Translations under genes and position numbers: made by a program | Notes under the pieces: generated by a model | The model's database searches: none | Told to the model about the DNA's origin: nothing | Seen by the model: only the letters and a program-made list of their open reading frames with translations | Virus record (IMG/VR): IMGVR_UViG_3300027608_000016 | Span: 32,001 to 96,000 of that record | Length of the DNA: 64,000 bases | Strand: one strand, 5' to 3' | Source of the DNA: a virus | Shown: in pieces, positions 1 to 64,000 of the stretch | Numbering within the stretch: the first letter of the stretch is position 1 | Layout: every line of letters starts with the position of its first letter

Positions 1-864
1 TACTATCCTACAATCATCATATAAATATATCAAATTGGCATTATTGATATAAGATGCAAATATAGAAAAATTGGAATGAACTTGTGAAAGTATTATATTT
101 TGGCTATTAGCAAGAATATATAGGTCAACATAGGTTTTTTCCATCGGAGTGCAATCCTTTATATGTGGAATGTGGTTTTTGTATTTGTTATGATACAAAT
201 CTATTTCTTCTTGATCATCCGAAGAAAAATATATATACTCTTCATGTTTGCACAATTTATCTATCGCCTCTTGCGTTCTCGTATTTAAATCTAAAAGATT
301 TTCATATTTTATATTGGTTTTATTGTCCGCTAGAGCACTTATTTTATCAGTTCGCCTTAAATGCACTGATGCATAAGGTTTCGGAACATCTCTAACCAAA
401 TTCAACATTCTGTCTGTTGGGGTAAACTCCCTCATAGTTTCAATAAAAATATTTTCAAATTCTTCGAAACTGCACATATTTGTCAAATGAGTCATTTGAA
501 ATTCTTTAGGTGAAGACATTCCCCCAAGACCAGCCCAAAAATGGTATCTCGTTGATAACGAGGCTATAGGTATTATAGGCTCGTTTATTTTCACGTTTTT
601 CGGCAGATTGAAGTATTGCGTGAAATTTTCAAATCTATAGTCTTCATATCTAACTCTGTCCCATTTTTTAAAAACTCCATCTCTTTGATGATACATAGGT
701 TCTCCAATAGAACCTATTGTAAATGGACAATCCTTCCAATTAAAATATAAATCAGCATTTAGATGTTTGGCCAAGGCTGAAAGCAGCATAGTATCTAACA
801 ACCTATCACCTAAACAGGTATTAGAAGACACTTCATCGGGCCAAATTAAAATTTTATCTTTCAT
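1..864 (-). CDS. Fucosyltransferase-like (GT11/NodZ-type) protein, runs off window edge
   Basis: Manual translation MKDKILIWPD...LGDRLLD...SVHLRRTDK...FSSDD...DLYLLANS..SNFSIFA; HxRxTD GDP-fucose motif; TTGACT-N16-TAAAAT upstream. Confidence 0.6.
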   Translation of the reverse strand, partial: MKDKILIWPDEVSSNTCLGDRLLDTMLLSALAKHLNADLYFNWKDCPFTIGSIGEPMYHQRDGVFKKWDRVRYEDYRFENFTQYFNLPKNVKINEPIIPIASLSTRYHFWAGLGGMSSPKEFQMTHLTNMCSFEEFENIFIETMREFTPTDRMLNLVRDVPKPYASVHLRRTDKISALADNKTNIKYENLLDLNTRTQEAIDKLCKHEEYIYFSSDDQEEIDLYHNKYKNHIPHIKDCTPMEKTYVDLYILANSQNIILSQVHSNFSIFASYINNANLIYLYDDCRIV

Positions 865-927
865 CTTTTATATTTTATATTTTATCACATATACCATGAA
901 AGTCAACAAACTCCAAAACAATTAACA

Positions 928-1593
928 TCAAGAATTTCTGATTAGCTCTTGTCTATATGTTTCATTTTTATCGTTGGTCAATCTTTCAATATTGTTAATT
1001 ACAATTCTATTAACGTTTCCTAGTGATTTGGCCCCTATATATATTTCAGCAGATTTTTCACATATCTCTGTCGCTATAACACATTCATTAATAGTAGAGG
1101 CTGCACAAATTATACCATGATTCTTCAATAGAATCAGTTTTGGAAAAACGCCTTCAATTCTAGTATATTGGTCAACACTTGATATAATCTCCTCAAGCAG
1201 TTCTATTCCCGGATTGGCATAATTCACAACACAAGATGTTTTCCCATTAAAAACTATTTGATCTGGAAATAACCTAATCTGTGAAAAGTTTTCTACGCAA
1301 GAACTACACAAAATTTTTAACGTATTAACAGGATGTGTATGAGCTACATAATTAATATTATTTTGACTCAAAAGCCACTTATGAAAGCCTAATTCGATAC
1401 TAGGCTTTTTACTATCTTTTCTGGTGGGGATTCCGTCTAGATCACATTCTGTCAAGTCTTTTAAAGATAGATTTCTAAGGTCTGTCCCACTAGCTTTTAT
1501 TATTATCTTATCTCCTATGCTGGCTGAAATATTTCCCTCTACACCAACAACAAACGGAGAAAGCCTTTTTGAAAAATTTATTAATTCGTCCAT
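928..1593 (-). CDS. Class II aldolase/adducin family protein
   Basis: EGNIS, IKASG, KPSIE..FH, HTHP, LLKNHGII motifs. Confidence 0.85.
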   Translation of the reverse strand: MDELINFSKRLSPFVVGVEGNISASIGDKIIIKASGTDLRNLSLKDLTECDLDGIPTRKDSKKPSIELGFHKWLLSQNNINYVAHTHPVNTLKILCSSCVENFSQIRLFPDQIVFNGKTSCVVNYANPGIELLEEIISSVDQYTRIEGVFPKLILLKNHGIICAASTINECVIATEICEKSAEIYIGAKSLGNVNRIVINNIERLTNDKNETYRQELIRNS

Positions 1594-2045
1594 ATAGTAT
1601 TTGCAATGTTAACGAAATCTGTGCATATTCCTCCAGCTTCATACAGATTACCATCGTGAATAGAAGATTCTGTTAATAAAGGTATTATACATTTATTATT
1701 TACTGCATATGACAATTCATGAACCCAAATAAACCCATTGCTTATTACAGTATAAGGATCATTAGCATGACAAAAGTAGGTTATTTTTTCGTCCACGTTG
1801 CTTAACGCTATCGCAGATTCTAAATCCTTGCAATGAAACCATAGCAAGTTCTTTCTTTTTTTAATCCAAGTATCAGACACTTCAAAAGTCGCAAAGTCGT
1901 GGCCCAACCAAAAAGAACCTTTGATATATCTTATATCAACTTCAACCTCATAACCAGACGATATAGCAGAATCTATATATGATGGAGCGTTTTCTCGATC
2001 TATTTTTCTCCCTGTGATATTACCTCTATGTGATATTATTTTCAT
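1581..2045 (-). CDS. PLC/GDPD-like phosphodiesterase
   Basis: IISHRGN, ENAP, VEVD, LGHD, HCK, ICTD motifs. Confidence 0.65.
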   Translation of the reverse strand: MKIISHRGNITGRKIDRENAPSYIDSAISSGYEVEVDIRYIKGSFWLGHDFATFEVSDTWIKKRKNLLWFHCKDLESAIALSNVDEKITYFCHANDPYTVISNGFIWVHELSYAVNNKCIIPLLTESSIHDGNLYEAGGICTDFVNIANTIWTN

Positions 2046-2335
2046 ATCTCTTCTATTCTTTTTGTTTTATCGTCTATAAACATATCGTAAAATGGCTTTG
2101 TGACATTGAGTTCATTGTGTTTCGCTCCCCATTCTATCAACTGTTTTTTCGTTAAATCATACCAGTTTATTTGTGTTTTACTTCCGCGAGCAGTCCAATA
2201 TACAATAGTATGTCCTTCGTCATATAATTTGTTTATTTTTTCTATGTTTTCTTTTATGGGAACTGCTTTACTATAATCTCTTGGTTGTGGAGTATTGCAA
2301 ATAGTCTCGTCTATATCTACATATATAACTTTCAT
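2042..2335 (-). CDS. HAD-family (capsule biosynthesis type) phosphatase
   Basis: VDIDETIC, WTARG, KP..D.FIDDK. Confidence 0.8.
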   Translation of the reverse strand: MKVIYVDIDETICNTPQPRDYSKAVPIKENIEKINKLYDEGHTIVYWTARGSKTQINWYDLTKKQLIEWGAKHNELNVTKPFYDMFIDDKTKRIEEI

Positions 2336-2336
2336 G

Positions 2337-3071
2337 TTAAAATCCTTTTTTGATAATATATGCAGTTGGTGCTATCCAATCTGTAGATATTAAACTGTAT
2401 TCAATTTGTCTCTCTTTTAAAAACCTTTCAACGCCAACACTTTCACTGAATTTATGATACTCATATTCGTCGAACAATATTGCTCCACCCGGCAAAACCC
2501 TATCCCATAAGTGAGTCAACGTGTTATATGTCGGTCTATCCAAGTCTACGTCTATATATAACAAAGATATTCTAAATCCGGGATTATCATGTAGAAACAT
2601 AGGAAGACTTGCCTCTACATCTCCTTTCACTAACTTGTATTTATCTTCTGGAATTCCAGCTTTAGACAACCTATCTTTAACAGATTCCAAAGTGAGATCG
2701 TTAGCATCCACTCTGTCATACACTACTTTCATGTTTTCTTTGTCTTTAACTGCATCTCTATCCAAAATATTTTCTGCTTCTACAGTATTGAAAATATCAA
2801 AACCTATAACCTTTTTATTCGAGTTTCCACAATAAACCTCTATAAATTTAGAGAAACTAGCTACACCAGAACCTTTAAACACTCCAACCTCTACGATATC
2901 TCCCGGAAGATGTTTAGTCTTCATAAAAAATTCGAACCTGTGCAACATTTTTCCCAACAATTTAAGATCATCAGAAAAAATAAAACTGTTGAATTTATCG
3001 TAAATGTTTTGTCCTATATCGTTCAGCTTATTCTCGTTGCTTATCTTGTTTAAATGGTCTTCGTTATTCAT
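2337..3071 (-). CDS. TylF/MycF-family sugar O-methyltransferase
   Basis: PGDIVEVGVFKG, GFDIF, LLYIDVDL, GGAILFDEY. Confidence 0.85.
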   Translation of the reverse strand: MNNEDHLNKISNENKLNDIGQNIYDKFNSFIFSDDLKLLGKMLHRFEFFMKTKHLPGDIVEVGVFKGSGVASFSKFIEVYCGNSNKKVIGFDIFNTVEAENILDRDAVKDKENMKVVYDRVDANDLTLESVKDRLSKAGIPEDKYKLVKGDVEASLPMFLHDNPGFRISLLYIDVDLDRPTYNTLTHLWDRVLPGGAILFDEYEYHKFSESVGVERFLKERQIEYSLISTDWIAPTAYIIKKGF

Positions 3072-3106
3072 ATTATTGTAATACTGTCCTAATTATAACG
3101 TTGGCA

Positions 3107-4561
3107 TCATTTTTTCAACATGTTAATAATAGTAAAAGCAATATAATCGTAAAACGTGTATGTGTTGATATCTTTTTTCATGTCGAACAATTTCACCTTT
3201 TTATATTCAGAAAAACACAATTTAGTGTTTTTCTCCTGTTTTTCTATTGTAATAGGAACGTTTAACTGCACGAAAAATCTAATTATTTTATCGATATTGT
3301 ATTTATCGTCTATCGAAATTTCCAAACTCAAATCTTCAATTTTTTGTGGATTGTTTAAGTCTATTTCCTCACAAGAGAAAAACCTGACTATCACATCAGC
3401 ATAGTTTTTTTGTGGTGCTACATACAAATCGTAATCACTTTCTCTTTTTTTTATAGAATCTAAAACGTTGCCTATGGTATGTCCTCTCTCTTTCACATCT
3501 CTATTAATTTTCCACTTACTTCGCAACTTTCTATCAGTATCCATAAATATTTTAAGGTCATACACTGAATTTTGTTGTCCATATAAACTATGCAACCCAC
3601 ACACAATTAGATTGTCTGAAGGCGTTATTTGTTTTTTATCTGTAAACTTACCATTAGAATGATCGTAGTCTACTTGGTAAATATGATTTCCAATTTTTAA
3701 ATTGAATACGTCTTCTTGCATTTTAGTGATACAATTCGCATTTGGATTTAAGTGTGTGGTGTTCTCCCAATTTGTATCATTCCTCTCCCATTTATGATAT
3801 CTGTCACATTCTAAAACAAAAGAGTCATCAAACGCAGATTTTAATATATTACTTAAAGTGCTCTTACCAGAGCTAGAATCCCCACAAATAGCAAACGTAT
3901 TACACTTTGATAATATAAAACTATAATCGATATCAACCAATTTAAACTTTATATCAGAATTGTTCATATGATGGAACATAATAATTTCTGGTATATTGCC
4001 ATATTGTCTAATCAAGTTTTCTAAATTGTTATAAATACTGAAATATCTATCCATTGACTCTGATGTTCCAAACGCTAATGCGTCACAAAGGTATGAATCT
4101 GATTTATCAGATAGTTTAACATGGTCTATTTTACTGTCTTTTGGTATTGTTATTACACTGAAATCTGTGCCATGAAAAATATTGTCTTTCAGATAAATAT
4201 CTGGTCTATATCTAATTACTAAATCGTATTTTTCTTTTGATGCTGATTCATTCAATTTTTTAATCTCGTTCAGCTTAAACAACTTCAACCAGTGGTTTAT
4301 CAAACCATTCGTTTTCTTATTCTCATGTGCTTTTATATTGGATTCTATCACAATAGAAACAGGGTTTAAACACGATTTAACGTTGTCTATAACCTCATTT
4401 TCTTTTATGAGGTTTAAATATCTATCTTCTGAGTTTTCATCTGTGGTAATGTGAAGATATGTATCAACATTGTCGAATACAGTTCGCAATTGTTCGTTTA
4501 ACCGTGTCAGGTTTATATCATAACTACGTAAATACCCTGCAATTAATAATGCTACCTTCAT
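3107..4561 (-). CDS. Fusion of glycosyltransferase-like N-domain and phosphoribulokinase/uridine kinase domain
   Basis: N-term KVALLIAGYLRS...YDLVIRYRPD...DALAFG; C-term ICGDSSSGKST, CDRYHKWER, YDHSNGKF, GLH, RDVKERG. Confidence 0.75.
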   Translation of the reverse strand: MKVALLIAGYLRSYDINLTRLNEQLRTVFDNVDTYLHITTDENSEDRYLNLIKENEVIDNVKSCLNPVSIVIESNIKAHENKKTNGLINHWLKLFKLNEIKKLNESASKEKYDLVIRYRPDIYLKDNIFHGTDFSVITIPKDSKIDHVKLSDKSDSYLCDALAFGTSESMDRYFSIYNNLENLIRQYGNIPEIIMFHHMNNSDIKFKLVDIDYSFILSKCNTFAICGDSSSGKSTLSNILKSAFDDSFVLECDRYHKWERNDTNWENTTHLNPNANCITKMQEDVFNLKIGNHIYQVDYDHSNGKFTDKKQITPSDNLIVCGLHSLYGQQNSVYDLKIFMDTDRKLRSKWKINRDVKERGHTIGNVLDSIKKRESDYDLYVAPQKNYADVIVRFFSCEEIDLNNPQKIEDLSLEISIDDKYNIDKIIRFFVQLNVPITIEKQEKNTKLCFSEYKKVKLFDMKKDINTYTFYDYIAFTIINMLKK

Positions 4562-4563
4562 GT

Positions 4564-5403
4564 TTATTTCATCAGCTTCCAGTTTTTAAGAGTTTTAGGG
4601 TATAAGAACATATTATCATGTCCACGTTTGCAATAAACCCTAACCTCTTTACCGTCAAATATATTACATTTAGCATCAAGCTGGTAATACGCGCAACCCC
4701 AAATAGAGTCTACGAAATGAACCTCTTTGGCATTTTGTAATATTAAGACATAATCTAATATCTTATCAGACAATAAATTTAAATTGACGTATGTATGTTC
4801 TGGAACATATTCAAAATCTATCTTTGTATCGACATGATGATTTCCCCTAACACTATTGTTATTATCATCATGATACAATACGTAATTTTTTCCGTGTTTA
4901 GCAGTAAAGTCATGGTAAAGACTTTGCTCTAATTCATTGTTTCTAACAAGTTCGAATTTATCTATTCTATTATTGAATTCTATATCATAATATTCATAGA
5001 ATGCTTCTGAGAAATGAACTGTTTGCTGTTTTACGATATCAGTTCTAGACCAATAATCTTTATATATATCTCTTCTGTATTTGTCGTGTTCACCATGAAA
5101 GCATATGTCATATGTCGATGGAATCAATATAGTGTTGTCGTGTAGTGTTACTTCTTCACCTTGGTATGCAGTGTTGATTTGCCCGTAAAACCTGCCATTA
5201 TCTGTAGGTATGTATAAAATACTAACACCGACTAAATTTTTAATGTAATAATCAACTATTCCACTAGCGTCTGATCTTATTATGACTACAATTTCTTTAT
5301 ATATAGAATTATAATAATTAATCAGACCAAGACACATTATTATATCTGTCCATCCTTGGTGAAAATACACACAAGCTTTATCGTTTATTTTTTTATGTTT
5401 CAT
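4564..5403 (-). CDS. Putative glycosyltransferase-like protein
   Basis: HQGWTDII..GL and NAKEVHFVDS resemble GT9/GT-B-like phage proteins; island context. Confidence 0.45.
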   Translation of the reverse strand: MKHKKINDKACVYFHQGWTDIIMCLGLINYYNSIYKEIVVIIRSDASGIVDYYIKNLVGVSILYIPTDNGRFYGQINTAYQGEEVTLHDNTILIPSTYDICFHGEHDKYRRDIYKDYWSRTDIVKQQTVHFSEAFYEYYDIEFNNRIDKFELVRNNELEQSLYHDFTAKHGKNYVLYHDDNNNSVRGNHHVDTKIDFEYVPEHTYVNLNLLSDKILDYVLILQNAKEVHFVDSIWGCAYYQLDAKCNIFDGKEVRVYCKRGHDNMFLYPKTLKNWKLMK

Positions 5404-6158
5404 TCTGTAGTCCTTTCGTTTTTGCACTGTGATATTTTACAAAAAAATGATTTAACGTCCTTGTAACATTGATGTGTTTCGTGACATGTGAAAAAGTTTA
5501 CTCCATCTACAGTATACATGTTGTCTTTATCTATGGATACACTGGAATTATTGTTCAGATAGTATAATATATTACCCAAATACCTCTCAGATGCTTCACT
5601 TTCTCTACGTGTAGTAATTTTTATATTTTTAAGGATTTCATATAATATGTTTACTGCCTTTTTAGACACGAACAGAGAATTACACCAACACATTTTAGCA
5701 TCTGGAGTGTTTGCAATGTTAAGTGCTTCAAGCATTGCCATTCTTTCATATATGAAATGTTCGTCATTTGGAATGTTAGCTATCGATCCAGCTAAAACGT
5801 TACCGTCTTTTAAAATGTTAAAATCAAACCTGTTTTTTAATATAAACGTGTCTTGAACTAATATTACATAATCATACGCTTCCAGTAAAAGATTGTCGTT
5901 TAAATGTTTCAATCCAAAATTATATCCACCGATTTCAAATTTTCCATCGGATTCGTTTGTGATAAGTGTGATGTTTGGATATTCTGCTGATATGCCTAAA
6001 GCAACACTTAAATCCGTTGAGTTGTTGTCTACTATAATCACCTTAGAGTTCCCATAAAAGGATGTAATATTATCAATATAGTATTTTAGATATGATTCAT
6101 ATCCTTTAACGTGCCTATGACATATTATAAAACATAATGTTGGGTCTATTTTTTCCAT
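5400..6158 (-). CDS. GT2-like glycosyltransferase
   Basis: IIVDNNS, FEIGGY, LVQD, ASERYLG. Confidence 0.55.
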   Translation of the reverse strand: MEKIDPTLCFIICHRHVKGYESYLKYYIDNITSFYGNSKVIIVDNNSTDLSVALGISAEYPNITLITNESDGKFEIGGYNFGLKHLNDNLLLEAYDYVILVQDTFILKNRFDFNILKDGNVLAGSIANIPNDEHFIYERMAMLEALNIANTPDAKMCWCNSLFVSKKAVNILYEILKNIKITTRRESEASERYLGNILYYLNNNSSVSIDKDNMYTVDGVNFFTCHETHQCYKDVKSFFCKISQCKNERTTE

Positions 6159-6940
6159 TTTTTCGATTGTGTTAAATTATATTTATCGACGATATTTCTA
6201 TATTCAACTTTAACATCGTTGTATGATTGCCCATAGTCTGTCGTAGACTCGTCATTTAACGTTAGAAAATTACCACTGTGGCTTATATGTAAAAATTTGA
6301 ATTGGTTCATACAATTATAATAACCGCAAAATTTCTTATTTTTAGAATAAATTCCCAATATGGCGAATTTTGCACAATAATTTTGCACTTCCATACGTTC
6401 AATAGTTCTATAAGTTTCATCTTTGAAGGATTCCATTATTTCCAATAACGATGAACGCTTCCAAATAGAGGGATTAACATTATAAATTACATTATTTGGA
6501 TTATTATGTCGTGATAAATATATAACATCGGGTTCAACACAATCAACTTGCGTGACTTTCTCCGATACAACATCTATCAATCTTTTTTCGTTTTGAGGAA
6601 CATTAGAAAGCTTTAAATCTATTTTATCCACAGTATTTTTCCGAGAGAATTCAATCAACTTATCTATGAATAATAAGTCTACGTTTATTATTATATCTAT
6701 ATCATGAATGAAAACTATGTAATCGTCATCTATATGTTTAAGACATTTAAGTATCCTAGTAGCATAACTATCAGTATTGTCGTAAAATATTACTTTATTA
6801 TATTTTTCATATAATGCTTTCAAATCCATATCATTCTCATCAATAAATAAAGTGGCATTATTTATTCCTGTGATATGATCTGTTTGTATTTTTAAAATGT
6901 CTAAATAGTCCGTGTTGCTATAAATAACGTAATTTGTCAT
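6146..6940 (-). CDS. GT-A-like hypothetical protein
   Basis: YATRIL, FIHDID, YNVNPSIW; island context. Confidence 0.5.
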   Translation of the reverse strand: MTNYVIYSNTDYLDILKIQTDHITGINNATLFIDENDMDLKALYEKYNKVIFYDNTDSYATRILKCLKHIDDDYIVFIHDIDIIINVDLLFIDKLIEFSRKNTVDKIDLKLSNVPQNEKRLIDVVSEKVTQVDCVEPDVIYLSRHNNPNNVIYNVNPSIWKRSSLLEIMESFKDETYRTIERMEVQNYCAKFAILGIYSKNKKFCGYYNCMNQFKFLHISHSGNFLTLNDESTTDYGQSYNDVKVEYRNIVDKYNLTQSKKWKK

Positions 6941-6941
6941 A

Positions 6942-8156
6942 TCATATTATATCACGAAATTTTTCAATGTCTATTTTCCATTCAGAATTTAATCCATTGT
7001 CAAGGGGTTCGCAGTTGTTTATATCAACTCTTTTAGTTTTGTAAGAGTGATCATTTTTCCATCCTGCTATTGCAGTGTCACTATATGCAATAACTGCAAT
7101 ATTTCTATCGAGTTCTATTATTTCTCCTATCGTATCGCCTACTTTGACTCGCATATAAAGTTTAAATTTGGCGTTTTCAGTATGATATGTGAAATCAAAC
7201 GGGACATGTTTTACGTTTTTAAAGGTGTGTTCAAATCTTTTATTCACATTTAAAAATTCTGGTGAATTTATAGATACAAGCTTGCACTTTTCATTTGAAA
7301 ACAGAACATTGCACAACCCCCCACCTATTGCACCAACAACAGTTTCAGCATTCATAAAGTATGAAAGTTTTTCCATCGTGCTCATATTTTCCGTGAATAT
7401 TTCAACGAAACCACGAGTTTTTAAATATTCTACTAACTCGTTTTCGTTCTGCATTTTGCGTCTTGTTGTATAATTCGTTCCAATGTTTGAATAATCTGCA
7501 TGTATCCAACTTCTTCTGGACACATAAATCTTATTGGGGGTAGACTGGATAGGGGATATTTTATTTGTTATATCTCTGAATAATTCATATACTTCTTCTC
7601 TTGGTGGAAGATTTGAATCTATATCATGGGTATAAGAGTTAGAAACGTAAACATTAGAATATTTTGTATCACTATCTACGAATAACATATCGTTTTCAGC
7701 TATCCCTAACATTGCCAAAAATTCTGTCACGAATTTATATAAAGATGATTTACTGGAATCTGAATGATTTATCAGGAGTTTTAGTTCGGGTATGTCTTTT
7801 TTAACCTTAAAATAAGAAATTAGATAAGGTAATGTATCATATATAAAATGAAAATAATTGTCAATGTTATACATAAAGAAGAATACTGGATTTCTTTCTG
7901 TCTTTGTATATTTCGGAACTTCTACCCCCTTTAAAGGTTTGTGCTCTACGTTTTTTAAGGACATGACAATCTCGTTTATCAGTCTATACGATTCCAATGT
8001 TTCGTGTGAATATACTATAACATCTGGATAATAATAGAACTCCTTTAAAAAAACAGCATCTTTCACAGTATATATATTGATACTCCTACCATTACAATCC
8101 ATAGGATACAAATTATAGTGTTCCTTTACTTCGTGTAATTTTTTAACTATGTCCAT
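6942..8156 (-). CDS. GT61 (DUF563) glycosyltransferase
   Basis: NYFHF.YD.LP, KIYVSRR, RR...NE, AE.VVG..GGGL.N. Confidence 0.8.
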   Translation of the reverse strand: MDIVKKLHEVKEHYNLYPMDCNGRSINIYTVKDAVFLKEFYYYPDVIVYSHETLESYRLINEIVMSLKNVEHKPLKGVEVPKYTKTERNPVFFFMYNIDNYFHFIYDTLPYLISYFKVKKDIPELKLLINHSDSSKSSLYKFVTEFLAMLGIAENDMLFVDSDTKYSNVYVSNSYTHDIDSNLPPREEVYELFRDITNKISPIQSTPNKIYVSRRSWIHADYSNIGTNYTTRRKMQNENELVEYLKTRGFVEIFTENMSTMEKLSYFMNAETVVGAIGGGLCNVLFSNEKCKLVSINSPEFLNVNKRFEHTFKNVKHVPFDFTYHTENAKFKLYMRVKVGDTIGEIIELDRNIAVIAYSDTAIAGWKNDHSYKTKRVDINNCEPLDNGLNSEWKIDIEKFRDII

Positions 8157-8947
8157 ATATTATTACGATATTGATGCACACCATCAGAATTATTTCTATA
8201 TAAAACTGTCCAAATTCCACAGTTTCCAGTATGTGTTATTATGAACTTACATTTAGATATTATTTTAGTGACGCTTAATATTCTAACTGCAAATTCTGGT
8301 CTATGATTGACATCGATTAATTTATGCATGACCAATTCACAATTCTTTGAGATGACGGGCAGTTCATCCATGAAAAAACAATTATTGAAGTTTTTACAGA
8401 ACTCCTCTCTAAATTCCAATTCATCTGTTTGCACGAAAAATTTACAGTTTTTGTTTATTTCTCGTATCTCTTTACATTTATCGAAAAATTCATCGTAAGA
8501 TGCTATTGTCGTCTCTTTACACTTATCATTGCCCCTATAATATACCGCAACTGTGTTTTCGTAATCTATGCTGTATTTAGTCTCTAAATGTTTAACATAT
8601 TCTTCAACTCTTTCACTAGTAGTGAAATATTTTTCTATGAATGGTGCCAATGATTTATAATCTATGTTTCTATATTCTGAAAATTGATCGTCGTGATGAT
8701 ATTTAACTGCTTCTACATACTCTATATTAACGTCATCACGAATAGTGTATAAATAGTTCTCTATATTGTATATATCACTGGATTTATAAGAATTAAGTTG
8801 ATTAGAACTGTCCACGGAAACTGGAATTTTTCCATGTTCATTGAAATATGAAATAATCTCAGACAGTTTTACAGAACAGCATGAAAAAAATCCTGCATTG
8901 TGTGTAACAATTAATTTTCCGTCTTGTATGTAACTATGTCCCCCCAT
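8147..8947 (-). CDS. NodZ/GT23-like fucosyltransferase
   Basis: AGFFS, YYRGNDK, FVQTDE, SKCKF..TGN. Confidence 0.65.
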   Translation of the reverse strand: MGGHSYIQDGKLIVTHNAGFFSCCSVKLSEIISYFNEHGKIPVSVDSSNQLNSYKSSDIYNIENYLYTIRDDVNIEYVEAVKYHHDDQFSEYRNIDYKSLAPFIEKYFTTSERVEEYVKHLETKYSIDYENTVAVYYRGNDKCKETTIASYDEFFDKCKEIREINKNCKFFVQTDELEFREEFCKNFNNCFFMDELPVISKNCELVMHKLIDVNHRPEFAVRILSVTKIISKCKFIITHTGNCGIWTVLYRNNSDGVHQYRNNIWT

Positions 8948-8948
8948 T

Positions 8949-9752
8949 TTATTTTTTGTTATAATTTGCTATTATTTTATTGTGTATTCTTTCCTTAATG
9001 GGAAAGTATGAAAAAGCTCTGCTGTAATTATCCATTATAGCTTCACGTTTAGAGTTGAATAGTTCAGGTGTTAGTGTATTACATGTGCTAATCAATTCAT
9101 CAATGGTATTCACCGTTATTATCCCATCCATATTGAAATAATCACCTATATTAGGACATCCATAGTATATAGGAACAGTTTTACAATGAAAGCAATCTAT
9201 AATCTTCTCTGAAAAATAATTAATCTCCACAGAATTCTCCATACTTATCGAGAACATAGACTTGAAAAGTGGCAGTTTTTCTTCTAGTTTATCCATCGTA
9301 AACGGAAGTTTTCTGTTTTCGTCTATTACTGTTATGTTAGAACTGAAAAACATTTTAGGTGTGTTTATCTCGTTTTGTCTATCCCATAATTCTTTCCTGA
9401 TTCCATATTTCAAATTAGGATTTACGTGCGCTGAACACAAAAAAGATACTGAGAAATTTTTAATATCTATTGAACTATTCGGTTTAACCCATGTATCACC
9501 AAATAGGAAAAGTTCAGCATTGTCACAATTATGGAGTATTTCTGGCGTTTTCGTTAAAATTAAATCGAAGTATTTATGCCTATCTATTATGTCTTGTATC
9601 GGTTGACACGACGAATTTGGTTCCGTTGAATTTATAAACACTTTATACCTGTCTATATCTTTGTATTTGATATGTATGTCATGATCGAATCTTGGACAAT
9701 GTATCTCACAAGGGAACGGCAGTCCTTCATGTAATCCTGCTAACGTGTTCAT
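8949..9752 (-). CDS. GT10-family fucosyltransferase-like protein
   Basis: FSISMENS...YFSEKIIDCF...TVPIYYGCPNI. Confidence 0.8.
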   Translation of the reverse strand: MNTLAGLHEGLPFPCEIHCPRFDHDIHIKYKDIDRYKVFINSTEPNSSCQPIQDIIDRHKYFDLILTKTPEILHNCDNAELFLFGDTWVKPNSSIDIKNFSVSFLCSAHVNPNLKYGIRKELWDRQNEINTPKMFFSSNITVIDENRKLPFTMDKLEEKLPLFKSMFSISMENSVEINYFSEKIIDCFHCKTVPIYYGCPNIGDYFNMDGIITVNTIDELISTCNTLTPELFNSKREAIMDNYSRAFSYFPIKERIHNKIIANYNKK

Positions 9753-10597
9753 ATGTTGTCTAATGGTATATTGTTGCTAATATATGATATCCCGTTACTC
9801 ATTTGTTCCACTAGTATTTGTGTTTTGTGTGTCTCTGGTATTTCATGAAGATGTTTCGCGTCAGTATTGTGTATTTGCGTAGAATCTGAAAGTTGTTTAT
9901 ATAGAGACACTTGTATATTTTTCGTTGTCACTCGCCAATTAAATTTTTCCTCGTGGAATTTAATATTTCCCATATTTCCAGAATGTTTAGCGCATCTCCA
10001 TATATGATTGTCAGCAGGAAATACCATTCCGTTTTGTTCTATAGCATATGACAGTTTTTTAGCACCCGATCTAGTAACAATGTATCCCGCTGCGCCTTCA
10101 ACTAGTTCATCGAACTCTAAATCATTGCAAGGGACTTTAAGAGCGTCAGACAGTCCTTTAAACGATTCTTTCTGCTCATAGCTAGGTTTTATACATTGGC
10201 AACTTATAAGGTCTAAATTAGACAAGTCTAAGCGTTCCACAAACTTCAATAGTTCGTTTCCAGTAAATAAAGGTAGTGCATCATCTTCTAAAATTAAAAA
10301 ATACTCGTATTCGCTATTCAACAATTTTTTCCAAGCGATAAAATGGCTCAATAACACACCAATTTCGCCAACATTTGCCCATTTCCGTCCTCTGAAAGAA
10401 TCGGGAAATGGGTTATCAGAATTTACACCGATTTTATAATTTTCAAATTTAAACATGTAATCATCTCTAATAACATTATTTTTATTTGCGGCATTTAAAA
10501 ATTCGAAATTTATGCCTTGTTCATGTAAATATTTCCCTATAATAGGTCTTCTACTAGAATTTTCTATACTTATTATAACTGTTTGTATGGTTGTCAT
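9749..10597 (-). CDS. GT25-family glycosyltransferase
   Basis: GEIG..LSH..W, LILEDD, GAAGYIVT..GAKKL, PAD. Confidence 0.85.
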   Translation of the reverse strand: MTTIQTVIISIENSSRRPIIGKYLHEQGINFEFLNAANKNNVIRDDYMFKFENYKIGVNSDNPFPDSFRGRKWANVGEIGVLLSHFIAWKKLLNSEYEYFLILEDDALPLFTGNELLKFVERLDLSNLDLISCQCIKPSYEQKESFKGLSDALKVPCNDLEFDELVEGAAGYIVTRSGAKKLSYAIEQNGMVFPADNHIWRCAKHSGNMGNIKFHEEKFNWRVTTKNIQVSLYKQLSDSTQIHNTDAKHLHEIPETHKTQILVEQMSNGISYISNNIPLDNI

Positions 10598-10600
10598 GTC

Positions 10601-11422
10601 CTAATTAAACAAAAACTGATATTTCTCGAACATCCAATCTTCAGGTGTTCTATATGATTCATAGACAGAGAAATTTTTGTCTATAGAAGATTTAAGGGTT
10701 TTATACATTTCTATTCCATTGATTCGTATATTATTTAATATGTTTTCAAGTTCCTTCAAGGTATTAAATCTCAATATTCCATTTCCATCGAAGTGATTGT
10801 TTACATCACAATCCCCCCAATATATAGGAACAGTTTTTGTCGCAAAGCAATCTATTATCTTTTCTGTGAAATATCCTCTCTGTATAGAATTCTCTATTGA
10901 TATAGAGAACATATAGTCATCAAGTGCCTGTCGTTTGCTTTCTATGGGCGCGTATCCTTTTCCAAACACAGCTACATTATCATATTTTTCGGAAATTATT
11001 CGATGCCTTAAACTGTGCCCCTCTGTAAAATTTTTATTGGATGCTATTATAGAGCAAAGTTCAGTTTTGTTGTATGATGGTATATGATTGTCTACCCAAC
11101 ACATACCATGTGGATAATATAGATAGTTTTCACCCTTATCTACAAGGTTCAAATCATATGTCAACACAAAATCAAAAAGTTTATTGTTTTTCTCTATCCA
11201 GTCGTATGTATTTGGGCTTATGGCCTTTGGTTCTAACAGCCAAGCAATTTTACGTTTAACCCCAACAGATTTATATACATCTAACAAACAATTGTCAGTT
11301 ATAAAGCATGTTTTACTCACCAATACATTATCAGTAATCCATTCAACATGTCTATTCACAGATTTATGACATGATGATGGTTCACCCTTAAAGTTTGTGT
11401 CTCGTATGTTAATTTTTACCAT
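10601..11422 (-). CDS. GT10-family fucosyltransferase-like protein
   Basis: YMFSISIENS...YFTEKIIDCFATKTVPIYWG. Confidence 0.8.
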   Translation of the reverse strand: MVKINIRDTNFKGEPSSCHKSVNRHVEWITDNVLVSKTCFITDNCLLDVYKSVGVKRKIAWLLEPKAISPNTYDWIEKNNKLFDFVLTYDLNLVDKGENYLYYPHGMCWVDNHIPSYNKTELCSIIASNKNFTEGHSLRHRIISEKYDNVAVFGKGYAPIESKRQALDDYMFSISIENSIQRGYFTEKIIDCFATKTVPIYWGDCDVNNHFDGNGILRFNTLKELENILNNIRINGIEMYKTLKSSIDKNFSVYESYRTPEDWMFEKYQFLFN

Positions 11423-12219
11423 TTATGTATATATTCTTCCAATTCGTATTTCGTCATATTCAATATTTTAGAAAATTCCTTTTCGTTGTTTCCGAAGAAG
11501 GCGTGAGTGTTTTCTTTGTTCTTATTCTCTTCTTTTATATGAGGTAGATGAAACAAATAAGGTTTTTTAGTATTTACATAACAAATTGATATCCCTAATT
11601 TGTTAGCTCTGTGTATTATTTCGTTATCTTCATACCCCCAACCTATAAAATTAGGGTTGAATCCCCCTATTTTTATAAATGTTTCCCTTTTACCAAATAA
11701 CGATCCTCCGACAGCTTTTAAATTCGCTACATGATAATGTTCATTAGTATATAGAAGTGTAAGTTTATCGCAGTCTACAAATTTTCTCAGCCAGTCATAC
11801 ACTTCAACATTTTCATTATGAATGTGCATCAGTTCATCTTTAACATTATAATTAAAATATATACATGTTCCATTATATCCTATACATATACTGTTAGTGT
11901 CAATAACTGTTTGTATTGATTGTATTAGGTTACTATCACTGATAATACAATCAATATCTATAAAACATACAATATCATCCTTACATTTAGACAACCCGAA
12001 ATTGTATCCGCTGCATTTATTATATGCCCCATCATTGAATAAGTGATAATATTCAACGTCTTTGTCGTTAGATAGATATTCGAAATTTTTCAATACATCA
12101 TCTTCGACGATTATGAATTTACAATTTGGTGCAATCTTTCTATAGTGCGACATGACAATAGAAAGGTTTGCGACTCTTTCTTCTGTATCTTTTCTTATAT
12201 GTGCTATGAATGTAACCAT
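11416..12219 (-). CDS. GT7/GT2 galactosyltransferase-like protein
   Basis: FIDID, GGFNPNFIGWGYED, HLPH. Confidence 0.8.
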   Translation of the reverse strand: MVTFIAHIRKDTEERVANLSIVMSHYRKIAPNCKFIIVEDDVLKNFEYLSNDKDVEYYHLFNDGAYNKCSGYNFGLSKCKDDIVCFIDIDCIISDSNLIQSIQTVIDTNSICIGYNGTCIYFNYNVKDELMHIHNENVEVYDWLRKFVDCDKLTLLYTNEHYHVANLKAVGGSLFGKRETFIKIGGFNPNFIGWGYEDNEIIHRANKLGISICYVNTKKPYLFHLPHIKEENKNKENTHAFFGNNEKEFSKILNMTKYELEEYIHKW

Positions 12220-12969
12220 TTAATATATGAATTTATCATATAAGTTAATATTTTCAAATATTGATTTGATTTTTTCAAATTTTAAATGTTTTGTATTGTA
12301 AGCTTGAACATACCCATAGTTGTTATGTGTTCCTCCAAAATCTATTCCAGTATCTTCTTTAGATGGGTCATACTTATTTTTATACCAACTCATACCCTCT
12401 AAATGATTATAATATATCCCTGCTAGATCGACATCACCTATTTTTAAATTTTCTCTCTTAATATCTTCTAAAAAAGTAGAACCTATATCATATATACAAC
12501 TCGTCTTAAAACTGTCTCTCATTCTTTTTTCATCGTGGAATTTTATGTTATGGGATTTCACATCCTCTACATTTATGAAACAGTGCCAAGGATTTACTCT
12601 GTTATATATATGTTTTCCTCCTCTATCTCCTTCAACCTTACCCATAATAGTGATATTCATGTCTTTAAATCTTTCAAATATGTCACTATGATTTTTTAAA
12701 AAAATTACATCAGTGTCTACTAAAAGTGCATACTTGGTTTTACATGATTCGATTAATATATCTACACCTTCTCCATGTGTCTTTCCGAAATTTGAAAGAT
12801 GTGGAACGTTGTATAGTTTTAACACATCGCTAGTATTGTTATCAGTAGAGTTGTCACTTAATATCAGTCGTTGCTGTCTCTCCCCATGAACTGATACCCA
12901 AGATTTTAACATTGTCAGTGTTATATCTGGAGTATTATAGGAACATGTTATCAAAGTCAAGTCATCCAT
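12220..12969 (-). CDS. GT2-like glycosyltransferase
   Basis: ITCSYNT, DNS, HGEG, LVDTD. Confidence 0.65.
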   Translation of the reverse strand: MDDLTLITCSYNTPDITLTMLKSWVSVHGERQQRLILSDNSTDNNTSDVLKLYNVPHLSNFGKTHGEGVDILIESCKTKYALLVDTDVIFLKNHSDIFERFKDMNITIMGKVEGDRGGKHIYNRVNPWHCFINVEDVKSHNIKFHDEKRMRDSFKTSCIYDIGSTFLEDIKRENLKIGDVDLAGIYYNHLEGMSWYKNKYDPSKEDTGIDFGGTHNNYGYVQAYNTKHLKFEKIKSIFENINLYDKFIY

Positions 12970-13807
12970 TTTTTATGTCTTTAAGAGTTTTAAGAAAATC
13001 GTTTTGACTTACCTGTGGTGTTTGTGCAGGATATGTCCCGTTTTTGATCCTGTATTTATCTGCGTTTTTTTGCACGTTTTCCATCCATGCGTCTGTATTT
13101 TTAGCAGTGACACTATTTTTTATGGCATCTTTCTGTGGTGATATATACTCGTCACTATTGTATATGTCCGCAAACCACCAGAAAGGAGGATGGAACCCTT
13201 TTTTAATTGCTTGATATGTATGATCAACATGTTCCCAAGCATTGTAAAACTGTTCATCAATATACCCAATGGATTCTATCACCTTTCTATTGTAATATGA
13301 AAACATTCCGCATATGTGGGGATAGAAAGCCATTTTAATATTTTCATATTCTACTATTATTCTAGGATTAGGTTCTCCGTCATTGTCTAATTCATGTCTA
13401 TTATGTAAATCGAATTGGATGGATTGCTTTTTGTTAAATGGTGTTCCCAATGCATAATTTAAATGTAAAATTCCAGTCTCTTTAGATGCTTCAATATATT
13501 TTTGGAAAACAATCATGTTTTTTATTGTTATATCATCTTCCAGAATGAAAATATGTTCACATCCTGCATCCATAAGATATTTAATTGCTCTATTTTTAGA
13601 TTTACCGATTCCTAAATTTTTTTCGTTTTGTATATATTTCGTAGCAAGATTTAATTTTTCAAGTTTTTCAAAATCTTCATGTGGTTCTCCATCGTTTACA
13701 ACTACTAATTCAGAATAATATGCAGGATTAAATAAAGACCCTAAACATTTAGCCAAATATTCGTGTCTGTTACAAGTTATGATGCCTATTCCAATTTTAT
13801 CGTTCAT
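12962..13807 (-). CDS. GT2-family glycosyltransferase
   Basis: IITCNR, VVNDG, NLGIGKSKN, ILEDD, GYIDEQF..AWEHVD. Confidence 0.85.
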   Translation of the reverse strand: MNDKIGIGIITCNRHEYLAKCLGSLFNPAYYSELVVVNDGEPHEDFEKLEKLNLATKYIQNEKNLGIGKSKNRAIKYLMDAGCEHIFILEDDITIKNMIVFQKYIEASKETGILHLNYALGTPFNKKQSIQFDLHNRHELDNDGEPNPRIIVEYENIKMAFYPHICGMFSYYNRKVIESIGYIDEQFYNAWEHVDHTYQAIKKGFHPPFWWFADIYNSDEYISPQKDAIKNSVTAKNTDAWMENVQKNADKYRIKNGTYPAQTPQVSQNDFLKTLKDIKNG

Positions 13808-14530
13808 TTATTTACTAAGTCTAATTTTTTTCAAATCTTCTTTAAGATGTTCCAAATTTCCAGCACTCTGCTCCCAAGGCAAATCTTCGTATTTATATAG
13901 ATACCACTGACTAGAATATTCATCCATTTCGGGTTGTTCTAATACTTTGTTATCGCTTTCAACATCGAAGAACCAAGGAGTTTGTTTATATTCAATTCTT
14001 GGCATTTTTCCTTTGTTGGACAATCTATTAACATAATCAATCATACACGAATAATCTGTCATTCGAACATCAAAATAACCAACAGTCTCAATCGCATCTT
14101 TCCTAATGACTTCTATTGTTATTCTTTGTCCTAAACCTGTCCCTATACTGATGTTTTGTCCACCGTAATCAACCTTTAAAGATATTTTTAATGCTCCTGT
14201 GAAATAAGGAATGTTAGTGTCTTCAATGGCTTTAATATATTTACCTATCGTATCCTTAACCCTTTCTAAGCTTTGTTGCGATAATCTAATATCCGATTTC
14301 CACAATACGCAATATTCATTTTCTGAATTGAAAAAATTTCTCAATGCAGCGTTTTTCAATTGTGTGGTATTATCTTCTTTGGTATATTTAACAACGGAAG
14401 AATCTAATGAGATGTTTCCCTCCTCGTCAAAATCCGTGTTTAAAGTGGATTCAAACCTGTCGAATATTACAAATTTAACCTTAGTTCGAATCTGTTTGGC
14501 TGTTTCTGTAGATATCAATGCATTTTTCAT
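13808..14530 (-). CDS. Degenerate paralog of the adjacent GT2
   Basis: Alignable by eye with 12962-13807 (KYIKA/KYIEA, IETVGYFD/IESIGYID, WFFD/WFAD) but EDD is replaced by KSD. Confidence 0.5.
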   Translation of the reverse strand: MKNALISTETAKQIRTKVKFVIFDRFESTLNTDFDEEGNISLDSSVVKYTKEDNTTQLKNAALRNFFNSENEYCVLWKSDIRLSQQSLERVKDTIGKYIKAIEDTNIPYFTGALKISLKVDYGGQNISIGTGLGQRITIEVIRKDAIETVGYFDVRMTDYSCMIDYVNRLSNKGKMPRIEYKQTPWFFDVESDNKVLEQPEMDEYSSQWYLYKYEDLPWEQSAGNLEHLKEDLKKIRLSK

Positions 14531-15539
14531 ATATTTCGTCCTTGTCTAATTCTGTATTTAATAGCTTTATAAATTCTTTCAATGATGAATCTATATCAAT
14601 ATATCCACCGTTTTCCATTTGTTTTGTTGGTGTCAAATCGTCCATCTCTAATACAAAGTTCGTTTTTAATTGAATGGGATTCATATTGTTCAATTTCAAC
14701 AATACCATATTGAGTTTTTCATCCGGTATTTTTTCATCTACCGTCAATTCTATGATGTTATCCTTTATCAGTTCTTTCCATTCTGATTTGCCTTCTAACA
14801 TCTCTCCTAAACTTATTTTCAAATGTCTAGGAGATATTTTGTTAACAATGAACTCGTATTTCATTGTTTCTAGGTCTAATACTGTAATCCCTTTTTCCTG
14901 CCCTGCTTCTCCCCAATTTTGCTCATAAGGGGAACCTAGATATAAAATCTCTTTCTTGTCGTCGTATATTCTATGTTCTCTGTTGTGAAAATGTCCGCTA
15001 ATAATAGTCTTCCCTTTCTCTAAAAATTTGGATGAATCTATACCGTGATCGCATATTTTTACAGAGTTTATCTTAAAGTTACCTATTTCAAAATGTCCAA
15101 ATATTATATCGCTATCAGGAATATCCTTAGTTTCTACACCCCAAGGACAAAATGATATATTTTTGTTGAATTGTTTAACTGATACTAAAGTGTCCAGAAC
15201 TTTTACATTTGGCCATTCACTAAACGGTTTCAAGGAGTGTATAGTAGAATTGTTCTTGAAGTAACAACAATGATTTCCTGTTGTCATCACAACATTAAAA
15301 TCCTTAAATTTTTTGAGGAAAGTCGTTCCACAATCTAAGGTGGTTTGATTTACTTCTTCTCTATAATGGAAGAAATCACCACAAAAAACTATGTCTGTCA
15401 CTCCTCTTTTAGTGAATTCTGATATGGCCCAATCAGCAAAATCCAAACTTATCTTGTGCCATTTATCATTGTTTCCATGAACTCCTATATGGGAGTCTGA
15501 AAACAATCCTATTTTTCTACCTTCTAAAATGTTATTCAT
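14481..15539 (-). CDS. gp47: Recombination endonuclease subunit (T4 gp47, SbcD/Mre11-like)
   Basis: DSHIG, GDFF, GNH, GHFE, SGHFH, YLGSPY; directly downstream of gp55. Confidence 0.9.
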   Translation of the reverse strand: MNNILEGRKIGLFSDSHIGVHGNNDKWHKISLDFADWAISEFTKRGVTDIVFCGDFFHYREEVNQTTLDCGTTFLKKFKDFNVVMTTGNHCCYFKNNSTIHSLKPFSEWPNVKVLDTLVSVKQFNKNISFCPWGVETKDIPDSDIIFGHFEIGNFKINSVKICDHGIDSSKFLEKGKTIISGHFHNREHRIYDDKKEILYLGSPYEQNWGEAGQEKGITVLDLETMKYEFIVNKISPRHLKISLGEMLEGKSEWKELIKDNIIELTVDEKIPDEKLNMVLLKLNNMNPIQLKTNFVLEMDDLTPTKQMENGGYIDIDSSLKEFIKLLNTELDKDEIYEKCIDIYRNSQTDSN

Positions 15540-16098
15540 CTTCATTCGACGATTCACAATCAGCGTCATACCAAGAGTTTTCGTTTTCGTCATCATCATT
15601 GCCTTTTTTCTGGTATGGTATTTGGCCCGATTCAGTTAATAACCCATAAACACTTGCTTGATATCTTTTTATTGTATCATGATCTTTCTTTTCCTTTTTA
15701 ATTCTGTTTTGAAATGCTCTAAATGCAACTTTAGTAAAATAAGAAAACGGGTTATATCCTGAACCTACTAGGAATCTTCTACGTTTTAAAGCTGTAACCA
15801 TTTTTATGACAGCATCTCCAATCATCTCTTCTTTATATGAATAATTTATAAAATTTTGTGCGAACCCCAATCTCGTAGCTATCTTCTGAATCATATCCGC
15901 TAATTCACTAGAGAATACATCTGTTTCATAGAATTGTTTAATCATTTCTTCCATGTAAATAGGATCGACATAATTAGTTTTCAGTTGCTCTTTAGTTCTT
16001 CTAACTCTCTTTTTAGGCATCTTTTGTTTTAGTTCATCGTCGTGATCTAATCCAGATTCTTCGAAGAAGTCATCGTCTTTTATTTTAGTTTTTTTCAT
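15532..16098 (-). CDS. gp55: Late-transcription sigma factor (T4 gp55)
   Basis: NYVD, IATRL...NFINYSYKEEMIGDA, NPFSYFT.VAF.AF..RIKKEKK. Confidence 0.9.
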   Translation of the reverse strand: MKKTKIKDDDFFEESGLDHDDELKQKMPKKRVRRTKEQLKTNYVDPIYMEEMIKQFYETDVFSSELADMIQKIATRLGFAQNFINYSYKEEMIGDAVIKMVTALKRRRFLVGSGYNPFSYFTKVAFRAFQNRIKKEKKDHDTIKRYQASVYGLLTESGQIPYQKKGNDDDENENSWYDADCESSNEDE

Positions 16099-16139
16099 AT
16101 ATTTAAATTACATCTAAACTGTTATAGCTTCCTTCATGT

Positions 16140-16313
16140 CTAGACCAACAACCGCACTTGTGTTGTTGTTATCCTCGTTGTTGTTATAAAGTTATAACAT
16201 CCAGTGGTTCCAATTTCATGTATGGTTTCTGCCCCTCCACCGCACCCACATTCATGTAATTCTTGACAAAGTGTTGAATGTGTCATATAGTAAGGTTTTT
16301 CTATATCTTTCAT
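16140..16313 (-). CDS. Small hypothetical protein (57 aa, CGC motif)
   Basis: ORF MKDIEKPYY... preceded by TTGATT-N16-TATAAT. Confidence 0.4.
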   Translation of the reverse strand: MKDIEKPYYMTHSTLCQELHECGCGGGAETIHEIGTTGCYNFITTTRITTTQVRLLV

Positions 16314-16351
16314 ATATCGAGTATTGTATTATACACTAGTTTAAAAATAAA

Positions 16352-17812
16352 TCAAATTTCACTTATTGGGGTTTCTTTGACTGGTATTTTCTCTTTTATG
16401 TATATCTTTAATCGTTCAGTATAATGTTCCCATCCATACCTTAACATATCAGCTATATCAAAAATATATGCCATCTCCTTAGATTGGTGCAGTCTCAAGC
16501 TTCTACCAATAGATTGTATTAATTTTATTTTAGCTTTTCCGATTGCAGCAAAAATAATATAATGCAAGTTTTTGATATTAATACCTGTGCTGAATATGTT
16601 GGATATTGCCACACACACAATATCATTTTCTGATTCCATCAACTTTCTTATGTTCTCACGATCTTCAATTTCGATTTTACCGTGTATGAAATAAACTCTT
16701 TTATTAGTTCCCTTCGATAGTAAATCATATAACAACTCACCGTGAACTATTCTATCTACCATAATCAAAACGTTTTTTTCTACCTTGTTCACTAATTTTA
16801 CAATAGTATTGTTTCTGAATTCATTATGGTGGAGAAAATCTATTTCTTCTTCATATGCTTCAGTAGGATTTAAATGATTAGGTTTCTTAAATTTTCTGCT
16901 AGGATCATAATGAACTTTAATAGTGGAAATAACAACCTTGGAAATCTGTTTATTGTTTCTCAATTCTTCGGATGTTTTGGTGTATATGACAGACCCGAAT
17001 ATTCCGTTGATGCACCACTTGTCCAGTTTAGATTCTGGTAAAGTCCCTGTCAATCCATAACGATATTTAGCAGGTATTTTAGATACTATCTTATTTATCT
17101 CGTTGCCGTGGCGGAACTTATGACACTCATCGCAAATCAATACATCAATCCTACTCAACCAAGAAATGTCCTGAGTTTCAGATTGAAGTATTTGAGTGTT
17201 CGTTATTACAATTTTAGTATTAGGGGATGCTCCTCCTTCCCAACAACTTATATCTTTCTCGCTTATTCCGTATTGTAAACATTCATCGTATGTTTGTTTC
17301 AACAGTTGTATGTTTGGAACTATCACTAATGTTATTACATCCTTTATTTGATTTCTAATTGATTCTATTAGAGTTGACAACACTAAAGTTTTACCAGCAG
17401 AAGTTGGTAAGATTATTACTCCATATCCTTTCTGCAAAGCAACAAGCACAGATTCCTTTTGGTAATCCCTTAAAGATATCCCCAATTTATCCAAGTTGTT
17501 TAATTTTATTATTTCACCCTTTAATGATGGAGGATTAACTATGTTTTTAAACTCCTCTGATAGTTCAATATTTATAGGTGTATCTAAAGTGTTTAGATAG
17601 TCTATCAGTTCATTATACATTCGTGGCTCAAACCTGCCTTGTGGTGTTATTACATAATTCCTAGAATGTATAGAATATCCTACACTGTATTTCTTTTTAT
17701 ATTTCTGATTTTTATCTTCAACTGAAAAATACTCACGAATATTCGAGAAATAATCCGATTCGATCATTCCTTTTCGTCTTCCAGTATCATAATCAATTTT
17801 AACATTAATCAT
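16352..17812 (-). CDS. uvsW: UvsW SF2 DNA helicase
   Basis: LRDYQ, PTSAGKT, DECH, GLTGT, STGINI, QSIGRSLR; next to uvsY. Confidence 0.92.
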   Translation of the reverse strand: MINVKIDYDTGRRKGMIESDYFSNIREYFSVEDKNQKYKKKYSVGYSIHSRNYVITPQGRFEPRMYNELIDYLNTLDTPINIELSEEFKNIVNPPSLKGEIIKLNNLDKLGISLRDYQKESVLVALQKGYGVIILPTSAGKTLVLSTLIESIRNQIKDVITLVIVPNIQLLKQTYDECLQYGISEKDISCWEGGASPNTKIVITNTQILQSETQDISWLSRIDVLICDECHKFRHGNEINKIVSKIPAKYRYGLTGTLPESKLDKWCINGIFGSVIYTKTSEELRNNKQISKVVISTIKVHYDPSRKFKKPNHLNPTEAYEEEIDFLHHNEFRNNTIVKLVNKVEKNVLIMVDRIVHGELLYDLLSKGTNKRVYFIHGKIEIEDRENIRKLMESENDIVCVAISNIFSTGINIKNLHYIIFAAIGKAKIKLIQSIGRSLRLHQSKEMAYIFDIADMLRYGWEHYTERLKIYIKEKIPVKETPISEI

Positions 17813-17813
17813 A

Positions 17814-18242
17814 TTATGTCGTCTCCATTTTAACTATTTCTATCAAATTTTTTAAATCATAACTTGTCGATCTAAAATTAGCTTCTATTTTAGAAAGATA
17901 ATCAATTAGAAGTTCTTCTTCTATTACCTTTTCGTCTATCTTTTTAACTATTTCATTTTCTTCAGCAGCATCTTTCATGGTTTTTTGATGCGTTCCTATT
18001 GGCAAATCTTTTTTCAATTTGTCTGTTATTATCTTAATAGCCTTTTTTCTTTGTTTCTGAAGGTTTATTATTTCGCTTTTATGCAACATCAATCGACCAA
18101 CCCAATAATGTCTTTGGTTGGGTAAATCCATTTGAATGTCTTTCATGTTAAATTCATCTATCTTAACAGCTTTACCTATTTTTTCGTGATATTCCTCTAA
18201 ACGCTCTTTCAAGGTTTTTTCTTTTTGATTAGAATCTTCCAT
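17814..18242 (-). CDS. uvsY: UvsY recombination mediator
   Basis: Size, helical profile, KID...LP..H.W and ..YDLKNLIE..K C-terminus; upstream of uvsW. Confidence 0.75.
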   Translation of the reverse strand: MEDSNQKEKTLKERLEEYHEKIGKAVKIDEFNMKDIQMDLPNQRHYWVGRLMLHKSEIINLQKQRKKAIKIITDKLKKDLPIGTHQKTMKDAAEENEIVKKIDEKVIEEELLIDYLSKIEANFRSTSYDLKNLIEIVKMETT

Positions 18243-18298
18243 AAGTATATAAGAATTATACCACAGTTTATAATAAAATCCACTAAATATTAGTAATT

Positions 18299-18574
18299 AT
18301 GATTAAAAATTTTACACAACTAGTTAATGATGTGATAGAAGAGAATATTACATCAGGTGTCGCTTTCGGAACACCTTCTATAATAGGTGGGGTGCCAGAT
18401 CAATTTTCAGGGGATACATATGCAAAAGGGGATAGTAGGAAACCATTTGGTATGGGAAAAGTAATCAAAAGAAAGTTCCCTGAAAATATTATAATTGGAC
18501 AAAAAGGGAAAAAGAAGTCAAAAAAGAAGTCAAAAAAGAAGTCAAAAAAGAACAAAAAACGTAAAAGTCCATAA
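18299..18574 (+). CDS. Small basic late protein with leader and (KKKS)n tail
   Basis: TAAATA upstream; MIKNFTQLVNDVIEE; 12-bp tandem repeat. Confidence 0.65.
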   Translation: MIKNFTQLVNDVIEENITSGVAFGTPSIIGGVPDQFSGDTYAKGDSRKPFGMGKVIKRKFPENIIIGQKGKKKSKKKSKKKSKKNKKRKSP

Positions 18575-18707
18575 TCTGTGATCTTCAAACTCCCCGAAGT
18601 TCTTAAAGAACATTTAACGTCGATTTTTGATTTGTCAAGCGACTCAAACGAAAAAAGTTGAAAAAAGTTAAAATAGTTGTAAGTAGTTAAATATAAACAA
18701 ATTACAT

Positions 18708-19151
18708 ATGGAATGGGAAAATATACCAGCAGATATAGAAAATTGGTTTGGCTTCGTTTACTGCATTGAAAGGTTGAATGCAGAACAGGGAGAGAAACGC
18801 TTTTATTGGGGTTGTAAGCAGTTCATTAAGAGAACTAAGATGCCTCCACTAAAAGGCAAGAAGAGGAAGCGTAAAAAGGTGTCCGAATCAGATTGGAGAG
18901 ACTATTATGGTAGTAGTGAAGAGTTGAAAAAGGATGTAGAGAAACACGGAAAGGAAAACTTTAGACGTATTATATTGAAACTATGCACTTGTAAATGGCA
19001 AATAAAATACGAGGAACTTAAAATACAGATAGATAATAATGTCCTTTTTAGAGATGACGCATACAACGGGATCGTAAATGCACGTATAGGCTGTGTGCCC
19101 AAAGATTTAAAAAAACACTACGAACATTTAAATCGTGGACAAAGTATTTAA
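18708..19151 (+). CDS. GIY-YIG-like nuclease (T4-like conserved)
   Basis: FGFVYCI...YWGCKQF, SDWRDYYGSS, F.R.IL, YNG. Confidence 0.75.
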   Translation: MEWENIPADIENWFGFVYCIERLNAEQGEKRFYWGCKQFIKRTKMPPLKGKKRKRKKVSESDWRDYYGSSEELKKDVEKHGKENFRRIILKLCTCKWQIKYEELKIQIDNNVLFRDDAYNGIVNARIGCVPKDLKKHYEHLNRGQSI

Positions 19152-19181
19152 ACCTGTTATAATTGTTAAATATAATAAGTT

Positions 19182-19772
19182 ATGAATCATTTAAGTCGAT
19201 GTGTATTTTGCAGTTCAACCTCCTATGGTAGGGGATGTAGGTATTCCACAAACGGAGTGCATTTTCATCCAGACGATTCAAAAAAATGCTCTTATTGTGG
19301 TTCAACCTCTTATGGAAAGGGATGTAGGTATTCTACTAATGGAGTGCATATTCATGGTATAAACTATAACAGCATGTTGAAAGAGAGGATGGAAGAAGTG
19401 CTAACAAACAAACTATTGTTAACAGAGCTTAAAAAACCGTTCACAGAGTTTGATGCATATAGATTGGGGTTAATAAACGAAAAGGGAAATAAACTGAAAG
19501 AACCCATAACAGAAGAGGAGAACATGGCAATGTCACCAGCCAATAGAACCCTTTTCCAAATTAAGAGATTTTTAGGTTCCAAAATAGAGTTGATAGAAAA
19601 CATGGAAATATTAGAAAATCAAAAGCTTTTAAATTTCTCTGTTGAGAAGTATGAGAAGATTTTAGAATATGAAACAAAAATAAACAAGATTTTTGAAGAT
19701 TTTCATTCGTTGATACATGAAGCGGAACAAGATAACATATCATTTGAAATATTGGAAGCTCTGATAAAATGA
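19182..19772 (+). CDS. Protein with twin Cys/His (Zn-finger-like) repeat plus T4-like conserved domain
   Basis: 2x CxxCxSTSYGxGCRYSTNGVHxH; KPFTEFDAYRLGLINEKGNKLK. Confidence 0.6.
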   Translation: MNHLSRCVFCSSTSYGRGCRYSTNGVHFHPDDSKKCSYCGSTSYGKGCRYSTNGVHIHGINYNSMLKERMEEVLTNKLLLTELKKPFTEFDAYRLGLINEKGNKLKEPITEEENMAMSPANRTLFQIKRFLGSKIELIENMEILENQKLLNFSVEKYEKILEYETKINKIFEDFHSLIHEAEQDNISFEILEALIK

Positions 19773-20338
19773 AATTAAATTATAAAGAATTTGATAAATC
19801 TAGAGTTTGTGTAATTGACTCTTTCCCAATACTGTATAAATCCATTCAAGATGTTATTTATACGTGTGAAACAAACAATATCCCTTTCAATTTCATAGGG
19901 AGGGGTTCAGGGGATGTGCATAATTTATTCTATCATTTTTGCATAGAGAATATTTTCTATGCTCATAAAAACTGCAAGTCCAAGTATCCAAAGGTTCTGT
20001 TGTTATACCCATTCATGAACTATCAGAAAAACCATAAAATAGCTAACTTTTTCGCAAACAGTAAAATTTTCGAAAAGCTTTTAAAGGTTATTCCCTTCCC
20101 TTATTGTAAATGCTCCACATACAACGACAAGGAGATGGAATCTGCTGCTATATCTACTATTGAAAAACATAGAATAGACTATAACAAGATAACCAAATTC
20201 GCAAACGTTAAAAAACTTACTAGCATATTGAAAAAATTTAAACAGCAGAAACAATTTAGTCATGGGTTTATAGATAATGAAGAACTTGAACTTCAACCCC
20301 CTGAATTGCCTATAGAAAAAAACAATACAAAAGGATAA
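19769..20338 (+). CDS. Hypothetical protein
   Basis: 189-aa ORF coupled to the previous gene (ATGA overlap). Confidence 0.55.
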   Translation: MKLNYKEFDKSRVCVIDSFPILYKSIQDVIYTCETNNIPFNFIGRGSGDVHNLFYHFCIENIFYAHKNCKSKYPKVLLLYPFMNYQKNHKIANFFANSKIFEKLLKVIPFPYCKCSTYNDKEMESAAISTIEKHRIDYNKITKFANVKKLTSILKKFKQQKQFSHGFIDNEELELQPPELPIEKNNTKG

Positions 20339-20348
20339 ATAGTGTTAT

Positions 20349-20612
20349 ATGAGTAAATTTGAACAAATCTTTGAACGTGTAAACGCAGAACTAGAAGAGG
20401 GGTATACATCTCCTGCGCCAACTCCTGCGCCAACCACTGGTGCTCCGACAACACCAGCAACACCAACTACTCCTCCAGTAGCAGGAACAAAGCCTCCTAC
20501 AACTACATACGATTCTACTCATCCAGCTATTCAAAACATAGCTAAAGAGACAGACCCTAATAAGATATTGAAGATGTTTCAAGATTTGAAAATTGCCTTA
20601 CCGCCTAAATAA
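20349..20612 (+). CDS. Small Pro/Thr-rich late protein with leader
   Basis: TAAATA upstream; MSKFEQIFERVNAELEE; PAPT repeats. Confidence 0.65.
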   Translation: MSKFEQIFERVNAELEEGYTSPAPTPAPTTGAPTTPATPTTPPVAGTKPPTTTYDSTHPAIQNIAKETDPNKILKMFQDLKIALPPK

Positions 20613-20652
20613 TAGTTGAAATAGGAGTTATACGTGTTATAATATGTTCAAT

Positions 20653-20940
20653 ATGAATAACACATCATCTAATGAAATAATAGAATTATCTTTAACTAAA
20701 AAACAATGCAATGCCATTTTAGAAGCTTTGCTATTCTCTTCATCGGTTGATATATGTAGTGATTGGAAGGAAAAGCAATCAAAATTAGCAATCAATACAG
20801 TTAAAGATATAAACAAACAATTAAAAAACGATATAAATCTCGAAAATATATATCTGTTTAAAAACGAAGAGTATCATGATACTATAACAGAAGATATAGT
20901 TAAAGAACTATCAGGCTTTATAAGAGAAGAACACATCTAA
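20653..20940 (+). CDS. Hypothetical protein
   Basis: TTGAAA-N16-TATAAT upstream. Confidence 0.5.
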   Translation: MNNTSSNEIIELSLTKKQCNAILEALLFSSSVDICSDWKEKQSKLAINTVKDINKQLKNDINLENIYLFKNEEYHDTITEDIVKELSGFIREEHI

Positions 20941-20941
20941 C

Positions 20942-21136
20942 ATGAGTGAAGCGTATTACTTGTTCTTAGATGATGAACGAGATTTAAAAAATGTTAAATG
21001 GGTGGAGTTACCAAAAGATTATAGAAAATGGTATGTAGTTAATTCCATGAATCCAATAGGTAAGGAAAACATAATTTCATACATAGAACAATTTGTATCC
21101 CATCACGGCTTAAAAAGATTAGAAAATCTGTATTGA
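20942..21136 (+). pseudogene. Internally deleted cyclic-phosphate-processing receiver-like domain
   Basis: Keeps LFLDDER and SMNPIGKENI ends but lacks the central SFDHDLG/GYD core. Confidence 0.5.
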
Positions 21137-21167
21137 AATTCTCAGAGATAACGTTTAAATATAAAAT

Positions 21168-21803
21168 ATGAAAATAGCCTTTGTCAGCACTCATAGCAAC
21201 GGGAAAACTAAATTAGTTGAAGACTTTCTTCAAAGATGGCCAATGTATAAAAGAACAGAGTTCCAATATAGAGACGCCATAAAGGATAAAAAATTAAAAC
21301 TGAACCAAAAAGGCGATAAAAAAAGTCAGAAGATTATACTGGATGCGATGATTGACGAAATTCAATCAGCATCAGCATCCAACGATGAATTCATGGTTTT
21401 TGATGGATGTATAGTGGAAAATGTGGCATATTCTCTTTGGCTGAACTCTCAAGGTCTTGGTAAAGTAGATGATGATTTCATAAATGATTCTCGCGTGATA
21501 ATAAATCAAACCATTAAACAATTTGATTTGATTTTCTTCTCTCCATTAAGAGAAGAAATTAAATTGGGTAGAAAGGTATGTGACGAGAATCTTTCATACA
21601 GAAAAGAAATAAATTATATATTAGATGCTATGGTCAGCACATACGATAAAAATAAGGGCATATATTTCCCCATAAATGACTGTCCAGCAGTGATTAGACT
21701 TGAAGGCCCACCAGATTTGAGGGTGGAACAACTACATTTATACATTAAAAATAATGGCAAATGTTTCGGGGAAGAAGATGGAAGTTTAATCACCGCGCCA
21801 TAA
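21168..21803 (+). CDS. P-loop nucleotide kinase/AAA_28-like protein
   Basis: MKIAFVSTHSNGKT (degenerate Walker A), Q..ILD, FD.C..EN.AY. Confidence 0.65.
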   Translation: MKIAFVSTHSNGKTKLVEDFLQRWPMYKRTEFQYRDAIKDKKLKLNQKGDKKSQKIILDAMIDEIQSASASNDEFMVFDGCIVENVAYSLWLNSQGLGKVDDDFINDSRVIINQTIKQFDLIFFSPLREEIKLGRKVCDENLSYRKEINYILDAMVSTYDKNKGIYFPINDCPAVIRLEGPPDLRVEQLHLYIKNNGKCFGEEDGSLITAP

Positions 21804-21830
21804 TATCACTAAAAACAATAAATATATAAT

Positions 21831-22067
21831 ATGTCTAATTCATTAAAAAATATTTACACTAAACAGGTTTTATTAAAAGAAGAGGGTGTCAAAACCTCCA
21901 AATTGGAAGATTCCGATCTGACAAAATCTAGAGATGTTTTATCTACTTCAATGAAAAACATTATAACGATGATAGATAAACCTACAGATAAAATAGAAGA
22001 GTTGTTGGAGTATATTCGTGAGGAAGCTATGACTGCCATGATTGATTCTGGTGTAGAAAAAGACTAG
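21831..22067 (+). CDS. Small late protein with leader
   Basis: TAAATA upstream; MSNSLKNIYTKQVLLKE. Confidence 0.55.
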   Translation: MSNSLKNIYTKQVLLKEEGVKTSKLEDSDLTKSRDVLSTSMKNIITMIDKPTDKIEELLEYIREEAMTAMIDSGVEKD

Positions 22068-22428
22068 ATTGTTATTGACTTTATGGTTGGAAGAGGTAGA
22101 ATACCTGTCCAATATGAAAATAAACAATACAATCGTAATCAAATCAATCCAAGATATTGCAGGAGTTAAAACATCTCTCGCAAATGCATCCAGAGAAGTT
22201 AAAAGTTTTCTAGTGGAGAATTATATAAACCATTCGAAATACACCTTTTTGGGGTGTGTAGATAGAACTTGTGACGCTATTCTCGTTGCTAGATATCATA
22301 ATGTTAGAGATTTCGGTGGTCGATTTGCCAAAGTTAAAATTGCTCGATAAACAGGTGTAAAACCATAATAATAAAGATTTTATATGACGCCTTCTCCTTT
22401 TTTAAAAGACGTTTGTATAATTAAAGGT

Positions 22429-22998
22429 ATGGCGAAACCCGAAAAACCGAAGAAAAATGAAGATGATACAACACGTTTAAATCCTAGGAAAAATTCCATA
22501 ACATGCATTTTAACTGGTAAAGTATTCAATTACAGTAAAGCCAAATTAGAAAAGGAAGCGAAGAAATTAAAATTTTCCACAGTCGAAGAATATGTTGAAT
22601 ATTACATATGCAAAGACGCTAGAAAACTTTTAAAAGAGGGATTCAAAGAGGGAGACATAAGAAAGAAATATAGTTGCGAAATATCTAAATATATACCTTT
22701 AAACATATTGAAATGTTACGTTAAAAAATTCAAAAACAGAGAGAAAATTGAACGTAAACAGAAGAAAGCACTGATTAAAGATATAATAGAAAGTAATAGC
22801 AGAACCATAGAAAACTACTCTATCAATCGTGATGTTAAAAGAGATTCATACGATCTTAATAAAGCAGAGCATGTTGCTATTTTGACAAGGGGTGCATGTT
22901 GGCGACCCGATTACTATCTTGATAATGATAGAACTTGCGTAGTGTGTCCACTCTTTAAAGATTGTGAATGTAGAATAAAAAAGATGCCCAAAAAATAA
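22429..22998 (+). CDS. Hypothetical protein with C-terminal Cys cluster
   Basis: CWRPD...CVVCPLFKDCEC; TATAAT 7 nt upstream of ATG. Confidence 0.6.
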   Translation: MAKPEKPKKNEDDTTRLNPRKNSITCILTGKVFNYSKAKLEKEAKKLKFSTVEEYVEYYICKDARKLLKEGFKEGDIRKKYSCEISKYIPLNILKCYVKKFKNREKIERKQKKALIKDIIESNSRTIENYSINRDVKRDSYDLNKAEHVAILTRGACWRPDYYLDNDRTCVVCPLFKDCECRIKKMPKK

Positions 22999-22999
22999 T

Positions 23000-23806
23000 A
23001 TGTTCAAAGATTTATTAAGTTTACAAGTTTTTAATAAGATTACATTTTTTGAAAAGGGTCACAAATACACAGTAGATGGGAAACTTGCTCCAATGTCAGT
23101 TTCTAAATTGATTGGATGTTACGAACCAGAATTCGCCACAGACGAGATATCAAAAAGAAAGGCACATCAATTGGGCGTATCACAAGAAGAGATACTTGAA
23201 ATATGGAGAATAAAAAACCTGTTTTCCACACAACAGGGAACAATACTACACTATTACATAGATAATTATTTCAGGAATAGAATATCTTCCTTTGAAGACA
23301 TTGATAAAAATCACGACTCTTTTGACGCAGAAACGAAAAGTAAACTGAGAAACAATTTAAAAATCCTGATAGGATATTTCGATAATTTCTATAACGATCA
23401 TAAACACCTTTTACCGATTAAAAACGAATTCGTGTTGGGAGACATAGACGACACTAATATTTGTGGAACGTTAGACCTTTTAGTTTATAACACTCGAATA
23501 GGGGAATATGAAATATATGATTTCAAAACCAATAGAGAGTTTAAAATGAAAAGCGAATACAATAATAAATTTCTAGAACCAGTATCGCATTTGGATGTCT
23601 GTGAAAATGATATATATGCTCTGCAAATGTCCTTGTATCAATTGCTTTTGGAAAAGTATACAACCATAAAGATTGCAGGTAATTATGCCGTTTGGTTTTA
23701 TTCCAAGAATGATAATTATAAAATCTTTAAAATGGAAGATAGAAGAAAAGAAGCTGGTCTATTGCTTCAACATGTAAAATCCACTATTTCAATTTCAAAA
23801 CAGTGA
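23000..23806 (+). CDS. PD-(D/E)XK exonuclease (RecB/Cas4-like)
   Basis: H.Y, GTILH, E, CGTLDLL, IYDFKTN, YALQMSLY. Confidence 0.85.
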   Translation: MFKDLLSLQVFNKITFFEKGHKYTVDGKLAPMSVSKLIGCYEPEFATDEISKRKAHQLGVSQEEILEIWRIKNLFSTQQGTILHYYIDNYFRNRISSFEDIDKNHDSFDAETKSKLRNNLKILIGYFDNFYNDHKHLLPIKNEFVLGDIDDTNICGTLDLLVYNTRIGEYEIYDFKTNREFKMKSEYNNKFLEPVSHLDVCENDIYALQMSLYQLLLEKYTTIKIAGNYAVWFYSKNDNYKIFKMEDRRKEAGLLLQHVKSTISISKQ

Positions 23807-24149
23807 AATATATAATCAATGTTGTTATATATACTGGAAAGGCGTTAATGTCTCTCTCCAATAGAATTGACAATATCATACCTAAACATACAGGACAAGA
23901 TATCAATTTAATGAAAAATTTGCATACTCTGTTTTCCACCACTAAACGTTTAGAGAAAATATATTGATGTATCGGTTTGTTTTCACCGTTTTCTAGAAAA
24001 TCTTTTATCAGAAAATCTAATTTAAACAATTTCAGATATTCCACTAAGGAATCCGTATTAAACCATAAAAACAATATGGTTGAAACTATACAAGCATCTT
24101 TAAAAATGTATTCCACTATCATATATATCGAAATATCACTTAATTTCAA
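23784..24149 (-). CDS. Small membrane protein with CxxC
   Basis: Hydrophobic segments; KLISCPVCLG. Confidence 0.5.
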   Translation of the reverse strand: MKLSDISIYMIVEYIFKDACIVSTILFLWFNTDSLVEYLKLFKLDFLIKDFLENGENKPIHQYIFSKRLVVENRVCKFFIKLISCPVCLGMILSILLERDINAFPVYITTLIIYFTVLKLK

Positions 24150-24187
24150 GAAAATTGGTGTATCTGAGATAAATAATCTTACTACAT

Positions 24188-24616
24188 ATGAAATTTGACG
24201 CTCTTTACAAGAAAATATACGAACAGGAAGGTGGGGTTCCTAATCCTAATGATATTAAGGTTGAACCTGCACCAGTTCCAACGTCAGTTCAACCAGTAAA
24301 CGGAGAAATTCCTCCTAGTGCTGATGCAAACGGTGCTGCTGGCGCAAAAACCCTTATTGATTACGTTACATTGCTAGACAATGCAATAGATGCCCTAAAC
24401 GGAACAGAAACCGATTCTTTACAGCGTTTACTGAAGGTTTTGGACAAACAAGGAACAGCTTTTGAGGGCATATCCGATGAACTATGGCACGAAATAAACC
24501 GCGCTGCTGAATCAATTGTTGGTGTCACCACAATGCTAAAGGGTTATATTAACCTTTACGCACCAGAAACGGCTGCTGCTCCTGCTCCTGCTCCAGAACA
24601 ACCAATAGAACAATAA
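24188..24616 (+). CDS. Late protein with leader, putative head protein
   Basis: TAAATA upstream; MKFDALYKKIYE. Confidence 0.65.
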   Translation: MKFDALYKKIYEQEGGVPNPNDIKVEPAPVPTSVQPVNGEIPPSADANGAAGAKTLIDYVTLLDNAIDALNGTETDSLQRLLKVLDKQGTAFEGISDELWHEINRAAESIVGVTTMLKGYINLYAPETAAAPAPAPEQPIEQ

Positions 24617-24676
24617 CGCTGATTCTCTTGCTGCTACCGATTGCTGGCGGCTGAGTCCTGAGAGGATGCTTATATC

Positions 24677-24710
24677 TTGATTTTCTACAAACATGTGTTA
24701 ACATGTTCAT
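24677..24710 (+). promoter_or_regulatory. Sigma70-like promoter, leaderless arrangement, for primase
   Basis: TTGATT-N16-TAACAT-N6-ATG. Confidence 0.6.
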
Positions 24711-25706
24711 ATGGAACTCCCATATAGTTATATAATACAACAAATCTACACCTATTGTAGAAGACCATTATATAAAAAATCTAATGGGATATACAATGCA
24801 GAGTGTTGTATTTGCAATGAAGGCACTAGCAGTGGTAAAAAAAGAAGGTTGTTTTATTACCCTAAAGAACATAGATTTCAATGTTTCAATTGTTCTAAAT
24901 CTTGGACTGAAATAAATTGGTTGAAATTGGTTAGTCGTAAAAGCTTTTTAGATATCAAAAAGGAGTCGGCAAGTTACGAAAATACACCAACTACTCATAT
25001 AGACACGAGTAAAACTGAAGAAAGACAGATACCTCCAATACCTTTTGACAGTGTTAATTTAACAGATAATGAATCTTGTGAGTTTTATATCAACAAAGGA
25101 GGAAAATATTCAGCTATAAAAAAGGCTATAGAATATTGTAATAAACGAAGATTGTTTACTGCTATTAACAAACCCAAGTCTATATATTTCTCGTTTAATG
25201 ATTTTATACATAAGAACAGAATAATAATACCGTTTTATTCTATGGACGGTAAGGTGTCTTATTATCAAAGTAGAACATTAAATTCTGATGAATATCCGAA
25301 ATATTTGAGTAAAGGTGGATGTAAAACATTATACGGAATTTACAATGTAGATGTAGATATTCCGTATTTGTTTTTATTTGAAGGTGCTATTGATGCAATG
25401 TTCGTGAAGAATGGATTAGCAATGTCAGGATTAGAATTAACATTAGAACAATCCAAGGAACTTTCGAGATTCTTAGGAATGGAGGTAATCTATGTGTTCG
25501 ACAACGATAAAGACAATAAAGAGGTAGCAGATAAAATCCGTAAAGCTATTAAGTCAGGTAAAAGAATTTTCGTGATGCCAGATAAATTCGACAAATATAA
25601 AGACATAAACGAAATTTGCACCAGTTTAAAGATAGACGAATTCCCTTGGAAGTTTATAGTAGAAAACTCGTATGAGGGTGCTAGAGCCTTATTGAAGTCA
25701 GGATAA
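24711..25706 (+). CDS. gp61: DNA primase (T4 gp61-like)
   Basis: Zn ribbon CCIC...CFNC, RIIIPFY, YQSR, PKY, TOPRIM FEGAIDAMF, FDND, KDINE. Confidence 0.92.
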   Translation: MELPYSYIIQQIYTYCRRPLYKKSNGIYNAECCICNEGTSSGKKRRLFYYPKEHRFQCFNCSKSWTEINWLKLVSRKSFLDIKKESASYENTPTTHIDTSKTEERQIPPIPFDSVNLTDNESCEFYINKGGKYSAIKKAIEYCNKRRLFTAINKPKSIYFSFNDFIHKNRIIIPFYSMDGKVSYYQSRTLNSDEYPKYLSKGGCKTLYGIYNVDVDIPYLFLFEGAIDAMFVKNGLAMSGLELTLEQSKELSRFLGMEVIYVFDNDKDNKEVADKIRKAIKSGKRIFVMPDKFDKYKDINEICTSLKIDEFPWKFIVENSYEGARALLKSG

Positions 25707-25710
25707 GGTG

Positions 25711-26022
25711 TTATTTGCCCTCTTCTGAGTCTTCTACAGCCTCTTCTGAGGGTAATATAGCTTCTGGAATGTCAGTGGAGCGTAAATCCCCATCAAAGCC
25801 ATTTAATCGAAAATCTACAGCTTTCGTGAATTTCTCACGGAGATTTTTAATTGGACGCATCTCTCCATTCTCTTCTATGACTTTAAGGCGATTATATTCG
25901 GATTTGAGAGATTCTAAGAACTCTTTGGAGAATTTCATTTCTCTTGGGTATATAGTTCTTTTTATTAATTTTAATGATGTTGGGTATGTGCTTTCAAAAA
26001 GCTCTGTGAATTTATCAGTCAT
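25711..26022 (-). CDS. Hypothetical protein, leader-like N-terminus
   Basis: MTDKFTELFE... Confidence 0.5.
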   Translation of the reverse strand: MTDKFTELFESTYPTSLKLIKRTIYPREMKFSKEFLESLKSEYNRLKVIEENGEMRPIKNLREKFTKAVDFRLNGFDGDLRSTDIPEAILPSEEAVEDSEEGK

Positions 26023-26038
26023 ATTTTTATTGTTTAGT

Positions 26039-27172
26039 TTAGAACATTGCTCCGAAGGCTTGTCCAGCAGTTTTAAATCTTTCTGAGAAATCTGATTTTT
26101 CTTTAATTTCTTGGGCATAAATAGATATCGCATTATAGATTTCTGGTGCTATAGATTTACAATCTTCGACTTTTTGTATAGAATTCAATTTTCTTTGGTC
26201 GTAATTTGCGTCAGGTGTTTTACCAGTTTCAGTAACATCAGGTATTTCAACACTTTTAAGTTCAATATTCGTAACACCATTTAATAATTGGATATAACCT
26301 TTTTGCAACTGGAAATCTTTTTTTCTTGCTAACTCGCTCCCAACAACAGTAGCATCTTCTCCGACATTTTTATCTATCAGTTTATTTTTTTCTATGTTAT
26401 CAATATACCAAGATATTATACTTTCTACACAAGTTAATAAACCACGAGATAAAGAAACATCCATTGATTTTTTACCTCTGGCATAATCTAGAGGATAATA
26501 TATTATATCCAATACACTTTTCTCATTATAATTAAATTTTTGGGTTTTACTTTTTATTTTAGTTATTTCTAAAAGTGTTTGTAATATTGTTTTGTTACTA
26601 TATTCATTTATTGCAATTCCGCTTCCTGTTTGATTAAATAATTGTCTAAGTCTAGGAGATTTAAAATCGGCTTCATCATAATCTGTAAACTTTACAGTTG
26701 TTAACATTTGCCATTTTAATTCTTTATTTAATTCTGCTAATCCATAAGCTTTATATTTTGCACCTTTTGAACCTTTTGAAGTATTATTAACAAAGTTCAA
26801 AATGTGGCTGCCCTTTGAATTTTCATCCAACAATGCAGATATACTTGTATTACCATTTCTTTCCGCTAAAGTCCAAAGGGAATATCCTAAATCTAGGAAC
26901 GGAAAATTCTGTCTTTCTCTTAATAATTCAAGTTTACTTGCATATTTTTGTCCTCCTCTACCTAAAGAAGACCCGGTTTGTAATAAAGATTTAAGTTGAT
27001 CCGCTTTGAGAGTCATATTATTAGCTGTTGCTATAGCTATTAACTCTTTATAAAATGTATCTGTCATTTCGAGGCTGGTTTTAATTTTAGTTTTAATTTT
27101 AGTTTTTTTCTTCCCTTTAGCCTCATTTAAAACCAAAAGCTCTGATTCTACCATTTTCGTGAAATTCATCAT
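26039..27172 (-). CDS. Late protein with leader
   Basis: TAAATA upstream; MNFTKMVESELLVLNE. Confidence 0.65.
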   Translation of the reverse strand: MMNFTKMVESELLVLNEAKGKKKTKIKTKIKTSLEMTDTFYKELIAIATANNMTLKADQLKSLLQTGSSLGRGGQKYASKLELLRERQNFPFLDLGYSLWTLAERNGNTSISALLDENSKGSHILNFVNNTSKGSKGAKYKAYGLAELNKELKWQMLTTVKFTDYDEADFKSPRLRQLFNQTGSGIAINEYSNKTILQTLLEITKIKSKTQKFNYNEKSVLDIIYYPLDYARGKKSMDVSLSRGLLTCVESIISWYIDNIEKNKLIDKNVGEDATVVGSELARKKDFQLQKGYIQLLNGVTNIELKSVEIPDVTETGKTPDANYDQRKLNSIQKVEDCKSIAPEIYNAISIYAQEIKEKSDFSERFKTAGQAFGAMF

Positions 27173-27206
27173 ATTATTATTTAACGTTTTCGATAAGTAT
27201 TTCTAT

Positions 27207-27668
27207 ATGAAAAAGGGAAGAGGGTTTAAACAGGGAATATTCAAGCCAAATAATCCCGCTAAATATAATGGAAGTTTACCTATTATATATCGTTCTTCTT
27301 ACGAACTGATATTTTTTAGGTGGTTAGATAGTAATCCTAGAGTTGTATGTTGGGGTAGTGAATCTGTGATAATACCGTATCAAGACCCTTTATCACCAGT
27401 TAAAAAGCTTAGGAGATACTTTGTAGATAACAGCGTAACCATTAGAAACGATAAAGGCGAACATAAAAAATATCTAATAGAGATTAAGCCTTATTGTCAA
27501 ACTATACCGCCACAGGTTAAAAGGCATACTAAATCCACTCCTAGACAACAAGCTACATATATTAAAAACATAGCAAAATGGAAAGCTGCGGTAGAATGGT
27601 GTGATAAAAAGGGGGATGTTAAATTCATGCTTATAACCGAAAAGGAACTATCTTCTTTGAGAATTTAA
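27207..27668 (+). CDS. gp4: Head completion nuclease (T4 gp4, TnsA-like)
   Basis: FKP.NP.KY.G, YRSSYE, WGSE..IPY, RYFVD, IEIKP, N.AKW.AA, ITE; TAAGTA upstream. Confidence 0.9.
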   Translation: MKKGRGFKQGIFKPNNPAKYNGSLPIIYRSSYELIFFRWLDSNPRVVCWGSESVIIPYQDPLSPVKKLRRYFVDNSVTIRNDKGEHKKYLIEIKPYCQTIPPQVKRHTKSTPRQQATYIKNIAKWKAAVEWCDKKGDVKFMLITEKELSSLRI

Positions 27669-27799
27669 TCTGGTAGAGCTATATCACGCTTCTTATTTTT
27701 AACGTTTTTTCCTTTTTTGGTGTTCCAATTAATGTCATCAAAATTAGAATTGAATTTTCTAATGTTGGTCGGTCTTTGTTTTGATCCTTTTCCTGCCAT
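27665..27799 (-). CDS. Small phage protein (44 aa)
   Basis: MAGKGSKQRPTN...NFDDINW motif. Confidence 0.55.
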   Translation of the reverse strand: MAGKGSKQRPTNIRKFNSNFDDINWNTKKGKNVKNKKRDIALPD

Positions 27800-27833
27800 A
27801 ATATATTCTAATTTATCCTAGAGTTTTTGAATA

Positions 27834-28181
27834 TCAAGCTGTTTCGAAAAGATTTATATCCATTTTATCCCCATTCAACTTCCCTATTACTAGGACATTC
27901 TTACCTGTTAATTCGTTGTAACTTATGGCATACGCATCCACCATGTTCCTTACATCTTGTGGTGTAGGCATATTATAACCAGTCTTTTTACTAGAATTGT
28001 CAATTGCTTTATAAAGATTAGAAAGGTTGATTACTCCTTCAGAAATACTTTCCGAGGATTTCTTATAATCATCTGGTGTTAAAGTTCCATCCATATAATC
28101 AGTGGATTGAGCCATTACATCATTTTCTATTTTACTCAAAGCCTGTTTAATTTTGTTCAATTTTTCAGATTCTTCTTCCAT
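27834..28181 (-). CDS. Hypothetical protein
   Basis: ORF in operon arrangement. Confidence 0.5.
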   Translation of the reverse strand: MEEESEKLNKIKQALSKIENDVMAQSTDYMDGTLTPDDYKKSSESISEGVINLSNLYKAIDNSSKKTGYNMPTPQDVRNMVDAYAISYNELTGKNVLVIGKLNGDKMDINLFETA

Positions 28182-28182
28182 A

Positions 28183-28731
28183 TTACAATATTTTGAAGAA
28201 TTTTAGCACACCCGCTAAAAAAATCAACCCGCCAATCGCCATTCTCAGAATGAATATTGTATGTTTTTGTGCATCGATTATTTTCTTATCACTCTCAATT
28301 CGTAGAATCATTTCGTTGGTGACTTTCTTTTGATTGTCTAATTGAACGTTTACTTCTACTACCTGATGTTCTAAAGTTAGTTTATCCTTTTTCAATTGTT
28401 CTGCAACCTCTTTAGTTTCGAGAAGTGCATTATATTCATCTGAACCAGTTATTACAATTTTTTGATCTTTGAATTTTTCTGGTATTATTAAACGTCTCTG
28501 TTTATTTACAGTTATAGATTCTATTTTTATTCTGTCTTTGAGACTTGGAGGTATGACAATTCTGCAAACCTCATTTAAATACGATTCAGTATACTCGAAT
28601 CTCCCTACATCAAATGAATCCTTTGCAGCATATACTGAAACTGACAAAGCCTTGGATTGTTTTTCCACATACTTAGTATTAACACATGAAGATGTTAACA
28701 ATAGCATTATGGCCAATAAAAGGGGTTTCAT
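28183..28731 (-). CDS. Lipoprotein with C-terminal TM helix, candidate unimolecular spanin
   Basis: Lipobox LLLTSS-C16, coiled coil, C-term IFILRMAIGGLIFLAGVL. Confidence 0.55.
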   Translation of the reverse strand: MKPLLLAIMLLLTSSCVNTKYVEKQSKALSVSVYAAKDSFDVGRFEYTESYLNEVCRIVIPPSLKDRIKIESITVNKQRRLIIPEKFKDQKIVITGSDEYNALLETKEVAEQLKKDKLTLEHQVVEVNVQLDNQKKVTNEMILRIESDKKIIDAQKHTIFILRMAIGGLIFLAGVLKFFKIL

Positions 28732-28733
28732 TT

Positions 28734-28964
28734 TTATTTTTTCTTTTTAAATTTTAACCAGAAAGGGGGCTTCTTAGAAGATTTTTTAGAGTCCTTCTTA
28801 GAGTCCTTTTTATCTTCTGGTTTATCTTTCTTATCTTTTTTGTCGTCTTTGTCCTCGTCTTTGTCTTTACCTTTACCTTTACCTTTACCTTTTTTAAATT
28901 TTTCCCAAAATTTAGGTTTTTTGGCTTCAGCTAAAAGTTGGTTGCATAATAGTTCAAATTTCAT
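28734..28964 (-). CDS. Small Lys/Asp-rich late protein with leader
   Basis: TAAATA upstream; MKFELLCNQLLAE. Confidence 0.65.
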   Translation of the reverse strand: MKFELLCNQLLAEAKKPKFWEKFKKGKGKGKGKDKDEDKDDKKDKKDKPEDKKDSKKDSKKSSKKPPFWLKFKKKK

Positions 28965-29206
28965 ATATTTTAATTATTTATCGATGTTTGTCTTTTTTAA
29001 CTTCAATTTTACTGATTTTGTTTTAGGTTTCTCCAATGAAAGTCTGATATCCAACAATTCGTCAATATCTTGAAAAATTCGAATCTTCTCTTCAGGGTAT
29101 TTTTCCAAACAACCTCTGCACATATCTAATAAATAATCGACTTGGGAAATATTCACAAACATATTTATTGATTTTAAGTGGGGAATATGTTAACATTGTA
29201 ACTATT

Positions 29207-30190
29207 ATGGGAGGAAAAGCATTAAAAAACACATATACTAGACGGTATTCTTCTGAGGAGTTTCATACTTTAAAGGATGAAATGGAGTCTCTATTGTCTA
29301 ACGGTCTTAAAAAATTTCATATATTCACAGGATGGAAAAACAAAACAGATTTTGGAGATATGGACGTTTTAGTATTGTCAGAAACCAATTCAGGAGAAGA
29401 TTTGACTGCTTTCATAAAAAACACTTTTAATCCTTCTGAAATATTTAAAAATGGAGATTGTATATCTTTCGACTATAAGGAATTTCAGATCGATTTCATA
29501 AAGTCGTCTGTTGAAGATTGGGAAACTCAAAAGGTGTATTTACTGTATGGTGATTTAGGAAATTTAGTAGGAAGGCTATATAATTTCAGATACAATTTAA
29601 AGTATGGTCACAAAGGAGTATCGTTCACAGTTAAAGACGACACGAATAATCAATCATACGAAGATTGGATTGTTTCTAGAACACCTGAAAGAATATTTAA
29701 AAATATTGGGCTTAGTTGGGAAAAATTTCAAAAAGGATTTGATACTAAAGAAGAAGTTTTTGAATATGTTATAAACTCTCCGTTTTTCAACTCTGCAATA
29801 TTTGATTTTGAAAACTTGAATCATATAAATAGAGTCAGAAATCGCAAGAGGGATTTCTATAACAGTTTCTTAGATTATATAAAAGATATACCCAAGAAAC
29901 CTATAATAGAATTCAATTCTGTAGAAACGTTAAAAATGGTGCAGGAGGTTTGGGGAGGATTGGAAAATGATTCTGATCCTACACCTCTAGTGGAAAGATA
30001 TGAAAATTTCATATACGATAAACGCCTTAGACAATTAATCAAAAACAAAGTAGTAGGAATAGTTAGAGGGCTAGGCTATGAAAATAAACAGTTGGGAGAA
30101 AAAATAAAAACGCTCACACCTTGGATGGAATCTAAATTAAAATGTTTAGATTCTGAGTCTTTATTGTCCGATATTAAAAGCATAATTTAA
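29207..30190 (+). CDS. Pol-beta superfamily nucleotidyltransferase
   Basis: MGG.AL, K.DFGDMDVL, FQIDFI, YGDLGNL.G. Confidence 0.7.
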   Translation: MGGKALKNTYTRRYSSEEFHTLKDEMESLLSNGLKKFHIFTGWKNKTDFGDMDVLVLSETNSGEDLTAFIKNTFNPSEIFKNGDCISFDYKEFQIDFIKSSVEDWETQKVYLLYGDLGNLVGRLYNFRYNLKYGHKGVSFTVKDDTNNQSYEDWIVSRTPERIFKNIGLSWEKFQKGFDTKEEVFEYVINSPFFNSAIFDFENLNHINRVRNRKRDFYNSFLDYIKDIPKKPIIEFNSVETLKMVQEVWGGLENDSDPTPLVERYENFIYDKRLRQLIKNKVVGIVRGLGYENKQLGEKIKTLTPWMESKLKCLDSESLLSDIKSII

Positions 30191-30202
30191 TAAGTATTAT
30201 AT

Positions 30203-30691
30203 GTGAAGAGTTTGATAGAAAATTTATACTCTACTGAAGAGTGCAACGCTATTAAAAAGTTGTATAAGGATGACCCCACCACTCATAGATTGTTGTATAA
30301 AGCATTTTCAGATAAAATATTAACCTCGTCAAATATATTCATAGAATCGAAACCATTGGACGTTTTATCTTTTATTTGTATGGGCAGCACATTCGCCAAA
30401 TCTGAAGTGGAATGTCAAACTGTTGCCGTTATAGTATATAGACAACTTAAATCCGAATCTCCTCTTCCTTATATCACAGAAGATACTGGAATAGTATTTG
30501 CTGAAAAAACTTTGATATCTTTAGCCCTCTTCAAAGCCGCTATGGATAGAAGAACTGATTTATATGGGGCACCAAGTCCAGAATATTATAGAGGAATATC
30601 TAAAGAAATATTCATAAAAAATAACCATGAAGACATTTCAGAAAATCATGAAAAGTGGGAGAATTTTTTGCATGAATTGTTACTAACTTAA
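30203..30691 (+). CDS. Hypothetical protein
   Basis: 162-aa ORF, TAAGTA upstream. Confidence 0.5.
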   Translation: MKSLIENLYSTEECNAIKKLYKDDPTTHRLLYKAFSDKILTSSNIFIESKPLDVLSFICMGSTFAKSEVECQTVAVIVYRQLKSESPLPYITEDTGIVFAEKTLISLALFKAAMDRRTDLYGAPSPEYYRGISKEIFIKNNHEDISENHEKWENFLHELLLT

Positions 30692-31161
30692 TGGGTTCCA
30701 GTGCTACCTAAACCATTTTCTCCACGAGATGTTTTATCTAATTCATTGACACGATGAAAGTATGCTTCGTGATGTTTTTCGAAGATTATCTGTCCTATTC
30801 TCATACCTTTAGTGATTTCTACATCAACACCCTCAAGTTTGGCATGTCTATCACCTTCATATTTAACATACTCCTTTTTCAGGTTTATTAATATGACACC
30901 AATATCCCCTAGAAAATCTGAATCTATTACTCCTGCCATAGTGTCCAACCCTTCTTTAAAAGCTAGACCTGAACGTGGTGCTATTCTACCATAATATCCA
31001 TTTGGAATTTTCATGGATATTCCTGTTTTAAACAATCTCCTTTCTCCGTAAGCTAAAACATAATCTTCTGTGGAATATAAATCATAACCAGCAGAATTAT
31101 CCGAACCGCGAGTGGGTATTATTCCACTATCATTTAATTTTTTAATTTGAATTATCATCAT
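30688..31161 (-). CDS. dut: dUTPase (trimeric)
   Basis: AGYDL, PRSGLA, AGVIDSD, RIGQ, RGENGLGSTG. Confidence 0.95.
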   Translation of the reverse strand: MMIIQIKKLNDSGIIPTRGSDNSAGYDLYSTEDYVLAYGERRLFKTGISMKIPNGYYGRIAPRSGLAFKEGLDTMAGVIDSDFLGDIGVILINLKKEYVKYEGDRHAKLEGVDVEITKGMRIGQIIFEKHHEAYFHRVNELDKTSRGENGLGSTGTH

Positions 31162-31162
31162 A

Positions 31163-31408
31163 TTAAAACTGAAACTCCAACTGTCTTGAATCCTTCCCCC
31201 AAAACCATACCAAATCACCGTCTTCTGCATCTAAACAATCTCCATGTTCTGCTATAGAATATTCAACTCTTTTAACGTTTCCTATTTCCAATCGTTCCGC
31301 CAATTCCAAAATTTCTTCATCTCTTTCTTCCCCACCACATTCAGCCACACGTTCTTTTGAGGCTGCTAATAATATTTCGGTGAATTCTTTATATTTATCG
31401 GTAGTCAT
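31163..31408 (-). CDS. Hypothetical protein
   Basis: TTGATT-N16-TAAAAT-N7-ATG. Confidence 0.55.
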   Translation of the reverse strand: MTTDKYKEFTEILLAASKERVAECGGEERDEEILELAERLEIGNVKRVEYSIAEHGDCLDAEDGDLVWFWGKDSRQLEFQF

Positions 31409-31446
31409 AGATTGTATTTTATCATGAAATCCAGTGAAATCAAATG

Positions 31447-32727
31447 TTAAAGTGAATATTTTTTCAGGACTTTTTGGAACATGTTTAAACTTTCAGGAAC
31501 AGTAACAGGAACTTCTGGAGTTGCATCTTTTGTTGCGAAATCGTTTATGAAATCTATTATCTCTTCAGAGGTTTTTTTGATTATGTCTTCATTTTTGTTG
31601 ATATGTTCTGCGTCTATTTTCCATAATACTAGATAGTTTTCTGTGGTGCCTGTAGGTAGACCGAACTCTTCCAATACTACATGTGCAACACCTTCTGCTT
31701 GTAACTCTTTAACCTGTTTAGAAAAGGTCTTTCTATCGTCTTTCCAGTGCAACATCTCATGGGCCAATTCGTGTATTAATGTGGCTATGTTAGTGTTTAT
31801 AAGGTTTATGCTTCCTCCTTTACTAACTCCTCTAGCACCTTCATGACCAACATTCCCAAGAGATACAGTAACGCCTTTAGTTTTCGCCAATTCCACCAAA
31901 GCATCATAAATTATTCTGGTTTTTTCATCTGCTTCTTCCTCTGAATACCATTTAATTTCGTCTGGTATTTTAACAGCTTTTCCGGGAATCTCTTCAGTTT
32001 GGCTTATGTCGAAAATTGGCCTTAATTTAAATCTAGTAGTTCTTAAATCTTTAATATTTTGAGGCTGAGAAGATGATGCTTCTGGTTCTTCTTCTTCATC
32101 TTTCTTCTTTCCAATAGGAACATATATGTAAATACCTTTTTCGCCAGCTTTAATTTTTCTCCCCAATTCTTTTTCCCATTTTCTCGCACCTTTAACCAAG
32201 GTCGCATTTTTATTTTGTATGAAAATCAAAATAGAATTATATAAAGAATATTTGTGGAATCTCTTCTTAAAATTTAAGAAATCTAAAACTTCTTTAGATT
32301 GTGCAGTAGATGTTACTTTATTTTTCAATTCATCTATGAACATGCTTATCCTGTCACTAAACCCTATATCGCCATATTCTTCCAACTCTTCAGCAGAATC
32401 TATTATGTCTTCTAAACCGTTTATTGTGTTTATAGCCTGTTTATATTTTGAAACGTTTAAATTAAAATCGTTCAAGTTAAATGTCTTTTTAGAAATCCAT
32501 TTTCTAATATTTGCTTTGTCGAAAATAAACAGGCCGGAATTTCTTATGAGGTCTAGATTTCGGAAAGTTTCATTTTGCCCCTTTGTGATGTCGGGATTGT
32601 CACTTGTCACTACGAAAACAAATTCATCATCACTAAGAGTTTTCTTTTTTAATATTAAATTTTCCCCTAGAAGCTCTTCGATATTTGTGAATACTCTTCC
32701 AAAAAGTATAGAATCAAATTTATTCAT
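31447..32727 (-). CDS. ArdC-like ssDNA-binding domain + zincin metallopeptidase
   Basis: FHKYSLYNSILI..Q...AT.V.G..KW..LGR.IK.GEKGI.I.VP, FDISQT, TLIHELAHE.LH, ELQAE.VA. Confidence 0.85.
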   Translation of the reverse strand: MNKFDSILFGRVFTNIEELLGENLILKKKTLSDDEFVFVVTSDNPDITKGQNETFRNLDLIRNSGLFIFDKANIRKWISKKTFNLNDFNLNVSKYKQAINTINGLEDIIDSAEELEEYGDIGFSDRISMFIDELKNKVTSTAQSKEVLDFLNFKKRFHKYSLYNSILIFIQNKNATLVKGARKWEKELGRKIKAGEKGIYIYVPIGKKKDEEEEPEASSSQPQNIKDLRTTRFKLRPIFDISQTEEIPGKAVKIPDEIKWYSEEEADEKTRIIYDALVELAKTKGVTVSLGNVGHEGARGVSKGGSINLINTNIATLIHELAHEMLHWKDDRKTFSKQVKELQAEGVAHVVLEEFGLPTGTTENYLVLWKIDAEHINKNEDIIKKTSEEIIDFINDFATKDATPEVPVTVPESLNMFQKVLKKYSL

Positions 32728-32731
32728 ATAT

Positions 32732-33541
32732 TTAAGCTCTCATGTCTTGTTTTCCGTCAGCGTGAAATTCAATCATATCGCCGCTAACTTTTATCCCTGC
32801 TATCTTGTTCAAGTCCAAATCGTATGATGTTAATCCTCCACGAAGAGAATCCTTTAAAGCGAAATTGATTTCCTTTTTGGCTTTTGCTAGATATGCCTTA
32901 TCACCACCTCTAGGACTTCCATCATTATTTACAGATAATTTAAAAGGAGGTAATTCTTTAGGTTTTTCTTGTCCGTCTGCAACCACTTCGGCTTTTCCTG
33001 TTACTTGACCTAATATGTTCAAACATTTTTTTTCAGTGTTATATCTTATTCCTTTTCCCAAAGACACATAAACATTGGTTCCACCATCTTCTGGAACGAA
33101 TGGTTTTGACAAACTTACTATCATTTCTTCTTTAGCTTTTCTTTGCCAATCGTCTTTAGGTTCATATCCCTCGATAACTGTTTTATTATGGGCCTTAATG
33201 TTAGAATAGCTTATGCCTAAATTAACCTTATAAATTTTAGTTGGGCCATTTGCGGGTGCTCCTTTTTTAACATCAGCAGTTCCATTGGTTTTATACATGA
33301 ATGATGTAAATTTAGCACCTTTAGCTAAAGCTTTGTTCAAAGTGTTCAAAAGGTTTTTATTTTCTTCTGATAACTCTGGAAATTTGGAAACAGTGTCTTC
33401 TGCTGGCTCTGGTTCCTTAACTTCCTTGGCTTTTTCTTCTTTCCATGCATCATTTTGTGCGCTTCCTTCTACCCTTTCTCTCTGTTCACCCCATTCATCA
33501 GCTTCGTTAATTATACTTTTATAAAGATCGTCGAATTTCAT
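32732..33541 (-). CDS. Late protein with leader
   Basis: TAAATA upstream; MKFDDLYKSIINE. Confidence 0.65.
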   Translation of the reverse strand: MKFDDLYKSIINEADEWGEQRERVEGSAQNDAWKEEKAKEVKEPEPAEDTVSKFPELSEENKNLLNTLNKALAKGAKFTSFMYKTNGTADVKKGAPANGPTKIYKVNLGISYSNIKAHNKTVIEGYEPKDDWQRKAKEEMIVSLSKPFVPEDGGTNVYVSLGKGIRYNTEKKCLNILGQVTGKAEVVADGQEKPKELPPFKLSVNNDGSPRGGDKAYLAKAKKEINFALKDSLRGGLTSYDLDLNKIAGIKVSGDMIEFHADGKQDMRA

Positions 33542-33564
33542 ATTTCTTATATTTATCCTTTTTA

Positions 33565-36513
33565 TTACATTTTCATGCAGCTTAAAATCTCTTCTGTAAC
33601 ATTTAAATTAGAAACATATAAATATCTACTAAAACTCTCGGCTAAGTCAGCAACTTCAAACTTGGTTCCTATTTCTGTTGATATTCGTTCTGCCGTTTCT
33701 TGTTTTAACTTGATTATTTCCTTTTGTGCAGCCACTATTTTATTTAATGCCTCTGAATTATCGACGTTTACTTCATTATTGTAAATGTCTCTATATTGCT
33801 GTATAATCTTTGCAAGTTTCATCTTTTTTTCCACTTTTTCATATAATTCTGAATCAAATCCAGAATCTAAGGTATATATTATTTTAACATCGTGATTTGT
33901 GTTAATACGGTAAATTCTCCCCTCACTCTGTTCTATAGATTCAGGTGTCCAATCATAGTCATTTACTATCATAGATTTGAAGGTATTAGCGAAAGATATT
34001 CCAGTTCCTCCCATTTCAAGACTCATAACTAAAACTTTGACATTAGGATTTATAGATTCAGACTTAACAGCCAAGCGTTTACTTTTGGATGTGCTTGATA
34101 GATATGATAAAACTTTCCAATCTTTGTTGATCTTACTCAACTCGTTTTGCAACTTTTCAACTAAATCCTGTCCAGATTTTTTAAACGCTGAAAATATTAA
34201 TATTTTACTGGCGGCGTAATTATTTTCAGAATCATGCTGATTTTTTGTTATTATTTCTATAGCATTTTTAACTGTGGCATCAACCTTATATATCGCAATT
34301 AGTTCTCTCTTTGCCATCAATTGAGATACTGCCAAATTCTCGTTTTTGAATTTTTTAATTTTAGCTAGATATTCATTCCTGAAATTTTCAGCTTTTGGTG
34401 ATATTAAATCGCCAACCGATTTAGAAATTATCAAATCGGGCATTTTCTCTCCTCTAGCTGCTCTCATTGCATCCTTAGTGTGTCTGATATAAACCCCAAA
34501 TAAATTAAGCCATTTGTTCAAACTTTCGGCAGCTTTCAATCTTTCTTCGAAGTTCGGATTTTCTTCATATGAATTATCGTAACCAGAAGGAATCATTGCC
34601 TGAAAATCTTGCTTAAATTTTCCTACGGTTATTTTACCCAAAGGGTGATCCAACATCAATAGCTGATTTTTAACATCTAATGGCTTATTAGCTGAAATTG
34701 TTGCAGTTGCCCCCCATTTAATAGGTATAGTTTTAGCAACTTCTGATATATTTATACACTTCTTCGGGGATGTCTCTTTAGTTTTATCACTGCTACCTTT
34801 AACCTGATGTAATTCATCTAATATTAAAATGCCCGCACCACAATTTTTAAGTTTTTCCACTATGGTTTTTTGAACTTCACCCTTAGAGAAATTGTCATAA
34901 TAGAAAATGTTCCATTTTTTAATATTGTTGATATTAGTGGATATATTATCTCTTTCGTCTTCTCCCATGACATTAATGATTTCATCTTCGAATTGTTTCT
35001 GAACCGATTTAAGAGTTACTATTATTGTTGGGTTATGGGTTTCATTCATTTTTAATGCAGCGGCATATATTAACTGCATTGTTTTACCTCCACCAGTTTC
35101 AGAACCTAAAATTGCATATTTCCTGTCGTATAAAAACTTTATTCCATCATATTGTAAACCGTATAATTCAAATATGCTGTTTTTAAATTCTTCGTCTATT
35201 GCTGTTTTAATATCTTCTTTCGTTTTTAATATATGTTTTCTAGGTGCTATAACATCAGATTTTACCATATCATCGAAAAATTTTCTATAGTTTGATGTGT
35301 TATATCCATCACGTTTAAGAAGAGTTCCAAATATGTGATATTGATCATAATCTCCAGAAACTATATATGACATTGGAACGGTTTCCCAATCCATATCGGG
35401 AAATGTATACTTTATTAGCTTTTTTAGATTTATTTTATCCTTTTGGAAATTGTTGAATCTTGACCAATCTATCCTTATTAAAGTTTTCCCGTTTCCGTAA
35501 ACTTCAAACATTAAGCTGTTTTCAATTCCTTTTCCGTTAGAAGCTACTATAGGTAATGAGGAGAAAAAATCTTCTAATGCTGTAACATCCAGCATTTTTT
35601 CCAGATGTGGTTTTATTATGTCATAATCTTCTTTTCTGGTGCTTAACAGGTAATCACTGCTTCCGCCATATGCTAATATTTTAGGAACTATATTGGGAAT
35701 AGCTTTCAATCCGAAATAGAATCCTTTAGATTTATAACTGTCTTCTCCTAATGTTATTCGCAATTTTTCCCCGAAGTTCGTTTGTTCTTTTTTGACTATT
35801 TTAATTATTGGTTTTCCATTCTCTTGTGGTGTTTTCGCGTTTTCCTGTGCCCCTGAATCATCCACTACTTCAAAATCTGGAAATATCTCAGACAAAATTT
35901 TAGGTAATAATATAGAGTCTATAAAATACGTATTTGTGTTGGCTTTATCGGCTGATAATTTTTTATATCTAGGGTATAGATAATTGCCGTAAGTATCTGG
36001 TGATTTTACTGCACCCTCTTGTGCTAGTGCTGCGTCTAATATTCTATTAAGTTTTATTAGACGAGGTTTTGTTCCAATGGGTATATAAACAGAAATCTTA
36101 CCATAAGGGTCTTTTTTGTTTCTATTTATAATTATTTTCGTTCTTTCTTTTCCGCCTACATGTTCCTTGTTTCTACTCTTGTCTATTGCATCTTCTAAAT
36201 CGTTGTTTAATTGTTCATAATTAGGCACTTGTGTATTTCTATAATGTCCTAAAACGTTAAGCATTTTTATTGCTGTTACAACGGAAATTACGTCTGAATT
36301 ATATTCAGTAGTTGCTATCAATCTCGTATACCAATCCCAATCGCTCTTATTAAACCCTAGATCATTCCATTCTGTAGGAGCACCTTTAATATACATTTCA
36401 GACAACTCGTGTTTTAATGCATTTACAACATCTCCTCCTATCTTACCATCATCTTCTACTAGAAAATATATAGAGTTGTAGGCACTCATCAACAGGTTTA
36501 AATCTTTCGGCAT
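33565..36513 (-). CDS. SNF2-family helicase with long N-terminal extension
   Basis: LQYDGIKFL, SETGGGKT, ILDELH, ATAT...NKP, KILIFS, GGTGIS, DWTP...QSEGRIYRI. Confidence 0.88.
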   Translation of the reverse strand: MPKDLNLLMSAYNSIYFLVEDDGKIGGDVVNALKHELSEMYIKGAPTEWNDLGFNKSDWDWYTRLIATTEYNSDVISVVTAIKMLNVLGHYRNTQVPNYEQLNNDLEDAIDKSRNKEHVGGKERTKIIINRNKKDPYGKISVYIPIGTKPRLIKLNRILDAALAQEGAVKSPDTYGNYLYPRYKKLSADKANTNTYFIDSILLPKILSEIFPDFEVVDDSGAQENAKTPQENGKPIIKIVKKEQTNFGEKLRITLGEDSYKSKGFYFGLKAIPNIVPKILAYGGSSDYLLSTRKEDYDIIKPHLEKMLDVTALEDFFSSLPIVASNGKGIENSLMFEVYGNGKTLIRIDWSRFNNFQKDKINLKKLIKYTFPDMDWETVPMSYIVSGDYDQYHIFGTLLKRDGYNTSNYRKFFDDMVKSDVIAPRKHILKTKEDIKTAIDEEFKNSIFELYGLQYDGIKFLYDRKYAILGSETGGGKTMQLIYAAALKMNETHNPTIIVTLKSVQKQFEDEIINVMGEDERDNISTNINNIKKWNIFYYDNFSKGEVQKTIVEKLKNCGAGILILDELHQVKGSSDKTKETSPKKCINISEVAKTIPIKWGATATISANKPLDVKNQLLMLDHPLGKITVGKFKQDFQAMIPSGYDNSYEENPNFEERLKAAESLNKWLNLFGVYIRHTKDAMRAARGEKMPDLIISKSVGDLISPKAENFRNEYLAKIKKFKNENLAVSQLMAKRELIAIYKVDATVKNAIEIITKNQHDSENNYAASKILIFSAFKKSGQDLVEKLQNELSKINKDWKVLSYLSSTSKSKRLAVKSESINPNVKVLVMSLEMGGTGISFANTFKSMIVNDYDWTPESIEQSEGRIYRINTNHDVKIIYTLDSGFDSELYEKVEKKMKLAKIIQQYRDIYNNEVNVDNSEALNKIVAAQKEIIKLKQETAERISTEIGTKFEVADLAESFSRYLYVSNLNVTEEILSCMKM

Positions 36514-36541
36514 AATATATTATTTAACCGAAAGGTTGATA

Positions 36542-37282
36542 TTAACTGTTTTCGACTGTTATAGGTAAGTTTCTGGCTTCTTCGTGCATAATTCCAAAAA
36601 TATTGAAAACTATTGCAGCCAAATGGTCAGAATCTTTCTCTAAATCTCCACCCTCGTATTTATTAATCATATATTTTGATATATGTCTCATTAAAGACCT
36701 CTCATAAGAATCTATAGATATACCCTTTTTGAAGTTTCCTGAACCGTATTGTTTCTTTTTGCTAGTCATATATTCAGCATATCGTTTAAATGCCGTCCAG
36801 CTAATAGTTTCAGTATAATCTTCCTTACCTTCTTCCGAATCTCTAATTGCACCAGTTGAATATTGTCTAATCTCCTGTTTCGGTTTCTGATCTGGTTCTG
36901 TTTTAATAATCGCTTCTGCTGACGGAGGGTTAATATATACTGTAGCCCAAGAAGTTCTATCGTCATTTTCAACAAATTCACATACTGGTATTCCACAATT
37001 TTTTGCTACAACTACCTCTAAATTGGCACCTTTAGATTTTTCCCACCCTCTCAATAAAACTACAAAATCGCTATTCATCACTTCTGGTAAATCTATTTTC
37101 ATGTAATGCAAAAACGGTTTTTGGGGGTCTGTGCTAGGGTTAAAACCGTCAGATAAATCCTTTTCAGCAGGACTAAACACTGAATAACCAGCCTCTCTTA
37201 ATATTTTAGTAACCCTGTTAAATTCTTCAAAGTTGTATAACGGTAATCCCGACATTGGGCCAGCTAGATATATATGCTTCAT
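36542..37282 (-). CDS. DUF4406 (NDT-like) fused to dATP/dGTP diphosphohydrolase (DUF5664-like)
   Basis: IYLAGPMSG...N...F, SPAE, GWEKSKGA.LE; RQYSTGAIRD..GK, KQYG..N.KKG, SL.RH, DHLAAI.FN. Confidence 0.8.
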   Translation of the reverse strand: MKHIYLAGPMSGLPLYNFEEFNRVTKILREAGYSVFSPAEKDLSDGFNPSTDPQKPFLHYMKIDLPEVMNSDFVVLLRGWEKSKGANLEVVVAKNCGIPVCEFVENDDRTSWATVYINPPSAEAIIKTEPDQKPKQEIRQYSTGAIRDSEEGKEDYTETISWTAFKRYAEYMTSKKKQYGSGNFKKGISIDSYERSLMRHISKYMINKYEGGDLEKDSDHLAAIVFNIFGIMHEEARNLPITVENS

Positions 37283-37316
37283 TGTCGAATTATAACATAT
37301 GAAAGACAAATATCAA
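37283..37316 (-). promoter_or_regulatory. Sigma70-like leaderless promoter
   Basis: TTGATA-N16-TATAAT-N6-ATG. Confidence 0.7.
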
Positions 37317-37321
37317 GCAGA

Positions 37322-37795
37322 TCAAACAGTGAAATTATATCCTTGTTTAGTTTTATATATGACATCCACTAAAGGAATTTTTTGACCGAAAGATTTACTA
37401 ATTTTTTGAGCCATTTTCTGAAATTTGCTTCCATGTCCCTCATCGAAGTTTTTAGTGACCATGAAATATACATGTATCATCTCATGTATCAATATCTTAT
37501 CTATTGATTTCTCTGAACGCTTTAAAGTGTTGGATATCTGTATTTTTAAAGAGTTTGGTGATATTCTAGAATACTGATATTTAGATGTCCCAAATCCAGT
37601 TTTGAATTTTGGGGTTATTATCTTACATGTGGCTAATCCTCCAACGCCTTTTAAGTTGGCCCAAACAACAGGAATTTTAGGCAACATGTTTTTAAAATAT
37701 TTTGCGTTGAAAGTGTTATATTTACTTTTTAGATTATATCTAGAAAACGATATGTAATTCTTAGATACTTTGTTATATAGATCATCAAATTTCAT
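37322..37795 (-). CDS. SprT-like metalloprotease (short paralog)
   Basis: FN.KYF...LP, ILIHEMIH, HG.KF. Confidence 0.82.
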   Translation of the reverse strand: MKFDDLYNKVSKNYISFSRYNLKSKYNTFNAKYFKNMLPKIPVVWANLKGVGGLATCKIITPKFKTGFGTSKYQYSRISPNSLKIQISNTLKRSEKSIDKILIHEMIHVYFMVTKNFDEGHGSKFQKMAQKISKSFGQKIPLVDVIYKTKQGYNFTV

Positions 37796-38600
37796 GTCGT
37801 TTATGAGTTTTTAATAGTTCTCCCTTTTCTTTCAAATCTATGAAGAGGTTTGAAACTGATACTACAGTGTTAGAGTCATCCATTTTATATAATTTCATCT
37901 TCCCTCTTCTTATGGAATCTGATGTCAATCTTTGTATTGGAAATATTAAGCTTACAGTGTGCCAATTTTTAGATTTTATCGTATATGCATCTATTTTAGT
38001 CATATCCAATCTATAACTATATATCTTCAAAGATTCTAGGAATTCCGCAGACTGTAGAAGTTTATGAGACACTAATGCAAATGATTGAGTCCCATTTGTT
38101 TTAGATAGTATTATCACTCCTACTGGTTTTATAATACTATCATCTACCAAATCCACGTTTGTCATTTCATCCGTCAATGGTATAGAGAACCCTACCATTT
38201 TAGATAGTTTGTTGACCATTTCAACAAATTTGTATCCATGATTTACATCAAACATGTGTTTAGATATAAAGTATGCATGAATCATTTCATGAATTATGAT
38301 TCCATTTAAATCATCCTCAGACCTTTTCAATATGTTAGAAATTTTAATCTCTAGCGAACCTTCTATTAATGTTACGCCATGATATCTATTATATCCACCT
38401 CTACCATTAGAAGGTTTTTTCACTTTAGCCACCGTTATTCCCCCAACACCTTTCAGTTTTGCCCAATATACAGGTATTTTAGGTATTTCTCCATTGAAAA
38501 GTGTAGTGTTATAATGATCGAACTTTTTCCCTAGATCATAATCAGAGAAATTTATAGTGCTTTCGTTTAAGACTGTGTTTATTAAAGCATTTATATTCAT
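37785..38600 (-). CDS. SprT-like metalloprotease
   Basis: YN..LF.GEIP, IIIHEMIH, HG.KF; leader MNINALINTVLNE; TAAATA upstream. Confidence 0.82.
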   Translation of the reverse strand: MNINALINTVLNESTINFSDYDLGKKFDHYNTTLFNGEIPKIPVYWAKLKGVGGITVAKVKKPSNGRGGYNRYHGVTLIEGSLEIKISNILKRSEDDLNGIIIHEMIHAYFISKHMFDVNHGYKFVEMVNKLSKMVGFSIPLTDEMTNVDLVDDSIIKPVGVIILSKTNGTQSFALVSHKLLQSAEFLESLKIYSYRLDMTKIDAYTIKSKNWHTVSLIFPIQRLTSDSIRRGKMKLYKMDDSNTVVSVSNLFIDLKEKGELLKTHKRHEI

Positions 38601-38633
38601 GCTTTAAGTATTTAACTTGGATATATCAATATA

Positions 38634-38909
38634 TTACACCAAACCGTAATCAAACCCCACTTTTATATATCCTACTTTAGTTGGCATATAGAAATCGTAT
38701 TGGGTTTCTCCCTCTTTAGCAGCCTCGAATTTGTTACAAGACTCTACATTTTCGTCCATGCAGAACCTCAAATTTCTAGAGTTTTCGTATTCATCAGAGA
38801 GAAACGTTTTACCTAAGTGGAATAAACACGATTCTTGTTGAAATGGAACATCTGGTAGATAATTGTTCCAAATTTCGTTCCATTGTTTTACATATGTTTC
38901 CTCATTCAT
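38634..38909 (-). CDS. Hypothetical protein
   Basis: ORF in operon arrangement. Confidence 0.5.
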   Translation of the reverse strand: MNEETYVKQWNEIWNNYLPDVPFQQESCLFHLGKTFLSDEYENSRNLRFCMDENVESCNKFEAAKEGETQYDFYMPTKVGYIKVGFDYGLV

Positions 38910-38913
38910 ATTT

Positions 38914-39192
38914 TTATAGTTGTGCGTTTTTCTTTATATCATCAAACAATCTTTGTTTATTTTCAGGGGATATGTTTTTACATTCCCATTCACCTAAACT
39001 GAAAAATACGTCTATTAAACTGGATAGTGTTTTAAATTTATCTTGCCAATGTGTATGAGATTTAAACACTGTAGAAATAGCCTCTAGAACATAATGAGGG
39101 TTTGCTTCTGGATGAACGATTCCACTGTTAACCAATCCAGTTCGAATTGTGTCATAAATCTCGGCTTTTCTCTCAGGAGTAGGTAAGTGCAT
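38914..39192 (-). CDS. Hypothetical protein
   Basis: TAAATA upstream. Confidence 0.5.
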   Translation of the reverse strand: MHLPTPERKAEIYDTIRTGLVNSGIVHPEANPHYVLEAISTVFKSHTHWQDKFKTLSSLIDVFFSLGEWECKNISPENKQRLFDDIKKNAQL

Positions 39193-39211
39193 AATGTCTT
39201 ATTTAATAGGA

Positions 39212-39712
39212 CTATTGAGGTAAATCAAGTTTAATTGGATGTGGTTCCCCTAAATGATATACATCCAGAGGTATATCCTTACCTTCTTTAGAGTATTGCA
39301 TCACTAAAATTTTATAATTCATTTGAAGTGTGATCATTCTCAAAACAGAGTTCAAATATTGAGGGATATATGTAATCAAATCTTTACTGGCTTCTGGTGT
39401 ATAAGGTGGGCCATAATGAAATGCTTGATATTGTATTGCGCCTATTTCTCCTTCAGGCCAAACAGTCAAAGCGTATTTAATTTTATGTTTATCTAAAAGT
39501 GGTAAAATGACTTCTTCTAAAGCCTTGTATTTATCTTGTATTTCTTTTGGTAACTTAGCTATATGTTCCTTTCTAAGTCTGTCAACTGTTGTTTGCACCG
39601 CTTCAAAATGTTCTAAGTTTTTAGGTGAATTCTTGGCTAATTTATGAGAGTCAAATTCTTGAAATTCGCTCTTTTTGGATTTTGTCTTTTTATTGGTTGT
39701 TTTCTTTTTCAT
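39212..39712 (-). CDS. Hypothetical protein
   Basis: ORF in operon arrangement. Confidence 0.5.
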   Translation of the reverse strand: MKKKTTNKKTKSKKSEFQEFDSHKLAKNSPKNLEHFEAVQTTVDRLRKEHIAKLPKEIQDKYKALEEVILPLLDKHKIKYALTVWPEGEIGAIQYQAFHYGPPYTPEASKDLITYIPQYLNSVLRMITLQMNYKILVMQYSKEGKDIPLDVYHLGEPHPIKLDLPQ

Positions 39713-39874
39713 ATTTTTGTATAACATGTTTCACATATAGTTTGTTCCACTAAAAGTTGCTGGTCATCATTTAAACATTCCATTCCGTAATAATCAACGA
39801 GATCACAAAGTTCATTATATAAATCTTGATCTGGTGTATATATTTCCAAATTACATATTTTACAGTTTTTCATA

Positions 39875-40453
39875 TCAATTCCTTAAATCTATTCTGTCCC
39901 AATCATCCATTCTGGCACTGATACCATCACATAAATGCAACAACCAAGACACTTTAGATTTGGGTGATACTGGACTTCCCAATTCCCTTCTGCCGTGATG
40001 TGCCAAAATAGCATGTAATACTGAATCGTGATATTTAAGACACATCTCTGGATAAAAACTTACGTTATTACTCCAATATATACCAGAACGTGAGATATGA
40101 TGTATCAATCTTTTATGATCGGTAGATGTCCATTCTGAATAATCAGTTCCATCTACTGGTTCGTAATCATAAATCTTTCCGATATCATGAAACAAACATG
40201 AGAAGAATAATTCTGCATTGTCTATGTCGGATATTCCTAATGTTTCTTTACTGTTAAAAGCGAGTAGTAAAACTTCGTATGTATGTTTCGCCAATCCGAA
40301 TTTTCCGTAATGGTGTTTATTGTTAATACAACCAGTCCAGATACAAAATTTATCATTTCGGGTTACTCTCCTAACTAGGCGTTTCTCGTCTATTCGAGTT
40401 AAATGTTTGTCTGCCAAATCATCTATTTTTTTAATGTAATCTATTTCTTCCAT
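39875..40453 (-). CDS. HD-domain protein (YhaM-like)
   Basis: HHY..GLAKHT.EV, FHDIGK..DY, HI, HAILAHHG..E.GSP..P, LH.CD.ISA. Confidence 0.85.
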   Translation of the reverse strand: MEEIDYIKKIDDLADKHLTRIDEKRLVRRVTRNDKFCIWTGCINNKHHYGKFGLAKHTYEVLLLAFNSKETLGISDIDNAELFFSCLFHDIGKIYDYEPVDGTDYSEWTSTDHKRLIHHISRSGIYWSNNVSFYPEMCLKYHDSVLHAILAHHGRRELGSPVSPKSKVSWLLHLCDGISARMDDWDRIDLRN

Positions 40454-40497
40454 TTGAGTAGAAGAATAATAACATAGAACTTTGGGATGTCAATATG

Positions 40498-40734
40498 TTA
40501 AACCCAAGGTATAGTAGAAAGTGATAACATTTCTGTGGCACGTTCTAAAGCATCCTCGTCTGTCCAATTTCCCGCTTGTTCATATTCTTCCTCTCCATTC
40601 CATAAGAATATCTGTTTATTCAATCCTTCAATATATGCTGTTATGGTTTTTCCCTGTTTAGAATCTATTACAGCCAATACATTAACCGTTTCCAGTTCTA
40701 TGTATTTTTCAGGTTCCAGTATAATCTTGATCAT
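40498..40734 (-). CDS. Hypothetical protein, tandem paralog B
   Basis: ITA.I.GL...I.LW.G.EEYE.AG.WT.E...RATE.LSLS shared with neighbour. Confidence 0.65.
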   Translation of the reverse strand: MIKIILEPEKYIELETVNVLAVIDSKQGKTITAYIEGLNKQIFLWNGEEEYEQAGNWTDEDALERATEMLSLSTIPWV

Positions 40735-40738
40735 GAAA

Positions 40739-40972
40739 TTACGCCCAACGGACAGAAGACAGACTTAGTATTTCTGTGGCTCTGGCAATAACACTTTCAT
40801 TAGTCCAAACGCCAGCTTCTTCATATTCCTCTGCACCTCTCCATAACAATATTGGCCTTGGCAATCCATTTATACGTGCAGTGATAGATTTACTCAAGAA
40901 TTCATCCCTTACGGTATTGATTACGATTTCATCTAAAGTTATTATTTCCTGTTCTCTTATTGTTATGTTCAT
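40739..40972 (-). CDS. Hypothetical protein, tandem paralog A
   Basis: Same motif as 40498-40734. Confidence 0.65.
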   Translation of the reverse strand: MNITIREQEIITLDEIVINTVRDEFLSKSITARINGLPRPILLWRGAEEYEEAGVWTNESVIARATEILSLSSVRWA

Positions 40973-40974
40973 AT

Positions 40975-41331
40975 TTATTCTTTATATGCTATTATTGCAC
41001 CATATCTCAGTGAAAATTGTGTAAACTGTCCCTTAAACTCAAACTGTTGAGGTAATTCATATGCCGACAAATTTCCAACTGTCACGTTCGTCCCTGTTAA
41101 ACCAGTAAATTTACATGCTGATACAACCTTGAACATGGTGAAATTGCCTGTTTGCGTTGCACTTGTATCAACAAAAACACTACCACTTGAAGGATTTATA
41201 CCATCAGAATTTACTGAATATACTGCTTGGGCATAAAGAGTTCTAGATGGATTATCAACAGAAACCCAAGAATAGTTGAATCCTACATTAGGATTTGGTG
41301 GTTGAACAGATAAATTAGGCGTTAAAGTCAT
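40975..41331 (-). CDS. Late beta-rich protein, possibly structural
   Basis: Perfect T4 late box TATAAATA upstream; S/T/N/G-rich. Confidence 0.55.
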   Translation of the reverse strand: MTLTPNLSVQPPNPNVGFNYSWVSVDNPSRTLYAQAVYSVNSDGINPSSGSVFVDTSATQTGNFTMFKVVSACKFTGLTGTNVTVGNLSAYELPQQFEFKGQFTQFSLRYGAIIAYKE

Positions 41332-41348
41332 ATATATTATTTATAAGA

Positions 41349-42134
41349 TTATGCTATTTTTACGCCATTAGGATAAATTGGAAAGTTTTCTAGGTTCCAA
41401 TTATTTTTAGCGATTTCACCTTTTAAGAACTTTGTTCTATATATGGTGTTGTTCAGAATTTTGTTAGAATGATTTTGCAACCAGTTATGTCTAGCATTTA
41501 CATATGCTATAATCCAACTTTTTTCGTCGCCGCCTTTTACTGGTGGGACTTCAGGAAACTTATCCATTAAAAATTGTAACATACTACCACTATGAAGTAT
41601 AGAATCTTGTATAACTGCTAACGATAAAGGTAGTTTAAACCCCTTATCATTAAACCATTTAGCACCTCCAGCCCAATATACTTCGTCATATACTTCGTCT
41701 TGCGCTTTTTTGAACAGTTCGTCATCTTTAGAAGCTTTTATTAAGTTCAGAAAAGTGGTATTATATGGAAGATTTTCTTGGCACGAGTATTTTTTATATG
41801 ATAATAACTGAGAAGCATTTACACCTCCTAACTTTTGATACTGTTCGAACACTTTCCAAAGTGCTCCACCACATTCAGTAAATCCCCTTCCTAAAGTAAC
41901 TTGAACCTTTTTACCGTTGTCTCCATCTCTATATTTAAAAACAGAACTATAATCAGTATTTGCACTACCAGTTTCGAAACAGTTTAAAATTTTTATTATA
42001 GTGTCTTTAAAAGGTTTTTCGTCTTTTTTAATAGGTGATTCTGGCGAAGGAGATGCGGGTTTAACTGGCTCTGGAGTAGAGTTTTTATCGGATTTGCTAG
42101 AAAATAAAGATGCTATATTTTGAAATATGTTCAT
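41349..42134 (-). CDS. GH46 chitosanase-fold protein, putative endolysin
   Basis: I.N.FETGS..DY....DG....TLGRGFT..GG.L, F..AQD..YD..Y, DS.LHSG. Confidence 0.78.
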   Translation of the reverse strand: MNIFQNIASLFSSKSDKNSTPEPVKPASPSPESPIKKDEKPFKDTIIKILNCFETGSANTDYSSVFKYRDGDNGKKVQVTLGRGFTECGGALWKVFEQYQKLGGVNASQLLSYKKYSCQENLPYNTTFLNLIKASKDDELFKKAQDEVYDEVYWAGGAKWFNDKGFKLPLSLAVIQDSILHSGSMLQFLMDKFPEVPPVKGGDEKSWIIAYVNARHNWLQNHSNKILNNTIYRTKFLKGEIAKNNWNLENFPIYPNGVKIA

Positions 42135-42175
42135 AATATTGATAATTACTTAACATATAAGGCGTTAATATTTCA

Positions 42176-42442
42176 ATGAGTTTAGAACAAGCATACAATT
42201 CAGTTCCTAATACCCCTATCACTAACTTGTCTTGTGGTGGCAGAATTCCTATAATCCAAAGGGATGTTAATATAATGAGATTTGAAAATAATGTGTTTCA
42301 ACAGATTATCAATGCTTTACCTCCTCCCACCCCAACAGAACAGAACAACGATGTTAAAACTCCTATTGTTCATAATGTATCTGTAGAAGATGCTATAAGA
42401 GAACTAATAGAAATGGAAAAGGCTGGAAAACTTAACTGTTAA
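42176..42442 (+). CDS. Hypothetical protein
   Basis: ORF. Confidence 0.45.
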   Translation: MSLEQAYNSVPNTPITNLSCGGRIPIIQRDVNIMRFENNVFQQIINALPPPTPTEQNNDVKTPIVHNVSVEDAIRELIEMEKAGKLNC

Positions 42443-42813
42443 TACTCTTCTTCTACTTCAGGTGTTGTCAATTCATCCCAATCCAACCTTTCAGTGTTAA
42501 CGTTATTCCAAGACAACTCCACATGAACTGTAATATCTTCGTCTAATCCTATTCTTTTTTGCAATTTTTCATGTGCCACCTTGATTATGACAGCTTTTAA
42601 CATTTTAACCTTTTCTTCAGGCTGCAATTCCTTTGAGTTTCTAATCGTTGTTGCGTCTTCTCTATCTCTTAAATCCTCTGATAGAACCCAAATTTCTACA
42701 TGTGCAGAAGCCGAAAACCTAACATCATTGGGGGTTTGGAAATCCTCTCTTAAAATGTTTCCGCCAGTGGTCAATTTTACTATAGTATCGTTAAATAATT
42801 CTTGAAATCTCAT
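42439..42813 (-). CDS. Late protein with leader
   Basis: TAAATA upstream; MRFQELFND...ILRE. Confidence 0.6.
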   Translation of the reverse strand: MRFQELFNDTIVKLTTGGNILREDFQTPNDVRFSASAHVEIWVLSEDLRDREDATTIRNSKELQPEEKVKMLKAVIIKVAHEKLQKRIGLDEDITVHVELSWNNVNTERLDWDELTTPEVEEEY

Positions 42814-42857
42814 GAGATTATTTAACCGATTTCACATTTTTAATAAATATAAATGAT

Positions 42858-43583
42858 ATGCACGATAAAGAATCAGATAGAATTTGGAACAGTTATAAAC
42901 AATCTATGATAATTGAAAGTGTTTCCTTTTCTGTTGAAGATTCATCTGATAGAGAACCTAGAACCATATTAGACGTTTCCTTTGCAGTTTTAAACGATTT
43001 CCTGTATGATTTCTTAAAGGGTAACAATATATCACCTAAAAAAGTTTATGCTCACGATATGTTAACAAGTGATGGTGGGGATTTCGACAAGACAGATGGG
43101 GTTATTAATTTTTACGTTTCAGATATTCCACAAGAATTGAAACAGAAAGCAATATCTGGTGTGAAATACCATATAGGGAATTATGCAAAATTAATCGGGG
43201 AACCGATAGAAGAAAAATCTAAAATATATGATTCTTTAGTGATAAGATTTAAAATTTCAATAGAACATAAAAACGATGTGTCAGCACCAGAAATAAATTG
43301 GAGCAACATGAACACAAATTTAATATTGAAAGACGTTTTAAATTACTCTCAAGATACTATAAACGACTATGAATCTTTAGACGTTAGGGACTTGTTAATA
43401 AAAATAGAGTCTGTGGAAGACAACGATTACATATTACAAAAATCCGAGCGTCCATATTCTCAAGAAGGAAATCATCATATTACTGGTTTATCTAAAGAAG
43501 AAATACAGCATAGATTATCAGAACTTAAAAAGATGTGCGAGTGGGCTATCGAAAATGGTTATAGTAAAATAAACCTAAGTTGA
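42858..43583 (+). CDS. Late protein with leader
   Basis: TAAATA upstream; MHDKESDRIWNSYKQSMIIE. Confidence 0.6.
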   Translation: MHDKESDRIWNSYKQSMIIESVSFSVEDSSDREPRTILDVSFAVLNDFLYDFLKGNNISPKKVYAHDMLTSDGGDFDKTDGVINFYVSDIPQELKQKAISGVKYHIGNYAKLIGEPIEEKSKIYDSLVIRFKISIEHKNDVSAPEINWSNMNTNLILKDVLNYSQDTINDYESLDVRDLLIKIESVEDNDYILQKSERPYSQEGNHHITGLSKEEIQHRLSELKKMCEWAIENGYSKINLS

Positions 43584-43822
43584 TTTTATTGCTACACAAT
43601 CACTTAAAACGTTTTCGTTCACCTTTTTCCAGTTCCCCAAATGTCCTTTTTTTAAATGACATTCTTTACTTATCTCTTCGCATAGTGTAATTAAATTAGT
43701 TGGGTCTAATTCTAAAGTTGGGTCTATATGGAACGGTTTTACGTGATGAACCTCTAAATTTTTAGTTCCTCCACAGTTCCTCCACAGTTCCCACTCTTCC
43801 CTCTATAAAGGATGTCAAACAT
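43575..43822 (-). pseudogene. HNH endonuclease remnant
   Basis: CGGTKNLEVHHVKPFH..P.LELDP.NLITLCE...CHL..GH; frameshifted by an 11-bp tandem duplication (cctccacagtt x2). Confidence 0.75.
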
Positions 43823-43892
43823 ATATTTATTTTATTGTTATCTAGCCAGCACAACACTGGACTTCGTTTTATTTATCACAGTTTCTCGAAAA

Positions 43893-44552
43893 TCAACTCC
43901 AAAAAGCTTCACGATTGTTTATTATCCATGTCAAACATTCCGTGTCTTTGGTTTTCAACTCTTCTTCTAATCTGTTCAATTCACCATATAACTCTTCATA
44001 TGTCCCTTTCGCGTTTCTAGGCGGATAAGAATTTGAAATTTTAACATCCATTATATCTCGTTCTATGGTTATATAAGAATACCAAAATTGTAATTCATTG
44101 TAGAATTTTTTATGTGGTTCATCGCTTTCCCAATTAATATTATCACATTCTTCTTCTTTAAATTTTTTCAGACATTCAAATAGGAAATTCGGTATTAATT
44201 CTGTAATGTCAGACCAAGTTCTAGGTATGATTTTTCTTAGTCTAGTATTTTGTGGGGCGAATATTGGTCGTATATTATCGTAATATGTATTATTCCAATA
44301 AAATTTATACCAACTCAATTTTCTGTATAGATATTCTCTGAAAAAATATTGAACGGGGAACTCCTTTTTCAGGAAATTGTAATATTTGTCTGGTTCTGTT
44401 CTATCAAAAGCCGAATCCATAGTAAATGATGCAATGTTTCTATACCACCAGCCATTAACAGTCCTCTCGTTCTTAGGAAGTTTTATGTAATCATCTACTG
44501 TCTTTGTATGTATAGATTTTGTATATCTTTTAACCGATTTTTCTATGTTCAT
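43893..44552 (-). CDS. Hypothetical protein
   Basis: TTGACA-N16-TATAGT-N6-ATG. Confidence 0.65.
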   Translation of the reverse strand: MNIEKSVKRYTKSIHTKTVDDYIKLPKNERTVNGWWYRNIASFTMDSAFDRTEPDKYYNFLKKEFPVQYFFREYLYRKLSWYKFYWNNTYYDNIRPIFAPQNTRLRKIIPRTWSDITELIPNFLFECLKKFKEEECDNINWESDEPHKKFYNELQFWYSYITIERDIMDVKISNSYPPRNAKGTYEELYGELNRLEEELKTKDTECLTWIINNREAFWS

Positions 44553-44605
44553 GATTGCACTATACACTTTTAATGATAAATGTCAATAGTTTGATAAATA
44601 ATTAT
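44553..44605. promoter_or_regulatory. Back-to-back early (minus) and late (plus) promoters
   Basis: Minus: TTGACA-N16-TATAGT; plus: TAAATA at 44595-44600, ATG at 44606. Confidence 0.65.
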
Positions 44606-44848
44606 ATGAATTTTTTGGAACTGTGTGAGAATATTATAAAAGAGGTTAAACCTGATAGTATGGAAGATATTGCAACTAAGTTAGATATCAAATATAACGG
44701 CATACAAGAAGGTTATAAAAATATACCTCCTATGCACTTATTCACAGATTTAAAAACTGGAAGCACCTTTTCTGTAAACATAAAAGCAAAAGAAGAGGAT
44801 GTATTGAAAGCATTAAGTGAAACGAGGGAAAAATTTAAAGATATTTAA
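44606..44848 (+). CDS. Small late protein with leader
   Basis: MNFLELCENIIKE. Confidence 0.6.
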   Translation: MNFLELCENIIKEVKPDSMEDIATKLDIKYNGIQEGYKNIPPMHLFTDLKTGSTFSVNIKAKEEDVLKALSETREKFKDI

Positions 44849-44852
44849 AACA

Positions 44853-45284
44853 ATGAATATAGTATCAACAATACATAAAATATTAGAAGAATTAGAACAC
44901 GGAACAGATTATTTAGGTAACTGTGTAGATTTGTGTTCACAGTTTGGGGACGATGGAGATGCAGCAGAATGGATGCAAAATGTTTTAGGAGATGATGAAA
45001 ACGTATATAGATTATCGGAAAACGATTTTTACGTTTTTGTAAATTCTGATAGTGTTCCAATTAAAGCGAAAAACGGTTCTGATAAAGAGTTTTATTTTAT
45101 ATCCAACGGATCAGGACATCCAAACGGTTTCACTAATTTCATATTATACTCTACGAATAAAAGGGGTCATGATATTCATTATTTTTTCAATGTTTCTAGT
45201 AATATAGATATACAAGAACAAGTATATAAACTCCCTAAAATACAAAATGGGTTTGGGGCTGGAGAGAATATGAACGAATCATGA
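44853..45284 (+). CDS. Protein with leader-like N-terminus
   Basis: MNIVSTIHKILEE. Confidence 0.55.
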   Translation: MNIVSTIHKILEELEHGTDYLGNCVDLCSQFGDDGDAAEWMQNVLGDDENVYRLSENDFYVFVNSDSVPIKAKNGSDKEFYFISNGSGHPNGFTNFILYSTNKRGHDIHYFFNVSSNIDIQEQVYKLPKIQNGFGAGENMNES

Positions 45285-45491
45285 AAACTTTTTAGGCTCT
45301 GAACTGTTCATTTCCATCAACTTTCTCAGAAAATTTAAACAATTAGAGTCTAATTTGATTTGCAATTCTTTAAGTTTATAGTCAGACTTGTTCTTCTCTT
45401 CCATTATGTTTAATTCTCTTTGTTTCGCCAGATGTGTTGGAACGGAGTATGCAATAGCCCAAACCACAGAAATCAAACATAGGTATTTCAT
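45279..45491 (-). CDS. Small protein with N-terminal hydrophobic helix
   Basis: TAAATA upstream; divergent from lysozyme. Confidence 0.45.
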   Translation of the reverse strand: MKYLCLISVVWAIAYSVPTHLAKQRELNIMEEKNKSDYKLKELQIKLDSNCLNFLRKLMEMNSSEPKKFS

Positions 45492-45526
45492 ATTTATATT
45501 TAATCAATAACGTTAAATAATAACAT

Positions 45527-46339
45527 ATGAAATTTGACAGTAAATACCAAGAGATTCTTAAAAATCAAACATTATTCGTAAAAGAAATGTTGAAAAAATC
45601 TGGAAAAACTGACGAAGAGATAGAAATAATATTAGAAAAGGGTTGGGGAAAAGCTGCTTTGGCTGGATTAGTAGGAATGGGAGCACTTACAGGAGGATTC
45701 ATGAAAAGTAAAGATGAATATATGAGTAAACATCCTCAAATACAATCTCGAATAAAAGATGCCGATATTAAACCAGTAAATAAAGAAGACAAAAAAGAGG
45801 AAGTAAGTGTTCCAACAAAAAGAGAAAATCATGGATTCTCTCAAGATTTTCTAAACTTCGTTAAAAAATATGAAGCGGATAACGGATTTTTCAAGTTTGC
45901 TTATATGGACGGTAAGAAAGATGATGGTTCACAAAGATGGAGTATAGGATATGGAACTTTAGCTAGACCAGAAGAAGAAGGTGGCAAGGTGAAAATAACA
46001 GAACAAGAAGCTTTTAATAGGTTGATAGAGGAATTAAAAACCCATAGAAATAGAGTTTTGAGCGCAGCTAAAAAAACGAATGTCCATCTTAATAGCAATG
46101 AATTGGATGCATTAACTAGTTTCGACTACAATACAGGAGCAGGACGAAAGGCTATATTAAATTGTCGTGGTAAAAAGTCGAATATATCAAATTACATGAA
46201 ACTGTTTAAAAATTTCGAGGGAAAAGAAAACATAGGATTGATGAACAGAAGGGCAGATGAAGTGGGGATGTTCGCAAATAATGATTATAACGTTAATAAA
46301 AAGTTGACATCTAATAAAAAACATATTAATAATGGATAA
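45527..46339 (+). CDS. GH24 lysozyme with leader and hydrophobic segment
   Basis: KKYE..F..AY.D...WSIGYG, DAL.SF.YN.G, GL.NRR.DE. Confidence 0.85.
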   Translation: MKFDSKYQEILKNQTLFVKEMLKKSGKTDEEIEIILEKGWGKAALAGLVGMGALTGGFMKSKDEYMSKHPQIQSRIKDADIKPVNKEDKKEEVSVPTKRENHGFSQDFLNFVKKYEADNGFFKFAYMDGKKDDGSQRWSIGYGTLARPEEEGGKVKITEQEAFNRLIEELKTHRNRVLSAAKKTNVHLNSNELDALTSFDYNTGAGRKAILNCRGKKSNISNYMKLFKNFEGKENIGLMNRRADEVGMFANNDYNVNKKLTSNKKHINNG

Positions 46340-46354
46340 CACCTTTTTAAACAT

Positions 46355-46951
46355 ATGGGATTATTCGACAACGTAAATTGCAAATATAAACTACCTGATA
46401 TAGACCTTTCAGGAACTTCTCTCACTAAAGAAGAACTACAAGAAGAAAACTATCAAACTAAAGATTTTGATTCTTCTATGATTAGTTATACATTTAATGA
46501 AGACGGAACTGTTACATATGAAACTTACGAATCTTATGAATGGGTTGATGACGATACAGCTTTTTTAGGAGGGTATAGTAAAGGTGTAAATCTTCAACAT
46601 ATTACGGTTAAGGATGATCATGTAATACGTTTTTATTCTTCTATAAACAAAAATCAAGACGAAAACGATTATTGGATTGAATGGAAGGCTCTTATAATAA
46701 ACGGTGTAATATCTTCGATAACACTAGAAAAACTAGAAAAAGATTCGAATGCAACTCGTAAAGAAAATGAAAAGCTTTGGAAAGAAGAAGCATTAGAAAG
46801 AAATGTTTATATGAACAGTTTCAAATATAAATACTTGATGAAGTTTGTGGAAAAGGGTAGAAGAAGGATAGGAAGATTTTTAATATCTATAACATCTTTC
46901 TGTATAAAATCTTTACATGTAGTAAACAGTTTTATATATAAACTGCTTTAA
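46355..46951 (+). CDS. Hypothetical phage protein
   Basis: MGLFD.V.C.Y.LP...YQTKDFD...W.EW.A..I.G. Confidence 0.6.
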   Translation: MGLFDNVNCKYKLPDIDLSGTSLTKEELQEENYQTKDFDSSMISYTFNEDGTVTYETYESYEWVDDDTAFLGGYSKGVNLQHITVKDDHVIRFYSSINKNQDENDYWIEWKALIINGVISSITLEKLEKDSNATRKENEKLWKEEALERNVYMNSFKYKYLMKFVEKGRRRIGRFLISITSFCIKSLHVVNSFIYKLL

Positions 46952-47452
46952 TTATTCCATTCCTGCCCACTCTCTATATTCATCTCTGTCCATGTCCCCC
47001 CTAGGATTATCGTAATCTGGCTCGTCGCTTCCATCACCATCATAAGATTCTATTTGATCTCGTGTTCGTTCATTCATGGCTTTCAGAGCTATTTTTACCA
47101 GTTCCAAAAATTCTTTTACTCCACCTACAGTTGAAGGAGTGACTGTTGTATTGTTTCCTTGCTCATCAGTGGTATAAATTTCCATGTGAGTAACATTCTC
47201 TTCTTCTGCATCCCAAAAAGGATTGTCATATCTTCCATCTTGGCCGGGGTCATAATACATTCCATAGTCCACATCAGCAATTCCCGTAAAATCTTCTAAT
47301 TGTCCTCTTATTGGAGCCTGAAACTCGAATTCTATCTCAGACAATTCTAAAACATGATGGCTTCTTATAGAATTGTTATCACTATAAACACCATCAGCAT
47401 ATTGTTCCCCAAAATTTTCCATTAACGATTTTACTAGATTATTGAACTTCAT
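46952..47452 (-). CDS. Acidic late protein with leader
   Basis: TAAATA upstream; MKFNNLVKSLME. Confidence 0.65.
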   Translation of the reverse strand: MKFNNLVKSLMENFGEQYADGVYSDNNSIRSHHVLELSEIEFEFQAPIRGQLEDFTGIADVDYGMYYDPGQDGRYDNPFWDAEEENVTHMEIYTTDEQGNNTTVTPSTVGGVKEFLELVKIALKAMNERTRDQIESYDGDGSDEPDYDNPRGDMDRDEYREWAGME

Positions 47453-47488
47453 GTTTATATTTATCTTAAATCGATAAATAATACATAA

Positions 47489-49234
47489 ATGAGAAACAAA
47501 GACGTATTATTAATAGAAAATATTTACATGAATAATGTGTTTTTGAGGGAATATCAAGAAAACGCAACTTTAAAGATGATAATGCACTTTAAGAAAACGT
47601 CAGAGCAACCTGATGCTATTATAAGAGATTATATATCTAAATTTGAAAAAATAAAGGACAAACTGCCAAAAAAAGACCCCTTTCAATATAAAACATTTCA
47701 AGAGTTTGAAAACGTTATAGATTCAAATACGAAAAATACAGTATCAAAAGCAGATATAGAAAATGTAAACGTAGACAATTTAAAGGTTTATGAAGATAAA
47801 AATATTATAGTTTATAAAGCTAGAAATGCTACAGAATCTATAAAATTGGGAAATAATCAATATTACTCCTTTTGCATTTCAAGAAAAAGCGGAAATTTAT
47901 ATTCAGGATATCGTTTAAGAGCAGAATCAACATTTTATTTCGTGAGATTTAAAAATAAATCCGATGAAAAAAATGGGGACAATATGTTTGTTGATCCTAG
48001 TCATTATATAGTCATAGACGCACAATCTAGTGGAAGGTATCAATGGACTTGGGCTGATAATGGAAGTCAAGGACATCCAACTAAAGATGTAACCGTAAAC
48101 GAAATCGTAAAAGATTTTCCAGAATTAAAAACTCCTTTTAATAATGAAATATTCGAAAACGATCCTTCAACTAAAGAAGAAAAACAAAAATTGAAAAAAT
48201 TTCAAAACTTGAACAACGATTTTAATGTAGAAGTTTTTAAAAGTTTAAATCCTAACGAAAAAGAAGAGTATATTAAAAGCGGATTTAAGGTTTCTTCACT
48301 ATCAATTTTAGACAAGGTTTTAAGAAATGAATATCTTGGTATGGGGCATATGTTATCAAATGATGACTTCAAATCTTTAAATGCTAATGAAAAAAATAGA
48401 TGGTTGAAATTCAGCATTCAGGTTTGCTATATTTCAGATATTGCTGAATTATACGTTTTGTCCAATGAACCAGTTCCAGAAGTTGTTTTAGACGTTATCA
48501 TAAAAGATAGTTCCACTTCTCATTATTATGCAGTAATTTTATTACACAGCAATAAACCAGTTCCAGAAAATATCGTGAACAGGTTTGCAAGTAATGGGAA
48601 TTACTATTCCCATTATGCAAGACTTTTAGTCGAAAAAGGTAAACCAGTTCCAGAAGTTATATTGAACAGTATTGTAAATGATCTTGTTGCGTCTGTTAGT
48701 TACGCGACAATTCTAATCCGAAACGATATACCAGTTCCAAAAATTGTAGTAAACAGTATTGCGAAAGATAGTGAACACTCTTATGAATATGCAAAGTTTT
48801 TAATTAAAAACGATAAACCAGTTCCAGAAATTATCGTGAACCGTATTGTAAGTGATAATAATGGTGAATGTCAATACTCTAATTATGAATACTCTTATCA
48901 GTATGCATTACTTATAATCCAGAAGAATAAACCAGTTCCAGAAATTATCATGAACTGTATTGCAGAGGATGGTGAAAGCTCTTATGAATATGCAATATTT
49001 TTAATTCTAAAAGATAAACCAGTTCCAGAAATTATCTTGAACAGTATTTTAGAGGATAGTTATATTTCTTTAGAATATGCAAAGTTTTTAATTGAAAACG
49101 ATAAACCAGTTCCAGAAATTATCTTGAACAGTATTGCAAAGGATAGTATACGCTCTAGGAAATATGCAGAGTTTTTAATTCAAAACAAAAAACCAGTTCC
49201 AGAAATCATTAAAGCTGCATCCATTAAACCTTAG
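47489..49234 (+). CDS. Late protein with leader, conserved N-domain and C-terminal 29-aa helical repeats
   Basis: TAAATA upstream; MRNKDVLLIENIY...LRE; SIKLG..FCIS..Y..Y...TFYF; KPVPE repeats. Confidence 0.75.
   Translation: MRNKDVLLIENIYMNNVFLREYQENATLKMIMHFKKTSEQPDAIIRDYISKFEKIKDKLPKKDPFQYKTFQEFENVIDSNTKNTVSKADIENVNVDNLKVYEDKNIIVYKARNATESIKLGNNQYYSFCISRKSGNLYSGYRLRAESTFYFVRFKNKSDEKNGDNMFVDPSHYIVIDAQSSGRYQWTWADNGSQGHPTKDVTVNEIVKDFPELKTPFNNEIFENDPSTKEEKQKLKKFQNLNNDFNVEVFKSLNPNEKEEYIKSGFKVSSLSILDKVLRNEYLGMGHMLSNDDFKSLNANEKNRWLKFSIQVCYISDIAELYVLSNEPVPEVVLDVIIKDSSTSHYYAVILLHSNKPVPENIVNRFASNGNYYSHYARLLVEKGKPVPEVILNSIVNDLVASVSYATILIRNDIPVPKIVVNSIAKDSEHSYEYAKFLIKNDKPVPEIIVNRIVSDNNGECQYSNYEYSYQYALLIIQKNKPVPEIIMNCIAEDGESSYEYAIFLILKDKPVPEIILNSILEDSYISLEYAKFLIENDKPVPEIILNSIAKDSIRSRKYAEFLIQNKKPVPEIIKAASIKP
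48470..49210 (+). repeat. 87-bp coding tandem repeat (9 PVP motifs, one 114-bp unit)
   Basis: ccagttcca at 48470, 48557, 48644, 48731, 48818, 48932, 49019, 49106, 49193. Confidence 0.9.
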
Positions 49235-50300
49235 AATTGTTTATATATTCATGAGAATAGCTCAATGTGTTTATTCTCATTTTATCGTTCATCCCTTTAA
49301 TTCCTTTATTTGAGCTATACTTTTCTGGTCTTTTCCACCCATTCTTGCCTGTTGCTCTCCATATTTCAGGGTGTGAGTTTCTATATTCCCCCAAAATAGG
49401 ATGAGAAGTTTTAGAATAATACCTATAACCCTTCCCTAACATTATATCTCCAACAGCATTCGAAATTTTGACTCCTATCCCCAAACCCCTATAATCTGGG
49501 AGAACACACAAACGATGCTCTCTCCAAGCGTTTTTGAGCGTTCCAGAGGGCATTGGTAACACTGATACAAACCCAACTATTGCTCCATCCCATATTGCCA
49601 CCCAACTTCTACATGCTTTGTTTATATCACCACTTAAATAATGATGGTCACGGAAGATTCTCCAGCAATTAGTTTCACATCTGCTAATTTGTAATTCAAT
49701 TTGAGGTCGCTGAAGACACCCCCTCGGAAACGATAAATTCCCTGTCAAAGTGTCAAAAATCCAATCGGGTCTTAGATATTCTATTATATCATAGTGACAA
49801 GATGAAAAAACCACACCTTTCAATCCTTTGTTGTGTATATATCTGTTAATAGCATTAGAACAACTCTTAGCTACGTTTCTATCTACTACACTCGTAAATT
49901 CATCAAAGGATGTATTGTCTCCTATACTTTTTGCCATTCTAGCTCTGAATTGTTGACCGTTAGATAATACATGATAAGGTTTAACCCAAGAAGGGACATC
50001 TGACAATCCAACACCTGTCAGTTTTTCTATAGACTCCTTAGAATCTCCTAATTGACTGCATATTGCTTTATTATGTTCCCAAGTAGGTTCTTGTGTGATT
50101 CCGTAGTTTCTAGACAATAACTGAGTTTTACCTGAACCAGAACTTCCTACTATCAATCCTATACTCCAAGTTCCATCACGTAAAGGTGCTTTGAAATCTG
50201 GAAGGATATATTTAGAAGTTCCATCAAATGAATAATCAAATGGTAGTATAATTTCTTCTAATATAGAATCTTTATCTACTATTGTGCTTAGTTCTATCAT
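49224..50300 (-). CDS. ABC-type ATPase fused to GNAT acetyltransferase
   Basis: GSSGSGKT, LSNGQQFR, DEFTSVVDR, CH.D; HHYL, RLCVLPDYRGLGIG. Confidence 0.88.
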   Translation of the reverse strand: MIELSTIVDKDSILEEIILPFDYSFDGTSKYILPDFKAPLRDGTWSIGLIVGSSGSGKTQLLSRNYGITQEPTWEHNKAICSQLGDSKESIEKLTGVGLSDVPSWVKPYHVLSNGQQFRARMAKSIGDNTSFDEFTSVVDRNVAKSCSNAINRYIHNKGLKGVVFSSCHYDIIEYLRPDWIFDTLTGNLSFPRGCLQRPQIELQISRCETNCWRIFRDHHYLSGDINKACRSWVAIWDGAIVGFVSVLPMPSGTLKNAWREHRLCVLPDYRGLGIGVKISNAVGDIMLGKGYRYYSKTSHPILGEYRNSHPEIWRATGKNGWKRPEKYSSNKGIKGMNDKMRINTLSYSHEYINNSKV

Positions 50301-50510
50301 TACGTTTTTTATTTTTTCTGAATATACAGAAACCTAAAAGGACTGTCATAGAACACACTGTAATAAAATCAATTATTTTATTTTTCATAGTTTATGTGGG
50401 TTCGTTTTTGCATTTTGATAGACTCTTCAACTTTTGATACTATTACAACACCGAAAAACATGAACACTATGACGAGAAAAGCATAGAACATTTTATCCGT
50501 TAAATCGTTT

Positions 50511-50861
50511 TTATTGTTGTGCATCATATTTATATTGTATAGGGGATAATTCTTTTTGGGCTTCTCTCTTTTGAAACATTTGATCATCAGCAGAGTTATT
50601 AGCTATTTCTAAACACTTTTTTAAAGTTTCGATATATTCGTCTTTAAGTCTGATTTCGTTCCTCAATCTTCTTACATTAAATAATGAATCGTCTCCAGTG
50701 TCTCTAGTCAATTCTTCTAATTCCAGAATACGTTTTTTCAATATTGTGACTTGTTCCATATCCCCTAGAATCGTGTCAGGTATTATGCTTAACCCTAAAG
50801 ACATACGATCTGCTCCAATACAAGCCTCATATGAAGCTATGTAATCATCTTTTGTTGGCAT
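50511..50861 (-). CDS. Hypothetical coiled-coil protein
   Basis: ORF in early-gene run. Confidence 0.45.
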   Translation of the reverse strand: MPTKDDYIASYEACIGADRMSLGLSIIPDTILGDMEQVTILKKRILELEELTRDTGDDSLFNVRRLRNEIRLKDEYIETLKKCLEIANNSADDQMFQKREAQKELSPIQYKYDAQQ

Positions 50862-51033
50862 TTTAAATCTCTTCTATGTTGAAATCCACAAACGGGAAAA
50901 GATATTCGTTGGTCTTCAATGTTTTTTTGTGATTCTTTTCAATCTTCATCATGCTTTTCAAAACATTGGATTTGTTTACCGTTTCAGTATGTTCTATTCC
51001 GTCTATTGTGTATGTTAAGTTATATTTTTTCAT

Positions 51034-51068
51034 AGGAACCATTATACTGCTTTTAACGCTATTGTCAA
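51034..51068 (-). promoter_or_regulatory. Consensus sigma70-like promoter
   Basis: TTGACA-N16-TATAAT-N7-ATG. Confidence 0.75.
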
Positions 51069-51481
51069 ATCATTTCGTGTGTTGAACAATACTTCTATAA
51101 TTTTCTTGGGAGGTTTTAAGATATTTCACAGACTCATTCACCATTTTACCTACAGTTAAAAATATTACTGATATTAGTAATATAGTCCCATATTTGTAAA
51201 ACCTGTTCACATAATTATTTATATGAATTTACCGCTTTTTCCAAAATTCATACCATTTTATTTTTGGTGGCATATATTTAAATTTGAAGGAAAAATCTTT
51301 AGAGGGGGTTTCTTTTAAAGGTTTAACTGAAATAAGCTCAGATGTTAAAAGAGTTTGCGAGATATTCTCAATAGTAGGAAAACCATTTTAGAGAAATTGA
51401 GTTTTCTTCTGAAAGGTCGAAGAAATCTTACATACCAAGGTGGTTTAATATATGGAGGTGCGAACTGGTTTTCTTGTGTTT

Positions 51482-51967
51482 TCATGTAATACTTTGTGAA
51501 TTTAAATCGTTCTGGCAAGAGTCGCATATTGCTGAATTTGTGCCTGTTACCAACTTTGCATCATGATGTCCGCAATAATCACATTCATAGTCTCCGAACT
51601 TCGGTTTTCTCTTAATATACATTTTACGGACATGATCCATACTTAATTTTACCATTTCGTAATCCGTTTCTTTATTGTTTTCGTGATCGCCAATTAAAGA
51701 ATGTAAAATATATTCTAAATCTATAAGTCTTCTAACATATGCTGCACAATATAACCCCCATTGATCTGAACCTAACGGCATACCCTGAGATTCTAATAAA
51801 TTAAGAAGAGTGTTTATTTGTTCATCACCATTTTTAAGATTTGCTAATCTGTAATGGGATTTAGGATATAACTTTTCCAAAGTAGATTCTTTCTGCGCTT
51901 TGAATCTTTCTGCACGTTCTTCGTTTTTAGTTTGCCGTGTTATTTTAATTTCCTTCATATACTTCAA
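51482..51967 (-). CDS. Hypothetical protein with C-terminal Zn ribbon
   Basis: CDYCG...AICDSC. Confidence 0.55.
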   Translation of the reverse strand: MKYMKEIKITRQTKNEERAERFKAQKESTLEKLYPKSHYRLANLKNGDEQINTLLNLLESQGMPLGSDQWGLYCAAYVRRLIDLEYILHSLIGDHENNKETDYEMVKLSMDHVRKMYIKRKPKFGDYECDYCGHHDAKLVTGTNSAICDSCQNDLNSQSIT

Positions 51968-52316
51968 CGCTTTCCGAATAGTATCCGTTAGAAACCCCCA
52001 ACCATCGAATTACAACCTTTCCCTTTTCTGTTATGAAAGTGAAACTTGTCCAAGTATATGATTCTGGTGCATCGTCCCAATTTTTAGGTTCTTCGTTGTC
52101 CTCATATGCTTCTATAACAGGTGTTCCTATTATACAGTTTATATCTCCTTCTATATACTCAACACCTACAGATTCACAACAATCCTGACAATGATACATG
52201 GATATTTTTTTACCGTTTTCCAAGGTGAATTCTACCCTATCCGAATTTTCGTTAGCACCTACTATATCAGTTATAGTTTGGTTTATTATAGATTTCAGTC
52301 TAAGTTCTGGCGACAC
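51945..52316 (-). CDS. Conserved phage hypothetical protein
   Basis: H.QDCCE.V...TWT..F.T.KG.V.IRW.G.SNGYYSE. Confidence 0.7.
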   Translation of the reverse strand: MSPELRLKSIINQTITDIVGANENSDRVEFTLENGKKISMYHCQDCCESVGVEYIEGDINCIIGTPVIEAYEDNEEPKNWDDAPESYTWTSFTFITEKGKVVIRWLGVSNGYYSESVEVYEGN

Positions 52317-52322
52317 AGTATT

Positions 52323-52679
52323 TTAATGGTAATGAGTTAATATTAAAGTTTCTGGAATAGGTTCTCCTTTAACATATTCTATTAAATCGTTAGAATATAA
52401 CCACTTGATAACTTCTTGTCCTCTTCCTACATTTAAACAGTCTTTAATATATGTCAACGGAATTCCATCAGAGCCAGAGCATTTCCAACAATAACCAGCT
52501 AACCAATATTTGCTACTCATCCCATCTAATAATATCCCCATTTGTCCTTCAGCCCCATCACCACACCAAGGAAAATCTAAATCGGCAAGTTTGTCTTGTT
52601 CATCCATAGACAGATTTGAATATTTATCCAAATCTAAATGAACAGCTAATAATATGTATGTTTCGTGTCTTACTCCCAT
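52323..52679 (-). CDS. Hypothetical protein
   Basis: TTGACT-N16-TATTAT-N6-ATG; DGMS.KY..AG. Confidence 0.6.
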   Translation of the reverse strand: MGVRHETYILLAVHLDLDKYSNLSMDEQDKLADLDFPWCGDGAEGQMGILLDGMSSKYWLAGYCWKCSGSDGIPLTYIKDCLNVGRGQEVIKWLYSNDLIEYVKGEPIPETLILTHYH

Positions 52680-52709
52680 TTGAACATAATATCACAATTT
52701 AACTGTAAG

Positions 52710-53576
52710 TCAACTTAGTATTTTTAATACCGCTAAGTCTTTGGCCTTAACCTCAACATCCCAATCATATTTCTGCTGTCGTAAATAATCAGCGTCTTCA
52801 TCGGTCAAATAGTCTGAATGTGAACGATCAGTAGGAGATTTCTTACCTGAACTTATATGGAATAATGGAGTGGTATCTTTCCAAGTCTCAACTGCGATAT
52901 TTATAGCGTCTTCATGGCTTATAGTATTGTTACAACGATGATGATGATAATCGAATGTAATAGGAATATCAAAGTGCTTTTTAATGTTTTCCACTCTCCA
53001 ACCTCCACCATCTTCATTCTCGAAAACTAATCTGCTCTTAACACCTTCAGAAAGTTTATCAATATTGGATTTTACTATAGATGCAGTATTCTCATCTGCT
53101 TTAGTTCCATTACTGATATGTATGTTAATAGGAGCGAAATGGTTTCTAGGCAGACCGAACAAATCGAACGTTTTAGCATGAACTTCCAAATTTTTAATAC
53201 CGTTTATATTGGTTTGTTCTTTGGATGATGATATAACACAGAATTGACTAGGATGAGTGCTTAATCTGCCTCCAAGTTCTAAATACTTCAATATATCATT
53301 TTTAACTGTTGCGAAATTGGTAACATCTTCGCAAAATTCTTCAAAATATTTAGAATATTCTGGATGATCCCATAAAGGGAATAAAGAGGAGGAAATACGA
53401 TATAACGGTAAATTGTTGGTTGTGTTATATGACAAAATCCTACTCAACTCTTCTAAATTGCTTTTAAACAATCTGAAAAGTTTTTGTTTCGGTTCGTTTT
53501 CTTTTTTTATGGATGTAAGAGTAGTGGTTTTAAACTTACTCTCGCCTCCTAGTGATATACAGCAATAGCCTAACAT
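52710..53576 (-). CDS. uvsE: UV damage endonuclease UvsE
   Basis: LGYCCI, YRISS.LFP, RLSTHPSQF, INIH, RLVFENED, FDYHHH, HIS, HSDY, EVKAKD. Confidence 0.92.
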   Translation of the reverse strand: MLGYCCISLGGESKFKTTTLTSIKKENEPKQKLFRLFKSNLEELSRILSYNTTNNLPLYRISSSLFPLWDHPEYSKYFEEFCEDVTNFATVKNDILKYLELGGRLSTHPSQFCVISSSKEQTNINGIKNLEVHAKTFDLFGLPRNHFAPINIHISNGTKADENTASIVKSNIDKLSEGVKSRLVFENEDGGGWRVENIKKHFDIPITFDYHHHRCNNTISHEDAINIAVETWKDTTPLFHISSGKKSPTDRSHSDYLTDEDADYLRQQKYDWDVEVKAKDLAVLKILS

Positions 53577-53610
53577 TCTTACACTATACCATGTAACAAA
53601 TAAACGTCAA
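53577..53610 (-). promoter_or_regulatory. Sigma70-like leaderless promoter of uvsE
   Basis: TTGACG-N16-TATAGT-N6-ATG with extended TG. Confidence 0.7.
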
Positions 53611-53612
53611 TA

Positions 53613-54785
53613 TTAATGTTGCCCCAACAATGTAAATCTAACATCCTTCCTCTGTGCAGGACGATCACTATCTCCTGCTGGTAATACTATAACATTATAT
53701 TGATAGGGATTTCCAATTTGTGATGGTAATTCGTCCGTGTATAATATCGTATCTAAACTCAATTGACTTTTTTGATGTTCTGTCAGTTTGGGGGTTTCTT
53801 TCAGGTAATCGAATACTGCTCTCCTAATTTTTTCTTTGCTTTCAGAATCTTTGAAAATTGTTTTACCTGTTTCTACATCCTTTTCAAATCTTCCATTTCT
53901 TAAAGTTTTTAGGAACTGGCTAAAAACTCTTGTTGGTATTATGAAACTCATTTTTACGTCTTTTTCGTTTTGTAATTTGCTTCGGTCAGATTCTTTTGCA
54001 CCATCACTGAAGTTCATTATCATCCCTGCACTTACACCTTTATTATACATGTCAGCAACCTTAGTGTAAGCATAAGACTCTACTTTATATCCGTTAATCG
54101 TTAATTTTTTGGTTATGCTTATTGCAATATCCAAATATTTATTACTGAAAAAATCCCCTGCATCGTTCCATCTTATTTCCAGAGTTTTTCCCTTTCTCTT
54201 GGCATCAAATGCGAATAACTCTAATTCTGAATATGCTTTACTTTCATATAAATCAGGATGGTTCATTAATAATTGCAACCTGTTTATAAGTTTTATGTTC
54301 TTCCCATCGTTCATGATATAAAAACCATGTCTAGCATAACAATTTGATATACACGAACCTGCTGATGGACAAGTGTTTATGACGTAAAATTCTTTATTTT
54401 CTTCATCCCATATAACTGCTCTCAATGCAGGTATTCCAGTATTTACAGTCATAATAGTTTCATCTACTGTGTGACCAGATTTCAAACCCACATCAAATAT
54501 GGTTTTAGGCATTAACATCAACTGCCTTTTAAAATTCTCCACGTTAGCATTATCAGGGATATTACCTTTGCTTATTAAAGGGAAATTGATATTAGGTTTA
54601 GAACGTTTAGGAGATGGAGTTTCTAGTCTTTTCAGTTCATCATTAAGTTGTTTAGCTACTGCATCTGGTGTAATACATTCTCTTTTAGCGTCTGGAAAAT
54701 CCTCCTCCCATTTAACTTCATCTAACCTAGTAGGTTGTATTAAAGTATATAGCTTTTCTAACAATATAACATCCTTATTCTTCAT
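53613..54785 (-). CDS. Gp88-like (radical-SAM-related) protein with leader
   Basis: TCPSAGSC...CYA..G, RWNDAGDF, YAYTK; MKNKDVILLEKLY...LDE; TAAATA upstream. Confidence 0.72.
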   Translation of the reverse strand: MKNKDVILLEKLYTLIQPTRLDEVKWEEDFPDAKRECITPDAVAKQLNDELKRLETPSPKRSKPNINFPLISKGNIPDNANVENFKRQLMLMPKTIFDVGLKSGHTVDETIMTVNTGIPALRAVIWDEENKEFYVINTCPSAGSCISNCYARHGFYIMNDGKNIKLINRLQLLMNHPDLYESKAYSELELFAFDAKRKGKTLEIRWNDAGDFFSNKYLDIAISITKKLTINGYKVESYAYTKVADMYNKGVSAGMIMNFSDGAKESDRSKLQNEKDVKMSFIIPTRVFSQFLKTLRNGRFEKDVETGKTIFKDSESKEKIRRAVFDYLKETPKLTEHQKSQLSLDTILYTDELPSQIGNPYQYNVIVLPAGDSDRPAQRKDVRFTLLGQH

Positions 54786-55172
54786 TGTTATATATTTAAC
54801 CTGAAAGTGTTCTATTTTAAGTAATTGGGGTTTATACTGATGTGACCATCTTTTCCTTCTTCATCTATAGTCCACTTGAAAATCCAATATTCTTCTTCGT
54901 CCAATGGCCCAATATATAAACAGTTTGTTTGTTATATTCATTCATAAATTGTTAACCTACTCCATTCGCCCCAAGAAGTAAAAATATTATAGCCAGTAAA
55001 AAACATATTAGAATAAAAGTCCATCCAACCAATAAAAGTTGAACTATTTTCAATATTAGAAATGACACACCTAATATAAAAAACAAAAGCATTAAAAGCA
55101 TTGAAAAGAATCCTGATAAATCGAACATGTCTTATATTATCACGTTAAGATACAAAGTCAAATAAATATAAC

Positions 55173-55583
55173 ATGAGGGAACATATAAATTTTACAGAAG
55201 CACCATACTGTGCTGTAGGAGAATATAAAAAAGGAGGTCAAGCTTTATTCGCATTAAAATCTTTCGATATAGGGGAAGAAGTAGCTAATTATTCATCTAC
55301 CATACCAAAATGTATAAGGGTTAAATTTGAAGACATTCCACCAGAACATTTAGATATGTGTTGGTGGGTTGGGTTATCAGAAGATATAGCTTGTTTGTTT
55401 CCTAGAGACAGTGTGTTTATGAGAGCTAATCACAGTAGTAACCCAAATACTAAATGGTTTCCTCTAGAATATAAATTGGTTGCTTCTCAGATAATAAATG
55501 TTGGAGATGAAATAACATATGATTATAGATTGGAGATTGCGCCACCATCAGTAAAAAACCATCCTCCTATTTGGGCAATTTAA
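55173..55583 (+). CDS. SET-domain protein
   Basis: GQALFA....GE, RANHSSNPN, I.VGDEITYDY. Confidence 0.82.
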   Translation: MREHINFTEAPYCAVGEYKKGGQALFALKSFDIGEEVANYSSTIPKCIRVKFEDIPPEHLDMCWWVGLSEDIACLFPRDSVFMRANHSSNPNTKWFPLEYKLVASQIINVGDEITYDYRLEIAPPSVKNHPPIWAI

Positions 55584-55600
55584 CGTTAAATATGGAATAT

Positions 55601-56515
55601 ATGAAATTTGATGACTTGGTTGTAAGTATAATGGAATCGGTGAAAAAAGAAGCCTTACCGACCATAAAAGTATTACACGATTACGTTAAAGATAAACGTG
55701 TGTATAATATCCCCATAAAAAAGGTTATACACGAATTAAAACCTACAAAATGGGAAAAAGGAGAAGAACGTCCCGGAACAAAAGAATTTATAAAACGTGC
55801 AAATAAAGCAGATTTGAAATATCCAATAATAGTGTTCAGGGGGAAAACAGGAAAACTTTTTATTATGGATGGAGTTCACAGAATCTGGAAAGCTAATAAA
55901 GAAAAAAAGAAAACGATTAAAGCTCATATTTTAACTTTAAAACAAGCACGTAAGTTTAAATGGAGAGATCATAACGGAATAACCGTTTCATTTTTGAACG
56001 AAGCTATTAACAAATTATGTAAAGGATATGTTTTCCCAAATGGAGAAATATTCAACGATATTAATCATGCAGATGCTTGGGATAATATTCCATCAAATAT
56101 AGATCATAAAAAATCTATGAAATATATCAATAATAACGGGGAGGTTGTTTTACAAGGAAAATTGAACAAATCAATCGCTAAAACTTTTGAGGATTATGGA
56201 ATAGATGTGAATAATATTAGATATGGAGCGATTGATGATGAAATGTTGGAAATTAATAAAAAATCAATTTTAGATAAAATTTCAAAATTGGGGTGGGTTA
56301 ATATTGGTGGGGGTTATAAAACTATTACAAAAATATATAATGACGAAGTATATTATACATACATAAAAACACCAAGCGGAGAATTTTATGAAGGTTTGTT
56401 TGGAGGAGTTACACCTGAATATGTTAAAATAATTGGTGGGCCAGAGAAAATAATTAAGACAGTTTTCTATAAAAAAGTTATCCCTATGGAGATATACAAT
56501 TCATCATTAATATAA
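55601..56515 (+). CDS. ParB/Srx-like domain protein with leader
   Basis: MKFDDLVVSIME; ADLKYPIIV...IMDGVHRIWKA; TAAATA upstream. Confidence 0.7.
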   Translation: MKFDDLVVSIMESVKKEALPTIKVLHDYVKDKRVYNIPIKKVIHELKPTKWEKGEERPGTKEFIKRANKADLKYPIIVFRGKTGKLFIMDGVHRIWKANKEKKKTIKAHILTLKQARKFKWRDHNGITVSFLNEAINKLCKGYVFPNGEIFNDINHADAWDNIPSNIDHKKSMKYINNNGEVVLQGKLNKSIAKTFEDYGIDVNNIRYGAIDDEMLEINKKSILDKISKLGWVNIGGGYKTITKIYNDEVYYTYIKTPSGEFYEGLFGGVTPEYVKIIGGPEKIIKTVFYKKVIPMEIYNSSLI

Positions 56516-56622
56516 GACGAAAATCTATTTGCAAATCTTTGGCCTTTCGATCCTCGAATATCGTCTTGCATTGCTCTGATTATTTCCATTGGGACAGAAT
56601 GTATTTTTTACGTTTTCGTTAT

Positions 56623-56817
56623 TCATATGATTTGTGTTTTGCTAATATAGCCTACTCTGAGCACTTCAATCGTGACTGTATTATCGTGCGTGTCAACCTC
56701 CCACTCGTCCACCACTTTGTGCAGGGCTTGCTTTACCGCAGTTTGAGCGTCCGCAGCTTCTTCTTGCTTTCGGGTCGTGAAGTTCCCGTCGAGTTGTATT
56801 ACCACTTCGTAGTTCAT
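56623..56817 (-). CDS. Hypothetical protein
   Basis: TTGACA-N16-TATGAT upstream. Confidence 0.5.
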   Translation of the reverse strand: MNYEVVIQLDGNFTTRKQEEAADAQTAVKQALHKVVDEWEVDTHDNTVTIEVLRVGYISKTQII

Positions 56818-56859
56818 ATGTTTAAAAGATCATATCACCACCTTTCAAAATGTCAAAAA

Positions 56860-57261
56860 TTAACTTTTAAATGAACGAATAAAACTTTTAATTTTATACA
56901 TGATTTTCATTTTTAAATGTCCTATAAGAGATATTTTCAGGTTGTCTTCTCCACTTACGAAATGCCTAAGCATATATTTACCATCCCTTTCAAATATTTG
57001 TAAAACTAGTATCCCCCTTTCAGATTTTAAATATTTTTCAAGTTCTTTTTTAGAGGTGAAAACTGTTTTACGTGCTTCATATACTTTAGATTTATATAAA
57101 ATTATAGGGGTTTTGTATGGTAATATATAAGCTTTTTTCGAATATTGTTCTGTCACATCTTCATGTTTGGTTTCTGGTATTTCATCATTACTCGAAATGA
57201 TTTTATTTAGTAAACCGCTATCAATATCAGTGTTGTTAAAATCTGTTGTGTATTTTTCCAT
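56860..57261 (-). CDS. Hypothetical protein
   Basis: Promoter-like sequence just upstream of ATG 57261. Confidence 0.45.
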   Translation of the reverse strand: MEKYTTDFNNTDIDSGLLNKIISSNDEIPETKHEDVTEQYSKKAYILPYKTPIILYKSKVYEARKTVFTSKKELEKYLKSERGILVLQIFERDGKYMLRHFVSGEDNLKISLIGHLKMKIMYKIKSFIRSFKS

Positions 57262-57280
57262 GTGAGTATTTAAACAGTTT

Positions 57281-57694
57281 TTATTTATTGTCAACACTCC
57301 AATACTCCGCTATCTCTTTTAACGTTTCATTAGCTTCTGCATAAGATACCACAGCCGTTTCATAATTCGTTAAATTAATCGAAAGAGCATTATAATTCAC
57401 TATCTTTATAAGTGTTTCTATAGTAAGAATTAAAGCCTTTGCACTTTTACCACTCATCTTACTAACCAAAGATATATAAGACGCATCCACACCTTTATAA
57501 GCCCATGCAATACGTTCATAAGCCACTTTAGGATCAGGATTCACAGAAGGATATTGAATTATCTCAGCAAGTATCTCATCCTCTTCATATGAATATCTCC
57601 ATTCTCCTTGAGTTCTGTCTTTATCAGCAAGGACGACATATTGAAGTGCCTTTATAATGTCTTGTAGTTTATTTAATAGTTTTTCGTTTATCAT
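57281..57694 (-). CDS. Hypothetical protein
   Basis: Coupled to upstream gene; TQGEW...DA.YI. Confidence 0.5.
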   Translation of the reverse strand: MINEKLLNKLQDIIKALQYVVLADKDRTQGEWRYSYEEDEILAEIIQYPSVNPDPKVAYERIAWAYKGVDASYISLVSKMSGKSAKALILTIETLIKIVNYNALSINLTNYETAVVSYAEANETLKEIAEYWSVDNK

Positions 57695-57999
57695 TTAGCT
57701 GCTATTATTATCCCTGTTATCGCCAAAATTCCCCCTATTAATTGTGTCCATGTTGGAGTAGTGCCTAGAAAATATAAAGCTATCATCCAACTTAAACTGT
57801 AAACAACATCATACACCAAAGCTGCAACCCAAGGAACCATAGGCATCTTGGTAATATTTGCCCACAAAGATACAGAAATCATTCCAGCTAAAAATGGCCA
57901 AATAGCACTGTATCCCTGTGACGATTTAATTTGAGCCATTGCACCTAATACTCCTGTCATAGCCACTAAAAAGAATATAAATATAGTAGAAAAGTTCAC
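57691..57999 (-). CDS. Small 4-TM membrane protein (SMR/DMT-like)
   Basis: Four hydrophobic helices, T..Q.IG..L.I.GI; TTGACA-N16-TAATAT upstream. Confidence 0.65.
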   Translation of the reverse strand: MNFSTIFIFFLVAMTGVLGAMAQIKSSQGYSAIWPFLAGMISVSLWANITKMPMVPWVAALVYDVVYSLSWMIALYFLGTTPTWTQLIGGILAITGIIIAAK

Positions 58000-58063
58000 A
58001 TCCTATATTACCATTAATTCTTGCAATGTCAATTTTAAACAGTCTATTATATTAAATAGTAAC

Positions 58064-58561
58064 ATGGGAATAAAACAAGACCTTGCTTACGCTATTGCAG
58101 AATTAAGAAGTGAAAGAGAAGCACGAATACTTCTTTTCAACACCATCAGAAATCATTTAGGTCTTGGAGACGAGGAACATACCCACTCTCAATTAGTAGC
58201 AGAAGTCAACTCGCGTATAGCAAATTATGAAAATAGATTGGCAGAATTCAAAGAGTTAGATGCTATAAAAAGTTTAAAGTTTGATGCGTTATTCAATTCT
58301 AATTCCGCTTTAACTTTAGAAATAGATAAACACTTGGACACTATTAAATCCTTGAGAGAAGAACACAAAGAAGAGTTATATAAGTCAAGAGAGGAACATA
58401 AACAAGAGCTATACAATTTAAGAGAGGAACATAAACAAGAGTTGGAGAAAATGAAGAATGGTTATGTGGCTGAATTAGAAGAAGTTAAGAATAAACAAAT
58501 TAAAACTCAAGAAGCTATTATAAAACTGTTAATGTTTCAACCCACAGAAAACATAACTTAA
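58064..58561 (+). CDS. Coiled-coil protein with 3x 11-aa repeat
   Basis: REEHK(E/Q)EL x3 (33-bp unit, about 58355-58444). Confidence 0.6.
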   Translation: MGIKQDLAYAIAELRSEREARILLFNTIRNHLGLGDEEHTHSQLVAEVNSRIANYENRLAEFKELDAIKSLKFDALFNSNSALTLEIDKHLDTIKSLREEHKEELYKSREEHKQELYNLREEHKQELEKMKNGYVAELEEVKNKQIKTQEAIIKLLMFQPTENIT

Positions 58562-58788
58562 ATTTTATACCTGAATGTTGTTGGATGCCCTAATGGATTA
58601 GTAGTGAATGTGCAAGACTCTAAATCATCATCCACTTTGAAACATCCCATAACTAATGCGTGATTCCCATCTTCCCCTTTGGCTTTACCCAACATTGTAG
58701 ATAATATAGATTTCTCTTCTTCTGTTTCAGGATATACTGTTATAGTAGGCTCTCCCTTGTGATTAAATATTGCTTCAGATTTCATAAT
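58558..58788 (-). CDS. Hypothetical protein
   Basis: ORF; start position uncertain. Confidence 0.35.
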   Translation of the reverse strand: MMKSEAIFNHKGEPTITVYPETEEEKSILSTMLGKAKGEDGNHALVMGCFKVDDDLESCTFTTNPLGHPTTFRYKI

Positions 58789-59021
58789 TGTTCCCAATCG
58801 TATTGAACAGATTTCTGCTGTTCCATCATATCGTCATATACTTTATTGCTGCCATTTCCCCAATAGTCACACAATAATCCACATTCTCTGCACTCATCCA
58901 CAGACACCGTTTCATAATAAGAGGACGATCCACAATTAGGACATACAGCATCTTCCGATTGTAACTCTTTACCATCATCTACTAAACCTTTACCGCAATT
59001 ACGAGGAAATTTAATTTTCAT
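58782..59021 (-). CDS. Small Zn-ribbon protein
   Basis: CPNCGS...CRECG. Confidence 0.55.
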   Translation of the reverse strand: MKIKFPRNCGKGLVDDGKELQSEDAVCPNCGSSSYYETVSVDECRECGLLCDYWGNGSNKVYDDMMEQQKSVQYDWEQL

Positions 59022-59365
59022 GGTTTCATTTCTTGTTTTTCATTGAAAGAATCTCTTAATATATACAATTCGTTTTTTAATTCCCTGTTTTCATTTTCGA
59101 GTTCGTCAACATTCTGTGCTTCCAGTGTCCATTGTGCAAAACATCTTTTCTGAGATTCTGTCATTTCATTCAATGCCATTCTCATATCCCCTGCTGTTTG
59201 AAAATCACTCTTAATCATTTCATTCCCAACATAAGAATGAAGATGATCTAATTCAGATAAAGCTTGCCTTAAAGACTCTCTCAATTCATTCTCCGTAAGC
59301 ATATCTATCATATCAGGAGTATCTTCCATTGGTTGTTCAGGTGCATTGTCGTTTTCCGTTATCAT
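59018..59365 (-). CDS. Hypothetical protein
   Basis: ORF in operon arrangement. Confidence 0.5.
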   Translation of the reverse strand: MITENDNAPEQPMEDTPDMIDMLTENELRESLRQALSELDHLHSYVGNEMIKSDFQTAGDMRMALNEMTESQKRCFAQWTLEAQNVDELENENRELKNELYILRDSFNEKQEMKP

Positions 59366-59371
59366 ATTATA

Positions 59372-59944
59372 TTATTGTAAAGGCCAAGCACCACAAGAAC
59401 CAGTCGTAGATGAAGTAATGGTTAAACAAGATTTGTCGTCGTTTTTCGCTTTTGCTCTGTCAAAACACTCTACTATTTGAGTCGCAACAGCAGCAACTTG
59501 AATCAATTCTTTTCTTAAACCTTCTGCTGCCTCCCCTCCAAACTTTTCATGTAATGCTGCTTGTGCAAATTCTCCACATTCTTCAGAGAGAATAGCAGAC
59601 CAAGTAATATTGTCATGATCCTGAACACCCCACTTTTTATCTTGACTCCTCCTCTCCTCTCTAATATCTTCCAATATCTTCTCTTGCGATTCATACCTTC
59701 CAACCCTTTCTAATTGATTGAACCCTCTAAAATCAGTAATCTTATTATCCTCTAATAACTTGGAAACAACTTCTGAACAGGATGCCATCATCAATTTACC
59801 ATTGTTAGTAGTAGGATCAAATTCTTTGGTATCAGGTCTTGTCTCATATCCAAAAGATGGTGCAAGTCTTTCATATGTATCGTGAAAGAGTGTTGCAATT
59901 TCTAATGGGGTTTTACCAGCTATTAAATTGTTTTCTTTGTTCAT
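59372..59944 (-). CDS. Two-domain protein with MazG-like NTP pyrophosphohydrolase
   Basis: FHDTYERLAPSFGYETR domain; ER..QD.KWG.QDH...ILSEECGE.AQA...ELIQVAAV; TTGAAG-N16-TATAAT-N6-ATG. Confidence 0.75.
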   Translation of the reverse strand: MNKENNLIAGKTPLEIATLFHDTYERLAPSFGYETRPDTKEFDPTTNNGKLMMASCSEVVSKLLEDNKITDFRGFNQLERVGRYESQEKILEDIREERRSQDKKWGVQDHDNITWSAILSEECGEFAQAALHEKFGGEAAEGLRKELIQVAAVATQIVECFDRAKAKNDDKSCLTITSSTTGSCGAWPLQ

Positions 59945-59986
59945 CGTTGCATTATATCATAAGTATGTTAAACTTCAAATACCAAT

Positions 59987-60319
59987 ATGAAATTCGATAA
60001 CCTAGCCAATTCAATATTAGAACAGATTAAACCTACTGGAATCGAAGAGCATTCTGTTCGTTTAGTTACTGATGAAGGAGGAGACGAAACAGCAGAGGTA
60101 ATGGTGCATACAAACGTTGATGATGATATTATATTAAGAGCTTATGCTTACGCTGATGAAGCTGGTAAGTTCCCCAAAGATGCTATATTAGGAAAAACTA
60201 AGAATCCTCTTTTCGTAGAAGTCGCTATCTGGTATGTCAACGATCAAATAGAATGGGTCAGAGATCAGATAAGTGATAAACGTGCAGAGAATGTTCCTTT
60301 CAAAGTAACGTATTATTAG
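59987..60319 (+). CDS. Protein with leader
   Basis: MKFDNLANSILE. Confidence 0.6.
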   Translation: MKFDNLANSILEQIKPTGIEEHSVRLVTDEGGDETAEVMVHTNVDDDIILRAYAYADEAGKFPKDAILGKTKNPLFVEVAIWYVNDQIEWVRDQISDKRAENVPFKVTYY

Positions 60320-60378
60320 TTTTATCGCATAAAACTGGTTTATCGGATTTAACACATATCACCTACGCGAGAGCTTAT

Positions 60379-60766
60379 TCAATCGCCCCATAGGTTTAAG
60401 CATCTCTGCAAGGGTTTCAGCTTTCTCCATCTTCCTTTGCCACCCACTCCAAAACCATTTGGCCTCCAATGACTTAGGAGGATATACTCTTACGCGATCT
60501 GCATATTCTTATACAGTTAATCCTTCTGCTTCCTCTATAGATAGTTGTTCACTTCTTCCATCAATGTTTAGATATACTGAAATGCTATATCCCTCTTCTC
60601 TAGTAACAAGAGGTATTGATTTAATCTCTGCCCATTCTCTTTTAAGTTTCTCCCAAGTAAGATTCGCACGAACAATACAATTACTATCCCAACTACCCTC
60701 ACACCTTCCTCCTCAATGATCAGCAGAGTTTGGCTTATATGCAACTAAAGAATATGACGTATTCAT
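60379..60766 (-). pseudogene. Decayed early gene with in-frame stops
   Basis: Intact TTGACA-N16-TATTAT-N7-ATG; MNTSYSLVAYKPNSADH*GGRC...LTV*EYADRV... Confidence 0.55.
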
Positions 60767-60797
60767 ACAGCGAATAATACACTATATAAACCTTTTG

Positions 60798-61022
60798 TCA
60801 ATCCTTAAATTTAACCCCAAGAAATTCCCAATTCTTTCTCTTCAGAGGATTAAGAAGATTAGCTTTGAAAGTAGGACTTCTTTCAGCCATTAAAAGAACC
60901 TTTGTTTGAAAGTGATTGTCTTGTTCTTCTCTGAGAGATAACTCCAAATGTTTACAATATGCTTGCTTATCTTCAAGGAGTTTAATATAGTATTCAGGAC
61001 TGCAAGGAGGATTAAAATTCAT
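60798..61022 (-). CDS. Hypothetical protein
   Basis: ORF overlapping upstream stop. Confidence 0.45.
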   Translation of the reverse strand: MNFNPPCSPEYYIKLLEDKQAYCKHLELSLREEQDNHFQTKVLLMAERSPTFKANLLNPLKRKNWEFLGVKFKD

Positions 61023-61281
61023 AATTAATATCAGGGTGTAAGGTTAGCAATGTTTTCAAATCTTGCTTTAGCCGTTCCTTCTCGTTGGTGAGTTTTTCCT
61101 TCTCCACAAACCAACCATGTAGCTTATCCTCTAGCTCTTGGATTCTCTTTAACTGTGACTCGATTACCTCATTCCCAAACCCGAAAGGACGTTTTTGCTT
61201 TTTGATTTTCTCCAATTCAGCATTTACTTTGGAAAGTTCTTTGGAAAGTTCATCTGCGCTTAATGCGTTTTCAGTTATCAT
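61012..61281 (-). CDS. Hypothetical coiled-coil protein
   Basis: TTGACA-N17-TATTAT-N6-ATG. Confidence 0.6.
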   Translation of the reverse strand: MITENALSADELSKELSKVNAELEKIKKQKRPFGFGNEVIESQLKRIQELEDKLHGWFVEKEKLTNEKERLKQDLKTLLTLHPDINYEF

Positions 61282-61312
61282 TTGAACATAATACTACAAT
61301 GCATATTAAATG

Positions 61313-61669
61313 TCAATGTTTAATATTATACTTCTTGAAACGTGACAACGCTGCTATTAACTTCTTTAAGTCTGAATGATGACGATGATCACGCACAACA
61401 GGAGCAAACGCATCCAGTATCTCCTCCTCCTCCTTCGATGTAACGCCATACAGCACTTTAGTCTCTATCTCCCCTTCCACATCAGGACGCCACACATCCA
61501 TCTCACTGTATCTATCTCCTGTTCCCTGAAAGAAATCCAAGTCAGATTCATCTTGTCCTAGGTAATCAGGATTACTGCCGTAGTCCGTAGGATATGTAAC
61601 ACCCGTCAACGGATAGTCCAATTCAAACTCTTTTCTAGAACCTTTCAACTGGTCTATTACGATTAGTGA
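61313..61669 (-). CDS. Inorganic pyrophosphatase-like domain; no clean start, in frame after TAG of upstream gene
   Basis: IVID..KGS...YP...YP.DYG...D..D.D...G...ETKVL.G. Confidence 0.6.
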   Translation of the reverse strand, partial: SLIVIDQLKGSRKEFELDYPLTGVTYPTDYGSNPDYLGQDESDLDFFQGTGDRYSEMDVWRPDVEGEIETKVLYGVTSKEEEEILDAFAPVVRDHRHHSDLKKLIAALSRFKKYNIKH

Positions 61670-62071
61670 CTACATAAAGCCACTGAGAATATATCCAAAC
61701 CGTTTAGCATTGTCAACAGAATCCTTTGTGAATGAGACATATATAGGACTTATTCCTTTATCTCTCAATACTGCAAATCTATGCCTTCCATTGATAAACA
61801 TAACCTTGCCAGAATCATCCACGGATACTTCTGGCGATTCTAATGTTCCTCCTGAAGATTCTAATCCTTTATAGAATTTCTCAAATTTCTCTCTACGATC
61901 TGCAATACCGCCTTTTCCAAATGCAATATAGAAACCAACATCTTTACTCCAAGCAGCGTCAAATTTTTTTATGTCGACAGGAAGCAACACATCATTATTA
62001 TGTTCAGACCTTTGCGACCTCTTTGTTTGAACCGTTTCCATTATTAAATCATATAACTGCGAGAACTTCAT
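61670..62071 (-). CDS. ParB/Srx-like protein with leader
   Basis: P.V......F.NGRHRFAVLRD.G...I.V. Confidence 0.7.
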   Translation of the reverse strand: MKFSQLYDLIMETVQTKRSQRSEHNNDVLLPVDIKKFDAAWSKDVGFYIAFGKGGIADRREKFEKFYKGLESSGGTLESPEVSVDDSGKVMFINGRHRFAVLRDKGISPIYVSFTKDSVDNAKRFGYILSGFM

Positions 62072-62092
62072 ATATCTATTTAGTCTCAAACA
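61978..62092. repeat. 115-bp exact direct repeat, copy 1 (late promoter + leader codons)
   Basis: Identical to 62659-62773. Confidence 0.95.
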
Positions 62093-62180
62093 ACTGCAGA
62101 ATAACTAATTGTTTTTTATCGTCCTCATTGATTACCCCCATCATTTCTTTGATTCTATATATATTTTCCTGTAGGTTCAT
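62076..62180 (-). pseudogene. Truncated gene with a different leader type
   Basis: MNLQENIYRIKEMMGVINEDDKKQLVILQ then runs into the repeat and stops; TAATG coupling to upstream gene. Confidence 0.7.
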
Positions 62181-62752
62181 TATAAATCATTTTTTGTTAG
62201 AATCTTAATCTTAATAGGTTTGTTTGCCGCAACTGATGCATATAATCTTGTTCTACCGCCAACAACATGGTATTTGTCGTTATGTTTCAATACAACTGGT
62301 GATTCATATTCATTATTAACAATTCTATCATAATTCTTTACAGGTTTATACCCCCTGTTTCTGTTCTCACCCGAATCTCTAATATCCATATATTCCCCAT
62401 ACTCTTTTCTCGAATCATCCATTTTGGAAATTTGAAGCATTTTTGATAATAAACCCTTATCGTTTGATTTATTCTCTAAATTATGGAATGTTTTTATCTG
62501 TGTGTAATCCACCTCTTCTGTTGGTAATGAATCTATAATTGGTGTTAATCTTTCCACCGATTCTTTATCATTCTTATATCCAGCTTGTTTAACCACTGAT
62601 TTAATAACCTTATCGTCTTGACCAACCAACTCCCAAGCTTCTTCATCTGAGGATTCTTCAGGAAGCAACACATCATTATTATGTTCAGACCTTTGCGACC
62701 TCTTTGTTTGAACCGTTTCCATTATTAAATCATATAACTGCGAGAACTTCAT
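62180..62752 (-). CDS. ParB/Srx-like protein carrying the duplicated leader
   Basis: PVVL....YHVVGGRTRL.A; first 31 aa identical to 61670-62071. Confidence 0.7.
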   Translation of the reverse strand: MKFSQLYDLIMETVQTKRSQRSEHNNDVLLPEESSDEEAWELVGQDDKVIKSVVKQAGYKNDKESVERLTPIIDSLPTEEVDYTQIKTFHNLENKSNDKGLLSKMLQISKMDDSRKEYGEYMDIRDSGENRNRGYKPVKNYDRIVNNEYESPVVLKHNDKYHVVGGRTRLYASVAANKPIKIKILTKNDL

Positions 62753-62773
62753 ATATCTATTTAGTCTCAAACA
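62659..62773. repeat. 115-bp exact direct repeat, copy 2
   Basis: Identical to 61978-62092. Confidence 0.95.
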
Positions 62774-63051
62774 TCCCATCCTCCTAACTCTAACGCTTGA
62801 GGATCACCAAAGACTGCAATGGTTTGATATACACTTGGGGTTTTGTGGAGGAAGGATGGATATCTACGAGTATGCTTCTCTACCACCGCTGCAACTTCCT
62901 CCCCATGCTCAACCATACGTTTAGCGCACATAATAGCCTCTTCTCGCGCTTCAAAATGAAAAACCTCACTGGCATCCCCAAACTCATCAATAGAGCGGGT
63001 TTCATACTCTACGACCTTTATACTGACATTATCCTTTGATACTGTTTCCAT
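62767..63051 (-). CDS. Hypothetical protein
   Basis: TTGACA-N16-TTTAAT-N6-ATG. Confidence 0.6.
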   Translation of the reverse strand: METVSKDNVSIKVVEYETRSIDEFGDASEVFHFEAREEAIMCAKRMVEHGEEVAAVVEKHTRRYPSFLHKTPSVYQTIAVFGDPQALELGGWDV

Positions 63052-63279
63052 GTGACTATTAAAGCAGATATAAATGAACTGTCAAGAAATACTTAACAGT
63101 TCAATTCTACTCTGACTGCTGTTGGATACATTAAGTTCCTAACATGATCTAATAGTTCTATCAGTGAAATTAACACTCCACCAATCCTCACTTTGATGTT
63201 CATGTCCACTTTGATTGGCTATATGCAGGTAATCTCCCTCAAACCTAGTATTATAATTTCTCCTTCTATGGTAGTAACT

Positions 63280-63801
63280 TTAACCATAATAATCATTAGG
63301 AGATATGTTATTCTCTTGTAGTAATGTCAACAAATGGTTATACATCTTCAAAACCTTAGCATGTGCAGAAAGTTCAGCTTTTTTATTCTCCTCTGTATTT
63401 TTCTTGGGTAGTCTGCATATCGAATAATCAATCAATGCGTTTTCAAAGTTTATTAATGTTGTGGCATAAGGGAAAGACTTCTCGAAATCATTAAAGAAAA
63501 AGGATTCTGGTAGGTCTTCAACTTTTAATTGTGGTGAAATGCCTTCAAGTTTAAAGTGGTGATCATTCGCATCATTCGCATCATCAACCCATTGCGCCCA
63601 TACATGTCTCCAATCAGAATCATATGCAGCTTGTATTTCATGTCGAACACTCCACAAGAAACACGCTTTACAAACTTTCTGTATTGGAGTATGATGTTTT
63701 TGGCACTTCACTATTTTTTCTGGTGAAGGGAGGTCAGGCGTAAATCCCCAACTTTCATGTATCTTCTCAACTTTACGTTTAATATAATGACAAGTTTCCA
63801 T
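63280..63801 (-). CDS. Hypothetical protein
   Basis: 173-aa ORF. Confidence 0.5.
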   Translation of the reverse strand: METCHYIKRKVEKIHESWGFTPDLPSPEKIVKCQKHHTPIQKVCKACFLWSVRHEIQAAYDSDWRHVWAQWVDDANDANDHHFKLEGISPQLKVEDLPESFFFNDFEKSFPYATTLINFENALIDYSICRLPKKNTEENKKAELSAHAKVLKMYNHLLTLLQENNISPNDYYG

Positions 63802-64000
63802 ATTGCTTATATTATCTGGAAAGTTTTGCCGTCGATTGATTGCTTTAACTTACCAGCCAGTTCTCTACACTTGGCAATAAGGAACTCTGTCTCTTTACGG
63901 TGATGATCTTCTAACTCTTGAAATGTAGCATTATCTGGAAGTCTTTTTACTTTAATCCAAGAGTAGTTATCCTCTTCTATAATCGCATCTAATTCGTCCA

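Follow-up and report, generated by a model that had tools for sequence, protein, structure and literature searches.

As judged by sequence comparison, the locus described here is shown to be the product of a recent recombination, which fused the promoter, the leader and the first residues of one gene (B) onto the body of another gene (A), the latter coming from an array of MNLQE-led genes. It lies in a 64,000-nucleotide stretch of viral DNA, which was analysed as a whole and is referred to below as the window. Phages load proteins into their capsids and, by injecting them, counter the defences of the host. Loading in T4 depends on a tag of ten residues, and the genes that bear it differ widely from one relative to the next. 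The way in which new proteins gain such a tag in nature is mostly inferred from end products. At this locus, donor-type, recipient and possibly empty-site forms co-occur in lake metagenomes and the transferred body carries no substitutions, so that the breakpoints can be read directly. This provides a natural snapshot, in an uncultured freshwater giant phage, of the re-labelling of proteins that are probably loaded into the capsid.

The duplicated promoter and leader

A direct-repeat search returned two 115-nt copies (R1 and R2, Table 1) that are 100% identical and have a start-to-start spacing of 681 nt, which bears out the exact duplication of a TAAATA box, an ATG and 31 codons reported in the first-pass annotation. 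They are the sole 100%-identical pair among the 14 direct-repeat families of at least 30 nt in the whole window, which is as far as the search for other promoter and leader duplications extends. An exact match of 115 nt within 64 kb rules out chance. Each copy of the repeat (R) comprises 21 nt upstream, including the TAAATA box, followed by the ATG, 31 codons and 1 nt. Genes A and B both begin with MKFSQLYDLIMETVQTKRSQRSEHNNDVLLP and diverge afterwards; since the spacing of 681 nt equals 3 x 227, they share one frame. Read along the minus strand, the order is the 94-aa gene, R1, the rest of A, the stub X', R2 and the rest of B. The 94-aa gene belongs to a protein cluster of 19 members, with C-termini GGWDV, GGWDVE, GGWEVD and GKWDVDC, and has no Pfam or PHROG match. 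No inverted repeats were found in 60000-64000. A transposable element with target-site duplication was rejected: the duplication is 110-115 bp long, inverted repeats are lacking and the insert consists of the A body and the 34-aa stub only.

Table 1. Features of the locus in window coordinates
Feature	Position	Strand	Description
Resident 94-aa gene	62767-63051	-	ORF; last codons and stop inside the first 7 nt of R1
Repeat copy 1 (R1)	62659-62773	-	TAAATA at 62758-62763, ATG at 62750-62752; derived copy, fused to the A body
Chimeric gene A, 190 aa	62180-62752	-	residues 1-31 R-encoded, then ParB/Srx-like body
A body, 476 bp	62183-62658	-	from an MNLQE-led gene; starts at the 2nd base of the Lys codon in native I-K-E
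X' stub, 34-aa ORF	62076-62180	-	TAATG-coupled to A; MNLQE-type leader and ~10 codons; ends inside R2
Repeat copy 2 (R2)	61978-62092	-	original 5' end of B; TAAATA at 62077-62082, ATG at 62069-62071
Gene B, 133 aa	61670-62071	-	leader-tagged, predicted ParB/Srx-superfamily protein, Osa/PFIN-like

With regard to the surroundings, PHROG matches comprise an SbcD-like nuclease subunit, a helicase, a primase, a DNA polymerase and an endonuclease; the region is a tailed-phage replication region. A TAAATA box is located at most 20 nt before the ATG in 28 of the 130 ORFs of at least 60 aa, as against 2.0 expected, and both R copies carry it. Many of these ORFs start with MKF-type leaders containing [ILVM]-x-E. 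The reading of TAAATA as a late promoter is an analogy to T4 TATAAATA. The predicted leader part of R is also of the MKF type and ends in L-I-M-E at residues 9-12, while the leaders of the stub and of the native A genes end in I-N-E or I-K-E; all of them follow [LI]-x-E, and the I-x-E ending ascribed to the stub leader at first sight is thus found again. The cleavage motif is based on ITE-6 and LTE-619 in Alt (PMC5694885), and T4 internal proteins are described as loaded via a CTS and trimmed after Glu (PMC5694885, PMC3012670). By this analogy, we infer capsid targeting of R-led proteins, and the product of gene A is probably loaded into the capsid.

The same arrangement recurs outside the window. 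The JGI contig L034 (12.6 kb) exhibits the same order, 94-aa gene, R, A, X', R and B; it differs from the window at 0/796 positions across R1, the A body, X' and R2, and at 5/278, 1/308, 9/670 and 19/459 positions in the flanks. The IMG/VR contig L002 opens within the last part of X' and continues into R and then B. Logan contigs were taken from four runs of four studies, the run that is possibly the source being left out, and each of the four junctions is present in all four runs with 30 nt inside the repeat. All four repeat junctions, the reality of which was to be confirmed, are therefore seen in L034 and in the Logan contigs of four other studies, and a misassembly of the window contig alone is not the explanation. 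R1 is identical in L032, L033 and L034.

A single 626-nt Logan contig spans the whole insert and reaches the repeat on both sides. In the Logan data, the repeat is a unitig of its own, ~2 to 3.5 times as deep as the flanks; it has all 115 nt in three runs, and 89 nt in the remaining one. Because Logan contigs are built at k=31, they show junctions and cannot give the order of the parts, which rests on the window and L034. The depth of the insert equals that of the flanks in three of the four runs; in run X4, the insert contig has a depth of 4.9 and the flanks 9.8 and 13.4, a hint of an empty-site subpopulation that does not count as evidence, contig depths being too coarse.

L034 and L002 possess an extra 55-nt partial copy of R before B. 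The unbroken 115-nt unitig in three of the four Logan runs indicates that this extra copy is absent there, and its length of 55 nt suggests an assembler join; it may nevertheless be real, as argued by L032, in which the chimeric gene A stands behind different upstream DNA and a diverged partial leader. L033 exhibits the 94-aa gene, R, A and X', beyond which there are a perfect hairpin and MKF-led genes in convergent orientation; B is missing, and there is a four-G run like that of L027. This contig may be recombinant or chimeric.

Provenance of the repeat, the A body and the stub

The search with B against 1.84 billion representatives gave 859 matches at E <=0.001, many of which are inside proteins of 1000-4000 aa, with alignments often starting at B residues 13-30. 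In the alignment of 19 sequences, the consensus LxxRxxxxxDVLVxVxVxKFD corresponds to B residues ~17-37, so that the five codons with which R ends (D-V-L-L-P) are located midway in this conserved block. The AlphaFold model of B has a pLDDT of 89 (at least 82 from residue 11), with a strand at residues 28-32 that crosses the end of R; the model of the chimeric A has a pLDDT of 86, but its residues 17-29 are below 50. The conserved block and the strand that continue across the end of R indicate that R is native to B and that the copy before A is derived, in line with the earlier reading of R as resident sequence. That reading described a duplicated promoter and tag; both were indeed copied, but so were ~15-19 residues of the domain of B itself. 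In P0236/P0230, B is found with a GGWDVD tail. From the protein cluster of B, the rows belonging to an adjacent 111-aa protein were left aside.

The A body (residues 32-190) has 58 relatives at E <=0.01. Among the 26 of these matches that were examined, the close relatives are 176 aa long and exhibit an MNLQE-type leader ending in I-K-E or I-N-E, directly followed by SSDEEAW. The R-encoded start is present in only one of the 26, P0003, a near-identical copy of the chimera; an ancestral 31-aa N-terminus in the homologues of the insert, which would have refuted the first-pass reading, is thus not seen. A scan of metagenomes gave 16 loci of A, 13 of which have the native leader and are found among TAATG-coupled genes, all MNLQE-led. 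In the contigs extending past A, seven different MNLQE-led genes follow it; the arrays are therefore reshuffled at the leaders.

The closest of these loci, L027, matches the window from 62658 to 62083 at 99.3% over 578 bp. The A body is identical to L027 at 476/476 positions and to L028 at 470/476, both with the native leader. The fusion is therefore young, which agrees with the recent event deduced earlier from the two repeats being free of mismatches. The stub agrees with L027 at 89/89 aligned bases, the differences being two indels, which are located in an AT run and in a G run. The L027-type sequence follows the stub in all four Logan runs and the native leader precedes the A body in three of them; these loose ends of the Logan contigs indicate that donor-type forms inhabit the same samples as the chimera.

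Based on the native-leader relatives, the segment of 566 bp that separates the two copies derives from an array whose genes have a different class of leader, as the first-pass annotation had proposed. The donor that it called for was found in part: L027 and L028 have the ParB-like gene with its own leader, but no full-length MNLQEN gene was recovered. Its distinction of two leader styles holds for the foreign class of the insert, but the native leader of the A body is itself of the MNLQE type and hence of the same class as the stub behind it. The stub was also thought to be cut off at the repeat junction. This is not the case, as it is already a stub in L027 and L033, where it ends one codon later, and the truncation was therefore not created by this junction. 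As read from its sequence, X' is a remnant of the next gene of the MNLQE array, although no metagenome locus of A continues MNLQEN...DDKKQLV beyond the stub.

Other searches returned little. In the MNLQE-array contigs, window genes other than A gave no tblastn match, and GenBank phages contain no DNA near-identical to 61000-64000. The native A protein gave no tblastn match against phages, while B matched just 9 Nodularia phage records, at 36%. Relatives of A in IMG/VR are at most 55% identical and often embedded in large proteins, which makes them uninformative on the junctions. One IMG/VR contig contains B; it is labelled as a giant-virus MAG bin, its gene content is phage-like. The 94-aa gene was not found in IMG/VR. 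The GTDB genome contigs contain no match to A or B.

The label 'ParB-like', given to the A body from its sequence, probably holds at the level of the fold, to judge from the matches of the predicted structure. When the model of A was compared with 48,161 chains (VIA-align), ParB/Srx-superfamily entries occupied ranks 1-9, all with Z below 8, including sulfiredoxin (Srx) 6ky4 (Z 6.4, rmsd 3.5, 79 aligned residues), KorB (Z 5.1), PadC and Osa; by Foldseek, the best E was 0.038. The motif GGRTR is invariant in 44 sequences of the A family, and A has no Pfam ParBc match. For B, the top two Foldseek matches are the Osa structures 4ovb and 4o7k (E 0.031 and 0.047, prob 0.99, TMq 0.52-0.53), weak E values that give the fold class only. 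All 19 aligned sequences of the B family keep G-R-H-R, and the Pfam entry PFIN (PF22162) matches 8 of these 19 members, with a best E of 5e-6, while B (P0002) has no match at E <=0.01. On the strength of the models, B is placed in the same ParB/Srx superfamily as A; the two bodies share a weak C-terminal alignment (E 4.1). We know of no nuclease or NTPase activity for either family.

With regard to the junctions, the last resident nucleotide at the 3' edge of R is base 1 of codon 32, and the donor part takes over from base 2 of the Lys codon in I-K-E. The two sides share no base at this blunt join, and the in-frame fusion reads L-L-P-E-E-S-S. TGTTT is common to the three sequences compared at the 5' edge of R, namely the resident one (where the 94-aa gene ends), the product and the donor-type contigs, which match at 9/10 over TGTTTNAGAC; the 5' join lies in this 5-nt microhomology. 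The fusion point L-P-E is replaced by L-H-E in P0003 and by L-L-E in P0251, all three variants keeping L-x-E; codon 31, which is the last one encoded by R, the join being one base beyond, specifies P, H or L. Behind the stub of L027, at a distance of 27 nt, the 14-nt string from the box to the ATG is the one found in R, with GGG for AAG, and it is followed by leader remnants and another body. Given this R-like promoter, the adjacency of the stub to R may predate the fusion, and a replacement of the leader within the locus stays a live rival. It is also one reason why the origin of the insert 'from a different large phage', put forward at first, is not established, a repeat-like promoter and start being present behind the stub in L027 itself.

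Explanations for the duplication

The explanation that we favour, to which we give somewhat better than even chances, is the capture, during a mixed infection, of a ~570-bp fragment made of the A body and the stub, with duplication of R. The fragment, which would comprise the A body, beginning with the last 5 nt of the leader, and the stub of the next array gene, would have been joined into the resident order of the 94-aa gene, R and B. On the right-hand side, joining would have relied on TGTTT, the 5-nt microhomology described above, and the left-hand join would have been blunt, after codon 31 of B. Because the left breakpoint of the resident is located 3' to the right one, a resident segment of 110-115 bp would be found on both sides. 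T4 is described as recombining at microhomologies of 6-10 bp (PMC9391042). Through such an event, A would have lost its operon-coupled expression and its MNLQE tag, and would have gained, by analogy, a late promoter of its own together with the tag class of the other tagged genes of the window. The analogy with the T4 CTS and the protease gp21 suggests that the chimera would enter the prohead and that cleavage would follow behind I-M-E (residue 12). A second cut after L-P-E (residue 32) is hinted at, and it would give a product one residue longer than native mature A. The MNLQE array may also be located elsewhere in the same genome, which would make the event intragenomic rather than a capture.

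A candidate for the locus before the event is P0239, encoded on one 1823-bp Logan contig, which reads MGCLRLNRY, an in-frame reading of the last part of the 94-aa gene, followed by R and the B body. It looks like the empty site expected of a single-copy relative, but it is one protein only and its origin may be secondary, as a form of this type could also be produced by recombination between R1 and R2. Observations that run against an insertion are the R-like module after the stub in L027, the possibly secondary empty site, the lack of a full-length X donor and the absence of B from L033.

Some probability, although well short of an even chance, goes to a replacement of the leader within the locus. 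In this case, the ancestor would have had A with its native leader, the stub, R and B, and one illegitimate crossover, or a local duplication plus a deletion, would have put a second R directly before the A body; the same step would have brought the 94-aa gene beside A, and the empty sites would be later deletions between R1 and R2. Direct repeats of 115 bp recombine readily in T4-type phages. L027 exhibits the same stub and the same breakpoint, with the R-like TAAATA box, ATG and leader remnants behind them, and TGTT is native both to the end of the stub and to the end of the 94-aa gene, so that either 5' junction could be the new one. However, at least two events are needed, because the MNLQE array upstream of A must also go. 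Moreover, the R-like element of L027 is strongly diverged, with a 22-nt indel and deletions in addition to the GGG for AAG, and the gene downstream of it is not B. An A body and a stub that are identical, next to an R-like element that is diverged, fit an exchange of A-X' better than common descent of the locus.

Two further explanations are much harder to uphold. That A and B are two old neighbouring paralogues of the ParB/Srx fold, the 5' ends of which are kept identical by gene conversion, is close to refuted. Both bodies do have a predicted ParB/Srx-type fold, with the weak C-terminal alignment mentioned above, and R is invariant across strains while its flanks vary. Nevertheless, none of the 26 examined homologues of A has the N-terminus of R, save the copy of the chimera, and most are MNLQE-led; the 3' part of R is B-family sequence and ends inside a strand of B; and the full identity of the A body to the native-leader form makes it a young fusion. 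We give equally little credence to an assembly artefact or an extrachromosomal form, in which the genome would read 94-aa gene, R and B, while R-A-X' would be a 681-bp circle, or part of another genome, that was misthreaded. The k=31 contigs, which give junctions and not order, and the lower insert depth in run X4 could be read in this way, and PeSL mini-circles are described in T4-type phages (PMC2839356). In contrast, the window and L034, two independent and longer assemblies, are threaded alike; L002 runs from the stub through R into B, the chimera follows the 94-aa gene in L033 and L034, and, in three of the four runs, the insert is as deep as the flanks, with the repeat at about twice that depth or more.

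Relation to known systems

The locus is a well-documented natural example of a mechanism that specialists expect, and not a new principle. What is new here is the replacement of a tag class by an illegitimate in-frame join, with donor-type and recipient forms in the same samples. In the literature, we found no described duplication or recombination of a capsid-targeting leader, which does not prove its absence.

The nearest known case is that of the T-even Ip loci, at which unrelated, fast-changing small genes share a conserved CTS (Repoila et al. 1994, as cited in PMC3012670, PMC2839356 and PMC12373910). In these accounts, the tag is removed after Glu and the loci are recombination hot spots with many variants. 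A short N-terminal tag on diverse small genes is what they share with the present locus, as far as these accounts go. In contrast to an exchange within a shared tag, one tag class was replaced here by another, through an illegitimate join that carried part of the domain of another protein, and the tagged genes are far more numerous.

Cassettes flanked by PeSL, which are reportedly the subject of Comeau et al. 2014, are also similar in some respects. PeSL are described as non-coding elements comprising a sigma-70-type early promoter and a stem-loop terminator (PMC2839356, 2010). In both cases, as far as that description goes, a hyperplastic region contains a small accessory cassette bordered by copies of a module with a promoter, and such direct repeats could release the cassette in circular form. 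R, however, consists of a late-type box and coding sequence; it lacks an inverted repeat, and the window has just two copies of it. A PeSL cassette was thus rejected for this locus, since 60000-64000 contains no stem-loop and R is mostly coding.

Segmental amplification and deletion driven by microhomology have been described in T4 (Srikant et al. 2022, PMC9391042). In the T4 case as presented there, the joins are also at microhomologies of 5-10 nt and the duplicated segments include a promoter; it differs in being a tandem amplification of resident DNA under laboratory selection, whereas here one join is blunt and the flanked DNA is of other origin. The processed paralogues gp53 and gp54 of SPN3US have identical N-termini of 15 residues (PMC5694885), and this account likewise provides head proteins of a giant phage sharing an identical propeptide with protease motifs. 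Unlike these two proteins, which are described as paralogous throughout, A and B have bodies of different families, and their identity reaches into the promoter.

A wider interpretation is speculative, and we put it forward as an unlikely, albeit attractive, possibility. The leader classes would be phage-specific addresses that are not interchangeable, the locus would represent the re-addressing of an MNLQE cargo in an MKF-type phage, the retention of L-x-E would reflect a tuning of the protease site, and the 681-bp unit could excise and move. If the leader classes are indeed phage-specific, this would provide a testable model of cargo re-addressing, and the locus would hold natural design rules for loading foreign proteins into T4-type capsids.

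ParB/Srx domains are a described component of polyvalent proteins and of proteins packaged by phages (Iyer et al. 2017, PMC5512222). Like A and B in their models, the polyvalent proteins in that account and Osa (PDB 4ovb, 4o7k) exhibit ParB/Srx-type folds with an invariant Arg motif. The likeness extends to the presence of B-family domains in proteins of 1000-4000 aa and of A-like domains in large phage proteins of IMG/VR, whereas A and B themselves differ from the polyvalent proteins and Osa in being single-domain and leader-tagged.

Gene ends and neighbours of the chimeric gene

The contigs L020-L031 exhibit arrays of TAATG-coupled genes, with an MNLQE-type leader at the start of every gene. 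On these contigs, seven different MNLQE-led genes are found 3' of gene A, which in the window is a chimera of an R-encoded start and a ParB/Srx-like body, and the gene present varies by contig. Gene B, the owner of the 115-bp repeat R, is absent from the L033 variant, and 463 bp at the tail of this variant match L033:1851-2310 at 92%.

Codon 31 of gene A (window 62660-62662) is the last codon encoded by R, the join being located one base further on. This codon specifies Pro, His or Leu among otherwise near-identical chimeric proteins (P0003, P0251), and L-x-E is preserved in all three alleles. With regard to gene B (window 61670-62071), its variants P0230 and P0236 end in ESGGWDVD, the same C-terminal motif as in the 94-aa protein encoded upstream of the first R copy. 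This common motif hints at another recombination module at gene ends.

The A-type domain (proteins P0031, P0049, P0050 and P0055; contigs L009, L010, L014 and L015) is also joined to other modules, including a DGHHR ParB domain and a Cys-rich KRDRCL module, and is likewise found within ORFs of 1000-1500 aa on other phage contigs.

Partial copies of the repeat

Two assemblies, the JGI contig L034 and the IMG/VR contig L002, contain an extra 55-nt partial copy of R, comprising the promoter and a 12-codon leader as far as I-M-E. The length of this copy suggests that it is an assembler join. R itself is an unbroken 115-nt unitig in three of the four Logan runs examined. In L032, which has different upstream DNA, the diverged partial leader stops where the 55-nt copy stops, right before the full R.

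Features of the variant loci and of the window
Feature	Position	Setting
94-aa gene, R, gene A and MNLQE-type stub	L033:4480-5942	a perfect hairpin comes next, along with convergent MKF-led genes
Extra 55-nt partial R copy	L034:4568-4737; L002:19-188	immediately 5' of full R and gene B
Other upstream DNA and diverged partial leader (MGFSQLYDLIME)	L032:1988-2138	5' of the chimeric gene
87-bp tandem coding repeats	window 48465-49192	within 581-aa gene 47489-49234

Other observations

L032 also carries four small genes in a row (495-1480). A near-identical motif stands in front of every one of them and places a TATAAT-type box immediately 5' of the ATG; these motifs look like repeated early-type regulatory cassettes. 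Approximately 1.6 kb present in relatives (L002:1626-3219, L034:6175-7768) is missing from the window at 60358-60541.
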